Positions 1 through 64,000 of a stretch of 64,000 nt of DNA are shown here, one piece after another. The translations under genes and the position numbers were made by a program. This DNA is from Methylococcales bacterium. Its GTDB lineage: Bacteria > Pseudomonadota > Gammaproteobacteria > Methylococcales > Methylomonadaceae. Numbering within the stretch: position 1 is the first letter of the stretch; each line of letters begins with the position of its first letter. Below the pieces are notes generated by a model that was given only the letters and a program-made list of their open reading frames with translations, was not told the DNA's origin and ran no database searches. The DNA lies in the NCBI GenBank assembly GCA_003584875.1, contig QVQD01000200.1, positions 824 through 64,823 of the forward strand. The letters are read 5' to 3'.

Positions 1-203
1 TTATCCACGAAGTATTATGGATGAATATCTAGCGCTACCACATAATAATTCAGACACATTAACTTAGTCATTACAGTAAAAATATGCCTGAGCACGGCAC
101 TTGACGTTGTCGTTGCGGTGACTGCCTATTACACCCAACGAAATATTTATAGCTTAAAGAATCACTATGATTAATGACTATAATGGATAATTAAGGTGTT
201 TTG

Positions 204-634
204 ATGCACAGATATGAAGTTGATGTCATAAAATGGGCTAATGAACAGGAAGAATATATTCGTTCTGGTCGATTTGATTTGCAAGATCTTGAGTATATAG
301 CAGATGAGATAGAAGATGTGGGAAAAATTGAACAACCCGAATTTGAAAGTAGGGTGGCTATATAGCTTGCGCATTTAATTAAAGGGCAATGTTAGCCAAG
401 TCATAGAAGTAAAAGTTGGGAGTGAACCATAAAAGAGCAGCGTACTATGATTATGCGTAGGCTCATCAAAACCCCGAGTTAAAACCAGAGCTTGAAAATC
501 CTGATTTTTGGTTGGAGGCCTGGACTGACGGCACTCGAATAGCAGAAAATTAAACAGCAATATTAAATATGTTTCCTGAGTCTTGTCTATGGAACTTTGT
601 TGTAATGACTAATGCTGATTTTTGGCGAATCTAA
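204..634 (+). pseudogene. DUF29-family gene remnant, with 4 in-frame stops and one 1-nt deletion
   Basis: My own translation gives MHRYEVDVIKWANEQEEYIRSGRFDLQDLEYIADEIEDVGK..RVAI*LAHLIKGQC*PSHRSKSWE*TIKEQR...KTPS. After a -1 shift at ~479/480 it continues LKPELENPDFWLEAWTDGTRIAEN*TAILNMFPESCLWNF..NADFW. This is colinear with the DUF29 pattern as I recall it (YExDxxxW...LLAHLLKWQYQP..RSxSW..TIxEQR...FPEECPW). Stops are at 363, 393, 423 and 551. Confidence 0.7.
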
Positions 635-857
635 TAGTATGTGACTGGTCCCAATTACATTTTTTATATATAGTTTTGTCATGTATGTTCAAGCCAACAT
701 TTGTGAAGATGAAAAGAGCCATTTATGGTTTAAGCCTAAAAGCCTCCTTACTTGATAATAACAGTTAAAATTTACGCTTATCACCACGATGGCTAGGAAC
801 TATTTCTTTCTATCCATTATAATAAGTACCAACCCCAATATTTTTAAAGAGTAAACG

Positions 858-1427
858 ATGAACATTCAAACATGGCTACAAGCCAAATATTTACCTATCT
901 CGCTTATTGCCCTGATGGTTTTGACGCGATTTGAACATTTTGGTGGTGCTTTGCATCTTCCAGATGCCTCTTTAGCCGTGTTCTTTTTTGCTGGTCTTTT
1001 TCGTAAAAAAGCTTTGTTATTATTTCTATTGGCCCTGGCGGCTTTAATTGATGTGGCTGCTATTCAAAATGGAACGAGTAGTTACTGTCTCTCGCCGGCT
1101 TATGTATTTTTGATCCCTACTTATAGTGTTATGTTTTTTGCCGGTCAATATTGTGCGAAATTTAAATCATTAAGTTTAAGTTCATTAAGCATTCAACTTA
1201 GCGCTGTATGGGTTTCGGCTAGTGTTGCCTTCGGTATTTCAAATTACAGCTTTTATTTATTCGCGGGTTTATTTGACGACTTAACTTTGAGTCAGTACGC
1301 GGGACGTGTTACTCAGTTTTATATGCCTTATGTTAGTTCTGTAATGCTGTATGCTGGGTTGTTCTATGCTTTAATGCTTTTAGTTAAGCTTATATCAGCA
1401 CTAAAAACTAATCAAAAGCCTGCTTAA
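858..1427 (+). CDS. Hypothetical polytopic inner-membrane protein (189 aa)
   Basis: Long ORF with about 5-6 hydrophobic segments. I recognise no family motif. Confidence 0.55.
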   Translation: MNIQTWLQAKYLPISLIALMVLTRFEHFGGALHLPDASLAVFFFAGLFRKKALLLFLLALAALIDVAAIQNGTSSYCLSPAYVFLIPTYSVMFFAGQYCAKFKSLSLSSLSIQLSAVWVSASVAFGISNYSFYLFAGLFDDLTLSQYAGRVTQFYMPYVSSVMLYAGLFYALMLLVKLISALKTNQKPA

Positions 1428-1666
1428 ATCAATGTTGTTGTTTAGCATAAAAAAGTCATCGTAAAGATTAAGTAGTTTTATACAAGTCTAAGATAATACT
1501 TAGGGTTGGCTATTCGCAGTCCTATACCTTTCCATAAGTTGCTAAGCATGAATACTATTACTATAGAGTTTTTATTTTTAGCGGTTGCTAATGAAAACTA
1601 AGCATTCTAATGAAGTGCCATACGATAATTAAACGATAGATGTGCAAGTTGTCATTTCTCTTGAAC

Positions 1667-1695
1667 TTGACAACAACTAGTTTCTAACGTATTTT
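1667..1695 (+). promoter_or_regulatory. Candidate sigma70 promoter (TTGACA-N17-TATTTT) overlapped by an 8-bp inverted repeat AGTTGTCA/TGACAACT
   Basis: Perfect -35 hexamer at 1667-1672, a 17-nt spacer and an AT-rich -10-like hexamer at 1690-1695. The inverted repeat spans ~1647-1678. Confidence 0.3.
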
Positions 1696-1729
1696 TACTA
1701 AAATTTATAAGCTGACCGGATAACCGGAA

Positions 1730-1762
1730 GCCAGTGCGCCTTAGGGCCACTGGCTTTTTTTT
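1730..1762 (+). terminator. Rho-independent terminator (GCCAGTG..CACTGGC followed by T8)
   Basis: GC-rich hairpin at 1730-1754 followed by TTTTTTTT at 1755-1762. It sits 300 bp after the previous stop codon and ~150-210 bp before the cysE start candidates. Confidence 0.75.
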
Positions 1763-1907
1763 GGCCAAAATTTTACTAATTCATTGAAGTTTGTAGTCGA
1801 GACTGTAGTTCATAGTTACGGCATAGGTATTACTACGAATTGAGTAGTTTCTTAATACTTATATCTTGCTCAGAAATAAAACGTATGACGAATAAAAACA
1901 AAGGAAC

Positions 1908-2912
1908 TTGGATGTCACAAGGAAACCAAGACAGCGTGCAATTTATGGGGGTTACTCCTCAGGTATGCACAGCATGAATAATTTAAGTTTTCACGCTATC
2001 AAACACGATTTTGGCATTGATGAATTGGTCATCAAACTCCGTGAGTTGCGTGAGCAATCTTTAGAAATTAGGCAGCGCAAAGATAGTCCACCTAAGTTAC
2101 CTTCGCGAAAAGAATTACAAGTCATCATCGACGGATTGGGTGCCGTGCTGTTCCCTAATCGCTTGGGCTCGCCAGATTTAAATGATGAAGGTATTGATTA
2201 TTTTGTCGGATTGACTCTCGATACGCTGTGCCGTGAACTTCACAAACAAATCCGCCGTGAATTGCAATTTGTTTCGGGTCATGCGGAGCCAGATGATGGT
2301 GCTTATGAGCAATCCGTTGCAATTACAGCTGAATTTGTAAAGCGTTTACCTGAAATAAGAGCGTTATTAGACACGGATATACAATCGGCTTACCAAGGTG
2401 ATCCGGCTGCGCGCAGTCCTGATGAAGTTCTAGTTTGTTATCCTGGCATTACCTCTATTTTGCATCATCGTTTTGCTCATGTTTTATATCAATTGGGTGC
2501 GCCACTGGTCGCTCGGATGATTTCAGAGTTAGCGCATTCAGCTACGGGTATTGATATTCATCCCGGTGCGACTATCGATCAAAGTTTTTTTATAGATCAC
2601 GGCACAGGTGTTGTTATCGGTGAAACCGCCATCATAGGTAAGCGTGTGCGTGTCTATCAAGCGGTTACATTAGGTGCTAAACGTTTTCAGAAAGATGATA
2701 ACGGCATGTTGGTTAAAGGGAATGCAAGGCACCCTATCGTTGAAGATGATGTGGTCATTTATGCAGGTGCAACCATTTTAGGACGTATCACCATAGGCAC
2801 TGGCTCAACCATAGGTGGAAATGTCTGGTTAACTCATAGCGTAGCACCCTTCAGCAATATCACCCAGGCCAGTACGCGCAGTGAATTGTTTATTGATGGC
2901 GGTGGTATTTAA
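1908..2912 (+). CDS. cysE: Serine O-acetyltransferase (hexapeptide-repeat, long N-terminal form); the true start is probably ATG 1965 or 1974
   Basis: The C-terminal half has the SAT/left-handed beta-helix signature DIHPGATIDQSFFIDHGTGVVIGETAIIGKRVRVYQAVTLGA. The track start at 1908 is a TTG with a poorly spaced SD. Confidence 0.85.
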   Translation: MDVTRKPRQRAIYGGYSSGMHSMNNLSFHAIKHDFGIDELVIKLRELREQSLEIRQRKDSPPKLPSRKELQVIIDGLGAVLFPNRLGSPDLNDEGIDYFVGLTLDTLCRELHKQIRRELQFVSGHAEPDDGAYEQSVAITAEFVKRLPEIRALLDTDIQSAYQGDPAARSPDEVLVCYPGITSILHHRFAHVLYQLGAPLVARMISELAHSATGIDIHPGATIDQSFFIDHGTGVVIGETAIIGKRVRVYQAVTLGAKRFQKDDNGMLVKGNARHPIVEDDVVIYAGATILGRITIGTGSTIGGNVWLTHSVAPFSNITQASTRSELFIDGGGI

Positions 2913-3173
2913 TTAAGTCGATTATGTATTGATGTAACGAAGTAGAGGCAATCGAACAGCCTTTTCTTTGGATATTTTCTAAAGGCTGCGCAAAAGAAAG
3001 TAATTCGCCCTCGGGTCACTGCCATTAAGTAAAGGATTGATTGCATCTACAAATACTTAAGTCAATGGTTGTGCGCCCTCGGGTTCGATTACCCGATTAA
3101 AAATTAATCGCGATAGCGATCTGATTAATTGTTTTTTAAAGCTACAACTGGCTGACTAATTTCTGTTTATAGC

Positions 3174-3251
3174 TAGGTCGGGTTAGTGACAGCGTAACCC
3201 GACATTTCGTAGCCTAATGTGTCGGGTTACGCTATCGCTAACCCGACCTAC
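3174..3251. repeat. REPIN (inverted pair of GTCGGGTTA-N9-TAACCCGAC REP elements)
   Basis: The sequence is taggtcgggttagtgacagcgtaacccgac ... gtcgggttacgctatcgctaacccgacctac. The same unit recurs at 34009, 42418, 46941 and 52737. Confidence 0.8.
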
Positions 3252-3300
3252 TTAACATTTTGTTTTAATCGTTCTTATGCTCTGGCATGAGAACTCAACT

Positions 3301-3320
3301 GGTAACACTTTGATGTTACC
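3301..3320. promoter_or_regulatory. Perfect palindrome GGTAACA-N6-TGTTACC ~55 bp upstream of the encapsulin start; candidate operator
   Basis: Read directly from the sequence. It lies between the REPIN and the shell gene's SD (AGGAAA). No regulator has been identified. Confidence 0.3.
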
Positions 3321-3373
3321 AAAGCGTCGTAGTATTTTTATTCACACATTATTCACTAAAATAGGAAAAAAAC

Positions 3374-4291
3374 ATGTCAGATATCCATGAAGCAAATACC
3401 GCATTAGGCGATGTTGCAGCACGTACCCTTGCCAATGCAACCAAAACCGTCCCTATGCTATCAACCATCAGCCCACGTTGGTTGGTGCATTTATTACAAT
3501 GGAAACCACTAGAAGCCGGTATTTATAGAGTCAATAAAGTTAAGAATGTCGGTGATCTTCATGTTGATTGTTCTAGCCTTGATGAGAAAGAACTGCCACA
3601 AACTTTCGTTGATTATGAAGAATGGGGTCGTGAATATCGATTGAATGCAGTGAATACTGTGTTGGACGTGCATACCCGTATTTCTGATTTATATAGTAGC
3701 CCACATAACCAAATTCATGAACAACTCCGTTTAACTATAGAAACCATTAAAGAGCGTCAAGAAAGTGAGCTCATTAATAATGCTGAATATGGTTTGTTGA
3801 ACAATGTCGCACCGGGTTTTAAAGTACAACCACGTACGGGTGCGCCTACACCTGATGATATGGATGAGTTGATTTCACGCGTTTGGAAGGAGCCAGGATT
3901 TTTCTTAGCGCATCCTTTAGCGATCGCCGCTTTTGGTCGTGAATGTACTCGTCGCGGCGTGCCACCTGCTATTGTCACAATGTTTGGTTCACAATTCTTG
4001 ACTTGGCGCGGCTTACCTATCATTCCATCTGATAAGCTGAAAGTTGTTAATGGCAAAAGTAATATTTTGTTGTTACGTACCGGTGAAAGTCGTCAAGGTG
4101 TGGTAGGTCTTTATCAACCTAATTTGACTGGCGAACTTAGCATGGGACTTTCTGTGCGTTTTATGGGCATCAATCACAAAGCGATTGCCTCTTACTTAAT
4201 TTCATTGTATTGCTCAATAGCGGTGTTGACTGATGATGCGCTAGGCGTGCTCGAAAATGTCGAAGTGGGCAAGTACCATGAATACAAGTAA
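3374..4291 (+). CDS. Family 2A encapsulin shell protein (SrpI-like, HK97-fold nanocompartment)
   Basis: The 305-aa ORF contains DVAARTLANATKTVP, SPRWLVHLLQWKPLEAGIYRVNKV, DVHTRISDLYSSPHNQIHEQLRLTIE, PTPDDMDELISRVWKEP.FFLAHP.AIAAFGRECTRRGVPP and GLSVRFMGIN...SLYCSIAVLTDDAL. From memory these are near-identical in SrpI-type shells. The size implies there is no cNMP-binding insertion (2A rather than 2B). Flanking genes are cysE and an NTD-extended cysteine desulfurase. Confidence 0.85.
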   Translation: MSDIHEANTALGDVAARTLANATKTVPMLSTISPRWLVHLLQWKPLEAGIYRVNKVKNVGDLHVDCSSLDEKELPQTFVDYEEWGREYRLNAVNTVLDVHTRISDLYSSPHNQIHEQLRLTIETIKERQESELINNAEYGLLNNVAPGFKVQPRTGAPTPDDMDELISRVWKEPGFFLAHPLAIAAFGRECTRRGVPPAIVTMFGSQFLTWRGLPIIPSDKLKVVNGKSNILLLRTGESRQGVVGLYQPNLTGELSMGLSVRFMGINHKAIASYLISLYCSIAVLTDDALGVLENVEVGKYHEYK

Positions 4292-6293
4292 GGTTGAGCC
4301 GACTCATTTAGCACAGCAAGACTTTACTGAGCATGCCGCTTTACCCGATATTGAGCAAATAACAAAATTGGCTAATGAATTATTTACTGCCTTACCTTGT
4401 GATGGCTCAAGATTGGGTCAGGCCTCTAGTTTGATACCTAGTGGCTTGACGTCATCTACAGAGTCAGTGGCAAGTCAGCAGAATTTTGCTTTTCAAGGAG
4501 ATGCTGTGTTGCAAAAGTTTTTTGCAAAGTCAGCCTCTCCTTATCATCAAGTACCCGATAGTTTGGATACCAGCCCTGTATTCCCTGATAACTCAGCGAA
4601 TACCAGTGCTGGTTTAGCGAGTTTAGATAAATCTGTACTGGCAGGCATTTTACCCAATGATTTCGGCTTGCCTGATGAAGCCCAATTACAGCAATTATTG
4701 GTATCGCGTGTGTTCACTGGAAGCGGTGTTCCTAGTTTGGATGCCGTTGAACAGTTTTCTGCGCCTAGACCACAGGATTCTGATGCGCAGTTGCAAAAAT
4801 TATTTTCTGACAACGCGCCTGCAACAGAGCGTTTTTCTAGTAATGTGGCAGGTATACCAGAGCCTGCTCAGGTATATTCAGGATTTGATGCTAGCTTGAT
4901 TGCAGGGCTTTCACCTAAAGCTTATGGTCTGCCTGGTGAAGATGAGTTGCAGCAATTATTTGCAACGTCTCCAAAAACTCCTGTTAGTGCTAGTTCTGGT
5001 TCATCATTCTATTTTCTCGATGAAATCAAATCTGAAGGTTTTAATGCACCTGCGCTTAATTCGGGTCATCCGGCATTTGATGTGCAAGCGGTACGCCGTG
5101 ACTTTCCAATATTAAAGGAACGGGTTAATGGCCATCCTTTAGTTTGGTTTGACAATGCGGCCACTACACAAAAACCGCAATCAGTGATTGATAGAGTTTC
5201 GTATTTTTATGAACACGAAAATTCTAATATTCACCGTGCAGCTCATGAATTGGCGGCAAGGTCTACCGATGCTTATGAAAAAGCTAGGGATACCGTTGCG
5301 CATTTTATGAATGCCTCGTCTTCATCGGAGATAGTGTTTGCGCGTGGTACCACGGAAGCGATCAATTTAGTCGCTAAAAGTTGGGGTCAGCAAAATATCA
5401 AAGCGGGTGATGAGATCGTTGTAACTTGGTTAGAGCATCATGCCAATATTGTGCCTTGGAAACAGCTTTGTGACTTAACGGGTGCGACTTTGCGGGTAGT
5501 GCCTGTTGATGATGATGGTCAGGTGTTGTTAGGCGAATACCAAAAGTTGCTGACTGCGCGCACCAAGTTAGTGTCATTTACGCAGGTTTCTAATGCTTTA
5601 GGTACGGTTACGCCGGCTAAAGTAATGATCGACATGGCTCATCGCGTTGGCGCTAAAGTTCTGCTTGATGGCGCTCAGTCAGTGTCACATTTACGTGTGG
5701 ATGTTCAGGCGTTGGATTGTGATTGGTTTGTGTTCTCTGGACATAAAATCTTTGGTCCTACTGGTATTGGTGTGTTGTATGGTAAAGCCGTGTTATTGGA
5801 ATCCATGCCACCTTGGCAAGGCGGCGGCAATATGATTGAAGATGTGACTTTTGATAAAATCATCTATCAACCTGTGCCCGCTCGTTTTGAAGCCGGTACT
5901 GGCAATATCGCTGATGCAGTCGGTTTAGGCGCTGCTTTGGAATACGTGTCAAAAATAGGTATCGATAATATCGCCCGTTATGAACATGAATTGCTGGTGT
6001 ATGCGATGGAGGCACTGCGCAGTATTTCTGGCTTACGTTTGATTGGTACAGCGGCAGAAAAAACCAGTGTCTTATCTTTCGTGCTAGCAGGGCATAGCAA
6101 TCAAGATATCGGTGTCGCTTTAAACCGAGTGGGTATTGCTGTTCGTACTGGACACCATTGCGCACAACCGATTTTGCGTCGTTTTGGTCTAGAAAGCACA
6201 GTACGTCCCTCCTTAGCGTTTTACAACACTCACGACGAAGTTGATTTGCTCGTTAGTACAGTAAGACGCATTCAAAGCGGTAAGGATTTTTAG
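4257..6293 (+). CDS. Encapsulin cargo: SufS-like (class V) cysteine desulfurase with a ~270-aa disordered N-terminal loading domain; alternative start at ATG 4278
   Basis: The C-terminal ~400 aa has WFDNAATTQKP, HRAAHELA, the PLP lysine in FSGHKIFGPTGIGVLYG and the catalytic Cys in RTGHHCAQP. The N-terminal 270 aa is rich in P/S/A/Q/L, contains a KLANELF motif and has internal duplications. The ORF overlaps the shell gene stop by 14-35 nt. Confidence 0.85.
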   Translation: MSKWASTMNTSKVEPTHLAQQDFTEHAALPDIEQITKLANELFTALPCDGSRLGQASSLIPSGLTSSTESVASQQNFAFQGDAVLQKFFAKSASPYHQVPDSLDTSPVFPDNSANTSAGLASLDKSVLAGILPNDFGLPDEAQLQQLLVSRVFTGSGVPSLDAVEQFSAPRPQDSDAQLQKLFSDNAPATERFSSNVAGIPEPAQVYSGFDASLIAGLSPKAYGLPGEDELQQLFATSPKTPVSASSGSSFYFLDEIKSEGFNAPALNSGHPAFDVQAVRRDFPILKERVNGHPLVWFDNAATTQKPQSVIDRVSYFYEHENSNIHRAAHELAARSTDAYEKARDTVAHFMNASSSSEIVFARGTTEAINLVAKSWGQQNIKAGDEIVVTWLEHHANIVPWKQLCDLTGATLRVVPVDDDGQVLLGEYQKLLTARTKLVSFTQVSNALGTVTPAKVMIDMAHRVGAKVLLDGAQSVSHLRVDVQALDCDWFVFSGHKIFGPTGIGVLYGKAVLLESMPPWQGGGNMIEDVTFDKIIYQPVPARFEAGTGNIADAVGLGAALEYVSKIGIDNIARYEHELLVYAMEALRSISGLRLIGTAAEKTSVLSFVLAGHSNQDIGVALNRVGIAVRTGHHCAQPILRRFGLESTVRPSLAFYNTHDEVDLLVSTVRRIQSGKDF

Positions 6294-6307
6294 TTAGGTA
6301 ATCTTGC

Positions 6308-6332
6308 ATCGGGCACAGTTTGTGTGCCCGAT
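6308..6332 (+). terminator. Terminator-like hairpin after the desulfurase gene (ATCGGGCAC-N7-GTGCCCGAT, no U tract)
   Basis: Perfect 9-bp stem 15 nt after the stop codon. The lack of a T-run lowers confidence. Confidence 0.4.
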
Positions 6333-6401
6333 ATAGAGCATCAAGTATATATTTGCTAGCTCTGCTAATAAACCACTTATGCTAGCCAATGAAGCGCTTC
6401 A

Positions 6402-6611
6402 ATACAGGAATATAGGTTCAGCATACCAGTTTCTATAGTTCCGATACGGGAATTTCAGTCTGTGATACCGGAATGGATATTCTCGATACAGGATTAAGAC
6501 TTCGTTATACCAGAATCAATGGTTGAAGTATGGGGATTAGTATTCGACATACAAGAATCGATGGCGTCAATACAGGAATCAAAGCTCGTAATACAGGGTT
6601 TAGAGACTGTG
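6402..6611. repeat. Array of 10 direct repeats with exact 21-bp phasing; each unit has a conserved 10-nt core ATAC[ACG][AG]GAAT and an 11-nt variable segment
   Basis: Cores start at 6402, 6423, 6444, 6465, 6486, 6507, 6528 (degenerate), 6549, 6570 and 6591. Confidence 0.85.
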
Positions 6612-6695
6612 AAAGTATATTTGTGGGAGAGGCTTTAGCTTTGAATCCAAAGCTAAAATGAAAATCGCATTATCGTTATATGTCACTCCGGAGGG

Positions 6696-6896
6696 CATAG
6701 GTATCTACACAAGTTTCTTATCGGCGTGGAAACGATAAAAAACACCGTAGGGGCGTATTGCATACGCCCAACATCGACAGTCCATTGTTATAGAGCTTAT
6801 TTTATAAGGGCGTATGCAATACGCCCCTACGATCTTTACCACAATGTTATCGTTCTCGCCTGGGAATGCTAACAATTAATTGTGCAGATACCTATG
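6696..6896. mobile_element. MITE-like element, copy A (201 bp; 17-bp TIR CATAGGTATCTACACAA; internal GTAGGGGCGTATTGCATACGCCC REPIN)
   Basis: The terminal inverted repeats and nearly the whole element are self-complementary. Near-identical copies are at 6906-7107 and 45144-45344. Confidence 0.75.
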
Positions 6897-6905
6897 GCTA
6901 AAGAG

Positions 6906-7107
6906 CATAGGTATCTAAACAGGTTTCTTATCGGCGTGGAAACGATAAAAAACACCGTAGGGGCGTATTGCATACGCACATTTAATGAAAGTCTATATGT
7001 TATAGAGCATATTTTATAAGGGCGTATGCAATACGCCCCTACGATCTTCACCACAATGTTTTCGTTCTCGCGTGGGAATGCTAACCATTATTTTTTAGAT
7101 ACCTATG
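6906..7107. mobile_element. MITE-like element, copy B, in tandem with copy A (9-bp spacer)
   Basis: Same architecture as copy A with a few substitutions. The ORFs at 6869-7054(-) and 7026-7223(+) lie inside the repeats. Confidence 0.75.
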
Positions 7108-7219
7108 CCGTAGGAATAGGTCGCGACCTGTACCTACATTACGATTGGCCTCCAGCTTTAGATCGACATCTACTTATTCATAGCCACAGCAGGCTATTTC
7201 CTGAAAGTTTTAGGGAGGT

Positions 7220-8050
7220 CTAATTAGATGGGTCTTCATAAAAAGATCCTTGCACAAGATTAAAGCCGGTGCTTTCTGCTAGTTTTGCATCGCTATCTTG
7301 ATCAATCTGCAATAGGATGCTTTGTCCTCCGTCTATTTCAATTCGTGCATTTAAATCACGTAATTTTTTAGCTAAAGTTTCATCGCTTTGTTGATGAAGC
7401 GATTTAGCCGATAAGCTAACATAATAGGGTGATAGCTGGGTAATAAGATCAAACGATTGTTTATCCTGTGCGACATAATCAAACTTGAGCGCAATTTTAT
7501 AACCACGAATCCGGTAATTTAGGAGTCCAGCAATGAGGGCAGGATAGTGTTTGGCATAAGGACTACTGACAGTCATAGTAATGACGATGTTTTTGGTTTC
7601 TAAGCCGCAATGGTTGATCACTTCTTCAAAATAAGCGCCGTGATCTTTTTTAATGCCGAGTATGTGGCGTGGATCAACTTCAAGAAATAATGAGTTCTGT
7701 AAATGTGTTAGAGGTAAATAATTAAGCATGTGCGTAGTGCGAGATAAGCGATCAAAATCAATAATTGATTCGAAATTATTATCTTGATGAGCTCGATGAC
7801 TTAGTAAGTTTTCTATCTCGTCTGAATACAGGTATTGAACTTCATGAGTTGATACCTTGAGTTTGGCAGCATGGCCGATAATTTCATTAGGCTTTTGAGC
7901 AAGGCGTATGGGTAAAAAGAGACTGCTGATTTTGATTTGTCCAAAGAGAGTGCTGATCACTTGATTTTCTAGTAGAAAAGGGCGAAAACTCGAGTGATGT
8001 TCCTGTCCAAAGCGGTCGTTAAAATAATCAGCTAAATTTTGTAAGGGCAT
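7220..8050 (-). CDS. Stand-alone degenerate EAL-like domain protein (catalytic motifs lost)
   Basis: Colinear with EAL landmarks but diverged at each one. LPI..IIGHAAKL stands for QPI..GxEALxR, LFLEV for the VN.S strand, ITMTV for ExTE, GYKIALKFDY for G..ALDDFG, and a C-terminal FNLVQGSFYEDP for QGYxFxxP. Confidence 0.5.
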   Translation of the reverse strand: MPLQNLADYFNDRFGQEHHSSFRPFLLENQVISTLFGQIKISSLFLPIRLAQKPNEIIGHAAKLKVSTHEVQYLYSDEIENLLSHRAHQDNNFESIIDFDRLSRTTHMLNYLPLTHLQNSLFLEVDPRHILGIKKDHGAYFEEVINHCGLETKNIVITMTVSSPYAKHYPALIAGLLNYRIRGYKIALKFDYVAQDKQSFDLITQLSPYYVSLSAKSLHQQSDETLAKKLRDLNARIEIDGGQSILLQIDQDSDAKLAESTGFNLVQGSFYEDPSN

Positions 8051-8145
8051 AGCTTTTTCCTTATAGTTGTTAGAGGCTGCTGTAGAAAGCTAATTGTGTG
8101 ATATGCCTGTTAGAGTGGGTATTTAAATTGCAGTGTTTCCTGTAT

Positions 8146-8168
8146 AAAAAAAGCGGGCCTAAGCCCGC
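8146..8168 (-). terminator. Minus-strand rho-independent terminator (GCGGGC-TTAG-GCCCGC + T7)
   Basis: The plus strand reads aaaaaaagcgggcctaagcccgc. On the minus strand the hairpin is followed by the T run. No annotated minus-strand gene ends here. Confidence 0.55.
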
Positions 8169-8405
8169 ACAAAAGCATTCCCTGTTTATAGGAGAGACAC
8201 ATGAAGACACACTCAATGCAAATACTATGGCTGGTATTTGCTGGGCTTGGATATAGCTTAAGGGTATAGTTTGTTTTAATAAAACGGTATTATTCGAGAA
8301 TATTATCTAATAAGTAGATATTTGTGCTGTGGGAACGATATCAACTACGTAGGGGCGTATGCAAGAAGTCCCTACGACCCAAGCATTTTTGCGTGTAAAT
8401 GACAT

Positions 8406-8521
8406 GTAGCCCGCAATAAGACTTTGGGGCGGAAGCAAGTAAAGCGTTTCTGGCATAGGTGTTGCGCTTGGGTTGGATACGCCATCACACGCTGCGCTAG
8501 CATGGTCTTATTCCGACCTAC
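8406..8521. repeat. Composite REP/MITE-like element of the GAAACGCTTTACT..CTTATTCCGGCCTAC family
   Basis: The reverse complement of 8406-8490 aligns with 52609-52713 apart from a 30-bp indel. The ends gtagcccgcaataagac / gtcttattccgacctac are inverted repeats. Confidence 0.6.
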
Positions 8522-8637
8522 AAAGGATATTTATGTTAACGTTTTTAAAATTGACAGCTAATCATTCTAAAATGGTATTATTTACATCTTATAGACCTAT
8601 CACTATTTAATGTATTCCCCCTCATTGATCGATCATC

Positions 8638-8790
8638 ATGTCATTTAAATTCTCTAAATTAGCGTTGTTAACGACTTGCTTATTATTAATAGCTTGTGGA
8701 CAGCCGGGTCCTTTATATATGCCAGATAAACCTGCGCCTATTTATGTGCCTCCTGAGCCGCAATCACCACCGACTGATAAAAATAAATAA
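8638..8790 (+). CDS. lptM: Small lipoprotein LptM (YifL family), 50 aa; below the ORF-track size cutoff
   Basis: Translation is MSFKFSKLALLTTCLLLIACGQPGPLYMPDKPAPIYVPPEP.., with a lipobox LIAC followed by the GPLY.P motif. It occupies the conserved position directly upstream of lysA-dapF-yigA-xerC. Confidence 0.65.
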   Translation: MSFKFSKLALLTTCLLLIACGQPGPLYMPDKPAPIYVPPEPQSPPTDKNK

Positions 8791-8792
8791 AT

Positions 8793-10041
8793 ATGGATTT
8801 TTTTAATTACCGCAACAACGAGCTTTATGCCGAAGATGTGGCTGTGCAAGACATTTGTACTCAATATGGCAGCCCTTGTTATATCTATTCAAGAGCCACC
8901 TTGGAGCGACATTGGTTAGCTTTTGATCGGGCTTTTACGGGTCATGCTCATTTGATTTGTTATGCCGTAAAAGCCAATTCAAATATTGCGCTGCTTAATG
9001 TTTTAGCTCGCTTAGGTTCTGGCTTTGATATCGTTTCTTTAGGTGAGTTACAGCGAGTACTAGCTGCAGGTGGCGACCCTAAGAAAATTGTATTTTCTGG
9101 GGTAGGTAAGCGTGAAGATGAGATTTTAGCAGCCTTAAAAATAGGCATACGTTGCTTTAATGTAGAAGTGATCGATGAACTGGATAGAATCAATAGACTC
9201 GCTGGTGAGCTGGGTGTGATTGCTCCGGTTTCTTTTCGAGTGAATCCAGATGTCGATGCCAATACCCATCCTTATATTTCTACCGGCTTAAAGGAAAATA
9301 AATTTGGTATCGATATTACCCTAGCATTGGCTGAATATAAACGCGCTACACAGATGTCGAATATTGAGGTGGTCGGTATCGATTGTCATATTGGTTCTCA
9401 ATTGACAGAAACACGACCCTTTTTAGATGCCTTGGATAAAGTGCTTGATTTAGTCTCTGCACTAAAAGCTGAGGGTATAGACTTAAAGCATTTGGATTTG
9501 GGGGGGTGGCTTAGGTATTCGTTATAACGACGAGCAGCCGCCGGAGCCTGCTGATTATATTGCTGCGGTTTTAGAACGCTTGGGCGAGACTGATTTTGAG
9601 ATTTTATTGGAGCCAGGACGTGCAATTGTCGGTAATGCCGGTATTTTAGTAACCCAAGTTGAATATCTAAAACCTACCGAGCATAAGAACTTTGCTATTG
9701 TTGATGCGGCTATGAATGATCTGGTTCGTCCCTCATTATATAGTGCATGGCAGGCGATTATTCCAGTTAAGCTTGAAAGTGATGCTCCTGAGTTGCAATG
9801 GGATATTGTTGGCCCAGTTTGTGAAACCGGTGATTTCCTAGGTAAGAATCGTGCTCTTAAGTTGGCAGTTGGCGATTTGTTGGCGATACGCTCATCGGGT
9901 GCTTATGGCTTTTCTATGAGCTCTAATTATAACTCTAGACCTAGAGTGCCTGAACTTATGGTTGATGGTGATCAGACCTATTTAATCAGAGAAAGAGAAA
10001 GCATTGAGCAACTTTGGTCTGGTGAGCATTTATTGCCATGA
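8793..10041 (+). pseudogene. lysA: Diaminopimelate decarboxylase LysA, reading frame broken by one extra G in a G7 run (9500-9506); possibly a homopolymer sequencing error
   Basis: ORFs 8793-9527 and 9580-10041 are the N- and C-terminal parts of one LysA (YAVKANS PLP site; EPGRAIVGNAG; CETGD). With six Gs the text reads DLGGGLGIRYNDEQPPEPADYIAAVLERLGETDFEILLEPGRA, which joins the two parts. Confidence 0.9.
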
Positions 10042-10865
10042 TACATTTCACTAAAATGCAGGGCTTGGGCAATGATTTTGTGGTGATAGATGCCATTAAT
10101 CAAGTCATTAATTTAAGTGCTGAACAAATTCGTTTTATGGCTGACAGGCATTTTGGTATTGGCTTTGATCAGCTTTTGCTGGTTGAAAAACCAGTTAGTG
10201 CAAATGCTGCTTTCAAATATAGAATTTTTAATGCCGATGGTAGTGAAGTTTCTCAATGTGGCAATGGTGCAAGATGCTTTGCTAGATTCGTTCGCGATAA
10301 AGACTTATCAGATCAAAATGATATTTGCGTGGATACCAATGCCGGTCAATTGATTTTGAGCTTTACTGACGATGATTTAATTACTGTCAATATGGGGGTT
10401 CCTAAGCATTTACCTTCAGAAATTCCGTTGCTTTTTGCACACGAAGCTTTGAATTATGAAGTGACTATTAATGGTGTTAAGCATGTTTTTGCTGCAGTTT
10501 CAATGGGTAATCCTCATGCAGTGTTAGTGGTTGATGATGTAAGCAATACGCCAGTGGCTGAGTGGGGTAGGGCATTAGAAAGTCATGAATTATTTCCAGA
10601 GCGTGCAAATATAGGCTTTATGCAAGTCATTGATCGTCAGCATATAAAATTGCGCGTCTATGAGCGAGGAGCAGCTGAAACGCTGGCTTGCGGTAGCGGT
10701 GCTTGTGGCGCTGTAGTCATAGGTGTTTTACAAAATTGTCTAGACCCAGAGGTTAATGTTGAATTGCCTGGTGGTCAGTTAGTTATCAATTGGGCAGGGC
10801 GAGGTGAGGCCGTATTAATGACTGGATCAGCGAGCTCTGTTTTTGATGGAATTATTGATTTATGA
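10038..10865 (+). CDS. dapF: Diaminopimelate epimerase
   Basis: Contains MQGLGNDFVVID and two catalytic Cys contexts (SQCGNGARC, ACGSGACG). There is an ATGA overlap with lysA. Confidence 0.95.
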   Translation: MIHFTKMQGLGNDFVVIDAINQVINLSAEQIRFMADRHFGIGFDQLLLVEKPVSANAAFKYRIFNADGSEVSQCGNGARCFARFVRDKDLSDQNDICVDTNAGQLILSFTDDDLITVNMGVPKHLPSEIPLLFAHEALNYEVTINGVKHVFAAVSMGNPHAVLVVDDVSNTPVAEWGRALESHELFPERANIGFMQVIDRQHIKLRVYERGAAETLACGSGACGAVVIGVLQNCLDPEVNVELPGGQLVINWAGRGEAVLMTGSASSVFDGIIDL

Positions 10866-11554
10866 GTAAGAAAAGTACCCAAGTAAGTGCAGATCAAGTC
10901 GCAGAATACTTACAACAATATCCCGATTTTTTCCATGAGCATTTAAATCTATTAGAAGATTTGAATATTCCTCATCCGAGTGGCACAGCAACTTCTTTAA
11001 TACTCAAGCAAGTTGAGTTACTAAGGACTAAGCATCAAGATTTAGAATATCAACTCAATGAATTATTAGAGATTGCAAGAAATAACGATGCTTCTTTTAT
11101 TCGTATGCACAAGCTAACATTGGCTTTGCTTGAGGCATCAACACTTGCAGAGGTCGTCACTAATCTTAATATTGTTATGGCAGAATATTTTCTAACTGAT
11201 TTTGTGGCTGTACGTATAGTTAAAGAGGTTACTAATCCAAGTATTAGTAATTTGTTTATAGAACCAAACAGTGAGAATTTAAAACCTTTTTTAAAGGTAT
11301 TGGCTAGCAATCAACCTAAATGTGGTCGGGCTACTTTAGCTCAAGCTAAAGTTTTGTTTGGTGATGCGGCAACTGAAGTAAAGTCTTGTGCCATCATCCC
11401 GATGAACTTTACGGAACTTGATGGTATTTTGGCGATTGGCAGTCGAAATGAAGATAGGTTTCATCATAGTATGGGGAATTTGTTTTTAACACAGATGAGT
11501 GAAATTATAGGTACTCGATTTATTGCTCTGTTAAATAAAGCGAATGTTGGCTGA
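10862..11554 (+). CDS. yigA: DUF484 (YigA) family protein
   Basis: N-terminal VAEYLQQYPDFF. It occupies the conserved dapF-yigA-xerC position. Confidence 0.8.
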   Translation: MSKKSTQVSADQVAEYLQQYPDFFHEHLNLLEDLNIPHPSGTATSLILKQVELLRTKHQDLEYQLNELLEIARNNDASFIRMHKLTLALLEASTLAEVVTNLNIVMAEYFLTDFVAVRIVKEVTNPSISNLFIEPNSENLKPFLKVLASNQPKCGRATLAQAKVLFGDAATEVKSCAIIPMNFTELDGILAIGSRNEDRFHHSMGNLFLTQMSEIIGTRFIALLNKANVG

Positions 11555-12449
11555 TCAGGAGTCGTTGTTAGTCAATTTTTTAGAGCAATTGACAGTAGAA
11601 AAACGCTCTTCTAGCCATACGGTTGCAAATTATCAAAGAGACATTCGCCGTTTACAAAATTTTTGTAGCAGTAAAGCTATAGAGCAATGGTCGGCAGTTA
11701 CGCAGAATGATATTAGGTCTCATATAGCCAGTAGGCATCGACAAGGTATAGGCAGTAGTAGTCTGCAAAGAGAGTTGTCAGCCATACGCAGTTTTTATGG
11801 TTATTTGTTGAAACAAAGATGTGCAGAGATTAATCCAGCTCAATATGTAAAAGCCCCTAAACAAATCAAGAAATTACCTAAAACAATGGATGTTGATCAA
11901 GTTAAAGGCTTGTTAGAGGCAGGAAGTAGTTCAATACTTGAAGTGAGAGATTTGGCTATGTTTGAGCTGTTTTACTCGTCAGGTCTGCGCTTAAGTGAAT
12001 TGGCGGCTCTTAATGTTGAAGATGTTGATTTGCAAGATCAATCTTTAGTAGTCCGTTCAGGGAAAGGTGGAAAGTCAAGATTATTACCTGTAGGAACCAA
12101 AGCAATAGGAGCCATTAATCTTTGGTTGCAACAACGAATAAAATCAGCCACTACTGAGTCGGCTTTATTTATAACGTCGACAGGAAAACGTCTTGGTCAA
12201 CGAAGTATCGAGTTGCGCTTAGAGTTGTGGTGCAAGAAAAAAGGCATTGCAGAGCACATTCATCCCCATATGCTTAGGCATTCTTTTGCTAGTCATTTGC
12301 TTGAGGCGAGTCAGGATTTAAGGGCTGTGCAGGAGTTGCTTGGACATAGTAATATTTCGACAACACAGATATATACCCATCTTGATTTCCAGCATTTAGC
12401 TGAGGTCTACGATAATGCCCATCCACGAGCAAAAAAAAAACCAGAATAG
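11544..12449 (+). CDS. xerC: Tyrosine recombinase XerC
   Basis: Contains SSGLRLSEL, HMLRHSFASHLL and LLGHSNISTTQIYTHL, plus synteny. There is an A10 run at 12431-12440 in the last codons. Confidence 0.9.
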   Translation: MLADQESLLVNFLEQLTVEKRSSSHTVANYQRDIRRLQNFCSSKAIEQWSAVTQNDIRSHIASRHRQGIGSSSLQRELSAIRSFYGYLLKQRCAEINPAQYVKAPKQIKKLPKTMDVDQVKGLLEAGSSSILEVRDLAMFELFYSSGLRLSELAALNVEDVDLQDQSLVVRSGKGGKSRLLPVGTKAIGAINLWLQQRIKSATTESALFITSTGKRLGQRSIELRLELWCKKKGIAEHIHPHMLRHSFASHLLEASQDLRAVQELLGHSNISTTQIYTHLDFQHLAEVYDNAHPRAKKKPE

Positions 12450-12557
12450 CATTGCCTTGTTAGGCAAAAACATTAAAAATCTGCTAACATGTCACCTATT
12501 TTTTATATAAAAGTAGTCTGTTTTTATCAGAGATAACCTTAATACAGGATAGCGGAA

Positions 12558-13685
12558 ATGGCAGCAAGCGATACATTGGATGAAGGAAAATCTAAAGGGA
12601 TACTTTGGGGCTTTGGTATGCTTACCTTGGTGGTTCTCATTGTGCTTCTAATATTGGGTGCTTGGTGGGGTAGTGAACCTGGTCAGTTTAATATATTAGA
12701 AGAGGCTCACAAACGATCAGAAGAATCAAAATTAGAAAGTGAACATGGTGGTCATGGCGGTGGTCATGGCTCTGCACCTGCGGAAGAAGCACATAAGTCA
12801 GCAGAAGAGGGGCATAAGCCTGCCGAAGAGCTTGATATTTCTGAGATGCCTATCGGTTATGTCTATACGAACACCTTGGCTCATATCGCCGAGGTTCTTT
12901 TGCATAAGAGTGGCGGTTATATTACTAATGACGTTGCACCTCCTGGTGTATTTCTAGATAACATATCAAATTGGGAATATGGTGCTTTGGTTATGTTGCG
13001 CGATGCGACAACTGCACTTAGAAACCACTTTGCTAGGGATCAATCACAATCAGCAGAAGATCCTGATTTAGCAATTGCAGAGCCTTATTTTTATTATGAA
13101 CATAATTCCTGGGCTTTACCGTCAACCGAAGCTGAATATCAAAAAGGTATAGAGGCTTTACATAAATATATGACGCGTTTGCAAAAATATGGTGGCCCTG
13201 TTAAAAAAGCTCAGTTTTATTCTAGGGCTGATAATTTATGGCAGTACACCGAGGTCGTTATTAAGCGTTTAGGTGGATTATCTACTCGTTTAACGGCTAA
13301 TAGTGCGGGTGGAAATTATGGCCCAGGGCTTTCTGATATTGAGAAATTAGCCGCTGATGAAAAAGGTACGCCCATTACTAAAGTATCTTGGCTAGAGATA
13401 GACGATATTTTCTATGAAGCTCGTGGAGCTAGTTGGGCTTTATTGCATATACTCAGGGCGATTAAACACGATTTCGCCGATATTTTGTTAGATAAACGTG
13501 CTATGCGTACCGTTGATATTATGATTAAGGCGATGGAAAATGCTTTGACGCCAATTTTAAGCCCGATGATTTTAGATGGTAGTGGTTATGGTTTATTTGC
13601 TAACTATTCATTAACTATGGCAAATTATATATCTAGGGCTAATGCTGCAGCACTCGATTTACGTGACATTATGAATAGGGGTTAA
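12558..13685 (+). CDS. Membrane-anchored conserved hypothetical protein (possibly DUF2333 family) with a His/Gly-rich insert
   Basis: It has an N-terminal TM helix, then SEHGGHGGGHGSAPAEEAHKSAEEGHKPAEE. The PPGVFLDNISNWEYGALVMLRD segment resembles what I recall of DUF2333. The family assignment is unverified. Confidence 0.45.
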   Translation: MAASDTLDEGKSKGILWGFGMLTLVVLIVLLILGAWWGSEPGQFNILEEAHKRSEESKLESEHGGHGGGHGSAPAEEAHKSAEEGHKPAEELDISEMPIGYVYTNTLAHIAEVLLHKSGGYITNDVAPPGVFLDNISNWEYGALVMLRDATTALRNHFARDQSQSAEDPDLAIAEPYFYYEHNSWALPSTEAEYQKGIEALHKYMTRLQKYGGPVKKAQFYSRADNLWQYTEVVIKRLGGLSTRLTANSAGGNYGPGLSDIEKLAADEKGTPITKVSWLEIDDIFYEARGASWALLHILRAIKHDFADILLDKRAMRTVDIMIKAMENALTPILSPMILDGSGYGLFANYSLTMANYISRANAAALDLRDIMNRG

Positions 13686-13991
13686 GTGTTGATGGATGAG
13701 CAAATTAATTATAATTTGACGCAGTTGGGTACTTGGAAGCGAATTTTCTTTATGCTTATTTTTACTGCTATTGGTTCATTGGTCAGGATGACACTGTGGT
13801 TTGTGATTCTATTGCAGGTCGCTTCCACTTTATTAACAGGTAAAACAAATCCCAATATTTTAAACTTTGGTCGTAGTCTATCTGTTTATACCTATCATAT
13901 ATTACTGTTTTTGACCTTCAATACCGAGACGAAACCATTTCCTTTTTCTGATTGGAATATGACTGCTGAATTGCAATTACCTAAAGAGTAG
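13686..13991 (+). CDS. Small 2-3 TM membrane protein, abutting the upstream gene (likely start ATG 13692)
   Basis: The ORF begins directly after the upstream stop. It has hydrophobic segments FFMLIFTAIGSLV and LWFVILLQVASTLL. Confidence 0.5.
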   Translation: MLMDEQINYNLTQLGTWKRIFFMLIFTAIGSLVRMTLWFVILLQVASTLLTGKTNPNILNFGRSLSVYTYHILLFLTFNTETKPFPFSDWNMTAELQLPKE

Positions 13992-13998
13992 TTGTTGC

Positions 13999-14078
13999 CA
14001 CCGTAGGGGCGTATTGCATACGCCCTTATAAAAGTAGGGGCGTATTGCATACGCCCTTATAAAATAAGCTCTATTACA
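13999..14078. repeat. Rearranged fragment of the 201-bp MITE (two direct GTAGGGGCGTATTGCATACGCCC REPs plus part of the central region)
   Basis: The sequence caccgtaggggcgtattgcatacgcccttataaaa gtaggggcgtattgcatacgcccttataaaataagctctat matches the MITE's interior. Confidence 0.6.
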
Positions 14079-14161
14079 TTAACTTTCCTAAATGGGTTTA
14101 GCTTATTTGCCACTGAAGATAAATTTCTTTTCCCCAGTCTGTAACTTAAAAGCGGGGATAT

Positions 14162-14194
14162 TAGGATGCGCTTCACTTTCTTCAGCGCATCCTA
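14162..14194 (-). terminator. Hairpin repeat TAGGATGCGCT-N11-AGCGCATCCTA downstream of lipA (second copy at 28688-28721)
   Basis: An 11-bp stem 14 nt after the lipA stop. The same element follows gatB on the other strand. Confidence 0.5.
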
Positions 14195-14207
14195 TTCTAA
14201 TCTTAGT

Positions 14208-15164
14208 TTAAATAATCGTTTGAGCCTGTAGGTCGGCATGGTAAGACGATCTAACCATGGGTGCGCTAGCAACTTGCTTAAAGCCTAATTGTTTTGCTAC
14301 CACGGCATAGTCATCAAATTGTTCTGGAGTAATATAGCTCAATACCGGTAAATGCGACTTAGTGGGTTGAAGATATTGACCTAAAGTAAGCATTGAACAA
14401 CCATTTGCTATTAAGTCTCTCATGACTTGATGCACTTCTTCTTGCTCTTCACCAACACCCAGCATGAGGCCTGATTTTGTTGGAATATTGGGTTGGGCAA
14501 TACTGTATTTTCGTAACAAATCTAAGGAACCATGATAATCAGCACCTGGACGGACTTGTTTATAAAGTCTAGGCACCGTTTCTAAGTTATGGTTAAAAAC
14601 ATCACAAGGTTGTTCCGCGAGTATTGCTATCGCTTTATCGATACGGCCTCGAAAATCAGGTACTAAGATTTCAATTTTGGTGGAGGGGGTTTGTAGGCGT
14701 ATTTTCTTGATGCAATCTGCGAAATGTCCTGCACCACCATCTCTTAAGTCATCACGATCGACGGAAGTAATCACTACATATTTTAAGGCCATGGCTTTAA
14801 TCGCATCAGCTAGGCTTTGTGGTTCATTGGCGTCCAGTGCTAATGGTTTGCCATGTGCTACATCACAAAAAGGGCAGCGGCGGGTACATAAGTCGCCCAT
14901 AATCATAAAGGTGGCTGTGCCGTGTTGAAAACATTCGCTAAGATTAGGACAGGCCGCTTCTTCACAAACGGTATGTAGTTTGTGTTCGCGTAATAGTTCT
15001 TTGATTTTTGTAACTTCATTGCTGGCAGATAACTTGACTCGTATCCACTCGGGTTTTCTCAAAACGTTATCAGACGGCTCAACTTTTATGGGTATACGAG
15101 CTAGTTTTTCTGCGCTACGTTGATGAGATTCTGGTGTTGAGCGGGAAGGGGCTTGTATGGTCAT
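14208..15164 (-). CDS. lipA: Lipoyl synthase
   Basis: Contains [13 protein letters not shown] and the radical-SAM motif [10 protein letters not shown]. Confidence 0.95.
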
Positions 15165-15763
15165 TTTGATAATGTCGATGTAATGGTGCTGACTAGGGAA
15201 TTTGCAAGTAGATCAGTGCCAATATTAACACCTAAGTCAGAGATTTGTGTGACTTTAAGGTCAGAATAGCCGCAGGTGTTGATATGGTCAAAGGGTTTTA
15301 AGTCCATGTTGTTGTTTAAACTAAGGCCATGATAGCTGCAGTTTTTTTTAATTCTTAAACCAATGGAGCCAATCTTTTTCCCTTCAACATAAACACCTGG
15401 AGCATCAATTTTGGCATTAGCAGAAATACCCAATTCTGCTAGTGTGTTAATCATAGAGCATTCTAATAAGCTGACAAGTTCACGTATATTGAGTTCTAGG
15501 CGCTTTATATCAAATAAAGTATAGATGACTAATTGACCTGGGCCATGATACGTAACTTGCCCACCCCGATCTGATTGAATGACTGGAATATTGCCAACAT
15601 TGAGTAGGTGTTCAGTTTTACCATTTAAACCCAAGGTGTAAACAGGATTGTGTTCTACGATCCAAAGCTGGTCTGAATAATCGCTACAGCGCTCTTCGGT
15701 ATAACGCTGCATATTTTGCCAAGTGGTGGTGTAATCCTGCAACCCTAGGTCACTTATTATCAT
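15161..15763 (-). CDS. lipB: Octanoyltransferase
   Basis: Contains [15 protein letters not shown]. It overlaps lipA by 4 nt. Confidence 0.9.
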
Positions 15764-15799
15764 GAGCGAATGGACTAGGTATTAAATTAAGCTTACTTA

Positions 15800-16063
15800 T
15801 TACAGAGCCATTAATACATGAGGGTGATCGGTTAAATCTTGGTATATAGCATCTAACTGTTGTTTGCTGTTAGCTTCAATGATCACCGTAATTGCCATGA
15901 AATTACCATCTTTGCTAGGGCGAGAATTCACAGAATCTGCAGTAATTTCTGGAGCGTGGCGCCGAACAATATCTATTACGATTAAATCAAGTTCAGCATC
16001 TGATTTGCCCATGGCTTTAATGGGGAATGGGCAGGGGAATTCAAAAAGCGTTTCTTCAGTCAT
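15800..16063 (-). CDS. ybeD: YbeD (DUF493) family protein
   Basis: 87 aa with FPCPFPIKAMG. It occupies the conserved position between dacA and lipB. Confidence 0.85.
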   Translation of the reverse strand: MTEETLFEFPCPFPIKAMGKSDAELDLIVIDIVRRHAPEITADSVNSRPSKDGNFMAITVIIEANSKQQLDAIYQDLTDHPHVLMAL

Positions 16064-16902
16064 AGTAGAGATTTTTTATAAGCTTGAAATAAATGATTGA
16101 CTATATGCCATACGGAACCTGGCTTGCCATCACCTACTAGTTTAGAGTCTAGCTCTACCACAGGGATTATTTCACGTGTCGAGCTAGTCACCCAAATTTC
16201 ACTCGCTGTCTGAATAGCCGCGAAAGAAATGTTATCTTCTCTACAAGGGATGTCATTTTTTCTAGCGATGTCTAATATCACGTCTCGAGTGATGCCGGGT
16301 AAAATGCTATTGCTTTTGGCTGGGGTAATAAGGACATCATCAATCACTGCGAATACGTTACTTGCTGCACCTTCAACCACATAACCGTCTTTTACCAATA
16401 AGGCTTCTGCACATCCATTGTCTATCGCTTCTTGTCGGTGCAAAATATTGCCAAGTAGGGTAATGGCTTTGATATTGCAAAATTGCCAGCGACTATCATC
16501 TAAACTGATAGCTTTAACGCCATGATTCAAGCCTGCAAAGGGGATAATATTTGAGCACATGGCAAAAACAGTTGCCTCTATGTTTTCAGGGAAAGCATGA
16601 TCTCTTTTTGTTGCAACGCCACGAGTAACTTGCAAGTAAATATATTGATCGAATTGCGGATTTAATAGTGGAATTAGAATTTCTAACCATTGCTCGCGAC
16701 TATGTGGATTAGCGAGTCTTATCCCGTCTAAGCTATTTTCTAGACGTTGTAAATGATCTTGGAAATGAAATAAATGTCCAGAATAAGCTGGTATGACTTC
16801 ATAAACGCCATCACCAAATAAAAATCCACGATCTAAAACTGAAACTTTTGCTTCATTCAGTGGGATATAATCACCGTTTAAATAAACTATCTTATTTTCC
16901 AT
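16060..16902 (-). CDS. Class IV aminotransferase, D-amino-acid aminotransferase-like
   Basis: Contains VSVLDRGFLFGDGVYEVIP and GITRDVILD. The size is 280 aa. Confidence 0.75.
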   Translation of the reverse strand: MENKIVYLNGDYIPLNEAKVSVLDRGFLFGDGVYEVIPAYSGHLFHFQDHLQRLENSLDGIRLANPHSREQWLEILIPLLNPQFDQYIYLQVTRGVATKRDHAFPENIEATVFAMCSNIIPFAGLNHGVKAISLDDSRWQFCNIKAITLLGNILHRQEAIDNGCAEALLVKDGYVVEGAASNVFAVIDDVLITPAKSNSILPGITRDVILDIARKNDIPCREDNISFAAIQTASEIWVTSSTREIIPVVELDSKLVGDGKPGSVWHIVNHLFQAYKKSLL

Positions 16903-18064
16903 TATCAGATTTCTCCATCATTAACAGAGCGCTATCGATTACGCGTTGAAACATATTGCCCTTATCAATGGCTTGTAAGCTAACCAAGTCTTTTTCGATG
17001 ATAAGTTCATCTTTAAGTGAGACTCTAACGGTACCTAGTTTTGTATGTTCTGCGATAGGAGCAATTATTTTTTTATCAATATTAACTACAGCTTTGAGGT
17101 CTGAATAAAGGCGGCGTGGAATAGTGACGTATAGGTCTTCTGTAAGACCTAAAGGAATAGTCTTATTGGCACCTTTCCAAATTCTAGCTTCATTGAGTGG
17201 CTTATTGCCTTCGTATAAGCGGTGTGATTCATAAAATCGAAAGCCGAAATTAATTAAGGTTTGATTCTCGTTAGCTCTAGCGATGGCACTTTTTGTGCCC
17301 ATTACGACAGAAATAAGGCGCATGTCTTCTCTAAGCGCCGAGGCAACTAAGCAATAACCTGCATCATCAGTAAAGCCGGTTTTAACGCCGTCTACTGAAT
17401 CATCTCGAGAAAGAAGTTTGTTGCGATTTTGCTGGGTAATTTTATTGTAAGTGAATTCTTTTTGTGAGAACCAAGGATAGTATTCAGGAAATTCTTTGAT
17501 TAAGGCAGCCGTGAGTATTGCTAGGTCACGCGCACTGCTGTAATGATCTGGATTAGGTAAGCCATCACTATTTTTAAAATGACTGTTATTCATTCCCAAA
17601 CGTGCGGCATGTTGGTTCATCATGTCAGCAAAGGTTGTTTCATCTCCTGCGACATGCTCGGCAAGGGCTACACTTGCATCATTGCCTGATTGAATAATAA
17701 CGCCATGTAACAAATCTACAATTTTAACTTGATTTCCAAGTTCTAAAAACATGCGAGAACCAGAGGTTTTCCAGGCTTTTTCACTAATAGTTACGGTATC
17801 GTCTAAGTGTAAATGGCCGTTGCTGAGTTCTTTGAAGACAACATAGACAGTCATGATTTTGGTAAGACTTGCGGGTGCAAGTCTTGCGTCGGCATTACTT
17901 TCTGCTAAGACTTTGCCAGTGTGGAAGTCTTCTAGTAAGTAGGCGCTTGCAGCAATAGTAGGTGCTGAGGGAGTTGTGATTTCATTTTCTTGAGCGTGTG
18001 CTTGAGAAAAGGTAATGAATAAGCTGAAAAACCAAATTAAGTAGTATTTATTAAAAGGATGCAT
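16892..18064 (-). CDS. dacA: D-alanyl-D-alanine carboxypeptidase (PBP5/6 family)
   Basis: Signal peptide; SxxK (ASLTK), SxN (SGND) and KTG (KTGFT) motifs. Synteny matches rlpA-dacA-ybeD-lipB. Confidence 0.9.
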   Translation of the reverse strand: MHPFNKYYLIWFFSLFITFSQAHAQENEITTPSAPTIAASAYLLEDFHTGKVLAESNADARLAPASLTKIMTVYVVFKELSNGHLHLDDTVTISEKAWKTSGSRMFLELGNQVKIVDLLHGVIIQSGNDASVALAEHVAGDETTFADMMNQHAARLGMNNSHFKNSDGLPNPDHYSSARDLAILTAALIKEFPEYYPWFSQKEFTYNKITQQNRNKLLSRDDSVDGVKTGFTDDAGYCLVASALREDMRLISVVMGTKSAIARANENQTLINFGFRFYESHRLYEGNKPLNEARIWKGANKTIPLGLTEDLYVTIPRRLYSDLKAVVNIDKKIIAPIAEHTKLGTVRVSLKDELIIEKDLVSLQAIDKGNMFQRVIDSALLMMEKSDNGK

Positions 18065-18099
18065 TGCTCTTTAATGTGACAGGTAAACAATATTTTAGC

Positions 18100-18891
18100 T
18101 TACATTGTAACACGCGTGCTTTGTGATAGGTTGGATTCAGTAACAAATTGTGTGTCAAATATGCCAATTTCTGCCAGTTGTTGGTTAAGTTCATTAGCAT
18201 TAACAGTTGATTTAATTGGACCTATTTGTACCTTATATAAAGTTGATTTTTTATAGGTAGATGAAAGGATTTTTGCTGAGGGTAAATTGCTAGCAGCAAT
18301 TTTATTCTTAAGTTCTAAAGCTTTTTTAGCCGTTCCAAAGCTGCCCACTTGAAGAAAAACTTGCTTTGCTTGAGTTGCGGCTAGTTGTTGAATTTTTGGT
18401 AACGCTTGTTTTGGGGATATTGCTTTGATTTCAATAGCACTTGAATTACCTTCACCCAAATCTAGATTTTTTGCAGCAGCATAGGATAAATCGACTTCTT
18501 TATTACCGACAAAAGGACCTCTATCATTAATTCTGACAATAATGCTGCGATGATTAGTTAAGTTAGTGATTTGAGCGTAAGAGGGAATTGGAAGTGTTTT
18601 GTGTGCAGCAGTCATGGCATACATATCAAATATTTCGCCAGTAGCTGTTTTTTTACCGTGAAAACCAGGCCCATACCAAGAAGCTATACCTTGCTTTAGA
18701 TATCGGCTAATGCGAGGTAAAAGGTTGTCTTCAGAGTTTTGATCACCAGCAATGTTGGTGTTTAGTTTTGTATGCTGTCTTAATACAGCTGAATCTTCTG
18801 GAGTTATGTCCGTGGTTCTGGCGCTTTTAATTTGATCTGTTGAACAGCCAAACAAGGTAAGAACTAAGGTTGCTATTATTATTTTATTCAT
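18100..18891 (-). CDS. rlpA: Septal ring lytic transglycosylase RlpA (DPBB + SPOR domains), lipoprotein
   Basis: Lipobox LFGCS, WYGPGFHGKKTATGEIFD, and a C-terminal SPOR-like FLQVGSF...YKVQIGP. Confidence 0.9.
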   Translation of the reverse strand: MNKIIIATLVLTLFGCSTDQIKSARTTDITPEDSAVLRQHTKLNTNIAGDQNSEDNLLPRISRYLKQGIASWYGPGFHGKKTATGEIFDMYAMTAAHKTLPIPSYAQITNLTNHRSIIVRINDRGPFVGNKEVDLSYAAAKNLDLGEGNSSAIEIKAISPKQALPKIQQLAATQAKQVFLQVGSFGTAKKALELKNKIAASNLPSAKILSSTYKKSTLYKVQIGPIKSTVNANELNQQLAEIGIFDTQFVTESNLSQSTRVTM

Positions 18892-19432
18892 GGTTACCGC
18901 CTTTTTTATTTAAAATAGACTGACTTAATTGGTATACCGCCATAGCATATAAGGGCTATGGTTGTAACGAGTTATGACATTAATTTGTCTAAACCCGCCC
19001 AGAGTTCATTAGTGGGTCTTTGCCCTAATGGTTGCTCAAAAGTAAGTAGTTTTACTTTAGTGATTAAAGAAGGAATTGGCCTCATTGTTTTTAAGTTGAA
19101 TAAATTTTAACTCGCCTTGTCTTAAGTCCAGCTTAAGTCCATCGGATAATATCAATTTGAAATATTATTGTCTTCATGCTCCGATTACTGGGAATTCGTT
19201 GTTTTTATATCTCAGGCTCTATTGTATCTAGGCTCATGAGTTACAAATTCCAATAAATAGAACCTAAATAAAAGGGGAATGAAGTAAGGTAATTATTAAG
19301 TTAACTATGCTTTAAGAGGCTGCTATTAACTTAAGAATTGGAATAAAGAAGAACGTCTGAGTGGCGACAAGTTCGCCTTGTAAATTCTCAAAGCCTGTCG
19401 AATAAGTAGGTAAGCTGGTTTAGCCATAGTGG

Positions 19433-19593
19433 CTGTGAAAGTATTATTTTCATTTTCCCTCTTTAGCAAAGAGGGGTTAGTGGAGATTGGGTCTATTAAA
19501 AACAATCATTGAATATTAGTAGCCTATAACACAAAAATCCCCCTCAGTCCCCCTTTTACAAAGGGGGAAGCTAAAATCACAATACTTTCACAG
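19433..19593. mobile_element. MITE-like element (161 bp; 13-bp TIR CTGTGAAAGTATT) with internal CCCTCTTT..AAAGAGGG and CCCCCTTT..AAAGGGGG hairpins
   Basis: The TIRs were read directly. A truncated relative with the same left end is at ~6607-6667, and a half REP abuts at 19597-19612. Confidence 0.55.
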
Positions 19594-19665
19594 TCTCTAT
19601 CGCTAACCCGACTATATAAAAGCTAAATAGTGGGAAGGGCAGTGTTATGTTGGATATGAAGAGTT

Positions 19666-20790
19666 TTAACGAAATTTTTTATGGGTATGTATAGACATTA
19701 AGATACCGAAGCCAGATAGCAGGGTCACTATAGAGGTGCCGCCATAACTAATTAAAGGTAAAGGTACGCCAACGACTGGAAGTATTCCTATGACCATGCC
19801 TATATTGACAAACACATAAACAAAAAAAGTTAAAGAAAGGCTGCTAGCTAATAATCGATTATATGAATCTTGGGCTTGGCTTGCGATATAAAGGCAACGA
19901 GTAATGATGAGTAGATAAAGTGTTAATAATGAGAGTCCTCCAAATAAGCCAAACTCCTCTGCAAATACTGCAAAAATGAAGTCGGTAGAGCTTTCTGGTA
20001 AAAAATCTAATTCAGATTGGGTGCTTCCCAGCCAGCCTTTGCCATAAATGCCGCCCGATCCGATTGCAATTTTTGATTGTATGATGTGGTAACCTCGGCC
20101 TAGAGGATCGGCTTCTGGATTTAAGAATGTCAGTACTCTATCTCTCTGATAATCGTGCATAAAATGCCATAAAATGGGTGTTAACGCAGATAAGGTAGTT
20201 ATGATAGCTGCAATAAAAATCCAAGACAGACCAGCGAAAAACAGTACAGCGGCTCCAGAACTAAAAACCAAGAGTGCAGTGCCTAAATCAGGTTGTTTAG
20301 CAATTAATAAAGTAGGTATTATTATTAATAAGCCAGCCACGATAAGATGCTTTTGTTTGGGAGGCATTGGGTGCTCGGCAAGATACCAAGCAATCATCAT
20401 CGGTGTGGTCAGCTTAATCATTTCAGAGGGTTGGAATCTAAATAAACCGAGTTCCAACCAACGTTGTGCGCCTTTGCCAATTTGACCCATAATGAGCACT
20501 GCAATCAGTAATAAAATACCCAGTCCAAAAAGCAGTGTTGAATAGCGTTTGAATTGATAGGGGTCGATATGAGCGATAATAGTCATTAAAAGAAAAGCTA
20601 ATCCGACGCGTTGAGCTTGTCTAATGATTACATCCATATCTTGACTGCCGGCACTATAAAGAATAACAAAACTTAATAATGAGGCCAGCAATAAGCCAAT
20701 AAATAGGGGAATATCTATATGCAATTTTCTAAGGATAGTCCCTAATAGTGAGGGTGGTTCAAAATGCTCGTGGCGGGTTTCAGTTTTCAT
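19666..20790 (-). CDS. rodA: SEDS peptidoglycan glycosyltransferase RodA
   Basis: A 374-aa polytopic FtsW/RodA/SpoVE-type sequence adjacent to mrdA. Confidence 0.95.
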   Translation of the reverse strand: MKTETRHEHFEPPSLLGTILRKLHIDIPLFIGLLLASLLSFVILYSAGSQDMDVIIRQAQRVGLAFLLMTIIAHIDPYQFKRYSTLLFGLGILLLIAVLIMGQIGKGAQRWLELGLFRFQPSEMIKLTTPMMIAWYLAEHPMPPKQKHLIVAGLLIIIPTLLIAKQPDLGTALLVFSSGAAVLFFAGLSWIFIAAIITTLSALTPILWHFMHDYQRDRVLTFLNPEADPLGRGYHIIQSKIAIGSGGIYGKGWLGSTQSELDFLPESSTDFIFAVFAEEFGLFGGLSLLTLYLLIITRCLYIASQAQDSYNRLLASSLSLTFFVYVFVNIGMVIGILPVVGVPLPLISYGGTSIVTLLSGFGILMSIHTHKKFR

Positions 20791-22615
20791 TATTATCCTT
20801 TAAGAATTGCTTGATGACTTGGCCAGCAATTGGTGCGGCTACTGAGCCGCCGTGCCCTCCATTTTCAACGATAACAGCCACCGCTATTTTAGGATCGTTG
20901 GCAGGTGCAAATGATACAAAAAGCGCGTGATCACGAAACTTAAAATCGATGCTATTTTCATTGTATTTGGCGTTTTGTTTAATGCCTAAAACCTGAGCGG
21001 TACCCGTTTTACCAGCAATTTGATAATTAATATGGGTATTGATGCCTTTAGCGGTTCCTCTTGCACTGTGTATGACATTGATCATGCCATCAATGACCGT
21101 ATTTACGTTTTCTTGTTTAAGAGTTATGGTGTCTTTGTGTGTTTCTGGGCCGGGACTGGTTTCATGAGCTCTAACTATTTTATCAACCAGAAAAGGTGTT
21201 ACAACATGTCCTTGGTTTGCTAAAGTTGCAGTGGCTCTGGCAAGTTGCAAGGGAGTTACTTGAAGATAACCTTGGCCTATTCCAGTAATAAGTGTTTCTC
21301 CTGGATACCAAGATTGTTTTTTTTGAGCAAGCTTCCATTCGCGTGAAGGTAATAGACCTGTTTTTTCACCGATCAGATCAATGCCTGTTTTTTCACCGAA
21401 ACCAAATTGCTGAAGAAAACTGTGCATATGATCTATACCCAGCATAGAGGCCAGTCGATAAAAATACACATCACAAGATTCGGTAATTGCTTGATTTAAA
21501 TCTACTGAACCATGGCCACCTTTTTTCCAATCACGGTATTGGTGGTCAACTCCAGGTAATTGATAGTAACCGGGGCAGAATAATTGTTGTTCAGGGCTGA
21601 TTGCTTCGAACTCAAGTCCTGCTAATGCTACGAATGGTTTGACAGTAGAGCCAGGCGGGTAAAGTCCTCGTAAAGCTCGATTGTAAAGAGGTTGGTTTTC
21701 TGATGTTTGTAGTGCTTGATAAGTTTCATTAGAAATGCCGACCACAAATGGATTTGGGTCAAAGCCTGGGCGACTGACAAACACTAAAACACCACCTGTT
21801 TTAATATCTATTGCTACGACTGCTCCGTTAAAACCATTAAGCGCGTCATAAGCAGTTTTTTGCAAATTAATATCTAGTGTTAAATAAAGATCTCCACCAG
21901 GCTCAGGATTGACTTCGTTTAAAGTGTTTAGTAATCGCGCTTGTACATTCGTTTCTATTTCTGCATATCCAGTTTTTCCATGTAGATCATTTTCATATGA
22001 GCTTTCTATGCCTAATTTACCAATATGTGTTGAACCTCTATATTCTGAAATAGGTAAATCTTTGAGTTCTGATTCATTAATGCGACTGACATAGCCTATA
22101 ACATGTGCAGTTAGATCACTGTAGGGATAGTGGCGCACCAAGTGAGTATGTATGTCAACTCCTGGAAAATAAGGTCTTGCTACAGCAAATTTTGCAAGCT
22201 CCTCATCATTCATGCTTAATAATAATGGCGTACTTACAAAACGTTTTTGACGCTTACGTAATTTTTGAAATAGTTCGATTTTATCATTAGGTATTGCAAG
22301 AAGAGTTTGTAGGCTTAATAAGGTTTCATCGATATTGCTGATTTGCTCAGGGATGAGTTCTAAGCTATAAGAGGGGGTGTTTTCAGCGAGCACATTGCCG
22401 TGACGATCATAAATCATGCCTCGAGTAGGTACTAATGGAACGATCTTTACGCTATTGTCTTTTGCTAATGAGGAGTAATGTTCGTTACCTACTATTTGTA
22501 AGTATATAAGCCTAACAATCAACCCCGAGGTTAAAAGGATAATAACGAAGAAAGAGGTAACAATACGATTTAGGAATAAACGGTTTTCTAAAGAATGGTC
22601 TTTGATGGTATACAT
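20780..22615 (-). CDS. mrdA: Penicillin-binding protein 2 (elongasome transpeptidase)
   Basis: N-terminal TM helix, SxxK (GSTVKP) and KTG (GKTGTAQ). Confidence 0.95.
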   Translation of the reverse strand: MYTIKDHSLENRLFLNRIVTSFFVIILLTSGLIVRLIYLQIVGNEHYSSLAKDNSVKIVPLVPTRGMIYDRHGNVLAENTPSYSLELIPEQISNIDETLLSLQTLLAIPNDKIELFQKLRKRQKRFVSTPLLLSMNDEELAKFAVARPYFPGVDIHTHLVRHYPYSDLTAHVIGYVSRINESELKDLPISEYRGSTHIGKLGIESSYENDLHGKTGYAEIETNVQARLLNTLNEVNPEPGGDLYLTLDINLQKTAYDALNGFNGAVVAIDIKTGGVLVFVSRPGFDPNPFVVGISNETYQALQTSENQPLYNRALRGLYPPGSTVKPFVALAGLEFEAISPEQQLFCPGYYQLPGVDHQYRDWKKGGHGSVDLNQAITESCDVYFYRLASMLGIDHMHSFLQQFGFGEKTGIDLIGEKTGLLPSREWKLAQKKQSWYPGETLITGIGQGYLQVTPLQLARATATLANQGHVVTPFLVDKIVRAHETSPGPETHKDTITLKQENVNTVIDGMINVIHSARGTAKGINTHINYQIAGKTGTAQVLGIKQNAKYNENSIDFKFRDHALFVSFAPANDPKIAVAVIVENGGHGGSVAAPIAGQVIKQFLKDNNEN

Positions 22616-22628
22616 GGATGCTATTCTT

Positions 22629-23117
22629 TTATCTCATGCGTTGTGGCAAGCGAACAAATCGTAAGATACCATAGACAATTGGCCACACCATCGTACCGCT
22701 AAATACAGGCAGCCAGAAGGATGCGTGCAATTGTGCCGGGTGTTGAATATTTTTGATGAAGAATAATAATAATTGTGACAACAATAAGCAAAAGAAGATA
22801 AATAGGCCTTGTTGCGGCAAAGGGAAGTGTCGTAATCTTTTGTGTAGGTTAAGGCATATATAGATCACCAGAGTATAAGCTAAAGCATATTGTCCTAGTA
22901 GTCTCCCTGTTAAAACATCAGTTAATAAACCAAAAGTCCATGCATGAAAAATACCGACACGTTCAGGGAGAGTAAGTGACCAATATATTAATGCAATCAA
23001 TACCCAGTCAGGATTGAAAGTTGCTAGATTTGCCGGTAAAGGTAGTATCCGTAAGCACATGGCTAGCCCTAAAGTCACTATAATTCTAAGGAGACCAGAG
23101 GTGTTATTTACTTTCAT
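22629..23117 (-). CDS. mreD: Rod shape-determining protein MreD
   Basis: A 162-aa polytopic protein downstream of mreC. Confidence 0.9.
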   Translation of the reverse strand: MKVNNTSGLLRIIVTLGLAMCLRILPLPANLATFNPDWVLIALIYWSLTLPERVGIFHAWTFGLLTDVLTGRLLGQYALAYTLVIYICLNLHKRLRHFPLPQQGLFIFFCLLLSQLLLFFIKNIQHPAQLHASFWLPVFSGTMVWPIVYGILRFVRLPQRMR

Positions 23118-23991
23118 GGCTAGTAGGCTCGTTATCTTTTTCTGTTGGCTTAGAAATTAGTGGTACAGGTGTCGATTTACTCCAAACTATCATTAATTCG
23201 CGATTTCGGTCTAATAAGGCCTTAGGTGTGGCGGTAATGGTTGTAAATGCTTTGTTAGGTTGTGGCGTAAACTCATCAACAACGCCAACAGGATAACCAT
23301 GTGGAAAATTTCCACCTAAGCCTGAAGTAATGAGTAAGTCTCCGGGGTGTATATCAGCATTGCTAGGTAAAAAAGGCAGAATTAACTTATTTATTTGGCC
23401 GCTACCTACGGCGATAGTGAGTAATCCGTTGCGATTCACTTGAACTGGAATGGCGTGATTAGGGTCGGTAATTAGCATTATTTCTGATGTCATGGGTAGG
23501 GCGCGAAAAACTTGGCCAACAACACCATTGGCATCTAAAACAGGTTGCTGAGGATGAACGCCAAAACGGGTGCCTTTATTAACGACAACAATATGTTCGT
23601 AGGGTGCCATGTTCACAGATAACAATTCTGCAACTAATACTTGTTCACCTAATTTAAATGAATTTTCCAGCAGTGCCCTTAATCGAATGTTTTCTTTTTC
23701 TAAAGCTGAGAATTTAAGTAATCTTGCTTGATGTGTTAGCTGTTCTTCACGCAAGTTTTTATTTTCTTGTTTTAAGCTTTGGTAAGAGTTGATAGATTCA
23801 GATGTTTGTTCGATCACATACGAAGGTAAATCAACCAAGTATTTTAAAGGATCGACAAAAAACGATAACGTGCTGCGGAGAGTATTAATGCTAGGGCTTT
23901 TTTGTTCGAATACCAATAATGTAATTGATGCGAGTACGGCTACCAGTAAGCGGGTATTGATAGAGGGGCCGGTGGCAAATATAAGTTTTAT
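23104..23991 (-). CDS. mreC: Rod shape-determining protein MreC; the track ORF starts at TTG 23916 but the conserved N-terminus extends upstream to a non-canonical ATA at 23989-23991
   Basis: The in-frame upstream sequence reads (ATA)KLIFATGPSINTRLLVAVLASITLLVFEQK, the typical MreC N-terminus plus TM anchor. GAGG lies 8 nt upstream of the ATA. There is no ATG/GTG/TTG between the stop at 24049-24051 and 23916. Confidence 0.8.
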   Translation of the reverse strand: MKLIFATGPSINTRLLVAVLASITLLVFEQKSPSINTLRSTLSFFVDPLKYLVDLPSYVIEQTSESINSYQSLKQENKNLREEQLTHQARLLKFSALEKENIRLRALLENSFKLGEQVLVAELLSVNMAPYEHIVVVNKGTRFGVHPQQPVLDANGVVGQVFRALPMTSEIMLITDPNHAIPVQVNRNGLLTIAVGSGQINKLILPFLPSNADIHPGDLLITSGLGGNFPHGYPVGVVDEFTPQPNKAFTTITATPKALLDRNRELMIVWSKSTPVPLISKPTEKDNEPTSHESK

Positions 23992-24123
23992 AGCTGATGC
24001 CTCGAAGTAGTGCGGTGACTCTAATGTGATTGTAACTTTAATTACTCCTTACAAAAAGGTATTAAACTTTTAGTAAGGAGTAAGATTTGAACCTAAGCTG
24101 AAAAGGCTATCCTAATAATAAAG

Positions 24124-25206
<1,083 letters not shown>

Positions 25207-25450
25207 TTAATAGCGATACTGTATCAATCAAGTGGGTATTTAAGCAAGATATAACTGGGATATTTGTAGTAATATACGCGGCAAAGATCAGCGACACAAG
25301 ATCAAACAAGATGAAACTTAATGCGCATGCAACATTGTGTTTTGTTTCGACAGTAACTCTATTGGTTTTTGTGTGCAACTATCTAATATCTGCCTACGAT
25401 AAATAATTTATTGATCGTTAATCTGTTTTAAATTAAACCAAGGAGACAAG

Positions 25451-25738
25451 ATGTCATTAACTGCGGATGAGGTAAATAAAATTGCGCACCTAGCGCGATT
25501 GGGTATCGATAAACAAGATGTAGCCGCTTATGCCAACGATTTATCGGGCATGCTTGATTTAATGACCCGTATGAGTGAAGTTAATACTGATGATGTTGAG
25601 CCAATGGCACATCCTATGGATCAAGCACAGCGCCTAAGAGTTGATAAGGTCACGGAATTAAATCATCGAGAAGCATTTCAGGCGATAGCGCCACAAGTTG
25701 AAGCGGGACTTTATTTAGTTCCTAAAGTGATTGAATAA
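25451..25738 (+). CDS. gatC: Glu/Asp-tRNA amidotransferase subunit C
   Basis: 95 aa with [12 protein letters not shown]. It heads the gatCAB operon. Confidence 0.95.
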
Positions 25739-25752
25739 GGGAAGGATACTTC

Positions 25753-27204
25753 ATGCATAATAAAACACTCGCAGAATTAAGTTTAGGTTTACAAGCAAAG
25801 ACCTATTCCAGTGTAGAGCTAACCCAGTTATTTTTGGATCGAATAAATCAGCATCAACAACTCAATGCTTATATTACAGTGACTCCGGAATTGGCTATGG
25901 CTCAAGCTAAAGTTGCAGATCAGCGATTAGCTAACGGCACGGCTGATCTATTAACCGGAATTCCCATTGCTCAAAAAGATATTTTTTGTACTCAGGATGT
26001 AATGACAACATGTGGCTCTAAAATGTTGGCAAATTTTAGCGCACCCTATAATGCAACCGTGGTAGATAAGTTTAATCAGGCTGGCGCAATCATGTTAGGT
26101 AAACTTAATATGGATGAGTTTGCGATGGGTTCTTCTAATGAAACCAGTTATTTTGGTGCTGTTAGAAATCCTTGGAATTTAAATAGTGTTCCAGGTGGTT
26201 CGTCAGGTGGTTCAGCTGCTGCTGTTTCTGCAAGATTAGCGGCTTGTGCAACGGGCACAGATACAGGTGGATCTATTCGTCAGCCTGCGGCTTTATGTGG
26301 CATTACCGGATTAAAACCCACTTACGGTCGGGTGTCTCGCTATGGCATGATTGCTTATGCCTCTAGCTTGGATCAAGGCGGTCCGATGACACGCAACGCT
26401 GAAGACGCCGCGATTGTGTTACAAACTATGGCAGGTTTTGATGAAAAAGACTCAACCAGTGTTGATGTACCTGTTCCTGATTATCGAGCAGGCTTAAATA
26501 AATCCTTAGCGGGTTTGAAAATTGGTTTACCTAAAGAATTCTTTGGTGAAGGTTTAGATGAAAATGTCGCTGCAACATTAGCAACTGCATTCGATGAATA
26601 TCGACGACTTGGCGCTGAAATTATAGACATAACTATGCCTAATTTAAAATTAGCTATTCCTGCCTATTATGTTATTGCACCCGCAGAGTGTTCTGCTAAT
26701 TTGTCGCGCTTTGATGGTGTTCGTTATGGTTATCGTTGTGAGAATCCTGTTGATTTAACCGATCTTTATACACGTTCACGTGGTGAAGGTTTTGGAAAAG
26801 AAGTTAAGCGTCGCATATTGATGGGTACTTATGCTTTATCAACTGGGTATTACGATGCTTATTATTTAAAAGCACAAAAAATACGCCGCTTAATTAGTGA
26901 GGATTTTAAAACTGCATTAGCCAGTGTTGATGTCATTATGGGGCCTGTTACGCCGAGCACTGCATTTGGTATTGGCGAGAAGATAGACGATCCTATAGCT
27001 ATGTATTTATCAGATATTTACACCATAGCCATCAATCTAGCCGGTGTGCCTGCCATGTCTATTCCTGCTGGCTTTGTTGCGGGTATGCCGGTTGGTTTGC
27101 AGTTAATTGGTGATTATTTTTCTGAAGATCGCTTGTTGAACATTGCCCATCAGTATCAACAAGTAACTGATTGGCACAACTTTATACCCACCGGATTTGA
27201 ATAA
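25753..27204 (+). CDS. gatA: Glu/Asp-tRNA amidotransferase subunit A
   Basis: Amidase signature [23 protein letters not shown]. Confidence 0.95.
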
Positions 27205-27214
27205 GGAGATAACA

Positions 27215-28642
27215 ATGGAATGGGAAACAGTCATCGGTTTAGAAATACATACTCAACTATCAACATGTTCAAAAATATTTTCGGGAGCTGCCACCGCTTA
27301 TGGTGCAGAACCTAATACCCAAGCCTGCGCAGTTGATTTAGGCTTGCCAGGGGTATTGCCCGTCTTAAATCAAGAAGCGGTGCGTATGGCGGTTATTTTT
27401 GGCATGGCTATTGAAGCGAATATTGCTCCTTATTCAGTCTTTGCTAGAAAAAATTATTTTTACCCCGATTTACCTAAAGGCTATCAGATCAGTCAAATGG
27501 ATCATCCGATAGTTGGAATAGGGCATTTAGATATTGAAGTTGATGGCGAGATTAAACGCATCGGTGTCACTAGAGCTCATTTAGAAGAAGATGCAGGTAA
27601 ATCATTGCATGAAGATTTTCATGGCTTAACAGGTATCGACTTAAATCGTGCTGGCACGCCCTTATTAGAAATTGTTTCTGAGCCCGATATGCGTAATGCA
27701 AAAGAAGCGGTTGCTTACATGCGAAAATTGCATGAGTTAGTGCGGTATTTGGGTATTTGTGATGGTAATATGCAAGAAGGTTCTTTTCGTTGTGATGCCA
27801 ATGTTTCGGTGCGCCCAAAAGGTCAGGCAGAATTTGGTACGCGTGCTGAAATTAAAAACATCAATTCTTTTAAGTTTGTCGAAAAAGCTATTAATCACGA
27901 AGTTGAAAGACAAATAGCTGTAATTGAAAGTGGCGGTAAAGTGGTACAAGAAACTCGCTTGTATGATTCGGTAAAAGATGAAACGCGCTCTATGCGTAGT
28001 AAAGAAGAAGCCAATGATTACCGCTACTTTCCAGATCCAGACTTGTTGCCTGTTATTATTGATGAGGCTTTCAAGGCGAAAATTAAAGCGGAATTGCCTG
28101 AATTACCAGATGCTAAAAAGCTGCGCTTTAAAGCAGATTATCATTTAGATGAAGAAAGCATAGCGATATTGACTGCGAGTCGTGCTTTGGCGGACTACTT
28201 TGAAGCCGTGCATAAAAAATCTGGCTGTGAAGCAAAGCTTTGCGCTAATTGGATTACGGGAGATTTGTCTGCAGCACTTAATAAAGCAGGGTTAGAGATT
28301 GGTTCATCATCGATTAATGAAGAGCGTTTGTCTGGTTTATTATTACGGATCAATGATGGCACCATTTCTGGAAAAATAGCCAAACAGGTGTTCGAATTGT
28401 TATGGCAATCTGCTGAAAGCGCAGACCATATCATTGCTGAACAAGGCTTAACACAAATTAGCGACACTGGAGCGATAGTGGCTATCATCGATAAAATTAT
28501 CGCTGAAAATCCTAATCAGGTTGAACAATACCGTAGCGGTAAAGATAAGATGTTTGCCTTTTTTGTAGGACAAGTCATGAAAGCGATGCAAGGCAAAGCC
28601 AATCCTGCTGAAGTGAATAAAATTCTTAAAGAAAGGTTGTGA
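27215..28642 (+). CDS. gatB: Glu/Asp-tRNA amidotransferase subunit B (start at [10 protein letters not shown], preceded by AAGGAG)
   Basis: Canonical GatB N-terminus and length. Confidence 0.95.
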
Positions 28643-28687
28643 TGGGGTTGCCGGCTTAAGAAGGTCGTAAAAAATAAAATATCTATA

Positions 28688-28721
28688 TAGGATGTGCTGA
28701 ACGATAGTGAAGCGCATCCTA
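28688..28721 (+). terminator. Hairpin repeat TAGGATGTGCT-N12-AGCGCATCCTA downstream of gatB
   Basis: Second copy of the 14162 element, in the opposite orientation. Confidence 0.45.
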
Positions 28722-28814
28722 TGTAAACTTATTTAATATCTAGTTTTGGGCTGGAAAACTTCTCTAAGGTAAAGTGCGTAGAGTCGTTGCCGAAATTGGG
28801 TCATATGTTTGTTT

Positions 28815-28859
28815 GAAACGCTTTACTCGCTTGCTTTAGTAAAGCCTTATTCAGACTAC
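28815..28859. repeat. Partial copy of the GAAACGCTTTACT...CTTATTC..CTAC repeat family
   Basis: The sequence gaaacgctttactcgcttgctttagtaaagccttattcagactac aligns with 52668-52713. Confidence 0.5.
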
Positions 28860-29083
28860 TGATGTCTGTAAGTTCAAGTCCGAAATTCGTAACAACACCC
28901 ATAAAATATCGAAAAAAAATTACAATGAAAATGTAGGTGAGGGTTGCTTTGTAATTTTTTTGAGGTGGATAGTTGCTCATGCTCCTAATCCACCACAAAA
29001 TATTTGTCATTCCTAAATCATGATAACTATAAAGCGTTTTGTAGATTGGCTTGCATCTCTGCAAGCCAAAAGATTAGATCAGA

Positions 29084-31462
29084 TTAATGAAAGTTAGAAA
29101 ATGTAATATTATGGCCTGCAGCAACTGTTACTCCTGTTAGTTCAATTGCAGAAAAAACACCAGCTGTATCTATTATTTTCCAAACATGATTGCTTGTTGA
29201 AGCCGCACTTGCACCCGTTTCTATGAGTAACTCTATGCCGCTACCTGTTGCAATGGCAAATTTATTGGTAGCTTGTGTATTTGAAAATAGCGCTGCTGCA
29301 CTCGCTGCTGTTAGTGCAGTACCTGCATTAGCATAGTTAAAAACTAAGCCTGTAGAATTAGCTGCTAAAGGAGCATTATTTGTTGCAAGTGTGGTTTTAT
29401 TTTGCAGCGTAAGGCCTGCTAAGGCATTGCCAGTTGCAGTAACGTTAAGTATGTCAGTAACGCTACCTGTTGAGCTGCCAAAGCCTGTGATTGTTACTTT
29501 GTTGTTATTAACCAGATAAATAGTATCTGCATTGGTATGTGTGCCTAAAGCGATGCTATCAGAACCACCGCCACCATTAATAGTTAATCCTCCACTAGTA
29601 TTGCCATTGATGGTGTCATTCTTAATAGAGCCTGTAATACTGGTTGTGCCATTGCCTGTCGCATTAATTGTCCAGCCACTAGTGCCTGCTGCGGCGCCAA
29701 CATTAACATTAAAGCCATTTGTATTGATGGTTGCAGCACTTGCAGTGGTTGCAGCATTTGATGTGCTAGCGGTTGCGATCCAAGAAGCCGCTAAGGTTGA
29801 AACGGAAGACCCACCTAAAGCTATTTTAACTATGTCCGCTCCACCATTGCCTAAATCAGTAATAGTATCAATTCCAGAAATATTAAATGTATCAATACCA
29901 GCGCCACCAGTCAAAGTAGCTTGACTATTAGCTTTGTCAAAAAGGCTGTCAGCCGCTGAAGTGCCCGTAACGTTTAAACTAATAGTGCCTGAAATTTTAG
30001 ATAATAATGCGTTATCTGCCAATGATTGTAGTGCAGTTATGGCTAAAGCACTGCCAATATTACTTTGGGTAATGCTGGTGATTTTTGCAATATTGTTCTG
30101 CAAAGTGTCTAAATTAGAGGCTATGTTAGCGCCAGTGTCGGTTACGGTCATAGAGCTAACATGGGTGTTTGCTGCTGTTGTTGCAACTGTAGCACTAGTG
30201 ACCCCAGAAACAGTTAAGGTATAGCTACCGCTTATTTTATTTAAGGCTGTGGCGTCAGCAGTAAGTTGAGACGCAGTTATAGCTAATGCAGTTGCTGTTC
30301 CGCTTTGAGTGATGCTAGAGATTTTGATGTTATTAGTTTGTAGTGCATCAAGGTTCAGAGCTATGTTTGCAGAAGTGTCAGTAATTGCAAAACTACTTGA
30401 GCTAAGGCTAGCAAGGTTACTAATAAAAGTGGCTATGCTTCCAGTGCTTGGAATTGGGGTAGGTGTCGAGCTTGTTGATTTTATGGTAAAGCCAAGTGCA
30501 TCTAGTTGTTGAAGATCAACTTTAGATAGCGCTTGAACTGTTGAGCCATTATAGAATTCATCAAAGGGGTCAGTGCTACCTTGTACTCCAGTATTTAGGA
30601 AGTCACTGGGGTCAGAGTTTTTACCATAGTCGGCTATTTTAGTTTTTCCACCATCTAAAGAAAAATAAGCCGATGCAGAAGGAATGGCGCTACTAAATAG
30701 AAGAGTTCCTGTTGAGCTGTAGCGAAATAAATCGAATATGTCTGGAGTTGGGCCATAAGGTACTCTACCCAGTGCATGGGTTAATTCATGCAATGCGACA
30801 CCAGGGAGTAAGCTAGGGTTGATGTCGGTAGCAAATATTGCTTGACCGTCAGTGGCTGTGGATGGCGCTAAACCCCAAAGTTTAAGCTGGGCTTCAAATA
30901 CTAATACTTGTGATTGCCCCTGTATAGTCGTTCCGGATGGAAGGCCGTTGAAGGTTGTGTCACCTGAGGCAGCATGGCTTTTTAAATTCGCAACAACGGT
31001 AGAGTAGGCTAGGGTGGTGCCGTTAGTGGGTCCTGCACCTGCGCCACCCCCGGTTCCAGTATAAGAAATGTTAATATTTAGAACGACCTTATTCGATAGG
31101 GCATCGCAGAGCATTTGAGCGGCTTTTATAATGCCAGCTTGAAAGGTTGCCGGTGCGCCACTTACGTTGCTGCCCCAGACTAAATTGATTTGCAAGCCTC
31201 CGGCAGTTCCTACTAAAGTAGGAGTTGGAGTTGTTGAGGCTAGGGAAAGAGCAGGTAGAGTGGATGACGAGTTGCTGGTCGAAGATGTGGCCAGCCAAAT
31301 AGGGTTTGAGTAGTCACTATAAGCCTGTGATGTTGAAAGATTAGCTCTATATTGAGAGGGACTGGATACCGAAAGGTTGCTATTTGCAACTGGACTTAAA
31401 TAGTCCTGTGTGTCATCTGTACTATTTGTTTTTGAGCTAACTAATAAATTTGTTGTTTTCAT
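29084..31462 (-). CDS. Large secreted HExxH zinc-metalloprotease-domain protein with two ~80-aa tandem modules and RTX-like Gly/Asp repeats (792 aa, no N-terminal signal peptide)
   Basis: Contains VALHELTHALG (aa 222-232), DLFRY and YFSLDGG. The duplicated module is (I/V)TDT.ANIA.NLD.LQ.N..KI.SITQS...ALAIT..Q......L.KISG...L.V.G at aa ~359 and ~439. Also present are LTGGAGIDTF, LGNGGADIV and INGGGGSDSI. The N-terminus is polar (MKTTNLLVSSKTNSTDDTQD). Confidence 0.7.
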   Translation of the reverse strand: MKTTNLLVSSKTNSTDDTQDYLSPVANSNLSVSSPSQYRANLSTSQAYSDYSNPIWLATSSTSNSSSTLPALSLASTTPTPTLVGTAGGLQINLVWGSNVSGAPATFQAGIIKAAQMLCDALSNKVVLNINISYTGTGGGAGAGPTNGTTLAYSTVVANLKSHAASGDTTFNGLPSGTTIQGQSQVLVFEAQLKLWGLAPSTATDGQAIFATDINPSLLPGVALHELTHALGRVPYGPTPDIFDLFRYSSTGTLLFSSAIPSASAYFSLDGGKTKIADYGKNSDPSDFLNTGVQGSTDPFDEFYNGSTVQALSKVDLQQLDALGFTIKSTSSTPTPIPSTGSIATFISNLASLSSSSFAITDTSANIALNLDALQTNNIKISSITQSGTATALAITASQLTADATALNKISGSYTLTVSGVTSATVATTAANTHVSSMTVTDTGANIASNLDTLQNNIAKITSITQSNIGSALAITALQSLADNALLSKISGTISLNVTGTSAADSLFDKANSQATLTGGAGIDTFNISGIDTITDLGNGGADIVKIALGGSSVSTLAASWIATASTSNAATTASAATINTNGFNVNVGAAAGTSGWTINATGNGTTSITGSIKNDTINGNTSGGLTINGGGGSDSIALGTHTNADTIYLVNNNKVTITGFGSSTGSVTDILNVTATGNALAGLTLQNKTTLATNNAPLAANSTGLVFNYANAGTALTAASAAALFSNTQATNKFAIATGSGIELLIETGASAASTSNHVWKIIDTAGVFSAIELTGVTVAAGHNITFSNFH

Positions 31463-32248
31463 GGTCCTAACCTTAATTAATATTCAGTTTTATATTCAAC
31501 TTGAAATCGTGAAGGTTGCGTATGATTATGCTCAGACAATCAAAACTTACCTTTTAATCTTATTTAATTAAGATTAAAGATTAGGTATGAATTTTAAATA
31601 CCGTATTGTAATTATATAAGGAAGATCTAATTATTTAAATCAAGATTAAGGGGTATATTTGACTTTAATTTGAGCTAATAGGATTAAGTCTAGGTACACA
31701 GTAATCACCTAACTTATAAACTAACAAAACTTTATGGGAAAAGCCATGTAGAGTGTGCAAACAGCTTTATCGTTTGCCCACCATTTGTCGATTGAGTAGT
31801 GGGCAGAATAGAGTTACCCACCCTATTTGACTATTAAGCCCAGTAACTTGCCTTTATTGAAATCATAGGGGGCTCGTGAGCCCCGGTGGTTACTCAATAG
31901 AAGCTATCTGACGGGCTACTTTTAACTTTAGCGGGGCTATTGAGCTTCTTACTTGGTCTCGATAGGCCAGTTGGATTACAAATAGCCCCCCCGAGTTAGC
32001 TAATTGAGCCTATCAACGTGGCAACGTTGGTTGTCAGGGAAGGGGGTGTTAATGCGTCAGTGCAAATAATTGATCGTTGGTTTGGTATCGCGAATGATGC
32101 ACTATAATTGTTAGCTATTTTTATGGGTTAATAGGGTTTTAATTTTCTCGGCGTCCATGTTGGGTTAACGATAGAGTACTAAGTCCAACCTACTGCAACA
32201 TCTACACATTCTTTTTTCCCGTGTTAAGGGGTAGCCGATTGTTACTTA

Positions 32249-33856
32249 TCATGAACTACAAGATAACATAGAGCATCCAGCGCGTTGTCTTGCCCAGTCG
32301 GGGCGTTTTTCTGCATAGCTTTCATAGACGGGTTGTTCATCATAAGGGTGGCGTAAACAGTCTAAAAGTTCATTAACCATTTTAAAATCACCTGCTTCAG
32401 CTTTATCTATGGCTAATTGCGCCAGATAGTTACGCAATACAAATTTAGGATTGACAGCGTGCATGCGTATTCGTCTCTCTACATCAGAGCTGTTATCTTG
32501 TTGCACACGTTTAATATAGCGATATAGCCAGTCGTATAAGTGAGTTTTGTAATTGGCGGTTAGTTGTTCAGGTAAATAGTAGGCTGGCATTAACGGTAAT
32601 ATTAAGCTTTCGTGATCGGGCTGTATATCTATTGAAATCATCGCTAATTGTCGATAGAAAATAGTCATATCAGTTTCTACGCGTTGCAAAAGGGCGATTA
32701 AGTCGTTAAATAAGCTTTCATCTGTTTCTGGTTGATAACGATTTAAGCCTAGTTTGTCTGCCATCATGGCTTGCCAGCCTTGTTCGAACGTTTCTGTGTA
32801 AACATTGAGGGCGGCTTGCAAGGGTTCAACTTGTTCAATGAGTGGATACAAGGCATTAGCCAATTGGCCTAAATTCCAGTAAGCGATTTGCGGCTGGTGA
32901 CCGAAGCGATAACGTCTGTGCTCGACATCAGTCGTATTGGGTGTCCAGTTTGGATCGTAGTTTTCTAACCAGCCATAAGGGCCGTAATCTATGGTTAAAC
33001 CTAATATGGACATGTTGTCGGTATTCATCACGCCATGCACAAAGCCTACGCGTTGCCAGTGTACGATCATATTAGCGGTTTTTTGACAGACTTCTGAAAA
33101 CCAAGCCAAATAGACAGAAGGTGAGGGTTCGCCTAAGTGTGGGTAGTGTGTGCGTAGCGTGTGGTCAGCTAATTGTTTTAATAAGGTATGATCACGTCGT
33201 GCGGTTAAGATTTGAAAGCTACCAAAGCGCGTAAAGCTAGGCGCGACCCTGCAAACCACAGCGCCGGGCTCTGCTTTTGGGTTGCCATTGTAAAACATGT
33301 CTCTGATAACCGATTCTCCAGTTAAAGTGAGACTTAAGGCTCTAGTAGTTGGGATGCCTAAATGATGCATAGCTTCGCTGCATAAAAACTCACGGACAGA
33401 GGAGCGCAGCACAGCTAAGCCATCGGCTGTTCTGGAGTAGGGTGTGCGGCCAGCGCCTTTAAGTTGTAGAGCCCAGCGTTCACCTCTACTATTAATAACC
33501 TCACCTAAATTGATGGCGCGACCATCACCCAGTTGTCCTGCCCAATGGCCAAATTGATGCCCACCGTAGCAAATCGCATAAGGTTCCATGCCCTTAGCAA
33601 TACGGTTGCCTGTAAAGACATGGGTAAAGTCATCGCTGTTACAAAGTTCGGGTGTTAAATCGAGTAGTTCTGCAACTTCATGCGCATAAGCCACTCTTTG
33701 AGGATTTGCAACTTTAGTCGGCAATACCTTTGAATAACAGGCGTCAAAAACTTGGCGTGGATAATTATGGGTTTCATTATCGCAGGGTAAGTCGCGGATG
33801 AAGTTATTGTCGAAGTTTAAGTCATCAAGTTGACTAAGAGGTTTAATAGGGTACAT
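32249..33856 (-). CDS. selO: Protein adenylyltransferase SelO (YdiU/UPF0061)
   Basis: Contains GGHQFGHWAGQLGDGRAI, HGVMNTDNMS and a C-terminal ..CSS. Confidence 0.9.
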   Translation of the reverse strand: MYPIKPLSQLDDLNFDNNFIRDLPCDNETHNYPRQVFDACYSKVLPTKVANPQRVAYAHEVAELLDLTPELCNSDDFTHVFTGNRIAKGMEPYAICYGGHQFGHWAGQLGDGRAINLGEVINSRGERWALQLKGAGRTPYSRTADGLAVLRSSVREFLCSEAMHHLGIPTTRALSLTLTGESVIRDMFYNGNPKAEPGAVVCRVAPSFTRFGSFQILTARRDHTLLKQLADHTLRTHYPHLGEPSPSVYLAWFSEVCQKTANMIVHWQRVGFVHGVMNTDNMSILGLTIDYGPYGWLENYDPNWTPNTTDVEHRRYRFGHQPQIAYWNLGQLANALYPLIEQVEPLQAALNVYTETFEQGWQAMMADKLGLNRYQPETDESLFNDLIALLQRVETDMTIFYRQLAMISIDIQPDHESLILPLMPAYYLPEQLTANYKTHLYDWLYRYIKRVQQDNSSDVERRIRMHAVNPKFVLRNYLAQLAIDKAEAGDFKMVNELLDCLRHPYDEQPVYESYAEKRPDWARQRAGCSMLSCSS

Positions 33857-34008
33857 GTATTGAGATTCAATGTTATTTGCGGCAGGTTAATGATAGATTA
33901 TCATAATAATGTTGATTGAGTAGTTGCTAGAGTTATTCGTTTAATTATGGGTTTTTGAATCCAAATAATGTGCAAAGCTAAAGCTGTTCGATATTAGTAA
34001 GCTATTTT

Positions 34009-34039
34009 GTCGGGTTACGCTATCGCTTACCTGACCTAC
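34009..34039. repeat. Solo REP (GTCGGGTTACGCTATCGCTTACCTGACCTAC), followed by a (TTTAAC)n hexamer microsatellite at 34041-34068
   Basis: Read directly from the sequence. Confidence 0.7.
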
Positions 34040-34261
34040 GTTTAAGTTTAACTTTAACTTTAACTTAACATTGAATTGAGGGCTGGGGTGTGAGTTTTAA
34101 CTAAAGACTTTGATTAGCCAGAACAGAGTAAAAAATAAAACTTACAAATATTAGTTATTTATGAATTTTTACATGAAATATCTCTTATGGTATTCTACGC
34201 AACAATTTTAATTGTGTTTTGTTTCACTAAAATACCATCTACATAGCATTTAGAGAAAATA

Positions 34262-34738
34262 ATGACCGAATCAAATAGTATTCAAGAAACAGTGCAGGGC
34301 GTTATCGCTACGCTCAAAGACAAGCCTGGTGCGCTTTTACCCATACTGCATGGTATCCAAGATGCAATAGGGTATATTCCAGCTGATAGTGTGCCTGCAA
34401 TAGCTCAGGGGCTTCATCTTTCTCGTGCTGAAGTGCATGGCGTGATTAGTTTTTATCATTATTTTCGAGAGACGCCACCGGGTAAGCAAACTATTCATAT
34501 TTGTCGTGCTGAATCTTGCCAAGCTATGGGTGGTAAGCACTTAGAACAATATGCAAAAGATCAATTAGGTATTGATTATCATGAGACGACTACTGATGGT
34601 CAGTTTTCATTAGAGCCCGTCTATTGTCTAGGTAATTGTGCCTGTTCTCCTGCTATGCAAATTGGTAGCGATATTTATGGTCGAGTCTCAACACAAAGTT
34701 TTGACGCTATTATTAACGAAAAGAAGGAACAGGCATGA
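34262..34738 (+). CDS. fdsG: NAD-dependent formate dehydrogenase gamma subunit (NuoE-like 2Fe-2S)
   Basis: Cys motifs CRAESCQ...CLGNCACSP. First gene of the fds operon. Confidence 0.9.
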
Positions 34739-36288
34739 GTATCAATGTTTATGTACCCGCTGACTCCAGCGCCATATCATTAGGTGCTGATCGTATTGCT
34801 GCTGCAATTACTTTAGAAGCTCAGAGTCGCGGTATTGAAATTAACTTAATACGTAATGGTTCCAGAGGTCTATATTGGTTGGAACCTTTAGTTGAAGTCG
34901 TTACTGATGCAGGTCGTATTGCTTATGGTCCTGTTCAAGTCAGTGATGTCAGTGCTTTGTTTGAGGCAGATTTCTTGCATGGCGGTGATCATCAATTAGC
35001 GTTAGGTTCTATTGAAGAGTTAGATTTTTTTAAAAAACAACAGCGCTTAACCTTTGCTCGTATCGGTACAACTGATCCTATTAGTCTTGATGACTATCTT
35101 GCTAACGACGGTTATCGCGGTTTAGGTAATGCTTTAAAACAGTCACAAGCTGATATCGTTAAAGCAGTGACTGATTCTGGTTTGCGTGGACGCGGTGGTG
35201 CAGCATTTCCAACTGGGATTAAATGGAATACGGTTTTAAATACGCCCTCTGAACAAAAATACATTATCTGTAATGCCGATGAAGGCGATTCGGGTACTTT
35301 CTCTGATCGTATGGTGATGGAAGGAGATCCCTTTGTCTTAATAGAAGGGATGACCATCGCAGGCATTGCTGTCGGTGCTAACCAAGGTTATATCTACCTT
35401 CGAGTAGAATATCCACATGCCCATATTGCCTTAAATGCCGCTATTGAAAAAGCTTATGCAGCAGGTTATTTGGGTGATGATATTCAAGGCACTGGCAAAG
35501 CTTTTCATCTTGAGGTTCGTTTAGGTGCAGGCGCTTACGTTTGTGGTGAAGAAACCTCTTTAATGGAAAGCTTAGAAGGTAAACGTGGTTTGGTACGTTT
35601 TAAACCACCCTTACCTGCGATTAGTGGCCTATTTGGTCAACCTACAGTCGTCAATAATGTTATTTCACTTGCGTCTGTGCCTATTATTCTTGATAAAGGT
35701 GGTGATTATTACCGTGATTTCGGTATGGGGCGTTCACGCGGTACCTTGCCTTTACAATTAGCCGGAAATATCAAACATCCTGGTTTGTTTGAATTTGCTT
35801 TTGGTTTAACGTTACGTGAATTACTTTATGATTTTGGTGGCGGTTCTGCTACTGGACGTCCTATAAAAGCTGTGCAAGTTGGTGGTCCCTTAGGTGCTTA
35901 CTTACCTGAATCTCAATTTGACACCCCTTTAGATTACGAAGCCTTCGCTGCTAATTGGACTGTATTGGGTCATGGTGGTGTGGTGGTTTTTGATGATACG
36001 GCTGATATGGCCGCTTTAGCACGTTACAACATGGAGTTTTGTGCTATTGAATCTTGCGGTAAATGCACACCTTGTCGCATAGGTTCTACTCGTGGCATCG
36101 AAGTCATGGATGAGATCATTAATGGTCTGGAGATCAGTAAAAATATTCCTTTGTTACGTGATCTTTGCAATACCTTACTAAACGGTTCGCTTTGTGCATT
36201 AGGCGGCATGACTCCCTATCCAGTCTTAAGTGCGTTAAATCATTTTCCCGAAGATTTCGGTGTAACTGATACGACTGACGCAGCCTAA
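34735..36288 (+). CDS. fdsB: NAD-dependent formate dehydrogenase beta subunit (NuoF-like, FMN/NAD/4Fe-4S)
   Basis: Contains [10 protein letters not shown] and [10 protein letters not shown]. Confidence 0.9.
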
Positions 36289-36309
36289 AAACGACACAAG
36301 GAATTCATT

Positions 36310-39162
36310 ATGAGCATTAATAAAGAACAAGATTTCGGTACGCCTGCCAGCACTGCACTTGAACAAGTCACTTTGGAAATTGACGGTTTTAAAGTCACTG
36401 CACCAGCGGGCACCTCTATTATGAGAGCTGCGGCTAGTATAGGCATTGATATACCTAAGCTGTGCGCTACTGACAGTATTGAACCTTTTGGTTCTTGTCG
36501 GCTATGTGTAGTACAAATTGAGGGCGGACGTGGTATGCCTGCTTCTTGTACGACACCGGTTGCTGAAGGTTTAAAAGTAAGTACCCAGAATCAAAAGTTG
36601 GCTGAAGTACGACGTGGTGTGATGGAATTGTATATTTCAGATCATCCTTTAGATTGCTTAACGTGTTCTGCAAACGGCGATTGCGAATTGCAAGATATGG
36701 CTGGTGCAGTAGGTTTACGTGAAGTGCGTTACAACCCTGTTGAAACTCATTTACATGCCGTTAAAGATGAAAGTAATCCTTACTTTAGTTTTGATCCTAG
36801 CAAATGTATTGTCTGTTCACGTTGCGTTAGAGCTTGTGAAGAAACCCAAGGTACTTTTGCTTTAACCATTGATGGTCGTGGTTTTGATTCTAAAGTATCC
36901 CCTAGTCAAAATGAAGCATTCATGGATTCTGAATGTGTCTCTTGTGGTGCTTGCGTTCAAGCCTGCCCAACCGCAACTTTAATGGAAAAGTCAGTTATAG
37001 ATCATGGACAGCCAGAACATGCCATAGTGACCACTTGCGCTTATTGCGGAGTGGGTTGTTCTTTTAGAGCAGAAATGAAAGGCGAGCAAGTGATTCGCAT
37101 GGTGCCTAATAAAGACGGCAAAGCTAATCATGGTCATTCTTGCGTTAAGGGTCGTTTTGCTTTTGGTTATGCCACACATAAAGATCGCATTACTAAACCG
37201 ATGATTCGTGCCAGTATCAAAGACGCTTGGCAAGAAGTGACTTGGGAAGAGGCGATTAATCACGCAGCTTCTGAATTAAAACGTATACAAGCTAAATATG
37301 GTAAGGATTCCATTGGCGGCATAACTTCTTCTCGTTGTACTAATGAAGAAGTTTATATTATGCAAAAATTGATACGTGCAGGTTTTGGCAACAATAACGT
37401 TGATACTTGTGCACGAGTTTGTCATTCACCTACTGGTTATGGTCTAAAACAAACTTTTGGTGAATCATCGGGTACGCAAGATTTTGATTCTGTTATGAAG
37501 GCGGATGTTATTTTAGTCATGGGCGCTAATCCAACAGACGGACACCCAGTATTTGGCTCTATGATGAAAAAGCGCTTACGTCAGGGCGCTAAATTGATTG
37601 TTATTGATCCACGTGAAATTGATCTCGTTGAAAAAAGTCCTCACATTCAGGCTGATTACCATCTTAAATTGCGCCCAGGTACTAATGTTGCCTTAATCAG
37701 CGCCTTGGCACACGTTATCGTCGCTGAGCAGTTGATAGATGAGAATTTTGTTAATGAGCGTTGTGATGTTGCTTCATTCAATAAATGGAAAACATTTATT
37801 GCTCAAGATCAATATTCACCTGAAGCTACTGCTGACATTACTGGTGTCCCTGCTGAACAAATGAGAGCTGCGGCAAGGCTTTATGCGACTGGTGGTAATG
37901 CTGCTATTTATTATGGCTTAGGAGTTACAGAACACAGTCAAGGCTCTACAACGGTTATCGGTATTGCTAACTTGGCGATGGCGACTGGTAATTTGGGGCG
38001 TGATGGCGTGGGTGTTAATCCTTTACGTGGACAAAATAATGTTCAGGGTTCTTGCGATATGGGTTCATTCCCGCATGAGTTCCCTGGTTATCGACATGTT
38101 TCTGATGAACAAACACATCGTTTGTTTGAAGATGCTTGGCAGGCAGAATTAAGCTGGCAACCGGGTCTACGTATTCCTAATATGTTTGATGCCGCCATGG
38201 ATAAAAGCTTTATGGGCTTGTACTGTGAAGGTGAGGATATTGCTCAATCTGATCCTGATATTCAACATGTACATGCGGCCTTACGTGCCATGGAATGCGT
38301 TATCGTTCAGGATATCTTCTTGAATGAAACCGCTAAATTTGCCCACGTATTTTTGCCCGGTGCATCATTTCTAGAAAAGAATGGTACCTTTACCAATGCC
38401 GAACGCCGTATTTCTCCGGTGCGAAAGGTCATGTCACCTTTAGCGGGTTATCAAGATTGGGAAGTGACGCAAATGTTGGCCAATGCCATGGATTACCCTA
38501 TGAATTACAGTCATCCATCTGAAATCATGGCTGAAATTGCTAGCTTAACACCTTCTTTTGCTGGTGTGAGTTATGAAAAAATTGACCAGTTAGGCAGTAT
38601 ACAATGGCCTTGTTATGACGAAGCCTCAACAGGCACGCCAATTATGCACGAAGAGACTTTTATGCGTGATAACGGTAAAGGCTTATTTATGTTGACCGAA
38701 TATGTGGCAACTGAGGAACGGGTTACCAAGAAGTTTCCGTTGATTTTGACCACAGGCCGTATCTTGTCGCAATATAATGTCGGTGCCCAAACGCGTCGTA
38801 CCGAAAATAATGCTTGGCATTCGGAAGATCTTTTAGAAATTCATTCTCATGATGCTGAAGATCGTGGCTTAAACAGCGGTGATTGGGTCGGTATTAAAAG
38901 TCGTGTCGGTGAGACGGTGTTGCGTGCTTTAATCACTGATCGCGTTCAACCAGGTGTGGTTTATACCACTTTCCACTTTCCAGAATCGGGTGCTAATGTT
39001 ATTACGACTGATAATTCAGACTGGGCGACTAACTGTCCAGAATACAAAGTGACAGCTGTTCAAGTCAGTAAAGTCAGTCAGACTTCTGAGTGGCAAGAAC
39101 AGTATCAGGCATTTTCAGATAATCAGTTGGAATTACTGGCTCAAGGCTCGCAGAATGACTAA
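36310..39162 (+). CDS. fdsA: NAD-dependent formate dehydrogenase alpha subunit (molybdopterin, Cys-type)
   Basis: The N-terminus has 2Fe-2S and 4Fe-4S cysteine clusters. Also present are CAYCGVGC, and CARVCHSPTG with the Mo-ligand Cys. There is no in-frame TGA. Confidence 0.95.
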   Translation: MSINKEQDFGTPASTALEQVTLEIDGFKVTAPAGTSIMRAAASIGIDIPKLCATDSIEPFGSCRLCVVQIEGGRGMPASCTTPVAEGLKVSTQNQKLAEVRRGVMELYISDHPLDCLTCSANGDCELQDMAGAVGLREVRYNPVETHLHAVKDESNPYFSFDPSKCIVCSRCVRACEETQGTFALTIDGRGFDSKVSPSQNEAFMDSECVSCGACVQACPTATLMEKSVIDHGQPEHAIVTTCAYCGVGCSFRAEMKGEQVIRMVPNKDGKANHGHSCVKGRFAFGYATHKDRITKPMIRASIKDAWQEVTWEEAINHAASELKRIQAKYGKDSIGGITSSRCTNEEVYIMQKLIRAGFGNNNVDTCARVCHSPTGYGLKQTFGESSGTQDFDSVMKADVILVMGANPTDGHPVFGSMMKKRLRQGAKLIVIDPREIDLVEKSPHIQADYHLKLRPGTNVALISALAHVIVAEQLIDENFVNERCDVASFNKWKTFIAQDQYSPEATADITGVPAEQMRAAARLYATGGNAAIYYGLGVTEHSQGSTTVIGIANLAMATGNLGRDGVGVNPLRGQNNVQGSCDMGSFPHEFPGYRHVSDEQTHRLFEDAWQAELSWQPGLRIPNMFDAAMDKSFMGLYCEGEDIAQSDPDIQHVHAALRAMECVIVQDIFLNETAKFAHVFLPGASFLEKNGTFTNAERRISPVRKVMSPLAGYQDWEVTQMLANAMDYPMNYSHPSEIMAEIASLTPSFAGVSYEKIDQLGSIQWPCYDEASTGTPIMHEETFMRDNGKGLFMLTEYVATEERVTKKFPLILTTGRILSQYNVGAQTRRTENNAWHSEDLLEIHSHDAEDRGLNSGDWVGIKSRVGETVLRALITDRVQPGVVYTTFHFPESGANVITTDNSDWATNCPEYKVTAVQVSKVSQTSEWQEQYQAFSDNQLELLAQGSQND

Positions 39163-40000
39163 CGGCAATGCCGTTACTCAATCTTTATCATTAGAGTTAG
39201 GCTGGCCTAGTTATCAGCAGCGTTCAGTAGATTGTTGGCAAGGAAGCCAGCAATCAATTGAGCAAGATTTTATTGCTGAAGAAGTGCCGGTATCCTTGGT
39301 TTATAATGGCATTCCACATGTCGTTATGTTAACAACACCCACTAATCTTGAAGAGTTTGCTTTAGGTTTTAGTATCACTGAAGGAATTATTAAAGCGCCT
39401 CATGAACTACTTTCAGCGAAGATTTATAATCGCCGTAGTGGAATTGAAGTGCATCTTAAAATACCCGAGCAACGTGCAGTGTGTATGACTGATAAAGGTA
39501 GAAACTTAACAGGTCGTACAGGTTGCGGATTGTGTGGTGCAAGTACCTTGGAGCAGGCAATAAAACGTCCTAGTGTTGTTGCTGGAAGTTTAAGCCTAGA
39601 TGCACGAGTATTGTCTAGTGCCTTAGCAGACATGAAGCATCGTCAAACACTTAACGATTTAACGGGATCTGTACATGCAGCGGCATGGGTGGTGCCAGGG
39701 CAGGGAATAGTTGATATTCGTGAAGATGTAGGGCGCCATAATGCCCTAGATAAGCTCATAGGCTCATTATTACTTAGTGGTAAAGACTTGGCGTCTGGTT
39801 TCGTTCTTGTGACCAGTCGCGCTAGTTATGAATTAGTACAAAAAACAGCTAGCGTTGGTATTTCTATGCTAGCGGCTATCTCTGCACCGACTGGTTTAGC
39901 TATTAGGTTAGCAGATGAAGCTGGACTTACTTTGATTGGTTTTGCGCGTGGTGATCGATGTGTTGTTTATAGTCATCCTCAGCGCTTAACCCATATTTAA
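39155..40000 (+). CDS. fdhD: Formate dehydrogenase accessory sulfurtransferase FdhD
   Basis: Contains GRTGCGLCG and VGRHNALDKLIG. Confidence 0.9.
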   Translation: MTNGNAVTQSLSLELGWPSYQQRSVDCWQGSQQSIEQDFIAEEVPVSLVYNGIPHVVMLTTPTNLEEFALGFSITEGIIKAPHELLSAKIYNRRSGIEVHLKIPEQRAVCMTDKGRNLTGRTGCGLCGASTLEQAIKRPSVVAGSLSLDARVLSSALADMKHRQTLNDLTGSVHAAAWVVPGQGIVDIREDVGRHNALDKLIGSLLLSGKDLASGFVLVTSRASYELVQKTASVGISMLAAISAPTGLAIRLADEAGLTLIGFARGDRCVVYSHPQRLTHI

Positions 40001-40015
40001 ACTTAATAGAGCATC

Positions 40016-40231
40016 ATGAAAATTAAAACTCTTATCAAAATGGCTAACAGTATCGGTGATTTTTTTAACGCAGATAGCGATAAAGAACTCGCAGCTAATG
40101 GTGTAAAAAATCACATTACTAGGACGTGGGAGCCTAGAATGCGTAAGGAATTAATCGCTTATTATCATCAAGATGGTTCTGAGTTAAGTGAATTGGTTAA
40201 AACTGCTGTTTCTGGACTTGAATCTGTTTAA
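40016..40231 (+). CDS. fdsD: Formate dehydrogenase delta subunit
   Basis: A 71-aa ORF in the terminal position of the fdsGBACD-type operon. Confidence 0.8.
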   Translation: MKIKTLIKMANSIGDFFNADSDKELAANGVKNHITRTWEPRMRKELIAYYHQDGSELSELVKTAVSGLESV

Positions 40232-40448
40232 TTAAGCTATTAATCGGCTCATTAGTTTTTACTAAGTGAGTCGACAATCTATCAATTCCGACATAAAAGT
40301 TGTCGCCGTAGCTAATCGCTCTAACTATCCATGGCTGGGATTCCGCTTTCGCTTCATCCCAGCCTACATTATAAGTAAGTTGATGTGGAACAAATTCCAG
40401 AAATCGGAGCGGAATTAGCCACTGAATCTATCTTAGTAATATGGTGGC

Positions 40449-40802
40449 TTATTTATTACCTTGTTCTAATAATGTTTTAGCTGCATCGGTATCCAGTTTT
40501 ATTTTCTCTACTGCAAGCCGAAATTTATTTTGTTTCTCATTCGCTATTTTTGCAATGAGTGCATTGTCGGCGTTAGCTTCGTTCACTACACAGGTATTAT
40601 AAATAATGGCTGCTTGTTGCCATTCATTGATCGCTTTTATACTTTGATTATAAGTGTCAATATTGTCCTGCTTAACAACGGGAACTTCAGGTTCATTTCC
40701 GCAAGAAGCTGGTGACCAAATATTATTATTAATTGAGCCTGCCATACAGACAGATACGCTGGCAGTTATTAGTAATAAGGTAAAACACGTTATTTTTATC
40801 AT
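40449..40802 (-). CDS. Secreted hypothetical protein (117 aa, signal peptide, 2 Cys)
   Basis: N-terminal MIKITCFTLLLITASVSVCMA. No family recognised. Confidence 0.5.
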   Translation of the reverse strand: MIKITCFTLLLITASVSVCMAGSINNNIWSPASCGNEPEVPVVKQDNIDTYNQSIKAINEWQQAAIIYNTCVVNEANADNALIAKIANEKQNKFRLAVEKIKLDTDAAKTLLEQGNK

Positions 40803-40953
40803 AGCTATGCCTTTTGAGATCCATAAGTTAATTATTTTATATTGACCTGCTGAATCCAGCAGAGTTGAAGAGTTTATGCTTTAGTGATCAATTCTGCAAT
40901 TCAAGAGTCACTCAGACAGCACAAGCTTATTTGAGTGACTAGATTTTGCGCTA

Positions 40954-41250
40954 CTATTTTTTGATTTCTGTTTTAGCTGGAGTTGCAGTCGAGGTATCAC
41001 TCAATAATATATCGTTAGTATTTTTATCTAAGATCTTTTTAGTGATGCCTTTGATTTGGGTTAATTCTTCTACTGTTTTGAACGGGCCCTTTTCTGTTCT
41101 GAATTTAACGATAGCTTCCGCTTTTTTCTGGCCTATACCTGCCAAAGCGTCAGCAATGGTTTTTGCATCAGCGCTATTAACATTAACGGGGCTAGCTATA
41201 GCGATAGAATTAAAAATAAATAATACCAATAACAACATTAACTTTTTCAT
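40954..41250 (-). CDS. comEA: ComEA-family helix-hairpin-helix DNA-binding protein (periplasmic)
   Basis: Signal peptide plus VNVNSADAKTIADALAGIGQKKAEAIVKFRTEKGPFKTVEEL. Confidence 0.8.
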   Translation of the reverse strand: MKKLMLLLVLFIFNSIAIASPVNVNSADAKTIADALAGIGQKKAEAIVKFRTEKGPFKTVEELTQIKGITKKILDKNTNDILLSDTSTATPAKTEIKK

Positions 41251-41381
41251 GATTTTTCCTAAGTAAGTAAGATAAATTGAATTGAATACCTTTGATGCTT
41301 AATCAACATAAAAAGTATTCATAAGAAAAGCTTAGTGGTTAATGGCAAATAAACAACGCTGAACAAAAAATATAAATAGAT

Positions 41382-42353
41382 TTAAGGCGCGTTGGCAATA
41401 ATAATCGCACGTTTAGGTGCAGGGTAACCTTCGGAAGTTAAGTGTGGGTCATCTGGATTTAAAAAATCCTTGAGTGAATGAAAGTGCATCCATTCTGTGC
41501 TGCGCTGTTCTTCAATGCTAGTTACCGTTACATCAATCAAGCGTATGTTTTTATAGCCACAACGTTTTAGCCAACTGATTAACGTGTCGCAACTGGGTAA
41601 GAACCACACATTGCGCATCATGGCATAACGATCTTCAGGCAATAGACTCTCACCTAAGCCACCGTCGATGACGAGTGTTTCTAAAATCAGTTCTCCACCC
41701 GATATTAAGCAATCTCTTAATTCCATGAGGTGATCGAGTGGTGAGCGGCGATGATAAAGCACGCCCATTGAAAACACGCTATCGAAAGTTTTAAGGCCAT
41801 AAGGTAAATCTTCTATGCCTAAGGGCAAAACATAAATCGGTGCGGTTCCATAGCATTTCTTAATGAGATGAAATTGCATGACATTTAGCAAAAAAGGATC
41901 TATGCCTATGACCATTTTTGCTTCAGCTCCCAGCATACGCCAACAGTGATAGCCATTGCCGCAACCTACATCTAAAACTAAGCGATGTTTAAGAGGGCTA
42001 ATATGATCTTTTAACCTATCCCATTTCCAATCTGAGCGCCATTCGGTATCAATGTGAATACCAAATAAGTCATAAGGGCCTTTGCGCCAAGGATGTAAGG
42101 CTTTAAGTTGCTCTGTGAATGCAAGTTTATCTGAAATTGACAACTCTTCCGCTAAACCAATTTGGATAGCAGATGCATCCAAGGTTCGGTGATCTGTTTT
42201 ATTAGGAACTAGCTGCTCAATTAGGTGTTGCCAATCTTTCAAATGACCATGTTTAGTGGTATCAAAGGCTTTTTCTAACTGTTGAGGTAATAGTTCTACC
42301 CAAGCATCAGCTTTTGCTGCCAATAAAGCATCGTATAAAGGTTGATAATCCAT
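41382..42353 (-). CDS. cmoB: tRNA U34 carboxymethyltransferase CmoB
   Basis: Contains HPWRKGPY, WRSDWKW and VLDVGCGNGYH. Confidence 0.9.
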   Translation of the reverse strand: MDYQPLYDALLAAKADAWVELLPQQLEKAFDTTKHGHLKDWQHLIEQLVPNKTDHRTLDASAIQIGLAEELSISDKLAFTEQLKALHPWRKGPYDLFGIHIDTEWRSDWKWDRLKDHISPLKHRLVLDVGCGNGYHCWRMLGAEAKMVIGIDPFLLNVMQFHLIKKCYGTAPIYVLPLGIEDLPYGLKTFDSVFSMGVLYHRRSPLDHLMELRDCLISGGELILETLVIDGGLGESLLPEDRYAMMRNVWFLPSCDTLISWLKRCGYKNIRLIDVTVTSIEEQRSTEWMHFHSLKDFLNPDDPHLTSEGYPAPKRAIIIANAP

Positions 42354-42417
42354 TATTTGTAGTTTGGCATTTTGATAAGGGGTGAGTTAATGCAGGGCAA
42401 TGCGGGGACGTAATAAT

Positions 42418-42448
42418 GTAGGTCGGGTTAGCGATAGCGTAACCCGAC
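42418..42448. repeat. Solo REP GTAGGTCGGGTTAGCGATAGCGTAACCCGAC
   Basis: Canonical family member: 9-bp stem, 9-nt loop, GTAG head. Confidence 0.8.
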
Positions 42449-42461
42449 AACGTTCGATGAT

Positions 42462-43097
42462 TTAAGAGTTTTTTGCAGCTAAGGCTTCGATGTTGCGTTT
42501 GGCTAAGCTATCAATAACTGCAGATAAAGAGCCTTTGGTTTGTACTTCGGTGCTAAAAGTGGTGCGATAATTTGTGATTAAGCTGACACCTTCTATCATG
42601 ATGTCGTAAGCTTTCCATTCGCCGTCAGCTAATATCATGCGGTAATGTACGGCAACTGGTTGCAACCCGGGTTGTAATACTTCAGTTTTTACTACCGTTT
42701 TAGTCGCTCCTTCTTCCATTTCCATCGGTAAAAAGCGTATCGACCAATCTTTAAATTCAACAAAGGCACGAGAATAGGTTCTAACTAACAGGGTTTGAAA
42801 TTCTTTTTTGAAGCGTGTTTGTTCATCTGGCGTTGCAGTATTCCAAAGCTTACCTAACACTAAAGCAGATATTTTATCGAAATCGGTATGAGGCAAAATA
42901 GCTTCATTAACGAACTTATTAACGTTAGCAAAATCTTTGATAAAGGTTTTGTCTTGCATTTTATGTTGTAATTTTGTTGAAGCGCTTTCAATGGCAAGTT
43001 GTGGAGCGGATAAATCTGCAGCCATTATGCTTGTAAACGGCATTAATGATAATAATGCAGCAAGAAAACCTAACAAAGTGTAGCGTCTAACGTTCAT
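42462..43097 (-). CDS. mlaC: MlaC/Ttg2D-family periplasmic phospholipid-binding protein (no mlaFEDB neighbours)
   Basis: 211 aa with a signal peptide. The family resemblance includes LGKLWNTATPDEQTRFKKEFQTLLVRTYS. Confidence 0.75.
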   Translation of the reverse strand: MNVRRYTLLGFLAALLSLMPFTSIMAADLSAPQLAIESASTKLQHKMQDKTFIKDFANVNKFVNEAILPHTDFDKISALVLGKLWNTATPDEQTRFKKEFQTLLVRTYSRAFVEFKDWSIRFLPMEMEEGATKTVVKTEVLQPGLQPVAVHYRMILADGEWKAYDIMIEGVSLITNYRTTFSTEVQTKGSLSAVIDSLAKRNIEALAAKNS

Positions 43098-43127
43098 AAA
43101 ACCCTCTAAGTTAAAACTAGTTTATAG

Positions 43128-45079
<1,952 letters not shown>

Positions 45080-45143
45080 AAAGGACAATAAATCTACATA
45101 GATTCTGTAAATGTCGGGACAGGTTGCGCACTGTCCCACAGGG

Positions 45144-45344
45144 CATAGGTATCTACACAAGTTTCTTATCGGCGTGGAAACGATAAAAATCACCGTAGGG
45201 GCGTATTGCATACGCCCAACATTGAAAGTCCAATGTTATAGAGCTTATTTTATAAGGGCGTATGCAATACGCCCCTACGATCTTCACCACAAAGTTATCG
45301 TTCGCGCGTGGAAATGCTAACAATTAATTGTGTAGATATCTATG
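45144..45344. mobile_element. MITE-like element, copy C (201 bp)
   Basis: Near-identical to 6696-6896. The track ORF 45111-45320 lies inside it. Confidence 0.75.
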
Positions 45345-45461
45345 CCCTTAAGGTAAGCATAGTGAGGGCTCTTTAGATTTTAAAAGTAAGTGATTTGTAG
45401 GGGCGATAGATTCGCCCAGTACATTCGTCTTTTGAAACGTGGCGAAGCTGCCACCCTAAAG

Positions 45462-45998
45462 TTATAACCCCGTATTTAAATATTCATTTTTCAAGAGCAC
45501 ATAGTGTTGAGCAGAATATTCTAAGTAGGTTTTCTCTTGATCTGTTAAGGGTCTCATGGCTAGGGCGGGTGATCCGATATATAAGTAACCGCCTTGCAAG
45601 TGTTTGCCAGGTGGTACTAATGAACCTGCTCCCAGCAGTACATAGTCTTCTAATACAGCATCATCCATTACAATGGCACCTATACCGACTAAGCAAAAAT
45701 CACCTATCGTACAAGCATGTATAACTGCTCGATGGCCGACAGTGACACTTTTGCCAATATTTAAGGGATGACCATTAGCTGAGAACTTGCCAGCATGAGA
45801 TACATGTAGCACTGCGCCATCTTGAATATTAGTGCTATCGCCTATGGTGATGCTCTCTACATCAGCTCTGATTACAGTAGTCGGCCAGATTGAGACGTCA
45901 TGGCCGAGGGTGACATCACCGATAACTACCGCACTTTCATCGATATAAACGGATGAGCCTAAAATGGGGCGCTTATTGTGAAATGCTCTAAGGGACAT
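45462..45998 (-). CDS. Gamma-carbonic-anhydrase-family hexapeptide protein (YrdA/PaaY-like)
   Basis: Left-handed beta-helix repeats and His residues in VGHRAVIHAC. Confidence 0.85.
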   Translation of the reverse strand: MSLRAFHNKRPILGSSVYIDESAVVIGDVTLGHDVSIWPTTVIRADVESITIGDSTNIQDGAVLHVSHAGKFSANGHPLNIGKSVTVGHRAVIHACTIGDFCLVGIGAIVMDDAVLEDYVLLGAGSLVPPGKHLQGGYLYIGSPALAMRPLTDQEKTYLEYSAQHYVLLKNEYLNTGL

Positions 45999-46204
45999 AA
46001 TATGTTTGGGTTATTAATGTTGATAAAAGTAGAATATTGACACAAGTCACTTAATTAGTGATAGTAAATCTTATTGATGGGCTAGTAAGTTAAGGTGGAA
46101 TTATTATGTTTCCGATTGTCTCGCCTTAATTTGCTAAACTATTTATGCCTATAAACAAAGTATTTTTTTATTCTACCTTTACTCAATTATTCCTAAGGGA
46201 ATCT

Positions 46205-46906
46205 ATGAAAGTTATACAAGGAGACGGCTTTACTGCCGAGATCATTCGATCATCCAAAAGAAAAACCTCAGCGATCAAGATTCAAAAAGGGCTCGTCTAT
46301 ATCATGGTACCTAAGAGCTTGAGTCAGGATGCCATTAAATCTTTAGTCTTTAATAAAACACGCTGGATTAACGAAAAACTGTCACATCAACAAGGTATAT
46401 TAGCCTTGCCTGCCAAGGTTTTTAAATCAGGTGAGCGTTATGCGTATTTAGGCTCTGAGGTTACTTTATCGATTAATAGTGGACTATCTCCGAACATTAA
46501 GTTACTTGATGATCAGTTGATCGTTACCGTGCGTGATCCAAGTTTAGATTGTTCTGATAGTATTAAAGCCTTGTTAATGAATTGGTATAAGCAGCAAGCA
46601 GTAGCCGTTTTAAAGATAAAAACGCAGCGCTATGCCATGATTATGGGGGTTCAGCCTACAAGTATTACTATTAAAACTTATAAGGCACGTTGGGGTAGTT
46701 GTAGTTTGTCAGGTGCTATACAGTTCAATTGGAAATTAATGATGGCGCCTGATAGCGTCATTGATTATGTGGTTGTTCATGAGCTCTGCCATCTGTTGCA
46801 TCATAATCATTCACCGGCTTTTTGGGCAGCGGTGGCACGCTATTACCCCAATTATCGAAATCAGAGTGCATGGTTGAAACAGCATGGTGCTAGCTTGGAG
46901 ATATAA
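46205..46906 (+). CDS. M48-family metallopeptidase (YgjP/DUF45-like), start at MKVIQGDG
   Basis: Contains HELCHLLHHNHSPAFW. An SD (AAGGGA) precedes ATG 46205; the track ORF starts 20 codons earlier. Confidence 0.8.
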   Translation: MKVIQGDGFTAEIIRSSKRKTSAIKIQKGLVYIMVPKSLSQDAIKSLVFNKTRWINEKLSHQQGILALPAKVFKSGERYAYLGSEVTLSINSGLSPNIKLLDDQLIVTVRDPSLDCSDSIKALLMNWYKQQAVAVLKIKTQRYAMIMGVQPTSITIKTYKARWGSCSLSGAIQFNWKLMMAPDSVIDYVVVHELCHLLHHNHSPAFWAAVARYYPNYRNQSAWLKQHGASLEI

Positions 46907-46940
46907 ATATGACTAGCAACTAAATGCGCGAAAATATTGT

Positions 46941-47014
46941 GTAGTTCGGGTTAGCGATAGCGTAACCCGACACATTACGATTATTTCGGGTTACGCTATC
47001 GCTAACCCGACCAC
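46941..47014. repeat. REPIN (inverted pair of the GTCGGGTTA..TAACCCGAC REP)
   Basis: The sequence is gtagttcgggttagcgatagcgtaacccgac ... ttcgggttacgctatcgctaacccgacc. Confidence 0.8.
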
Positions 47015-47050
47015 CTAAAAACTTACACATGATAATTAACCTTTCGTGGA

Positions 47051-49600
47051 ATGATTATGAGTAACAAAGCAATAACAAAGAAGCAGGAACATAGTAAAGC
47101 CTTTTGGAGTCAGTCTGTCGATGCATATTATGAGCAGCTAGATACTAGCTCTGAAGGGATAACTCAAAAGCAAGCTAAGCGGCGACTTAAACAATACGGC
47201 CCCAATCGACTTTACGATAAAAATGGTAAGGGCTATGTCAGTTTGTTTCTTGCTCAGTTTAAAAACTCTATTATTCTTATTTTGCTGTTTGCTACGGGCT
47301 TATCTTTCTTTTTAAATGACCATCTGGATGCGGCGATAATCTTAAGCATCGTTTTAATGAGTGGTTGTTTGGGTTTTTGGCAAGAAAAGGGCGCTGCTAA
47401 TGCGGTCAAAGAGTTACTGGCGTTGGTGCAAATCACTGTATCAGTGCGGCGTGATGGGCTTATTGAAGAGCTAGCGAGTGATAGGCTAGTGCCTGGCGAT
47501 ATGATTATGCTTAAGTCTGGAGATGTTATTCCTGCGGATTGTTTGATGATAAGATCTGATAATTTGTTTGTTGATGAAGCTATTTTAACAGGTGAGAGTT
47601 TTCCAGTAGAAAAGCAAGCTAGCATATTGCCTGAAGATACGCCTTTAAGTCAACGCACTAATGCGTTATGGATGGGAACACATGTACAAAGTGGAACGGC
47701 TACCGCTTTAGTAATTGCCACAGGGCTAGCGACGGAATTTGGTCAGTTATCATTGCGTATGAAACTTAAAGCACCTGAAACTGAGTTTGAACGCGGAGTC
47801 AGGCGCTTTGGTTATTTATTGATGGAAGTGACCTTGATTTTGGTTATTTTGATTTTTGCGGTCAACGTCTATCTAGCTAAGCCCGTAGTCGATTCATTTT
47901 TATTTGCCTTGGCGCTAGCGGTTGGTTTAACACCGCAATTATTGCCAGCCATCATTAGCGTAAATCTAGCGCATGGCGCTAAACGTATGGCTGCACAGAA
48001 AGTTATCGTCAAGCAACTAGCCTCCATAGAAAATTTTGGCAGTATGAATGTTTTATGTTCGGATAAAACAGGCACCCTAACTGAAGGTAAAGTGCATTTA
48101 CAAGGAGCAGTCGATATTTTTGGCGATGCTAATGATAAGGTCGCTCGCTATGCTTATCTTAATTCCATTTATGAAACGGGCTTTAATAATCCTATTGATA
48201 ACGCCATTAGGGAAAATAGGGTCTTTGATTTAATTGGCACTGAGAAGCTGGCCGAAATTCCTTATGATTATTATCGTAAGTGCATCAGCATCTTAGTAGA
48301 AGATCAGGAGCAAACTGTGCTTTTGACTAAGGGCGCCTTAACGAATGTGCTGGATTTATGTACAGAAGTCGAAACTACCAATGTTGGGACCCTAGCAATA
48401 GGATCGGCAATGTCATTGATACACAAACGTTACGAAGAGTTTAGTGAACAAGGTTATCGCACCTTAGGTTTAGCTTATAAACTCTTAAAGAATCGTGATG
48501 ATTTCGATAAGTCTGAAGAGCGAGGGATGTGCTTTTTAGGTTTCTTAGTGTTTTTTGATCCACCAAAAGCCGATAGTGCTGAGACTATCGAGCAGTTAAA
48601 TGAGTTGGGCGTTACCTTAAAGATTATTACCGGTGATAATCGTTTAGTGGCTGCCACGGTAGGGAAACAATTAGGGCTCGCTGAACATGAAATTCTAACA
48701 GGCCCTGAAATTCATGAAATGAGTGATTTGGCGTTAATTAATCAAGTAGCGACTGTCGATTTATTCGCCGAAATTGAGCCTAATCAAAAAGAACGCATCA
48801 TCATCGCTTTAAAGAATGCGGGTTTTGTGGTTGGTTATATGGGCGATGGTATAAATGATGTCTCGGCTTTACATGCCGCTGATGTGGGTATTTCTGTTAA
48901 TAGCGCCGCTGATGTTGCCAAAGAAACTGCACAAATTGTGTTAATGGAGAAAAGTCTAGGCGTTTTAGTGCAAGGAGTTAGGGAAGGGCGTACTACTTTT
49001 GCTAATACCTTAAAGTACGTGTTTATGGCGACTAGTTCTAATTTTGGCAATATGTTTAGCATGGCAGGTGCTTCGTTGTTTTTGCCTTTTCTACCCTTAT
49101 TACCTAAGCAAATCTTATTAACCAATTTATTAACAGACTTTCCTGAAATGACCATCGCCTCTGATAATGTCGATGAGAACATGGTAGCCCAGCCAAAACG
49201 CTGGGATATTAAGTTTATTCGTAAGTTTATGATAACCTTTGGCTTAGTCAGCTCAATTTTTGATTATACGACCTTTGGCTTATTGCTGAGCTTAAATGTA
49301 TCTCCTGAACAGTTTCGTACCGCATGGTTTGTAGAGTCTGTCGTTTCAGCTTCTTTGATTGTTTTTGTAGTACGGAGTAGTCGTGCCTTTTTTAAAACCC
49401 GCCCTGGGAGTTATTTAATAGCAGCAACCCTTTGCATAGTGGCTATTACAGTTAGCTTACCTTATACACCTTTGGCACCTATTATAGGTTTTGTACCTTT
49501 GCCAGCCTCTTTATTGTCAATGTTAGCGTTGATTGTCGTGATGTACTTGGCATCGGCTGAAATTACTAAACATGTTTTTTATCGTTATAATAGGCTGTAA
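47051..49600 (+). CDS. mgtA: Magnesium-translocating P-type ATPase (MgtA type)
   Basis: Contains LTGESFPVEK, DKTGTLT, TGDN and GDGINDVSALHAADVGISV. The C-terminal FLPFLPLLPKQILLTNLLTDFPE..DNVDE...PKRWD is colinear with MgtA as I recall it. Confidence 0.85.
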   Translation: MIMSNKAITKKQEHSKAFWSQSVDAYYEQLDTSSEGITQKQAKRRLKQYGPNRLYDKNGKGYVSLFLAQFKNSIILILLFATGLSFFLNDHLDAAIILSIVLMSGCLGFWQEKGAANAVKELLALVQITVSVRRDGLIEELASDRLVPGDMIMLKSGDVIPADCLMIRSDNLFVDEAILTGESFPVEKQASILPEDTPLSQRTNALWMGTHVQSGTATALVIATGLATEFGQLSLRMKLKAPETEFERGVRRFGYLLMEVTLILVILIFAVNVYLAKPVVDSFLFALALAVGLTPQLLPAIISVNLAHGAKRMAAQKVIVKQLASIENFGSMNVLCSDKTGTLTEGKVHLQGAVDIFGDANDKVARYAYLNSIYETGFNNPIDNAIRENRVFDLIGTEKLAEIPYDYYRKCISILVEDQEQTVLLTKGALTNVLDLCTEVETTNVGTLAIGSAMSLIHKRYEEFSEQGYRTLGLAYKLLKNRDDFDKSEERGMCFLGFLVFFDPPKADSAETIEQLNELGVTLKIITGDNRLVAATVGKQLGLAEHEILTGPEIHEMSDLALINQVATVDLFAEIEPNQKERIIIALKNAGFVVGYMGDGINDVSALHAADVGISVNSAADVAKETAQIVLMEKSLGVLVQGVREGRTTFANTLKYVFMATSSNFGNMFSMAGASLFLPFLPLLPKQILLTNLLTDFPEMTIASDNVDENMVAQPKRWDIKFIRKFMITFGLVSSIFDYTTFGLLLSLNVSPEQFRTAWFVESVVSASLIVFVVRSSRAFFKTRPGSYLIAATLCIVAITVSLPYTPLAPIIGFVPLPASLLSMLALIVVMYLASAEITKHVFYRYNRL

Positions 49601-49747
49601 GTTGCGGATTTTAAATTTATTGTGTGGTATCAATCGTTAACAGTTCGTCACTTAGGTAATCGAGGTAAAGAGGAAAATGCAGGTCTTTAAAATAACTTTG
49701 CTTTAGTTTTTGCGAATCCAAGTTACTCATAAGCATCTTCAAAGTGT

Positions 49748-49887
49748 AGTGGGGTTTTTACCGGTGCAGGTGCTGCCGATTATCTGCTTGATTATGCGGC
49801 ATACTCGGAAATATGGATTTCCGGTAGTGCTGTCTTGTCTTTTCTAGCGGCATTGTGGTTAATTAATTACAAAGATGAAGGATGCTG
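49748..49887 (+). pseudogene. Possible 3-prime remnant of a membrane-transporter gene (no start, open for only ~50 codons)
   Basis: My translation is SGVFTGAGAADYLLDYAAYSEIWISGSAVLSFLAALWLINYKDEGC*, preceded by an in-frame stop at 49730. It looks like the last TM helices of a transporter. Confidence 0.25.
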
Positions 49888-49986
49888 AATTACTATGCCA
49901 GACCTGTAGTGATCTCGCATTATTTCGATAAATCATAGCTTATTAAAAAACAAGTTTTTGATTTGTTAGTATTAATTTACTACTTA

Positions 49987-50073
49987 TGGTACCGAGAAGC
50001 CGACTCGAACGGCCACGAGCTTGCGCCCACTAGCACCTGAAGCTAGCGTGTCTACCAATTCCACCATCCCGGC
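49987..50073 (-). tRNA. tRNA-Leu (anticodon CAG), 87 nt with a long variable arm and encoded CCA
   Basis: The reverse complement is GCCGGGATGGTGGAATTGGTAGACACGCTAGCTTCAGGTGCTAGTGGGCGCAAGCTCGTGGCCGTTCGAGTCGGCTTCTCGGTACCA. It folds as a cloverleaf with anticodon loop TTCAGGT and closely resembles E. coli tRNA-Leu(CAG). Confidence 0.95.
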
Positions 50074-50302
50074 AAGGACGCTTTATAAAAGCTGAGTAGC
50101 TGGCGAATATACTTAGGGCATGTTTTTTTGTCAATTAATTAATCTTCCATCTTTCTAATTGTATTGGTTTATAAACATGATTTTCTAGTAAAATAACAAC
50201 TAATCTGTATTTTCCGTTCTACTCTTTAAGTTAAGCATGTATCATGTGCGCTGTAACTCTATTACTTAATTGTATTAATCACCTTGTATCTATATTAAAT
50301 AA

Positions 50303-52561
50303 ATGCCATCGAAGTCTAATAAAGACGTTGATTTGAATTCAACACAAGACCCATACGCTCAGCGTGAAGCTGAAAAGTATGAAAATCCCATTCCTAGTCG
50401 TGAACTGATACTCCATAATTTGGAGCAGGCTGGAAAGCCTTTGTCGCGAGTAGAGTTTGCTACTATTTTTAAACTTGAAAGTGATGACGATCTAGAAGCT
50501 CTCCGTCGACGTTTAAGAGCAATGGAGCGTGACGGTCAATTATTATTCAACCGTGGTCAACGCTATTGCCTCGTTAATAATAAAGATTTAATTGTTGGTC
50601 GAATTATCGGTCATGCTGATGGTTTTGGATTTGTTAGACCTGATGACGGCTCTGATGATTTGTATTTGTCGCCCCGTGAAATGAATCCCCTATTACATAA
50701 TGATAGGGCGATGGTTCGTATTGCTGGTATCGATAAGAAAGGGCGACGTGAAGGTGCGGTCGTTGAGATTTTAGAAAGAAATACCCATCAAATTGTCGGC
50801 CGCCTTTATAAAGAAGATGGCTTTACCTATGTTGTCCCTGACAATAAGAATATTGCACAAACACTGTTAGTTATGAACGGTGAGGCAGGTGACGCAAAGC
50901 AAGGACAAATTGTTATTGCTGAAATTGTTGAGCAGCCGACTAAGTTACGCCAACCTATAGGTCGAGTCATTGAAGTGTTAGGGGATCATCTTGCTCCCGG
51001 CATGGAAATTGAAATGGCTATTCGTTCTTATGAATTACCTAATGTTTGGCCTGCCGAATTACTTGAATCTATTAAAACGCTTAGTTCTGAGGTGCCTGAA
51101 TCTGCAAAAGAAGGTCGTGTAGATTTACGAAAACTGCCATTAGTGACTATTGATGGTGAAGATGCCCGAGATTTCGATGATGCTGTCTTCTGTAAAAAAA
51201 CGCCTAAAGGTTGGAAACTTTTGGTAGCGATTGCCGATGTTTCGCATTATGTACAAGTTAATAGTGAATTAGACAAAGAAGCCAAAAATCGTAGTACGTC
51301 GGTTTATTTTCCTGAGCAAGTTATTCCTATGTTGCCAGAAATATTATCGAATGGTTTGTGCTCGCTTAACCCTCATGTTGATCGTTTATGTATGGTTTGT
51401 GAATTAATCATAGACGATGAAGGCAAAGTTACTCGTTCTAAGTTTTACGATGCTGTTATGTGTTCACACGCTCGGTTAACGTATACCGAAGTGGCTAAAA
51501 TGTTGGTCGATGGTGATGTGGCGTTAGCAGAAAAACACAATGCCTTAATGCCACATCTGCGTGAACTTTACGCACTTTACAAAGCCATGAGAATTCAGCG
51601 CGAACTTCGTGGCGCGATGGACTTTGATACCCAAGAAACACGTATAGTTTTTGCAAAAGATCGTAAGATCGACAAAATAATTCCCGTAGTGCGTAATGAT
51701 GCACATAAGCTCATTGAAGAGTTTATGATTACCGCAAATAGTGCGGCTGCGCGTTTTTTGAATGCCAAGAAAATACCTAAGTTATTACGTATTCATGAAG
51801 GGCCGAGTGCAGATAAATTATTAAATCTGAAAACCTTTTTAGGTGAATTGGGCTTAAAGTTCGGTGGCGGAACAAGTCCTACCCCCTTAGATTATATGCA
51901 TTTGGTCGATAGCGTTAAAGATCGTCCTGACGCGCATTTAATTCAGACAGTTTTGTTACGCTCTATGTCTCAAGCGGTCTATAGCCCTGACCTTAAAGGC
52001 CATTTCGGTTTAGCCTTAGATGCTTACGCACATTTTACCTCGCCTATACGTCGCTATCCTGATCTACTTGTACATCGTGCCATTCGTCATTGTTTATTAG
52101 ATAAAAAGATAGAGAATTTTGTTTACGGTGTACCTGAAATGATCTTGTTAGGCGAACATTGTTCGGCTAATGAACGTCGCGCTGATGATGCAACACGCGA
52201 TGTAGTCAGTTGGTTAAAATGTGAATATATGATGGATAAGATTGGAGAAGAATTTTCCGGTATTATTTCCGCAGTAACCTCATTTGGCTTTTTTGTTGAA
52301 TTGGCTGATATTTACGTTGAAGGCTTAGTGCATATTAGCAACTTAGGCCAAGACTATTTTCATTTTGATGCTACCAGCCATCAATTAAAAGGTGAGCGCA
52401 GTGGTATTAATTACCGTTTAGGCGATAGGGTAAAGATCAGAGTGGTTCGAGTTGATCTGGATGAAAAGAAAATGGATTTTGAGCTGCTTCAAAAGGGTGG
52501 AGTTCCTGCTAGTGAAGCTGTGTCTGATAAGCCTAAAAAGCGTCGCAGAAAGAAAAAGTAA
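50303..52561 (+). CDS. rnr: Ribonuclease R
   Basis: RNB domain (DFDDAV, HFGLA..YAHFTSPIRRYPDL), S1 domain and a Lys/Arg-rich tail. Confidence 0.95.
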   Translation: MPSKSNKDVDLNSTQDPYAQREAEKYENPIPSRELILHNLEQAGKPLSRVEFATIFKLESDDDLEALRRRLRAMERDGQLLFNRGQRYCLVNNKDLIVGRIIGHADGFGFVRPDDGSDDLYLSPREMNPLLHNDRAMVRIAGIDKKGRREGAVVEILERNTHQIVGRLYKEDGFTYVVPDNKNIAQTLLVMNGEAGDAKQGQIVIAEIVEQPTKLRQPIGRVIEVLGDHLAPGMEIEMAIRSYELPNVWPAELLESIKTLSSEVPESAKEGRVDLRKLPLVTIDGEDARDFDDAVFCKKTPKGWKLLVAIADVSHYVQVNSELDKEAKNRSTSVYFPEQVIPMLPEILSNGLCSLNPHVDRLCMVCELIIDDEGKVTRSKFYDAVMCSHARLTYTEVAKMLVDGDVALAEKHNALMPHLRELYALYKAMRIQRELRGAMDFDTQETRIVFAKDRKIDKIIPVVRNDAHKLIEEFMITANSAAARFLNAKKIPKLLRIHEGPSADKLLNLKTFLGELGLKFGGGTSPTPLDYMHLVDSVKDRPDAHLIQTVLLRSMSQAVYSPDLKGHFGLALDAYAHFTSPIRRYPDLLVHRAIRHCLLDKKIENFVYGVPEMILLGEHCSANERRADDATRDVVSWLKCEYMMDKIGEEFSGIISAVTSFGFFVELADIYVEGLVHISNLGQDYFHFDATSHQLKGERSGINYRLGDRVKIRVVRVDLDEKKMDFELLQKGGVPASEAVSDKPKKRRRKKK

Positions 52562-52608
52562 GAGTTAAGGCTGAATAAAATAATTAGTTGTAGTTGTAAG
52601 CAGAAATA

Positions 52609-52713
52609 GTAGCACCCAAGCGCAACTTTTGGTGGCGATTTCGGCATAGGAACAGTGCCTATGCCGGAAACGCTTTACTCGCTTTCGCTCGAAAAGACTT
52701 ATTCCGGCCTACA
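52609..52713. repeat. Composite repeat (GTAGCACCCAAGCGCAAC ... GGCATAGG-N7-CCTATGCC ... GAAACGCTTTACT...CTTATTCCGGCCTAC)
   Basis: Aligns with the reverse complement of 8406-8490 and partly with 28815-28859. Confidence 0.6.
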
Positions 52714-52736
52714 AATGCCCATAAATAGATAAAAAT

Positions 52737-52815
52737 GTAGGTCGGGTTAGCGATAGCGTAACCCGACTTTTCGTTGGTGATTTTGTCGGGTTACCCTATC
52801 GCTAACCCAACCTAC
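52737..52815. repeat. REPIN (inverted REP pair)
   Basis: The sequence is gtaggtcgggttagcgatagcgtaacccgac ... gtcgggttaccctatcgctaacccaacctac. Confidence 0.8.
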
Positions 52816-52852
52816 AAGAACTATCCGAAAAATATCCATAATTTAATAACAC

Positions 52853-53599
52853 ATGAAATCAAGCAAACTATTTGGTCTACATTCAGTTCAGGCAGCTTTA
52901 GATTATTCACCTAAGAAAATACATCAAGCCTGGATTGATAGCGGTCGCCAAGATAAGCGTCTGTCTCAGGCGGTGGATGACTTATTAGACTTAGGAATAG
53001 TTCCTGAAAAAGTCGATAGAAAGAGGCTGGATAAATTAGCTGACAATAATAATCATCAAGGCATTGTCATTGAAGTTGAAATGCCTGGTGAATTAACGGA
53101 AAGCGATTTAAAAACAGCCGTTGAGAACCTAACAGACCCCGCTTTGTTTTTGGTTTTGGATAATGTTCAAGATCCTCATAATCTGGGTGCATGTCTTAGA
53201 ACCGCTGATGCAACAGGTGTTCATGGCGTCATTATTACCAAAGATAACGCTACCGGTATTACGCCAACGGTATGCAAAGTTGCCAGTGGTGCGGCAGAGA
53301 CGGTTCCTGTCTATCAAGTCACTAATTTAGCACGCACTTTGCGTTGGTTAAAAGGTGAGGGTTTATGGATCATTGGTGCTGCAGGCGATACAGCCCAAAC
53401 TTTGCATAAAACTGACTTTACAGTGCCAATGGCCTTGGTGGTTGGCACTGAAGGCAAAGGTTTAAGACGTCTAACCAAAGAACAATGCGACATCTTGGTA
53501 GCTATCCCAATGTTAGGTCAAGTAGAAAGCCTCAATTTATCTGTTGCCACAGGTGTATTGCTTTATGAAGCCGTACGCCAGCGATTCCCAGCTGCTTAA
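52853..53599 (+). CDS. rlmB: 23S rRNA (guanosine-2-prime-O)-methyltransferase RlmB (SpoU/TrmH)
   Basis: Contains VQDPHNLGACLRTADATG and the rnr-rlmB synteny. Confidence 0.9.
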   Translation: MKSSKLFGLHSVQAALDYSPKKIHQAWIDSGRQDKRLSQAVDDLLDLGIVPEKVDRKRLDKLADNNNHQGIVIEVEMPGELTESDLKTAVENLTDPALFLVLDNVQDPHNLGACLRTADATGVHGVIITKDNATGITPTVCKVASGAAETVPVYQVTNLARTLRWLKGEGLWIIGAAGDTAQTLHKTDFTVPMALVVGTEGKGLRRLTKEQCDILVAIPMLGQVESLNLSVATGVLLYEAVRQRFPAA

Positions 53600-54222
53600 T
53601 GAAAAATAACATAATTAGCCGACTGCAAGGCCAAGACTTAAGCTGCGTTCGTGATGATCGCATCTTGTTTGAAGCGCTTAATTTCGAGTTGAACGTGGGG
53701 CAAGTATTATTACTGGAAGGCGAGAATGGTAGCGGAAAGACTTCATTGTTGCGTATCTTATGTGGCTTTAGAGAACCTGATGCAGGTCAAGTATTGTGGT
53801 GTGACAATGCCATAAACGACAGTCAATATTACGATGACATGGCTTATGTCGGTCATTTAGATGGTGTGAAGAAAGAACTAACAGTACTGGAGAATTTAAA
53901 AGTATCCTTAGCGCTAGGTCAATCTGGACACTATTCTATTCCCCAAGCACTGGCTAAAGTACAGTTGACAAACTTTGATGATGCTTTGGTTCAGAGTTTA
54001 TCTGCTGGTCAAAAAAGACGCTTATCATTGGCTCGTTTATTAATTACCAAAAAAACCTTGTGGATACTTGATGAGCCTTTTACTTCACTTGATAAGCAAG
54101 GTATTTCATTGATAGAAAGCTTGATGACTGAACATTGCAAAGCTGGAGGAATGATTATATTAACATCACACCATGATATCGCTTTGCCGAATGTGGATGT
54201 CCAACGTATTTTGTTATCCTAA
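53599..54222 (+). CDS. ccmA: Heme exporter ATP-binding protein CcmA
   Basis: Walker A GENGSGKTS, signature LSAGQKRR. Confidence 0.9.
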   Translation: MKNNIISRLQGQDLSCVRDDRILFEALNFELNVGQVLLLEGENGSGKTSLLRILCGFREPDAGQVLWCDNAINDSQYYDDMAYVGHLDGVKKELTVLENLKVSLALGQSGHYSIPQALAKVQLTNFDDALVQSLSAGQKRRLSLARLLITKKTLWILDEPFTSLDKQGISLIESLMTEHCKAGGMIILTSHHDIALPNVDVQRILLS

Positions 54223-54896
54223 TGTCTTTGTTTTACGCATTTCTAGCTATTATTAAGCGTGATTTGTTGTTGGCTGTGCGCCGTCGTACAGAAATTGCAA
54301 ATCCCTTATTATTTTTTATTCTAGTCATCACGCTTTTCCCTTTAGGCATCGGCGCTCAACCTCATTTATTGCAAGCAATTGCACCGGGTATTATTTGGGT
54401 ATCAGCTTTGTTGGCCGCTATGTTGTCTTTAGATAGTTTATTTCGTTCAGATTTTGATGACGGCTCATTAGAACAGATTTTATTAAGCCCTTATCCAACT
54501 TCAATATTAGTGCTGGCTAAAATTATTGCCCACTGGTTGGTTACTGGATTACCGTTATTGATCGTTGCACCTTTACTGGCTGTTTTCTTAGGAATGCCTA
54601 CGCAATCCTTAGGCGTTTTATTATTAACGCTATTATTAGGTACGCCGGTATTGAGTTTAATCGGTGCGATTGGAGTCGCTTTAACGGTAGGCTTGCGACG
54701 AGGCGGAATGATCTTATCATTATTAGTTTTACCCTTATATGTGCCTGTACTTATTTTTGCAGGGAATGCTGTTGAAATGGCGGGCAGCGGTTTACCTGTG
54801 GATGCACAAATTAATATTTTGATATCGATGTTATGCTTGTCTTTAGTTTTGGCGCCTTGGCCAACAGCGGCGGCATTAAAAATGAGTGTTAATTAA
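54222..54896 (+). CDS. ccmB: Heme exporter permease CcmB
   Basis: Polytopic 224-aa protein in the ccm operon position. Confidence 0.9.
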   Translation: MSLFYAFLAIIKRDLLLAVRRRTEIANPLLFFILVITLFPLGIGAQPHLLQAIAPGIIWVSALLAAMLSLDSLFRSDFDDGSLEQILLSPYPTSILVLAKIIAHWLVTGLPLLIVAPLLAVFLGMPTQSLGVLLLTLLLGTPVLSLIGAIGVALTVGLRRGGMILSLLVLPLYVPVLIFAGNAVEMAGSGLPVDAQINILISMLCLSLVLAPWPTAAALKMSVN

Positions 54897-55008
54897 CAAT
54901 ATTTTGTAAAATAACTATTGATTGTGTATAGCCATTCTTGGTCTTTTACTCCGCTCTCTCTTTGTGACACTGCTCTGTGCAGGACTTAAACTTAACTAAA
55001 ATATACCT

Positions 55009-55770
55009 ATGTTTTTAATTCCTAATGCCGTTGTAAGATTTTTTCATCGTATGGCTTCGCCACCTCATTTCTATGCGTTTACTGATAAGGTCATGCCATG
55101 GCTGATAATTATCTTCGTATTGTTAACGGGATTCGGCTTATATGGAGGCTTATATTTAGCGCCGGCTGATTATCAACAAGGTGATAGTTATCGTATTATT
55201 TATATCCATGTCCCTAGTGCTTGGATGTCCTTATTTATTTATATGGTGATGGCTATTTCTGGTGCTATCGGCTTAGTTTGGCGTATTAAATTAGCCGAAA
55301 TAGTTGCGATTAGTAGTGCTCCAATCGGTGCCAGTTTTACTTTTATCGCTTTATTTACCGGGTCATTATGGGGAAAACCCATGTGGGGAACGTGGTGGGT
55401 TTGGGATGCTCGCTTAACCTCTGAATTGATTTTATTATTTTTATATCTGGGTGTTATTGGCCTTTATGGTGCCATAGATGATAAGCGCGTCGCTTCTAAA
55501 GCCGTCGCAATATTAGCTTTAGTTGGTGTGGTTAATATTCCAATCATTCATTATTCCGTAGAATGGTGGAATACCTTGCATCAAGGCCCTACCGTGACCA
55601 AAATGGACAAACCTTCCATACATATCAGCATGTTAATCCCTTTATTATTAATGGCTTTATCCTTCAAGTTTTATTATTTGATCGCCTTAATACAAAGAAT
55701 TCGTATCGAATTATTACAACGTGAGCGTAACGCTCAATGGGTTAAAACTAAAGTTTTGGAGCAAAATTGA
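55009..55770 (+). CDS. ccmC: Heme exporter protein CcmC
   Basis: WWD motif WGKPMWGTWWVWDARL. Confidence 0.95.
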   Translation: MFLIPNAVVRFFHRMASPPHFYAFTDKVMPWLIIIFVLLTGFGLYGGLYLAPADYQQGDSYRIIYIHVPSAWMSLFIYMVMAISGAIGLVWRIKLAEIVAISSAPIGASFTFIALFTGSLWGKPMWGTWWVWDARLTSELILLFLYLGVIGLYGAIDDKRVASKAVAILALVGVVNIPIIHYSVEWWNTLHQGPTVTKMDKPSIHISMLIPLLLMALSFKFYYLIALIQRIRIELLQRERNAQWVKTKVLEQN

Positions 55771-55931
55771 TGAGTTTAGAGCAATTTCTATCTATGGGTG
55801 GCTATGGTTTCTATGTCTGGACCTCTTATGGTGTTACTTTTCTCGTATTGCTGGCTAACATTATTATTCCCATCATGCAGCGCAAACAATTTTTTGTTAA
55901 AGCCTCAAAGAAACAAAGACAATCTCTATGA
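55770..55931 (+). CDS. ccmD: Heme exporter protein CcmD (53 aa; below the ORF-track cutoff)
   Basis: Translation is MSLEQFLSMGGYGFYVWTSYGVTFLVLLANIIIPIMQRKQFF.. There are ATGA overlaps with both ccmC and ccmE. Confidence 0.85.
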   Translation: MSLEQFLSMGGYGFYVWTSYGVTFLVLLANIIIPIMQRKQFFVKASKKQRQSL

Positions 55932-56371
55932 AACCAGCCAGAAAACAGCGCTTAATTTTAATAGCTTTAATGGTGATCGGTGCGAGTATAGCGACCGCTT
56001 TCGCTTTAAAATCATTTAATGACAATTTAATGTACTTCTTTTCTACCACTGATGTAGTCGCAGGCAAGGCTCCAAAGACTGCTTTATTTAGATTAGGCGG
56101 CATGGTGATTAAAGGCAGCGTTGAAAGGCCTGGTGATGGAATGATGGTGCGTTTTAAGCTCACTGATTTTAGTAAAGAAGTGACCGTTGAATATACCGGA
56201 ATATTGCCTGATTTATTTAGAGAAGGGCAGGGCATCGTTGCTCATGGCAAGCTCAATGAACAGGGAGTATTCATTGCCGAGGAAGTGCTAGCAAAACATG
56301 ATGAAAACTATATGCCGCCAGAAGTTAAGGCTAGCTTAAAAAATCAGACTACCTCAGGAACAAACAAATAA
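55928..56371 (+). CDS. ccmE: Cytochrome c maturation heme chaperone CcmE
   Basis: Contains VLAKHDENYMPPE, which holds the heme-binding His context. Confidence 0.95.
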   Translation: MKPARKQRLILIALMVIGASIATAFALKSFNDNLMYFFSTTDVVAGKAPKTALFRLGGMVIKGSVERPGDGMMVRFKLTDFSKEVTVEYTGILPDLFREGQGIVAHGKLNEQGVFIAEEVLAKHDENYMPPEVKASLKNQTTSGTNK

Positions 56372-56373
56372 TC

Positions 56374-58311
56374 ATGATCCCAGAACTCGGACATTTTTCA
56401 CTAATACTCGCTTTGTGCATGGCACTAGTCTTGGGTACCTTGCCCATCATCGGTGCTTTTCGTAATCAGCTAGGTTGGATTGCCGTAGCTAGACCTGCAG
56501 CATTTGCACAATTGCTGTTCATGGCTTTGGCTTACGGATGTTTAACTTATAGCTGCTTAACGCATGATTTTACAGTTAAATATATTGCGACTAACTCTAA
56601 TACTTCTTTGCCTACCCTGTATTTAATATCAGGGGTATGGGGAGCGCATGAAGGCTCGTTATTATTATGGGGTTTAGTGTTAACGATATGGACGGCGTTG
56701 GTCGCTCAGTTTAGTAAAAGCATACCCGCAGCGACTTTAGCACGCGTATTAGGCGTCATGGGGCTGGTTTCTATTGGTTTTATCTTATTTTTATTAGTAA
56801 CCTCTAATCCCTTTGAGCGTTTATTTCCTGCGCCCTTAGAAGGCCGTGATTTAAATCCTTTATTGCAAGATCCAGGGCTAGCCATCCATCCCCCCATGCT
56901 TTATATGGGTTATGTAGGATTTTCTGTAGCTTTTGCTTTTGCGATTGCAGCTTTACTCGAAGGCCGCTTGGATGCCGCTTGGGCTCGATGGTCTAGGCCT
57001 TGGACTAGTATGGCGTGGATGTTTTTAACGCTAGGTATTGCTTTGGGAAGTTGGTGGGCTTATTACGAATTAGGTTGGGGCGGTTGGTGGTTTTGGGATC
57101 CTGTAGAAAATGCTTCCTTCATGCCTTGGTTAGTAGGTACTGCGCTTATACATTCTCTAGCAGCGACTGAAAAGCGCGGCGTCTTTAAAACATGGACGGT
57201 TTTATTAGCTATCTTTGCCTTTTCCTTAAGTTTGTTAGGTACTTTTTTAGTGCGTTCTGGGGTATTAACATCGGTTCATGCTTTTGCTAGTGATCCCGCT
57301 AGAGGCCTGTTCATCTTGATATTTTTGGCAGTGGTGGTTGGTGGTTCTTTGTTACTCTATGCTTTTAGGGCGCCTACCGTCAAAAGTAGCGCTACTTTTG
57401 AGTTAGCCTCCAGAGAATCAGCCATATTACTGAACAATGTGTTGTTAGTAGTGACTGCGGCCAGTATTTTACTAGGCACTTTATATCCTTTAGTGATTGA
57501 TGCGCTAGGCTTAGGCAAAATTTCAGTAGGACCTCCGTATTTTAATGCCGTGTTTATACCCTTAATGGCACCGCTGGCCATTGCAGTGGGTTTAGGTATG
57601 TTATTGCGTTGGAAAAAAGATTCTATAGCCGAATTAGCACAACGAGTACGTTGGATTATCGCCGCTTGTATCGCCGGTGGTTTATTGTTGCCTTTACTTA
57701 TGCCTTTTTATTCATGGGGAGCAGCCTTAGGTTTGACCTTGGCTTTGTGGACGACTGCCATTACAGGACTTTCGTTTATTGATCGTTTAGGTACACAAGG
57801 CTTTACTTGGCAACGCTTGCAAACTATACCAACTGGGTTTTATGGTATGACTATTGCTCATTTAGGCATTGCGGTATTTGTCATCGGTATTACTTTAACC
57901 AGTGTATATAGTGTGGAAAAAGATGTGCGTATGGCACCGAATGACACGATAGATATGTCAGGCTATATTTTTGAATTTCATGGTGTTAAACAAACTCAAG
58001 GCCCCAATTATATTGCTGAACAAGCTTTTGTAACCGTCAGTCATAATGGTGAACAGGTAGCCAAGCTGGAGCCACAAAAACGTGTTTATCAAGTGCAAAA
58101 AATGCCCATGACCGAAGCGGCTATTGATGCGGGTTTATTTAGAGATTTATTTGTCGCTATTGGCGAACCTTTAGGTAATCAAGGCGCATGGAGTTTACGG
58201 ATTTATTATAAATCCTTCATTCGATGGATATGGATGGGCGCGGTATTCATGGCAGTGGGTGGTTTGTGCGCAGCGTGTGATCGCCGCTATCGTGTTACAA
58301 AGCCGGTTTAA
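56374..58311 (+). CDS. ccmF: Cytochrome c heme lyase subunit CcmF
   Basis: Contains WGGWWFWDPVEN. Confidence 0.95.
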   Translation: MIPELGHFSLILALCMALVLGTLPIIGAFRNQLGWIAVARPAAFAQLLFMALAYGCLTYSCLTHDFTVKYIATNSNTSLPTLYLISGVWGAHEGSLLLWGLVLTIWTALVAQFSKSIPAATLARVLGVMGLVSIGFILFLLVTSNPFERLFPAPLEGRDLNPLLQDPGLAIHPPMLYMGYVGFSVAFAFAIAALLEGRLDAAWARWSRPWTSMAWMFLTLGIALGSWWAYYELGWGGWWFWDPVENASFMPWLVGTALIHSLAATEKRGVFKTWTVLLAIFAFSLSLLGTFLVRSGVLTSVHAFASDPARGLFILIFLAVVVGGSLLLYAFRAPTVKSSATFELASRESAILLNNVLLVVTAASILLGTLYPLVIDALGLGKISVGPPYFNAVFIPLMAPLAIAVGLGMLLRWKKDSIAELAQRVRWIIAACIAGGLLLPLLMPFYSWGAALGLTLALWTTAITGLSFIDRLGTQGFTWQRLQTIPTGFYGMTIAHLGIAVFVIGITLTSVYSVEKDVRMAPNDTIDMSGYIFEFHGVKQTQGPNYIAEQAFVTVSHNGEQVAKLEPQKRVYQVQKMPMTEAAIDAGLFRDLFVAIGEPLGNQGAWSLRIYYKSFIRWIWMGAVFMAVGGLCAACDRRYRVTKPV

Positions 58312-58344
58312 TTAAATATCTATTGTCCATAAGACCTCAGCATC

Positions 58345-58875
58345 ATGCTTAAATACATTATTCCATTATTATTATTCATCGTCTTGGCTGTGTTTCTAGG
58401 CTTAGGATTAAACCTTAATCCCAAAGATATTCCCTCACCCTTCATCAATAAGCCCGCTCCAGAATTTTCTGCGCCCAAGCTTAATGCGCCGGAGCAGTCA
58501 TTATCGCCTGCTGATTTAAAAGGTCAGGTTTGGTTGTTTAATGTTTGGGCATCGTGGTGTGTATCTTGTCGTGCAGAGCATCCGGTACTCAATCAGTTTG
58601 CCAAACAATATGCTGTGGTGATTGTTGGTTTAAATTATAAGGATGAACCAGATGATGCCAAAAATTGGCTGAAAACCTTAGGTAATCCTTATACCGATAG
58701 TGTTATGGATCAAGATGGTCGTATCGGTATCGATTATGGCGTTTACGGTGTACCAGAAACTTTTGTCATCGATAAAAAAGGTCTGATACGTTACAAACAT
58801 ACGGGACCTGTTTCCGCTGATGATGTACAAAAAACCTTTCTTCCTTTGATTACCAAGCTAGAAGCCGAGTCTTAA
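58345..58875 (+). CDS. ccmG: Thiol:disulfide interchange protein CcmG/DsbE
   Basis: Contains WASWCVSC (CxxC) and GVYGVPETF. Confidence 0.95.
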   Translation: MLKYIIPLLLFIVLAVFLGLGLNLNPKDIPSPFINKPAPEFSAPKLNAPEQSLSPADLKGQVWLFNVWASWCVSCRAEHPVLNQFAKQYAVVIVGLNYKDEPDDAKNWLKTLGNPYTDSVMDQDGRIGIDYGVYGVPETFVIDKKGLIRYKHTGPVSADDVQKTFLPLITKLEAES

Positions 58876-59345
58876 TGAAGCCTTTAATATTACTATTTTT
58901 ATTGACGTTTACTATTAGCAGTCATGCAGTTGATTCACGTCAATTGTCTGATCCCAAGCAGCAAGAAAGCTATGAAACTTTAACCAAGGAATTACGCTGT
59001 TTAGTTTGTCAAAATCAAACCATTGCTGATTCTAATGCCGAGCTGGCTAGCGACTTACGACGACAAGTCTATGAAATGTTGCAACAAGGTAAATCCGAGC
59101 AAGAAATTATTCGTTTCATGACGGATCGCTATGGTGATTTTGTTTTATATAAGCCGCCATTTGCAGGTAAAACAAGTCTTTTGTGGATTGCGCCGGGGCT
59201 GTTTCTGTTCATGGGCTTGACGACAGTGTTTTTTGTTATTCGACGTAAAAAGGCATCGGCTCAAGCGCAAGTAGATAACTTAGACATAAGTTCTGAAAAG
59301 CAAAAGAAAATTCGCAGTTTATTAGAAAAAGGTGAGCTCTCTTGA
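58875..59345 (+). CDS. ccmH: Cytochrome c maturation protein CcmH
   Basis: Contains LRCLVCQNQTIADSNA. Confidence 0.9.
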   Translation: MKPLILLFLLTFTISSHAVDSRQLSDPKQQESYETLTKELRCLVCQNQTIADSNAELASDLRRQVYEMLQQGKSEQEIIRFMTDRYGDFVLYKPPFAGKTSLLWIAPGLFLFMGLTTVFFVIRRKKASAQAQVDNLDISSEKQKKIRSLLEKGELS

Positions 59346-60565
59346 ATAGTGTATTTTTGCTGTTAGTTGGTGTACTGATAGTCATCGCTTTTTTGTTTAT
59401 TCTGCCACCGTTATGGCGTAAACAGTCTGATTTGAACGTCGATCTTGATCAGCGTAATGTACAAATTGCTCAACATCGTTTGGCCGAACTTAAAGAAAAC
59501 TTACGCTCAGGCGGTCTCAGTCAAACTCAATATGATGAACAGTTAGCTGATCTTGAGCAGGCTTTAAGTGACGATTTAGATATTCAATCTAAAGTAAACT
59601 CAGTCTCTAAGCAAAGCCGTTGGATAATCTATGTGCTTGTTATAGTCATGCCTTTATTAGCCGGAACATTGTATTGGTCGTTGGGTAATTTCCAAGCCGT
59701 TAGTCATAGTGCAGAAATGGCGATCGATCCTGATGTCATTAAAGTGGCTCAAATTAATAAAATGGTGAATGGTTTAGCTGAAAAGCTAAAAAATAATCCA
59801 GATGATGCTCAAGGTTGGTTAATGTTAGGGCGTTCTTATAATGTCTTGGAACAACATGCGTTAGCATTAGACGCATTTGCCAATGCTTATCGGCTACTGG
59901 GTGATCAAACTGAAATACTGCTGCTTTATGCGGATGCATTAGGTTATGTAAATGATCGGAATTTAACAGGTAAGCCTTCTGAGCTTATTTTTAAAGCATT
60001 GGCTTTAGAGCCTGAGAATATGAAAGCCTTATGGTTAGCGGGGATGGCTAAAGCCCAGCAAGGCGATGCAGATGCAGCCATGAAATTATGGAAGAAACTT
60101 GAAGCTTTATTACCACCCGGCTCTGAATATCAGCAAGAAATACAAAGCTTATTGGCTCAATTAAAAAGTGAAACAGCCACTGTTGAAGCTCAACCCGAAG
60201 CTGCCGCGACTACTTCTAGTGTTGCAATCACTGTACAAGTGAGTTTAGCACCAGAACTGATCGAATCAGCCGCTGCAACGGATACTGTATTTGTGTATGC
60301 TCAAGCTTTATCGGGCCCTAAAATGCCTTTAGCTATCGCTCGTAAACAAGTGTCTGATTTGCCGATAACCGTCAGCTTGAATGATACGATGGCGATGATG
60401 CCGACTATGAAATTATCAAACTTTAGTGAAGTTAAATTGTTGGCGCGCGTTTCTAAGTCTGGCAATGCTATGGCGCAAGCGGGTGATCTAATAGGCAGTA
60501 TTAATCAAGTTGTGGTTAGCGATAAAAACACTCAGCATATTATTATTAACGACTTAGTTAAATGA
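59342..60565 (+). CDS. ccmI: c-type cytochrome biogenesis protein CcmI (TPR); TTG start overlapping the ccmH stop
   Basis: N-terminal TM helices plus a TPR-like region. It occupies the expected operon position. Confidence 0.85.
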   Translation: MNSVFLLLVGVLIVIAFLFILPPLWRKQSDLNVDLDQRNVQIAQHRLAELKENLRSGGLSQTQYDEQLADLEQALSDDLDIQSKVNSVSKQSRWIIYVLVIVMPLLAGTLYWSLGNFQAVSHSAEMAIDPDVIKVAQINKMVNGLAEKLKNNPDDAQGWLMLGRSYNVLEQHALALDAFANAYRLLGDQTEILLLYADALGYVNDRNLTGKPSELIFKALALEPENMKALWLAGMAKAQQGDADAAMKLWKKLEALLPPGSEYQQEIQSLLAQLKSETATVEAQPEAAATTSSVAITVQVSLAPELIESAAATDTVFVYAQALSGPKMPLAIARKQVSDLPITVSLNDTMAMMPTMKLSNFSEVKLLARVSKSGNAMAQAGDLIGSINQVVVSDKNTQHIIINDLVK

Positions 60566-61947
60566 ACGATCAGTCCATAAAATTTGATCTCGCTTTAATC
60601 AATCGCTACGATAAAGCAGGGCCTCGTTATACTTCTTATCCAACAGCTTTAGAACTGCATGAAGGTTTTGGTGATGAAGATTATCGCAGGCATATTGCGA
60701 AGTCGAATGCGGCTGGCGGCCCCTTATCGTTGTATTTTCATATACCCTTTTGCGACACGGTTTGTTTTTATTGCGCATGCAATAAAATCGTAACCAAAAA
60801 CAGAGCGCATGTAGAACCTTATTTAGAAAATCTGTGCAAAGAAATTGCTATGTTGGGTGAATTGTTCGATGCCAATCGGGTCGTCAATCAATTGCACTGG
60901 GGCGGGGGTACGCCAACCTTTTTAAATTATCAGCAAATGAAACAATTGATGGCGACAACTCGTCAACATTTCTTGCTTAAAGATGATGATAGCGGCGAAT
61001 ATTCGATAGAAGTTGATCCTAGAGAAACCAATGCCGATACTATTAAACAATTGCGTGAATTAGGTTTTAATCGTATCAGCATAGGGTTACAGGATTTTGA
61101 TCCTGCTGTGCAAAAAGCCGTTAATCGCCTGCAAAGCGAAGAGCAGACTTTTAGCGTGTTAGAGTCTGCGCGTAACGAAGGTTTTCGCTCTACTAATATT
61201 GATTTGATCTACGGTTTGCCACTGCAAACAGTGGAAAGTTTTGCTATCACCTTGGATAAGATCTTAGCGGTAAGACCTGATCGTTTCTCGATATTTAATT
61301 ATGCGCACATGCCAGCTCGCTTTAAAACTCAGCGCCAGATTAATGATAGCGATATGCCCAGTGCCGATGTTAAGTTAGCTATTTTGCAGATGATAGGTCA
61401 AAAGCTTATTGCAGCAGGTTATGTTTATATAGGTATGGATCACTTTGCTAAGCCCGATGATGAATTAGCTATTGCCCAACGAGAAGGCAAACTGCATCGA
61501 AATTTTCAAGGCTATTCTACGCATTCGGACTGTGATCTCATTGGTTTTGGGGTAACTTCAATCGGAAGAGTAGGGGATGCGTATATCCAGAATGTAAAAG
61601 ATTTAGAAAGCTACGATCAATTGATCAAGCAGCATAAGCTACCGGTATTTAAAGGCGTCGATTTAAACGATGATGATAAATTACGCCGCGAAGTCATTAG
61701 CCAGTTAATTTGTCATTTCGATTTAAATTTTGCAAACATCGAACTTGCGTTTAAGATTAAATTTAGTGAATACTTTGCAACAGAATTAACGTCATTACTA
61801 GTTATGCAAGCTGATGGCTTACTAACCCTATCTAGCAATGGTATAAAAGTATTACCCGCAGGACGCTTATTGATACGTAATATCTGTATGATCTTCGATA
61901 GCTATTTAGCACAAAAACAACAGCAACAATTCTCAAAGGTTATTTAA
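60562..61947 (+). CDS. hemN: Oxygen-independent coproporphyrinogen III oxidase
   Basis: Radical-SAM motif CDTVCFYC and HWGGGTPTFL. Confidence 0.95.
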   Translation: MNDQSIKFDLALINRYDKAGPRYTSYPTALELHEGFGDEDYRRHIAKSNAAGGPLSLYFHIPFCDTVCFYCACNKIVTKNRAHVEPYLENLCKEIAMLGELFDANRVVNQLHWGGGTPTFLNYQQMKQLMATTRQHFLLKDDDSGEYSIEVDPRETNADTIKQLRELGFNRISIGLQDFDPAVQKAVNRLQSEEQTFSVLESARNEGFRSTNIDLIYGLPLQTVESFAITLDKILAVRPDRFSIFNYAHMPARFKTQRQINDSDMPSADVKLAILQMIGQKLIAAGYVYIGMDHFAKPDDELAIAQREGKLHRNFQGYSTHSDCDLIGFGVTSIGRVGDAYIQNVKDLESYDQLIKQHKLPVFKGVDLNDDDKLRREVISQLICHFDLNFANIELAFKIKFSEYFATELTSLLVMQADGLLTLSSNGIKVLPAGRLLIRNICMIFDSYLAQKQQQQFSKVI

Positions 61948-62154
61948 ATGAATGATGACAGAATAATTGAGCTGGAAATAAAAGTGGCTTATCAAGAAGA
62001 CTTACTGCAGTCACTGAATAATATCGTCAGTCAGCAACAGCAACAAATTGATCGTATAACAGCAACTTGCAGCCTACTTAATGACCGTATTAAAAGTTTA
62101 TCGACGGAAGGCAATGCTGGCGAAAACGTCGATGAAACACCACCGCATTATTAA
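61948..62154 (+). CDS. slyX: SlyX family protein
   Basis: A 68-aa coiled-coil protein with IELEIKVAYQEDLLQSLN. Confidence 0.8.
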   Translation: MNDDRIIELEIKVAYQEDLLQSLNNIVSQQQQQIDRITATCSLLNDRIKSLSTEGNAGENVDETPPHY

Positions 62155-62182
62155 TTAACACCCCCTACCAAGAGCTTTAAAG

Positions 62183-63271
62183 ATGACATTCCCTATTCAA
62201 GATTATGCCTTACTCGATGACGAAGAATGCGATGCCCGCATTATAGCCGCCAAAGCCCAATTAGGTAGTCGTTGTGTGGTTTTAGGCCACCATTATCAAC
62301 GAGACGAAGTGTTTAAACATGCTGATTTTTCTGGTGACTCATTAAAGTTATCTAGAGATGCGGCACAATCTGATGCTGAATATATTGTCTTTTGTGGCGT
62401 GCATTTTATGGCCGAAGTCGCTGATATCTTATCTCGTCCAGAACAAATTGCTATCTTGCCAGATTTGGCTGCCGGTTGTTCGATGGCAGACATGGCTAAT
62501 TTACTTAAAGTAAAAAAATGTTGGCAAGAGTTGGCGCAAGTGATTGATGTAGATAACGAGGTCACCCCCGTGACCTACATTAACTCAGCCGCTGATTTAA
62601 AAGCTTTTTGTGGTGAACATGAAGGTATCGTCTGCACCTCTTCAAATGCTCAGAAAATATTGGAGTGGAGTTTTGCAAAACGTGAAAAAGTGCTGTTTTT
62701 CCCCGATCAGCATTTAGGTCGTAATACCGGTTACCGTATGGGTATCCCCCTAGAAGATATGGTGACCTGGGACTTTAATAAACCCATGGGCGGTTTAACA
62801 GAACAGCAAATACGCAAAGCTAAAATCATCTTATGGAACGGTTATTGTTCAGTGCATCAAGTCTTTAAGCCTGAACAAATCGATAACTTTTTAGAGCGCT
62901 TTCCAGAAACGAAAGTCATTTCTCATCCAGAAGCCTGTTTTGAAGTTTGCGAAAAAGCAGATTATGTAGGCTCTACCGAATACATATTAACAACGGTGCG
63001 GGCAGCAGCAGCGAACACCCGTTGGTTGGTTGCGACTGAATTGAATTTAGTTAATCGCCTACATGACGAATGTAAAGCTGATGGCAAGAATGTACATTTT
63101 ATGTCACCAACATTATGCATGTGCTCAACCATGTTTAGAACCGATCCACAACATTTAGCCTGGGTACTAGAAAATCTTGCCGCAGGCCATGTGATTAACC
63201 AGATTTCTGTACCTAAAGCTGAGGCTATCTTGGCTAAAAAGGCGTTAGATAATATGTTGTCTATTAACTAA
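62183..63271 (+). CDS. nadA: Quinolinate synthase
   Basis: Contains GVHFMAE, TYINS and CSVHQ. Confidence 0.9.
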   Translation: MTFPIQDYALLDDEECDARIIAAKAQLGSRCVVLGHHYQRDEVFKHADFSGDSLKLSRDAAQSDAEYIVFCGVHFMAEVADILSRPEQIAILPDLAAGCSMADMANLLKVKKCWQELAQVIDVDNEVTPVTYINSAADLKAFCGEHEGIVCTSSNAQKILEWSFAKREKVLFFPDQHLGRNTGYRMGIPLEDMVTWDFNKPMGGLTEQQIRKAKIILWNGYCSVHQVFKPEQIDNFLERFPETKVISHPEACFEVCEKADYVGSTEYILTTVRAAAANTRWLVATELNLVNRLHDECKADGKNVHFMSPTLCMCSTMFRTDPQHLAWVLENLAAGHVINQISVPKAEAILAKKALDNMLSIN

Positions 63272-63292
63272 ATCAGATAGGATACACTCAAC

Positions 63293-63457
63293 ATGAATCA
63301 TTATGAACAAAGTAAAAAAGCCAGACGTGTGGCCTCGGTTGTTTATTTGATATTTATGGCCGTGATATTAGGTGGAACTTTCATATCGCAACAAAAAAAA
63401 GCATCAGCAGCTAAAGCAGAAGTCAAAGTTCAGCCCGAGAAGGTCAATAGTATATAA
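63293..63457 (+). CDS. Small single-TM protein (54 aa), hypothetical
   Basis: My translation is MNHYEQSKKARRVASVVYLIFMAVILGGTFISQQKKASAAKAEVKVQPEKVNSI. It is below the track cutoff and has no family assignment. Confidence 0.35.
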   Translation: MNHYEQSKKARRVASVVYLIFMAVILGGTFISQQKKASAAKAEVKVQPEKVNSI

Positions 63458-63576
63458 AAGGGTAGGTCATTGAGTGGGCAAACAACTTTATCGATTGCCC
63501 GCCTTACACGATTCAGTTATCTTTGAGTAAAATAAAAAATCAATCAATTATTTAGACTAAACTTAAGGATTAACTC

Positions 63577-63828
63577 ATGCAAGTTGCAATCAACCTCCCT
63601 AATGAATTTGTTGTTTTACAACCTATACAAGAGATTGAACATGATATGCGCCTCAGTTATGCGCTATGGTTATTTAAAAATGCAAAGGTCACGCTATCAA
63701 AAGCCGCTGAATTAGCTGCAATGGATATTTATACCTTTATGGCGGAATGCAAAAAAAATGAAGTGCCTGTTATGAATATAACCAAGGAAGAATTGCTTGA
63801 AGAATTATCTAGCATGAACGCACTATGA
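63577..63828 (+). CDS. UPF0175-family antitoxin
   Basis: Contains LSYALWLFKNAKVTLSKAAELAAMDIYTFMAECKKNEVPV, the HTH-like core typical of UPF0175. There is an ATGA overlap with a PIN-like ORF. Confidence 0.7.
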   Translation: MQVAINLPNEFVVLQPIQEIEHDMRLSYALWLFKNAKVTLSKAAELAAMDIYTFMAECKKNEVPVMNITKEELLEELSSMNAL

Positions 63829-64000
63829 TTTTAGTTGCAGATTGTTCAGCATTAATTGCCTTATCTATCTGCAACCACTTGGAAATTTTATAACAGATTT
63901 TTGGTCAAGTTGTCGTGCCAGAAGCCGTTTACCTTGAAGCTACGCAGCCTAATAAAAAACAAGCCCTGCAACTTAAGCTTTATTTGGAAAATAAAGTTCG
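63825..64000 (+). pseudogene. DUF3368 (PIN-like) toxin gene, interrupted by an in-frame TAA at 63891-63893; truncated by the window end
   Basis: Translation is MILVADCSALIALSICNHLEIL*QIFGQVVVPEAVYLEATQP.., which matches the DUF3368 N-terminal pattern (DxSxLIxL....L.LL..LFG.V.IP.AVY.E). Confidence 0.6.

Follow-up and report, generated by a model that had tools for sequence, protein, structure and literature searches.

Family 2A desulfurase encapsulins are virus-like protein shells that package a cysteine-splitting enzyme for sulfur handling. The solved shells are T=1, ∼24-nm, 60-subunit icosahedra with the HK97 fold, and the homologue encoded here is about 75% identical to them. In Synechococcus elongatus PCC 7942, the system consists of SrpI and the desulfurase CyD (PDB 6x8m/6x8t), and two cargo motifs, "LARLANEFFS" and "AASPYYFLDG," have been published (Nichols et al. 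2021, PMC8049743). The system of Acinetobacter baumannii 118362 (PDB 8t6r) has a ∼225-residue cargo-loading domain in which short motifs are conserved and is encoded by a four-gene operon in which the rhodanese gene comes first (R-AT-Enc-CD; Benisch et al. 2024, PMC10836720). The same study catalogued 1,462 desulfurase-encapsulin operons, described four operon types, AT-Enc-CD among them, and documented for homologues an about 10-fold induction on sulfur limitation, a 24-nm shell, and desulfurase-dependent storage of elemental sulfur (PMC10836720). Whether such compartments store sulfur or relay it is debated, model systems included.

The DNA analyzed here is a 64-kb stretch (the window) from a freshwater Methylococcales MAG, and annotation of its ORFs places the operon in the chromosome, between housekeeping genes. 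A first-pass annotation had reported three plus-strand ORFs, at 1908 to 2912, 3374 to 4291, and 4257 to 6293, and had interpreted them as an intact Family 2A operon made of cysE, a shell gene, and an N-terminally extended desulfurase gene. The ORFs lie at these positions, and the interpretation was upheld by models scoring above their cutoffs and by the presence of loading motifs. It had also been claimed that the window contains no rhodanese, and indeed none was found among its ORFs of ≥90 aa (Pfam, E≤1e-4), which assigns the operon to the AT-Enc-CD type. We therefore consider it very probable that the window carries an intact three-gene system of this type, with a role deduced from characterized homologues. 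The locus is a typical representative of an encapsulin family that is widespread and already well described, and relatives were identified on at least 591 reference-genome stretches. Acinetobacter baumannii has an AT-rich genome. Since the system of its strain 118362 is the best characterized after SrpI (PMC10836720), the earlier statement that the system is essentially unstudied in such an AT-rich gammaproteobacterium does not stand as worded, but it appears correct for Methylococcales methanotrophs, on which the literature searched yielded no relevant paper.

The shell gene (3374 to 4291, plus strand) encodes a 305-aa SrpI-like protein of the HK97 fold that lacks a cNMP-binding insertion. 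Its translation contains the SrpI-type strings quoted in the first-pass annotation, and profile searches agreed with that assignment at levels far beyond chance, with 344.8 bits for Pfam SrpI-like PF19307 (E=2.8e-103) and 523.1 bits for the NCBIfam equivalog model NF041162 (encap_f2a; cutoff 380, E=1.6e-157). In the PDB, the protein was 74.8% identical to SrpI over 298 aa (6x8m, E=4e-150) and 71.3% identical to the A. baumannii shell (8t6r). Matches to "Major membrane protein I" shells (9ksl, 8wol, and 8won; a name known from mycobacteria) were weaker than these two, at E values of about 1e-124 to 1e-130. Family 2B structures (9bje, 9bhu, and 9bix; terpene cyclase cargo) share the HK97-type shell core but are 470 to 477 aa long and aligned over their C-terminal parts only; likewise, the 2B model matched residues 63 to 299 of the window shell over its C-terminal positions 213 to 449 only, and 2B shells possess a cNMP-binding insertion domain (PMC10836720). 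The deposited record of the window shell, RIZ65247.1, reads "hypothetical protein D0531_10400" (Methylococcales MAG). The view that such shells are routinely left hypothetical thus fits this record but is generally out of date, as PF19307, NF041162, and NF041166 score these proteins above their cutoffs.

Seven nucleotides upstream of the shell ATG lies a ribosome-binding site, AGGAA (3363 to 3367, plus strand). Comparison of 11 Methylococcaceae loci showed that it is the sole conserved block upstream of the shell start, with an invariant AGGA core; no conserved promoter was recognized there. As noted in the earlier reading, the shell stop codon (4289 to 4291) overlaps the cargo gene, by 35 nt if the latter starts at ATG 4257 and by 14 nt if it starts at ATG 4278. 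The overlap and the conserved ribosome-binding site are consistent with coupled expression of shell and cargo.

The cargo ORF (plus strand, ending at 6293) encodes 678 aa from ATG 4257 or 671 aa from ATG 4278. The second start is chosen by gene callers on metagenome contigs and yields the deposited 671-aa protein, and the alignment to NCBIfam f2_encap_cargo1 (NF041166) begins at residue 20 of the 678-aa ORF. The extents of the ORFs had been given correctly at first, but the cargo start is most likely 4278, not 4257, and that of cysE most likely 1974, not 1908. The first ∼258 aa of the cargo (4278 to 5051), the putative cargo-loading domain, matched no Pfam domain and are predicted to be disordered: they are rich in Ser, Ala, Leu, Pro, Gln, and Asp, comprise 65% disorder-promoting residues, and lack Trp. 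This region had been described as ∼270 aa of low complexity; its composition is indeed biased, but it is not strictly low-complexity because it contains conserved short motifs. These are ITKLANELF (aa 28 to 36, nt 4359 to 4385), a ∼24-aa GLP-x-E-x-ELQQL repeat that occurs twice (aa 118 to 141 and 205 to 228, 12/24 identical), and FYFLD (aa 244 to 248, nt 5007 to 5021). In 71 cargo relatives, conservation peaked at PDV..L.RLANELF, LP...EL..LL, and FYFLD. By sequence, the window motifs correspond to both published loading motifs, which makes them candidate anchors. The domain evolves fast, with 84 to 87% identity to a sister lineage (L001 to L005), against 98 to 99% for the catalytic domain.

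The catalytic domain (5052 to 6293) is that of a group II (SufS-type) pyridoxal phosphate (PLP)-dependent cysteine desulfurase, as the first-pass annotation had proposed. The cargo scored 479 bits with Pfam Aminotran_5, 567.8 bits with the SufS subfamily model (cutoff 475), and 897.7 bits with NF041166, a model of kind "exception" (cutoff 800). The motifs SGHK (aa 487 to 490 of the 671-aa protein, Lys at nt 5745 to 5747) and GHHCAQP (aa 625 to 631, Cys at nt 6159 to 6161) align with identical motifs of solved group II enzymes, the closest of which is PDB 8kg1 (620 bits, E=3.9e-185); E values for E. coli SufS/CsdB entries were about 1e-134 to 1e-136.

Upstream on the same strand, the predicted hexapeptide serine O-acetyltransferase was confirmed (cysE/EpsC type, 312 aa, 1974 to 2912; Pfam Hexapep, E=4e-9). 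The mechanical ORF runs from TTG 1908 to 2912 and encodes 334 aa, whereas an identical 312-aa protein exists in public collections, and its 90%-identity cluster comprises proteins labeled serine O-acetyltransferase (EpsC). The product carries a GIDIHPGA motif and scored 161.3 bits with the EpsC-type model NF041874 (cutoff 150) and 164.9 bits with the canonical cysE model TIGR01172, below the cutoff of 210.65.

The locus resembles that of S. elongatus in its SufS-type cargo, its disordered N-terminal domain with both motif types, and its sulfur-metabolism genomic setting. It differs in the duplicated GLP..ELQQL motif of the cargo, in its gammaproteobacterial Methylococcales host, and in its chromosomal location, srpI being carried by plasmid pANL. 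With A. baumannii it shares a gammaproteobacterial host and the AT, Enc, and CD genes, but not the leading rhodanese gene. The cysE-shell-cargo trio is kept across 80 reference-genome loci, a cysE relative adjoins the shell in 68 loci with the window's own lineage left out, and the shell-cargo pair is conserved in two proteobacterial classes. The shell of Methylobacter tundripaludum SV96 (locus L009) is 95% identical to that of the window. Sulfate ABC-transporter genes are in view at 54/80 shell loci; they flank the operon together with a LysR gene in sister lineages and most relatives, and in L001 to L005, cysTWA and LysR lie directly upstream. Relative to L001, we counted 38 synonymous and 0 nonsynonymous codon changes in the shell gene, 25 and 3 in cysE, and 70 and 5 in the catalytic domain; relative to L007, the shell gene had 112 and 16. 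Strong purifying selection thus acts on the genes of the operon.

The 461-nt spacer between cysE and the shell gene (2913 to 3373, plus strand) was examined by blastn, folding, and promoter scan. About 344 nt of it (2913 to 3256) are missing from L001 to L005 (blastn against L001/L003). It includes a palindromic intergenic repeat (about 3165 to 3261) with a predicted ∼31-bp RNA hairpin and a folding energy of −151.4 kcal/mol (shuffle mean, −103.3; z=−8). Further copies lie at 46931 to 47022 and 52738 to 52815, with partial ones at 42418 to 42449 and 33994 to 34039. This insertion may uncouple the transcription of cysE and shell in this strain. A promoter-like site, TTAACA-18-TATGCT (3252 to 3281; 9/12 matches, a consensus match only), separates the hairpin from the shell gene. 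Fifteen nucleotides 3′ of the cargo stop, reading of the sequence revealed a GC-rich hairpin whose stem spans 10 bp (ATCGGGCACA / TGTGCCCGAT; 6308 to 6332, plus strand), which may be a terminator or an RNA-stabilizing element; with no T-run behind it, it escaped the terminator scan. An array with a 21-nt period and palindromic repeats in intergenic DNA occur in the flanks of the operon.

These repeats, 5′ of the shell gene and 3′ of the cargo gene, raise the question of whether the operon is decaying or transcriptionally uncoupled after loss of its neighbors. Such decay would account for the 344-nt insertion with its 31-bp hairpin, for the absence from the window of the sulfate-ABC and LysR genes of the sister lineage, and for the split (L002) or fragmentary (L089) cargo gene of related contigs. 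We nevertheless regard it as improbable, given that the three ORFs are full length, that few codon changes from the sister lineage are nonsynonymous (0/38, 3/28, and 5/75), that the ribosome-binding site and overlapping start are intact, and that the promoter-like site lies downstream of the hairpin. Far less credible still is a prophage capsid remnant with a housekeeping SufS adjacent by chance, even though one source names an identical shell protein "Phage capsid-like protein" and the HK97 fold is common to encapsulins and phage capsids (PMC10836720). No phage genes flank the shell gene, the window consists of core housekeeping genes, and it contains no sufBCDE. The desulfurase exceeds the cutoff of a dedicated cargo model and carries loading motifs; these, with the 523 bits on the Family 2A model, the 74.8% identity to SrpI, and the shell-cargo pair kept in two classes, effectively refute this reading.

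For the intact compartment, we propose a working model for sulfur storage. Because sulfate transporter, LysR regulator, cysK, and rhodanese genes are all missing from the window, regulation is extrapolated from relatives: as in S. elongatus and A. baumannii 118362, the operon would be induced under sulfur limitation, probably via a CysB-type LysR regulator. The shell would self-assemble around the desulfurase, anchored to its inner surface by the N-terminal motifs, as in studied systems. The enzyme would convert L-cysteine to L-alanine and release sulfur, which would build up inside as elemental sulfur or polysulfide, protected from cellular reductants, while the serine O-acetyltransferase would provide the cysteine precursor O-acetylserine. 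As no rhodanese is linked, remobilization would require an unlinked sulfurtransferase or small thiols. A possible, though rather doubtful, alternative is that the same compartment serves not storage but gated sulfur mobilization or relay in starvation, or as a cysteine or redox-stress buffer; the encapsulated enzyme would pass sulfur from scarce cysteine to selected acceptors. SrpI, which sulfate starvation induces, was first proposed to have such a role (PMC8049743), the linkage of the operon in relatives to genes of sulfate uptake suggests a response to starvation and not storage of a surplus, and Benisch et al. left the remobilization of stored sulfur unsettled (PMC10836720). However, neither this locus nor the gene clusters that recur at the 80 closest loci include a linked rhodanese or other acceptor, and elemental sulfur accumulation was directly shown in the homologous A. 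baumannii shell (PMC10836720). The two roles are mutually compatible.

Convergent with the cargo gene lies a candidate associated gene (7220 to 8050, minus strand) encoding a stand-alone, degenerate EAL-fold protein of 276 aa. The product scored 21.4 bits with Pfam EAL, below the cutoff of 31.3, but many of its homologues have a precomputed PF00563 match. Its AF2 model (pLDDT 63, pTM 0.62) matched EAL domains exclusively among the 50 best PDB fold matches, with YkuI on top (E=7.6e-8, TM 0.43). It has no sensor or GGDEF domain, and the catalytic positions (the EAL glutamate, the ExxE pair, and the KxD lysine) are lost. The degenerate gene is found repeatedly in methylotroph clusters that combine sulfate-transporter and encapsulin genes, an association not found in the key papers checked. 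A stand-alone relative is present at 30/80 shell-anchored loci and adjoins the cargo gene in three of four EAL-anchored contexts. At a related locus, a betaproteobacterial relative scored 131 bits with Pfam EAL and matched YkuI at E=4.8e-14.

Three plus-strand ORFs, located as in the first-pass annotation, form the operon: an acetyltransferase ORF (1908-2912; 334 aa from a TTG), a shell ORF (3374-4291; 305 aa) whose stop codon (4289-4291) falls within the ORF that follows, and a cargo ORF (4257-6293; 678 aa in its longest reading). On metagenome contigs, gene callers place the cargo start so that the gene overlaps the last 14 nt of the shell gene. This start corresponds in the window to the ATG at 4278 and gives a product of 671 aa, the protein that NCBI holds as a deposit. 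Those callers also start the acetyltransferase at the ATG at 1974 (312 aa), and we adopted both ATGs as starts. The shell and cargo genes thus overlap, and a ribosome-binding site (AGGAA) lies 7 nt before the shell ATG.

The middle ORF had been proposed to encode a Family 2A encapsulin shell, and a profile search of 3374-4291 against family models bore this out, with SrpI-like and Family 2A matches far above the cutoffs. The protein scored 344.8 bits against the Pfam SrpI-like family PF19307 (cutoff, 22.8) and 523.1 bits against the NCBIfam equivalog NF041162, family 2A encapsulin nanocompartment shell protein (cutoff, 380), with shell residues 11 to 304 aligned to model positions 1 to 295. 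Compared with the solved SrpI shell of Synechococcus elongatus (6x8m), 223 of 298 aligned residues were identical (74.8%; E=4e-150), and identity to the Acinetobacter baumannii shell (8t6r) reached 71.3%. Because the protein is this close to solved shells (∼75% identity), we consider its predicted HK97 fold settled. Families 2A and 2B are distinguished by a cNMP-binding insertion (PMC10836720). A Pfam search detected no cNMP-binding domain in the 305-aa shell, and the Family 2B model NF041163 aligned to it solely via model positions 213 to 449, the C-terminal core. Thus, the shell is of the 2A type by the published definition.

The third ORF matched the NCBIfam model for the family 2A encapsulin cargo cysteine desulfurase (NF041166, f2_encap_cargo1) with 897.7 bits (cutoff, 800) and the NCBIfam SufS subfamily with 567.8 bits (cutoff, 475). 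Its closest solved relative was 8kg1 (620 bits), with classical SufS/CsdB structures ranking next. Alignments to 8kg1 and 6c9e showed that SGHK and GHHCAQP are conserved; from what is known of SufS, we take the lysine of the former to bind PLP and the cysteine of the latter to form the persulfide. The N-terminal ∼258 residues matched no domain model and were rich in Ser, Ala, Leu, Pro, Gln, and Asp and devoid of Trp, with disorder-promoting residues making up 65% of this domain versus 50% of the catalytic domain. In an alignment of this N-terminal region from 71 relatives, conservation peaked solely at three motifs and collapsed elsewhere: the loading motif PDV..L.RLANELF (ITKLANELF in the window, aa 28 to 36), the motif LP...EL..LL, and the loading motif FYFLD (aa 244 to 248). 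[quoted passage not shown] The window cargo also contains a duplicated segment of ∼24 aa (GLP-x-E-x-ELQQL) at aa 118 and aa 205, with 12 of 24 residues identical. Relative to the sister lineage (loci L001 to L005), identity was 84 to 87% in the N-terminal domain, 98 to 99% in the catalytic domain, and 100% in the shell, a pattern indicating that the N-terminal domain evolves fast.

Directly 5′ of the shell gene and on the same strand lies a gene for a hexapeptide-repeat acetyltransferase. Its product passed the model for EpsC-type serine O-acetyltransferases (NF041874; 161.3 bits; cutoff, 150) and did not pass the canonical CysE models (TIGR01172; 164.9 bits; cutoff, 210.65); proteins that cluster with it at 90% identity bear the name serine O-acetyltransferase. 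As the first-pass annotation had stated, the window is free of rhodanese, at least in ORFs of ≥90 aa. Neither did we find a rhodanese among the recurrent gene clusters of 80 reference loci anchored on the shell gene, part of these clusters being judged by eye. Elsewhere in the window, a search for sulfate ABC transporter, LysR, cysK, DUF2325, and porin genes returned nothing but a generic ABC ATPase, ccmA. The system of this strain is reduced to the cysE-shell-cargo trio, which matches the published AT-Enc-CD (acetyltransferase, encapsulin, desulfurase) operon type (PMC10836720) and is kept, with few exceptions, across the 80 reference loci. Together, model scores, motifs, and gene overlap support the proposed Family 2A operon comprising cysE, a shell gene, and an N-terminally extended desulfurase.

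To count codon changes, we compared the operon genes with those of locus L001 of the sister lineage, to which they are 94 to 97% identical in DNA. The shell gene showed 38 synonymous and 0 nonsynonymous changes, the acetyltransferase gene showed 25 and 3, and the catalytic domain of the cargo showed 70 and 5, respectively. For the shell, a comparison with locus L007 gave 112 synonymous and 16 nonsynonymous changes. These ratios argue for strong purifying selection on the operon genes. We considered whether the locus could be a prophage remnant or a set of pseudogenes and rejected both readings on the basis of homology, intact motifs, gene overlap, and selection. Composition gave no sound argument for recent horizontal acquisition, the difference in GC content between the operon (0.434) and the rest of the window (0.400) being too small. 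Fragmented encapsulin genes were seen on some related contigs: the cargo gene is split in L002 (10905-12834), several genes are frameshifted in L088 (9176-12071), and L089 (8987-9784) retains only a 265-aa Aminotran_5 fragment beside an EAL gene. This fragmentation could reflect true decay or assembly errors.

The exact proteins have been deposited from a "Methylococcales bacterium" metagenome-assembled genome (MAG), the shell as RIZ65247.1 ("hypothetical protein D0531_10400") and the cargo as RIZ65248.1 ("cysteine desulfurase"). An identical shell occurred in 86 blocks of the metagenome collection, from which we read 23 contigs with an identical shell, and the window was 99.93% identical over 14 kb to the ENA contig ERZ27313618:k141_466405 (L006). 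In a search of one genome per GTDB species, relatives were encoded in at least 591 matched stretches. Among the matches listed, the closest (91 to 95% identity) came from Methylococcaceae, Methylobacter, and Methyloglobulus, followed by Methylovulum and other Methylococcales (82 to 86%) and then by Nitrosomonas, Methylophilaceae, and Gallionellaceae (∼78 to 83%). Methylobacter tundripaludum SV96 (L009) has a 95% identical shell and the gene order cysK-cysE-shell-cargo. The rest of the window carries core housekeeping genes, including xerC, lipAB, mreBCD, gatCAB, an NAD-linked formate dehydrogenase cluster, and ccm genes; therefore, the locus is chromosomal.

Across the 80 reference loci, the recurrent neighbors were sbp, cysT/W, cysA, a CysB-like LysR gene, cysK, an AlgE-type porin gene, and genes for DUF2325 and EAL-domain proteins, with sulfate ABC transporter genes in view in 54 loci. 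These transporter and LysR families also appear in the published Family 2a neighborhood table, which gives rhodanese in 48.7% of cases (PMC8049743 supplement). In the sister lineage, the order cysTWA-LysR-TonB receptor-189-aa protein directly precedes cysE. This 189-aa hydrophobic membrane protein (858-1427, plus strand, in the window) had no Pfam hit and a single NCBIfam match far below the cutoff. It was always upstream of cysE in L001 to L006 and absent from the 80 other loci; we rejected it as an operon member, as it matches no family and is confined to the window lineage. Several betaproteobacterial loci, from Nitrosomonas (L031, L036, L040, L047, and L051) and Methylophilaceae (L034, L050, and L054), share the order porin-sbp-DUF2325-EAL-(shell-cargo)-cysT-cysW-cysA-cysE, in which the shell-cargo pair sits inside the sulfate ABC transporter operon. 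Some Nitrosomonas loci contain two tandem EAL paralogues.

For the window system itself, homology, intact catalytic and loading motifs, gene overlap, and selection make up the established part, as far as sequence can establish it; for the subsequent steps of the mechanism, we infer from two characterized systems (PMC10836720 and PMC8049743). As carried over from homologues (PMC10836720), the shell would assemble into a ∼24-nm T=1 icosahedral particle, inside which short motifs of the disordered N-terminal domain would tether the desulfurase. The enzyme would convert l-cysteine to alanine, and the sulfur would be kept within the shell as elemental sulfur, shielded from reductants. The linked acetyltransferase would feed cysteine synthesis. 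Homologous operons are induced ∼10-fold under sulfur limitation (PMC10836720, PMC8049743), and the window operon may respond similarly, a possibility for which the sulfate ABC transporter genes and the CysB-like LysR gene flanking the sister-lineage operon provide context. The main rival to storage as the physiological role is a relay of sulfur during starvation, a matter debated even for the model systems. That the relatives are embedded in sulfate-uptake clusters is consistent with a role in sulfur starvation where fresh water is poor in sulfate.

The desulfurase-encapsulin family spans 1,462 operons in 11 phyla (PMC10836720), and the window system is a standard member of this catalogued family, for which solved structures and curated HMMs exist. 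For knowledge of encapsulins, it is a minor addition. The Methylococcales are apparently a host order in which the system is unstudied, our literature search on encapsulins and methanotrophs having returned only passing mentions of both terms. The MAG record still labels the shell a hypothetical protein and could be reannotated. The rhodanese-free AT-Enc-CD arrangement, inside sulfate-uptake clusters, is the norm across Methylococcales and neighboring methylotroph and nitrifier lineages, and M. tundripaludum SV96 is indicated as a culturable test organism. The recurrent EAL-fold and DUF2325 neighbors offer a cheap, testable lead on how the compartments and sulfate uptake are regulated.

In the window, the putative EAL-fold neighbor, whose gene (7220-8050, minus strand) converges with the cargo gene, is a stand-alone 276-aa protein deposited as hypothetical. 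It scored 21.4 bits against the Pfam EAL family, below the cutoff of 31.3, and a direct search against PDB sequences gave no match. Relatives at 59 to 87% identity, mostly from Methylobacter and labeled EAL-domain proteins, carry precomputed PF00563 matches. An AF2 model was of modest quality (pLDDT, 63; pTM, 0.62); all 50 of its 50 best Foldseek matches in the PDB were EAL domains, with TM scores of just ∼0.4 to 0.5, the best match being YkuI (E=7.6e-8; TM, 0.43). We then examined the catalytic and metal-binding positions (the E of EAL, N, ExxE, DD, K, E, and Q) in an alignment with YkuI and betaproteobacterial copies. At the E, ExxE, and K positions, the sequence of the window protein is GHAAKLK, VITMT, and VSLS, respectively; it has thus lost the glutamate of EAL, the pair of ExxE, and the lysine of KxD, all of which the aligned Methylophilaceae copies keep. 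Since catalytic and metal-binding residues are missing, we rejected the label "phosphodiesterase," and the window copy is predicted to be catalytically dead.

Of the 80 shell-anchored loci, 30 contained a stand-alone EAL relative, whose immediate neighbor was nearly always sbp, cysT/W, DUF2325, the shell gene, the cargo gene, or cysE. When contexts were chosen through the EAL gene alone, three of four placed it tail to tail with a cargo gene or cargo remnant. The relatives (in L007, L013, L025, L030 to L077, and L087 to L089) belong to Methylococcales, Nitrosomonas, Methylophilaceae, and Ferriphaselus. In Betaproteobacteria, the EAL gene lies between sbp and cysT and is often paired with DUF2325; this position suggests that it belongs to the sulfate-uptake cluster and is not an accessory specific to encapsulins. 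The term "EAL" is absent from the main texts of the key encapsulin papers and from the published Family 2a neighborhood table, and in the portion of the Andreas & Giessen supplement that we consulted, it occurs only for DyP-type encapsulin systems. A literature search combining EAL domain, sulfate starvation, and cysteine found nothing. In methylotrophic and nitrifying Proteobacteria, this EAL-fold subfamily might have a regulatory part in the sulfate-starvation/desulfurase-encapsulin cluster, coupling second-messenger or protein-protein signaling to sulfate uptake and encapsulin expression. We hold this reading only tentatively and think it rather unlikely, because shared ancestry and transfer of whole clusters could explain much of the synteny.

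Between cysE and the shell gene, the spacer is 461 nt long in the window, compared with 172 nt in the sister lineage; within the ∼344 nt of additional DNA lies a palindromic intergenic repeat that also occurs elsewhere in the window. These REP/MITE-like repeats of ∼80 to 97 nt (TAGGTCGGGTTAG...CTAACCCGACCTA) lie at 3165-3261, 46931-47022, and 52738-52815, with partial copies at 42418-42449 and 33994-34039. As RNA, the spacer copy is predicted to form a ∼31-bp hairpin (z=-8 versus shuffles), which is followed by a weak promoter-like site. In a promoter and terminator scan, promoter-like sites were fewer than in shuffled sequence and none was trustworthy. With gathering thresholds, Rfam matched nothing anywhere in the window; cysE and the shell gene are thus preceded by no known riboswitch or leader. 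In the 150 nt upstream of the shell gene, aligned for 11 Methylococcaceae loci, the ribosome-binding site was the sole conserved block, with no promoter or LysR box. By sequence reading, a GC-rich hairpin of 10 bp is located 15 nt after the cargo stop.

The 926 nt downstream of the cargo gene (6294-7219) is a hot spot of variation when compared with positions 12930 to 17135 of L001. There, the sister lineage has an island of ∼4 kb with restriction-modification fragments (EcoEI_R_C and Methylase_S), ParDE, and a MazE-like gene, and the window has repeats only, namely, a 21-nt periodic array and two copies of a ∼205-nt repeat. The noncoding array (6402-6611, plus strand), between the cargo and EAL-like genes, comprises ten units with the core ATAC[ACG]GGAAT and a variable remainder; seven cores fall at exact multiples of 21 nt, and Tandem Repeats Finder missed the array. 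Seen only in the window and in the near-identical L006, it looks like an iteron or protein-binding array. The other repeat (∼205 to 212 nt, dispersed or tandem, with GGGCGTATGCAATACGCCCCTAC-type palindromes) is found at 6692-6896, 6902-7107, and 45140-45344, with fragments at 14002-14094. It yields spurious ORFs ("MQYAPT / AYCIRPY"), and copies also occur in the L001 to L005 contigs.

Farther downstream, lysA (diaminopimelate decarboxylase; 8793-10041) is split into ORFs of 244 and 153 aa by an extra G at 9506-9512. The run is G7 in the window; L006, 99.93% identical, has G6 and an intact gene (415 aa), so the split is probably a homopolymer assembly error and not a true pseudogene. Finally, a 792-aa ORF without a Pfam hit (29084-31462, minus strand) contains an NF038122-family metalloprotease domain (NCBIfam; residues 106 to 325; 86.1 bits; cutoff, 80) and ∼470 residues beyond it.

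Follow-up and report, generated by a model that had tools for sequence, protein, structure and literature searches.

CsrB/CsrC and RsmX/Y/Z are non-coding RNAs of Gammaproteobacteria that carry repeated binding sites for CsrA, a global regulator of translation, and the sites of known Csr/Rsm decoys are irregularly spaced. Untranslated regions of mRNAs, such as the fim 5' UTR of Salmonella, can also titrate CsrA; these regions hold a few irregular sites and no phased array. The CsrA consensus obtained by SELEX is RUACARGGAUGU (PMC4347634), and a single CsrA dimer bridges two sites lying 10-63 nt apart, with an optimum above 18 nt (PMC7652899). Methylococcales encode CsrA, and methane supply affects the level of the csrA transcript (PMC10466089). 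No Csr/Rsm decoy RNA for Methylococcales was found in Rfam or in the literature searched. We analysed a stretch of 64 kb (the window) from a Methylococcales methanotroph and compared a tandem array within it with these and other repeat-based systems. The reading we prefer, to which we give somewhat less than an even chance, is that the array is transcribed and that its G-rich strand would act as a multivalent CsrA decoy RNA.

The array occupies positions 6402-6611 of the + strand, which is its G-rich strand. Laid out in steps of 21 bases, it consisted of ten tandem 21-bp units in perfect register; every unit opens with a 10-nt core (ATACNRGNWT), and a diverged spacer of 11 nt completes it. All ten units were reproduced exactly as an earlier sequence-only reading of this DNA had listed them. 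The core ATAC[ACG][AG]G[AGT][AT]T fitted nine of the ten units, the exception being unit 7, GTATGGGGAT. Columns 2, 3, 7, and 10 were invariant, and columns 1 and 4 were each conserved in 9/10 units. The mean pairwise identity was 0.75 for the core versus 0.33 for the spacer, which is close to random, in agreement with the conserved core and near-unique remainder described earlier. Across the 64 kb, the looser pattern ATAC.[AG]G.[AT]T had 11 matches on the + strand, nine of them inside the array, and five on the - strand. Outside the array its frequency was about that expected by chance, by a rough estimate from base composition, so the phased cluster itself cannot be due to chance. A search for a second array of such a kind in the 64-kb window found none, again as first reported. 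Tandem Repeats Finder did not report the array even at a score of 30, because its spacers are too diverged. Two degenerate in-phase units, CTCTGCTAAT.. and GCTAGCCAAT GAAGCGCTTCA (..CTAAT and ..CCAAT), may precede the array at 6360-6401 of the + strand; the resemblance is weak and was judged by eye. Counted in the same way, the spacer of the second degenerate unit agreed at 7/11 positions with GGAGCGTTCTA, the spacer of A-class units in the related arrays described below.

The window has a G+C content of 40%, and its closest named proteins come from Methylococcales and Methylobacter MAGs. Upstream of the array lie the gene for a SrpI-type family 2A encapsulin (3374-4291) and that for its cargo, a cysteine desulfurase (4257-6293). 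The array starts 108 nt past the desulfurase stop codon at 6293, so its placement directly downstream of the encapsulin operon was correct. The same upstream region encodes a hexapeptide-repeat transferase, for which Pfam gave the Hexapep repeat only and which is possibly a serine acetyltransferase, by comparison with the srp operon of Synechococcus. Just after the desulfurase stop, at 6313-6340 on the + strand, stands a G+C-rich palindrome, ATCGGGCACA GTTT GTGTGCCCGAT, without a T-run in the lineage of the window. This hairpin was also present in two relatives that lack the array (L002 and L003), indicating that it belongs to the end of the operon and not to the array. A second hairpin, 10 bp long and A+U-rich (TTTAGCTTTG AATC CAAAGCTAAA, + strand, 6634-6657), begins 22 nt past the last unit and is not followed by a U-tract; it may form the 3' stem of the predicted array transcript. 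A single A-to-G substitution within it in relatives L262-L264 creates a U.G pair, which keeps the pairing only in + strand RNA. Farther downstream come a MITE-like element of 212 bp, present twice in a row (6695-7107), and a weakly EAL-like gene on the - strand (7220-8050), whose 3' end faces the array, followed in order by lysA, dapF, a DUF484 gene, and an XerC-like integrase gene. The array is thus placed between two convergent gene ends, and the lysA-dapF-xerC synteny marks the site as chromosomal.

The same site was compared among close relatives. One relative (L001) carried an identical cysteine desulfurase and an identical ten-unit array. Three others (L262-L264), with desulfurases 98-99% identical, kept ten units with 11 substitutions in total, of which ten fell in columns 5, 6, 13-16, 20, and 21 and one at G7. 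All five haplotypes, which are 0-4% apart, therefore had exactly ten units, with substitutions mostly in variable columns. At the syntenic site of a 93% relative (L002) and of two 87% relatives (L003 and L004) the array was absent, and the palindrome was followed by other DNA, either a restriction/toxin-antitoxin islet or a fatty-acid hydroxylase gene. We conclude that the array is stable within its own lineage, among relatives at about 98%, and that the ancestral operon did not include it. The sequence-only reading had held that absence or variable length in close relatives, with no associated protein, would speak for a neutral minisatellite; absence was observed at 93% and 87%, and variation in length was not observed among the five haplotypes.

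We then turned to other genomes. One genome per species was scanned with a pattern of three cores and metagenome contigs with a pattern of four, and the matches were ranked by spacer identity. Most of the matches listed were tandem repeats of the ordinary kind, in which the spacers are conserved too; they came from unrelated phyla (Limnohabitans, Chitinophagaceae, Ekhidna, and Methanosarcina) and were regarded as chance matches to the pattern. A small group among the matches listed showed the contrast seen in the window, with a core identity of about 0.75 and a spacer identity of 0.33-0.50, and every named member of this group was from Methylococcales. Judged by these patterns, the arrays form a small repeat family that is confined to Methylococcales among the matches listed. 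No description of the family was found in Rfam or in the literature searched. Three array types were distinguished. Type A arrays (L008, L047, L184, L221, and L116, the last a Crenothrix polyspora MAG) have 8-11 units and lie about 100 nt upstream of a gene for a 201-aa protein, in the same orientation. Type B arrays (L024 and L186) have 5 and 7 units and are flanked by csrA on one side and a TonB-dependent receptor gene on the other. The copy in the window is type C. L008 and L024 come from one MAG, so a genome may hold several copies. Among the matches listed, the family comprised eight arrays at three loci with about 70 units, and the register did not slip in any of them, which extends the earlier statement that it never slips. 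The upstream regions of the three array types showed no significant homology, with one marginal alignment at a z of about 2.

The 70 units were pooled and counted by column. A was found in column 1 in 67/70 units, T in column 2 in 69/70, A in column 3 in 69/70, C in column 4 in 66/70, G in column 7 in 65/70, and T in column 10 in all 70. The units fell into two classes, the A class with ATACGGG(A/G)ATG...TTCT and the T class (ATACnnGGTT) with ATACnnGGTTCAGnGTTCAT. In types A and B the two classes alternate strictly, and copy number differs in steps of 42 bp. The window has the order A T A A T A A A A T, and its spacers are more diverged than those of types A and B. In four orthologous type A arrays, columns 1-4 and 10 were 100% conserved and column 6 was the least conserved, at 11%, while the spacers were 61% conserved, similar to the upstream flank at 63%. 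Decay was limited to the spacers and to columns 5, 6, and 8. This pattern indicates that selection holds ATAC, G7, T10, and the register, and not the spacers.

The same comparison bears on whether the array could be a functionless minisatellite, decaying or self-propagating, in which the cores resemble one another through gene conversion or the mode of expansion. Its absence from the syntenic site in the 93% and 87% relatives would fit this explanation, as would its position in a variable region beside MITE-like insertions and the fact that no shared function has been established for the three loci. The decay, however, is not uniform between core and spacer, and ATAC and T10 stay invariant across orthologous arrays while the spacers and flanks change. 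Furthermore, the number of units is the same in all five haplotypes, and no indels have accumulated although the spacers are saturated. We consider a neutral minisatellite improbable; selection maintains both the fixed register and the contrast between core and spacer.

Another explanation is that the array is, or derives from, coding sequence. It could be a decayed 7-codon repeat, as the sequence-only reading had offered as an alternative, or a type A repeat protein with a 14-aa period (..EPxIRTLHSRMxNx..) encoded on the minus strand. A minus-strand frame is open across four of the five type A arrays and ends at a common stop, L008 having an internal stop, and its pN/pS is about 0.5. Variability among the orthologues also follows a rhythm of three bases, columns 6, 15, and 21 being the most variable. 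However, a pN/pS of 0.5 was likewise obtained in a + frame full of stops, the type A start codon is not conserved, stops interrupt the open frame of type A in types B and C, and no frame is open in all three types. In the window array the numbers of stops per frame were 1, 6, and 2 on the + strand and 6, 2, and 3 on the - strand, and both frames with few stops lack a start codon where the array begins. The translation given earlier for the minus-strand frame with two stops was accurate; its rank as the best frame did not hold, since the + frame from column 1 has only one stop. The codon positions are also wrong for a protein, with invariant bases at third positions (A3, T2) and freely varying first positions in these very codons (C/S/R/G or D/N/H/Y). 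An HMMER search with the 43-aa ORF against 1.84 billion representative proteins returned only the ORF itself and two unrelated repeat proteins, and no intact homologous ORF with a 7-aa repeat was found among these representatives. Since no frame of the window array is free of stops and no repeat protein homologous to it turned up, the decayed-repeat proposal was not borne out, and a coding origin of either form appears very unlikely. On the sequence evidence, both a coding origin and a neutral minisatellite were rejected. Two features of type A stand as an oddity, the minus-strand frame that is open and the three-base rhythm of variability.

The gene that accompanies the type A arrays was examined in its own right. 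Its family had 167 members in our search; every match with a named organism was from Methylococcales, and all were annotated as hypothetical. A non-coding leader of 600-750 nt accompanies the gene into different neighbourhoods, and in L184 the gene is mostly deleted. The model of the 201-aa protein (pLDDT 88) shows a long helical hairpin and a fibronectin-III-like domain. The arrangement recalls type III toxin-antitoxin systems, which have the order promoter, tandem repeats, attenuator, protein gene; on this explanation the array RNA would partner the 201-aa protein and the window copy would be an orphan array. The array is co-oriented with the gene at all five type A loci, the leader travels with the gene, and a T6 run separates array and gene in L116, L221, and L047. 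The type A arrays correspond to 4.5-5.5 double units of 42 nt, and ToxI-type repeats are comparable in number and size. Against this, the protein had no significant match in Pfam, PADLOC, NCBIfam, or PHROG, and its predicted fold is unlike a ToxN/AbiQ-type nuclease and has no nucleic-acid-binding look. In the distant homologues L243 and L244 the leaders had neither array nor core motif, and the idea that leaders of distant homologues are GGA-rich or contain the core was not supported. A terminator scan detected none, types B and C have no 201-aa gene nearby, and a tblastn search of the window for it was negative. This explanation is therefore rated very improbable. As a binding partner of the array, the 201-aa protein was set aside, its modelled fold giving no hint of nucleic-acid binding.

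RNA folding and expression signals were assessed for the arrays. They folded no better than shuffled sequence, and neither a stable nor a covarying fold, nor any conserved helix, was found across whole arrays or within units. The + strand of the window gave a folding z-score of -3.4, which comes partly from the downstream hairpin. The predicted unpaired fraction was 0.45-0.57 for the cores versus 0.22-0.38 for the spacers. Stems between core and spacer in A-class units, which are not independent of one another, had a mean of 3.9 versus 2.9 for the null when G.U pairs were allowed, and of 2.5 versus 2.1 when only Watson-Crick pairs were counted. Rfam 15 gave no match to the window region at gathering thresholds or at E<=10, and none in the related array loci at gathering thresholds. 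Searches for expression signals gave only weak promoter-like elements, none of them convincing, and no intrinsic terminator. The best upstream candidates for a GacA/UvrY box (TGTAAG-N6-CTTACA) had 3-4 mismatches, which equals background, and the box sequence of Methylococcales may differ. Sigma-54 promoters and ArgR, TorR, Fur, and LysR-type boxes were unconvincing by eye. Logan contig ends were rejected as evidence of transcript ends, both ends lying inside repeated elements.

We regard the CsrA decoy as the most plausible mechanism and rank it above an array that acts as DNA. In this mechanism, the G-rich (+) strand would be transcribed as the tail of the encapsulin/cysteine-desulfurase transcript or just behind it, giving an unstructured RNA with a near-consensus CsrA site at the head of each 21-nt unit. 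One CsrA dimer could bridge adjacent sites 21 nt apart, and the RNA as a whole would sequester a number of dimers, so that other targets would be freed from repression by CsrA, in the manner of CsrB/RsmZ. Compared in register with the SELEX consensus, units 1-10 of the window matched at 10, 8, 9, 9, 8, 8, 8, 9, 9, and 9 of 12 positions, and only 0.7% of all 12-mers in the window scored at least 8/12. The six near-invariant positions, A1, U2, A3, C4, G7, and U10, all coincide with positions of this consensus (6/6), and some type B units (ATACAGGGATGA) scored 11. The 21-nt spacing falls inside the range bridged by a CsrA dimer (PMC7652899). In 8/8 arrays, the G-rich strand contained 3-7 copies of GGA and the opposite strand 0-1.

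The resemblance to CsrA sites had been noted before the search for csrA was run. A tblastn search with E. coli CsrA across the sequences then under comparison found csrA only in L186 and L024, where it lies about 500 nt from the type B array and is divergently transcribed. The CsrA proteins of L024 and L186 are 85% identical to that of E. coli. We estimated the probability of such adjacency by chance at about 0.002, from three loci, about six neighbouring genes, and about 4000 genes. The gene is widespread in Methylococcales and does not lie inside the 64-kb window. Between L024 and L186, a 135-nt block containing a TATACT -10-like element is conserved together with the array, and conservation ends where the array ends, as would be expected if the block and the array formed a short RNA gene. 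The presence of several array copies in one genome also recalls the sets of CsrB/C and RsmX/Y/Z.

Several findings speak against a decoy. GGA, the essential determinant of CsrA binding, is present in only 6/10 cores of the window, and about half of all units, those of the T class, carry GGU instead. Enrichment of GGA is modest, with an observed/expected ratio of 7/3.8 in the window and none in L221 (3/3.0), and the GGA density of CsrB/RsmZ is higher than that of the arrays. Column 6, which decides whether GGA is formed, is the least conserved, indicating that selection acts on ATAC, G7, and T10 and not on GGA. CsrA binding needs no exact register, yet the register of the array never slips. The adjacency to csrA is limited to one lineage, the other Methylococcales csrA loci examined having no array, and native csrA leaders use UGGAUG and AGGGAG rather than AUAC-type sites. 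The negative searches for a GacA/UvrY box, a convincing promoter, an intrinsic terminator, and an Rfam match also count against it. In addition, the absence of the array from the same site in the 93% and 87% relatives shows that it is dispensable there.

The next explanation is an array that works at the DNA level. Here a protein would bind the 10-bp core on the duplex, always on one helix face, and would polymerise on or wrap the DNA; the nucleoprotein structure so formed would regulate neighbouring genes or organise the DNA. The exact 21-bp period, with no indel in the roughly 70 units of the eight arrays at three loci among the matches listed, and with near-random spacers, is consistent with such binding. 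Phasing of two helical turns, kept through saturating spacer divergence, is predicted by cooperative DNA binding and is not required by CsrA. Copy number changes only in steps of 42 bp, the conserved ATAC, G7, and T10 are not the columns that CsrA needs most, and the arrays of types A and B stand in long intergenic regions beside gene starts.

The earlier proposal of an iteron, a ParR/ParG-type centromere, or cooperative regulator binding was likewise built on this geometry, and the exact phasing is still the strongest argument for a role as DNA. The replication and partition part fared less well: no rep or par gene was found in any of the three array contexts, as had been noted for the window, all contexts are chromosomal, and no family member was found in viral contigs. 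The sequence-only reading had also pointed to related genomes for further arrays and the genes that co-occur with them; arrays turned up at two more loci, and no DNA-binding gene was consistently co-located in any context. The neighbours instead differ from locus to locus and include VapBC with a CysB-like regulator, an 85-aa ORF, csrA with tRNAs, and the encapsulin operon. In the 64 kb, isolated core sites before other genes did not exceed chance and left no regulon signature, and the window array, lying between convergent gene ends, has nothing obvious to regulate. A DNA-level array also leaves the strand asymmetry and the adjacency to csrA unexplained, and the complementarity of core and spacer in the A class relies on G.U pairs, which form only in RNA. 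Taken with these points, an array acting as DNA is the main rival of the decoy, though we hold it to be rather unlikely.

A further possibility, which we hold to be slightly more doubtful, is a strictly phased scaffold of RNA or DNA that is neither decoy nor iteron. A Methylococcales protein would read AUAC..G..U every 21 nt and form a filament or ring on it. Such a module could have spread to several loci, namely beside csrA, before the clade-specific gene of the FN3-domain protein, and behind the encapsulin operon of sulfur starvation.

If the CsrA decoy reading is true, the arrays would be the missing CsrA antagonists of Methylococcales and would offer a handle on the control of carbon storage and lifestyle in environmentally important methanotrophs. 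It would also mean that tandem repeats of strict periodicity can serve as decoy RNAs, and that the copy behind the encapsulin/cysteine-desulfurase operon places expression under sulfur starvation within global control at the post-transcriptional level. Should the arrays act as DNA instead, they would point to a chromosomal protein that polymerises on sites phased by two helical turns. Either way, the array is a compact 210-bp element with a clear motif and is easily testable.

Compared with known systems, the array shares with iterons, ParR sites (parC), and ParG/omega centromeres the direct repeats, the conserved core and variable spacer, a period of about two turns, and about ten copies. It differs from them in having no rep or par gene, in its chromosomal location at three unrelated loci, and in its strong strand asymmetry. 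Like ToxI, AntiQ, and CptI, the type A arrays are tandem repeats that immediately precede a gene for a protein of about 200 aa and share its orientation, and they hold 4.5-5.5 double units of 42 nt. However, the type A protein is not a relative of ToxN, AbiQ, CptN, or TenpN by sequence or by predicted fold, no attenuating terminator was detected, and the window array has no such gene downstream. CsrA-titrating untranslated regions are alike in position, since the array lies inside a long leader in type A and right behind an operon in the window. In contrast to CsrB/CsrC and RsmX/Y/Z, the arrays have a strict 21-nt period, conserve AUAC..G..U rather than GGA, carry GGU in about half of all units with a lower GGA density, and gave no GacA/UvrY box, terminator, or Rfam model match in our searches. 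The likeness to these RNAs lies in a non-coding repeat with many copies of a motif like the CsrA site on one strand, low structure, and several loci per genome, in a host clade that encodes CsrA and with one array type standing beside csrA itself.

The type-A arrays lie about 100 nt upstream of a 201-aa gene, and we examined the minus strand across them. An open frame was found over the array of a Crenothrix polyspora MAG (L116, 2380-2601, minus strand), with a 14-aa repeat of the form ..EPxIRTLHSRMxNx... This frame was open in four of the five type-A arrays, which had one stop in common, and in L008 it was interrupted by an internal stop. The start codon was not conserved and pN/pS was about 0.5. 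The frame is probably not a gene.

In three genomes (L047 1-2844; L116 258-1926; L221 227-1895 in reverse-complement coordinates), a gene for a CysB-family LysR regulator and a vapBC pair adjoined the type-A array, and in L047 a gene that, on inspection of its sequence, is likely to encode a sulfate-transport ATPase was located upstream. The TonB-receptor/encapsulin gene cluster of L002, a relative lacking the array at the encapsulin-operon site, was likewise headed by a LysR gene. A connection of these neighbourhoods and the L002 cluster to sulfur regulation is possible.

The type-B arrays lie between csrA and a TonB-dependent receptor gene, with csrA and the array at 3880-4059 and 4557-4703 in L186 and at 6571-6750 and 5969-6073 in L024 (original coordinates). 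In this lineage csrA is followed by three tRNA genes and is divergent from the array. Conservation was about as high in the 200 nt preceding csrA as in the gene itself, and GGA occurred there at two sites, one in UGGAUG and one in the Shine-Dalgarno sequence AGGGAG, a pattern typical of CsrA autoregulation. In addition, L186 (4910-4927) and L024 (at the corresponding position) share a perfect 18-bp palindrome, GTGTGGCATATGCCACAC, which lies some 100 nt upstream of the receptor gene and may serve as an operator or as a terminator on the minus strand.

In the window, a tandem pair of MITE-like elements of about 210 bp with long inverted repeats (GTAGGGGCGTATTGCATACGCCC ... GGGCGTATGCAATACGCCCCTAC) stands directly behind the array at 6695-7107. 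A third copy was located at 45140-45346 and a fragment at 14002-14094, and the same element was also present in L008, another Methylococcaceae MAG. A second palindromic repeat family, GGTCGGGTTAGTGACAGCGTAACCCGAC ..., was found at 3174-3250 between the hexapeptide-repeat transferase and encapsulin genes, with related copies near 33994, 42419, 46931-47022 and 52737-52815; short-read contigs of related strains end at this repeat.

In the window, a single additional G in the run at 9494-9500 (G7, versus G6 in L001) breaks lysA (8793-10041) into two ORFs, one at 8793-9527 and the other at 9580-10041. In L001, otherwise near-identical to the window, lysA is intact and encodes 415 aa. The extra G reflects a sequencing error in the homopolymer or else a frameshift of very recent origin. 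Immediately upstream of lysA, a 50-52-aa ORF (8638-8790) was conserved in all relatives (L001-L004).

Finally, the pattern scan matched an 11-unit, 21-bp array in a Chitinophagaceae MAG (L120, 2237-2467), with units of ATAYAGGAWT plus TAnnnnTTCYT. Its spacers are partly variable and its host belongs to a phylum unrelated to Methylococcales. This array bears a superficial resemblance to the Methylococcales arrays.
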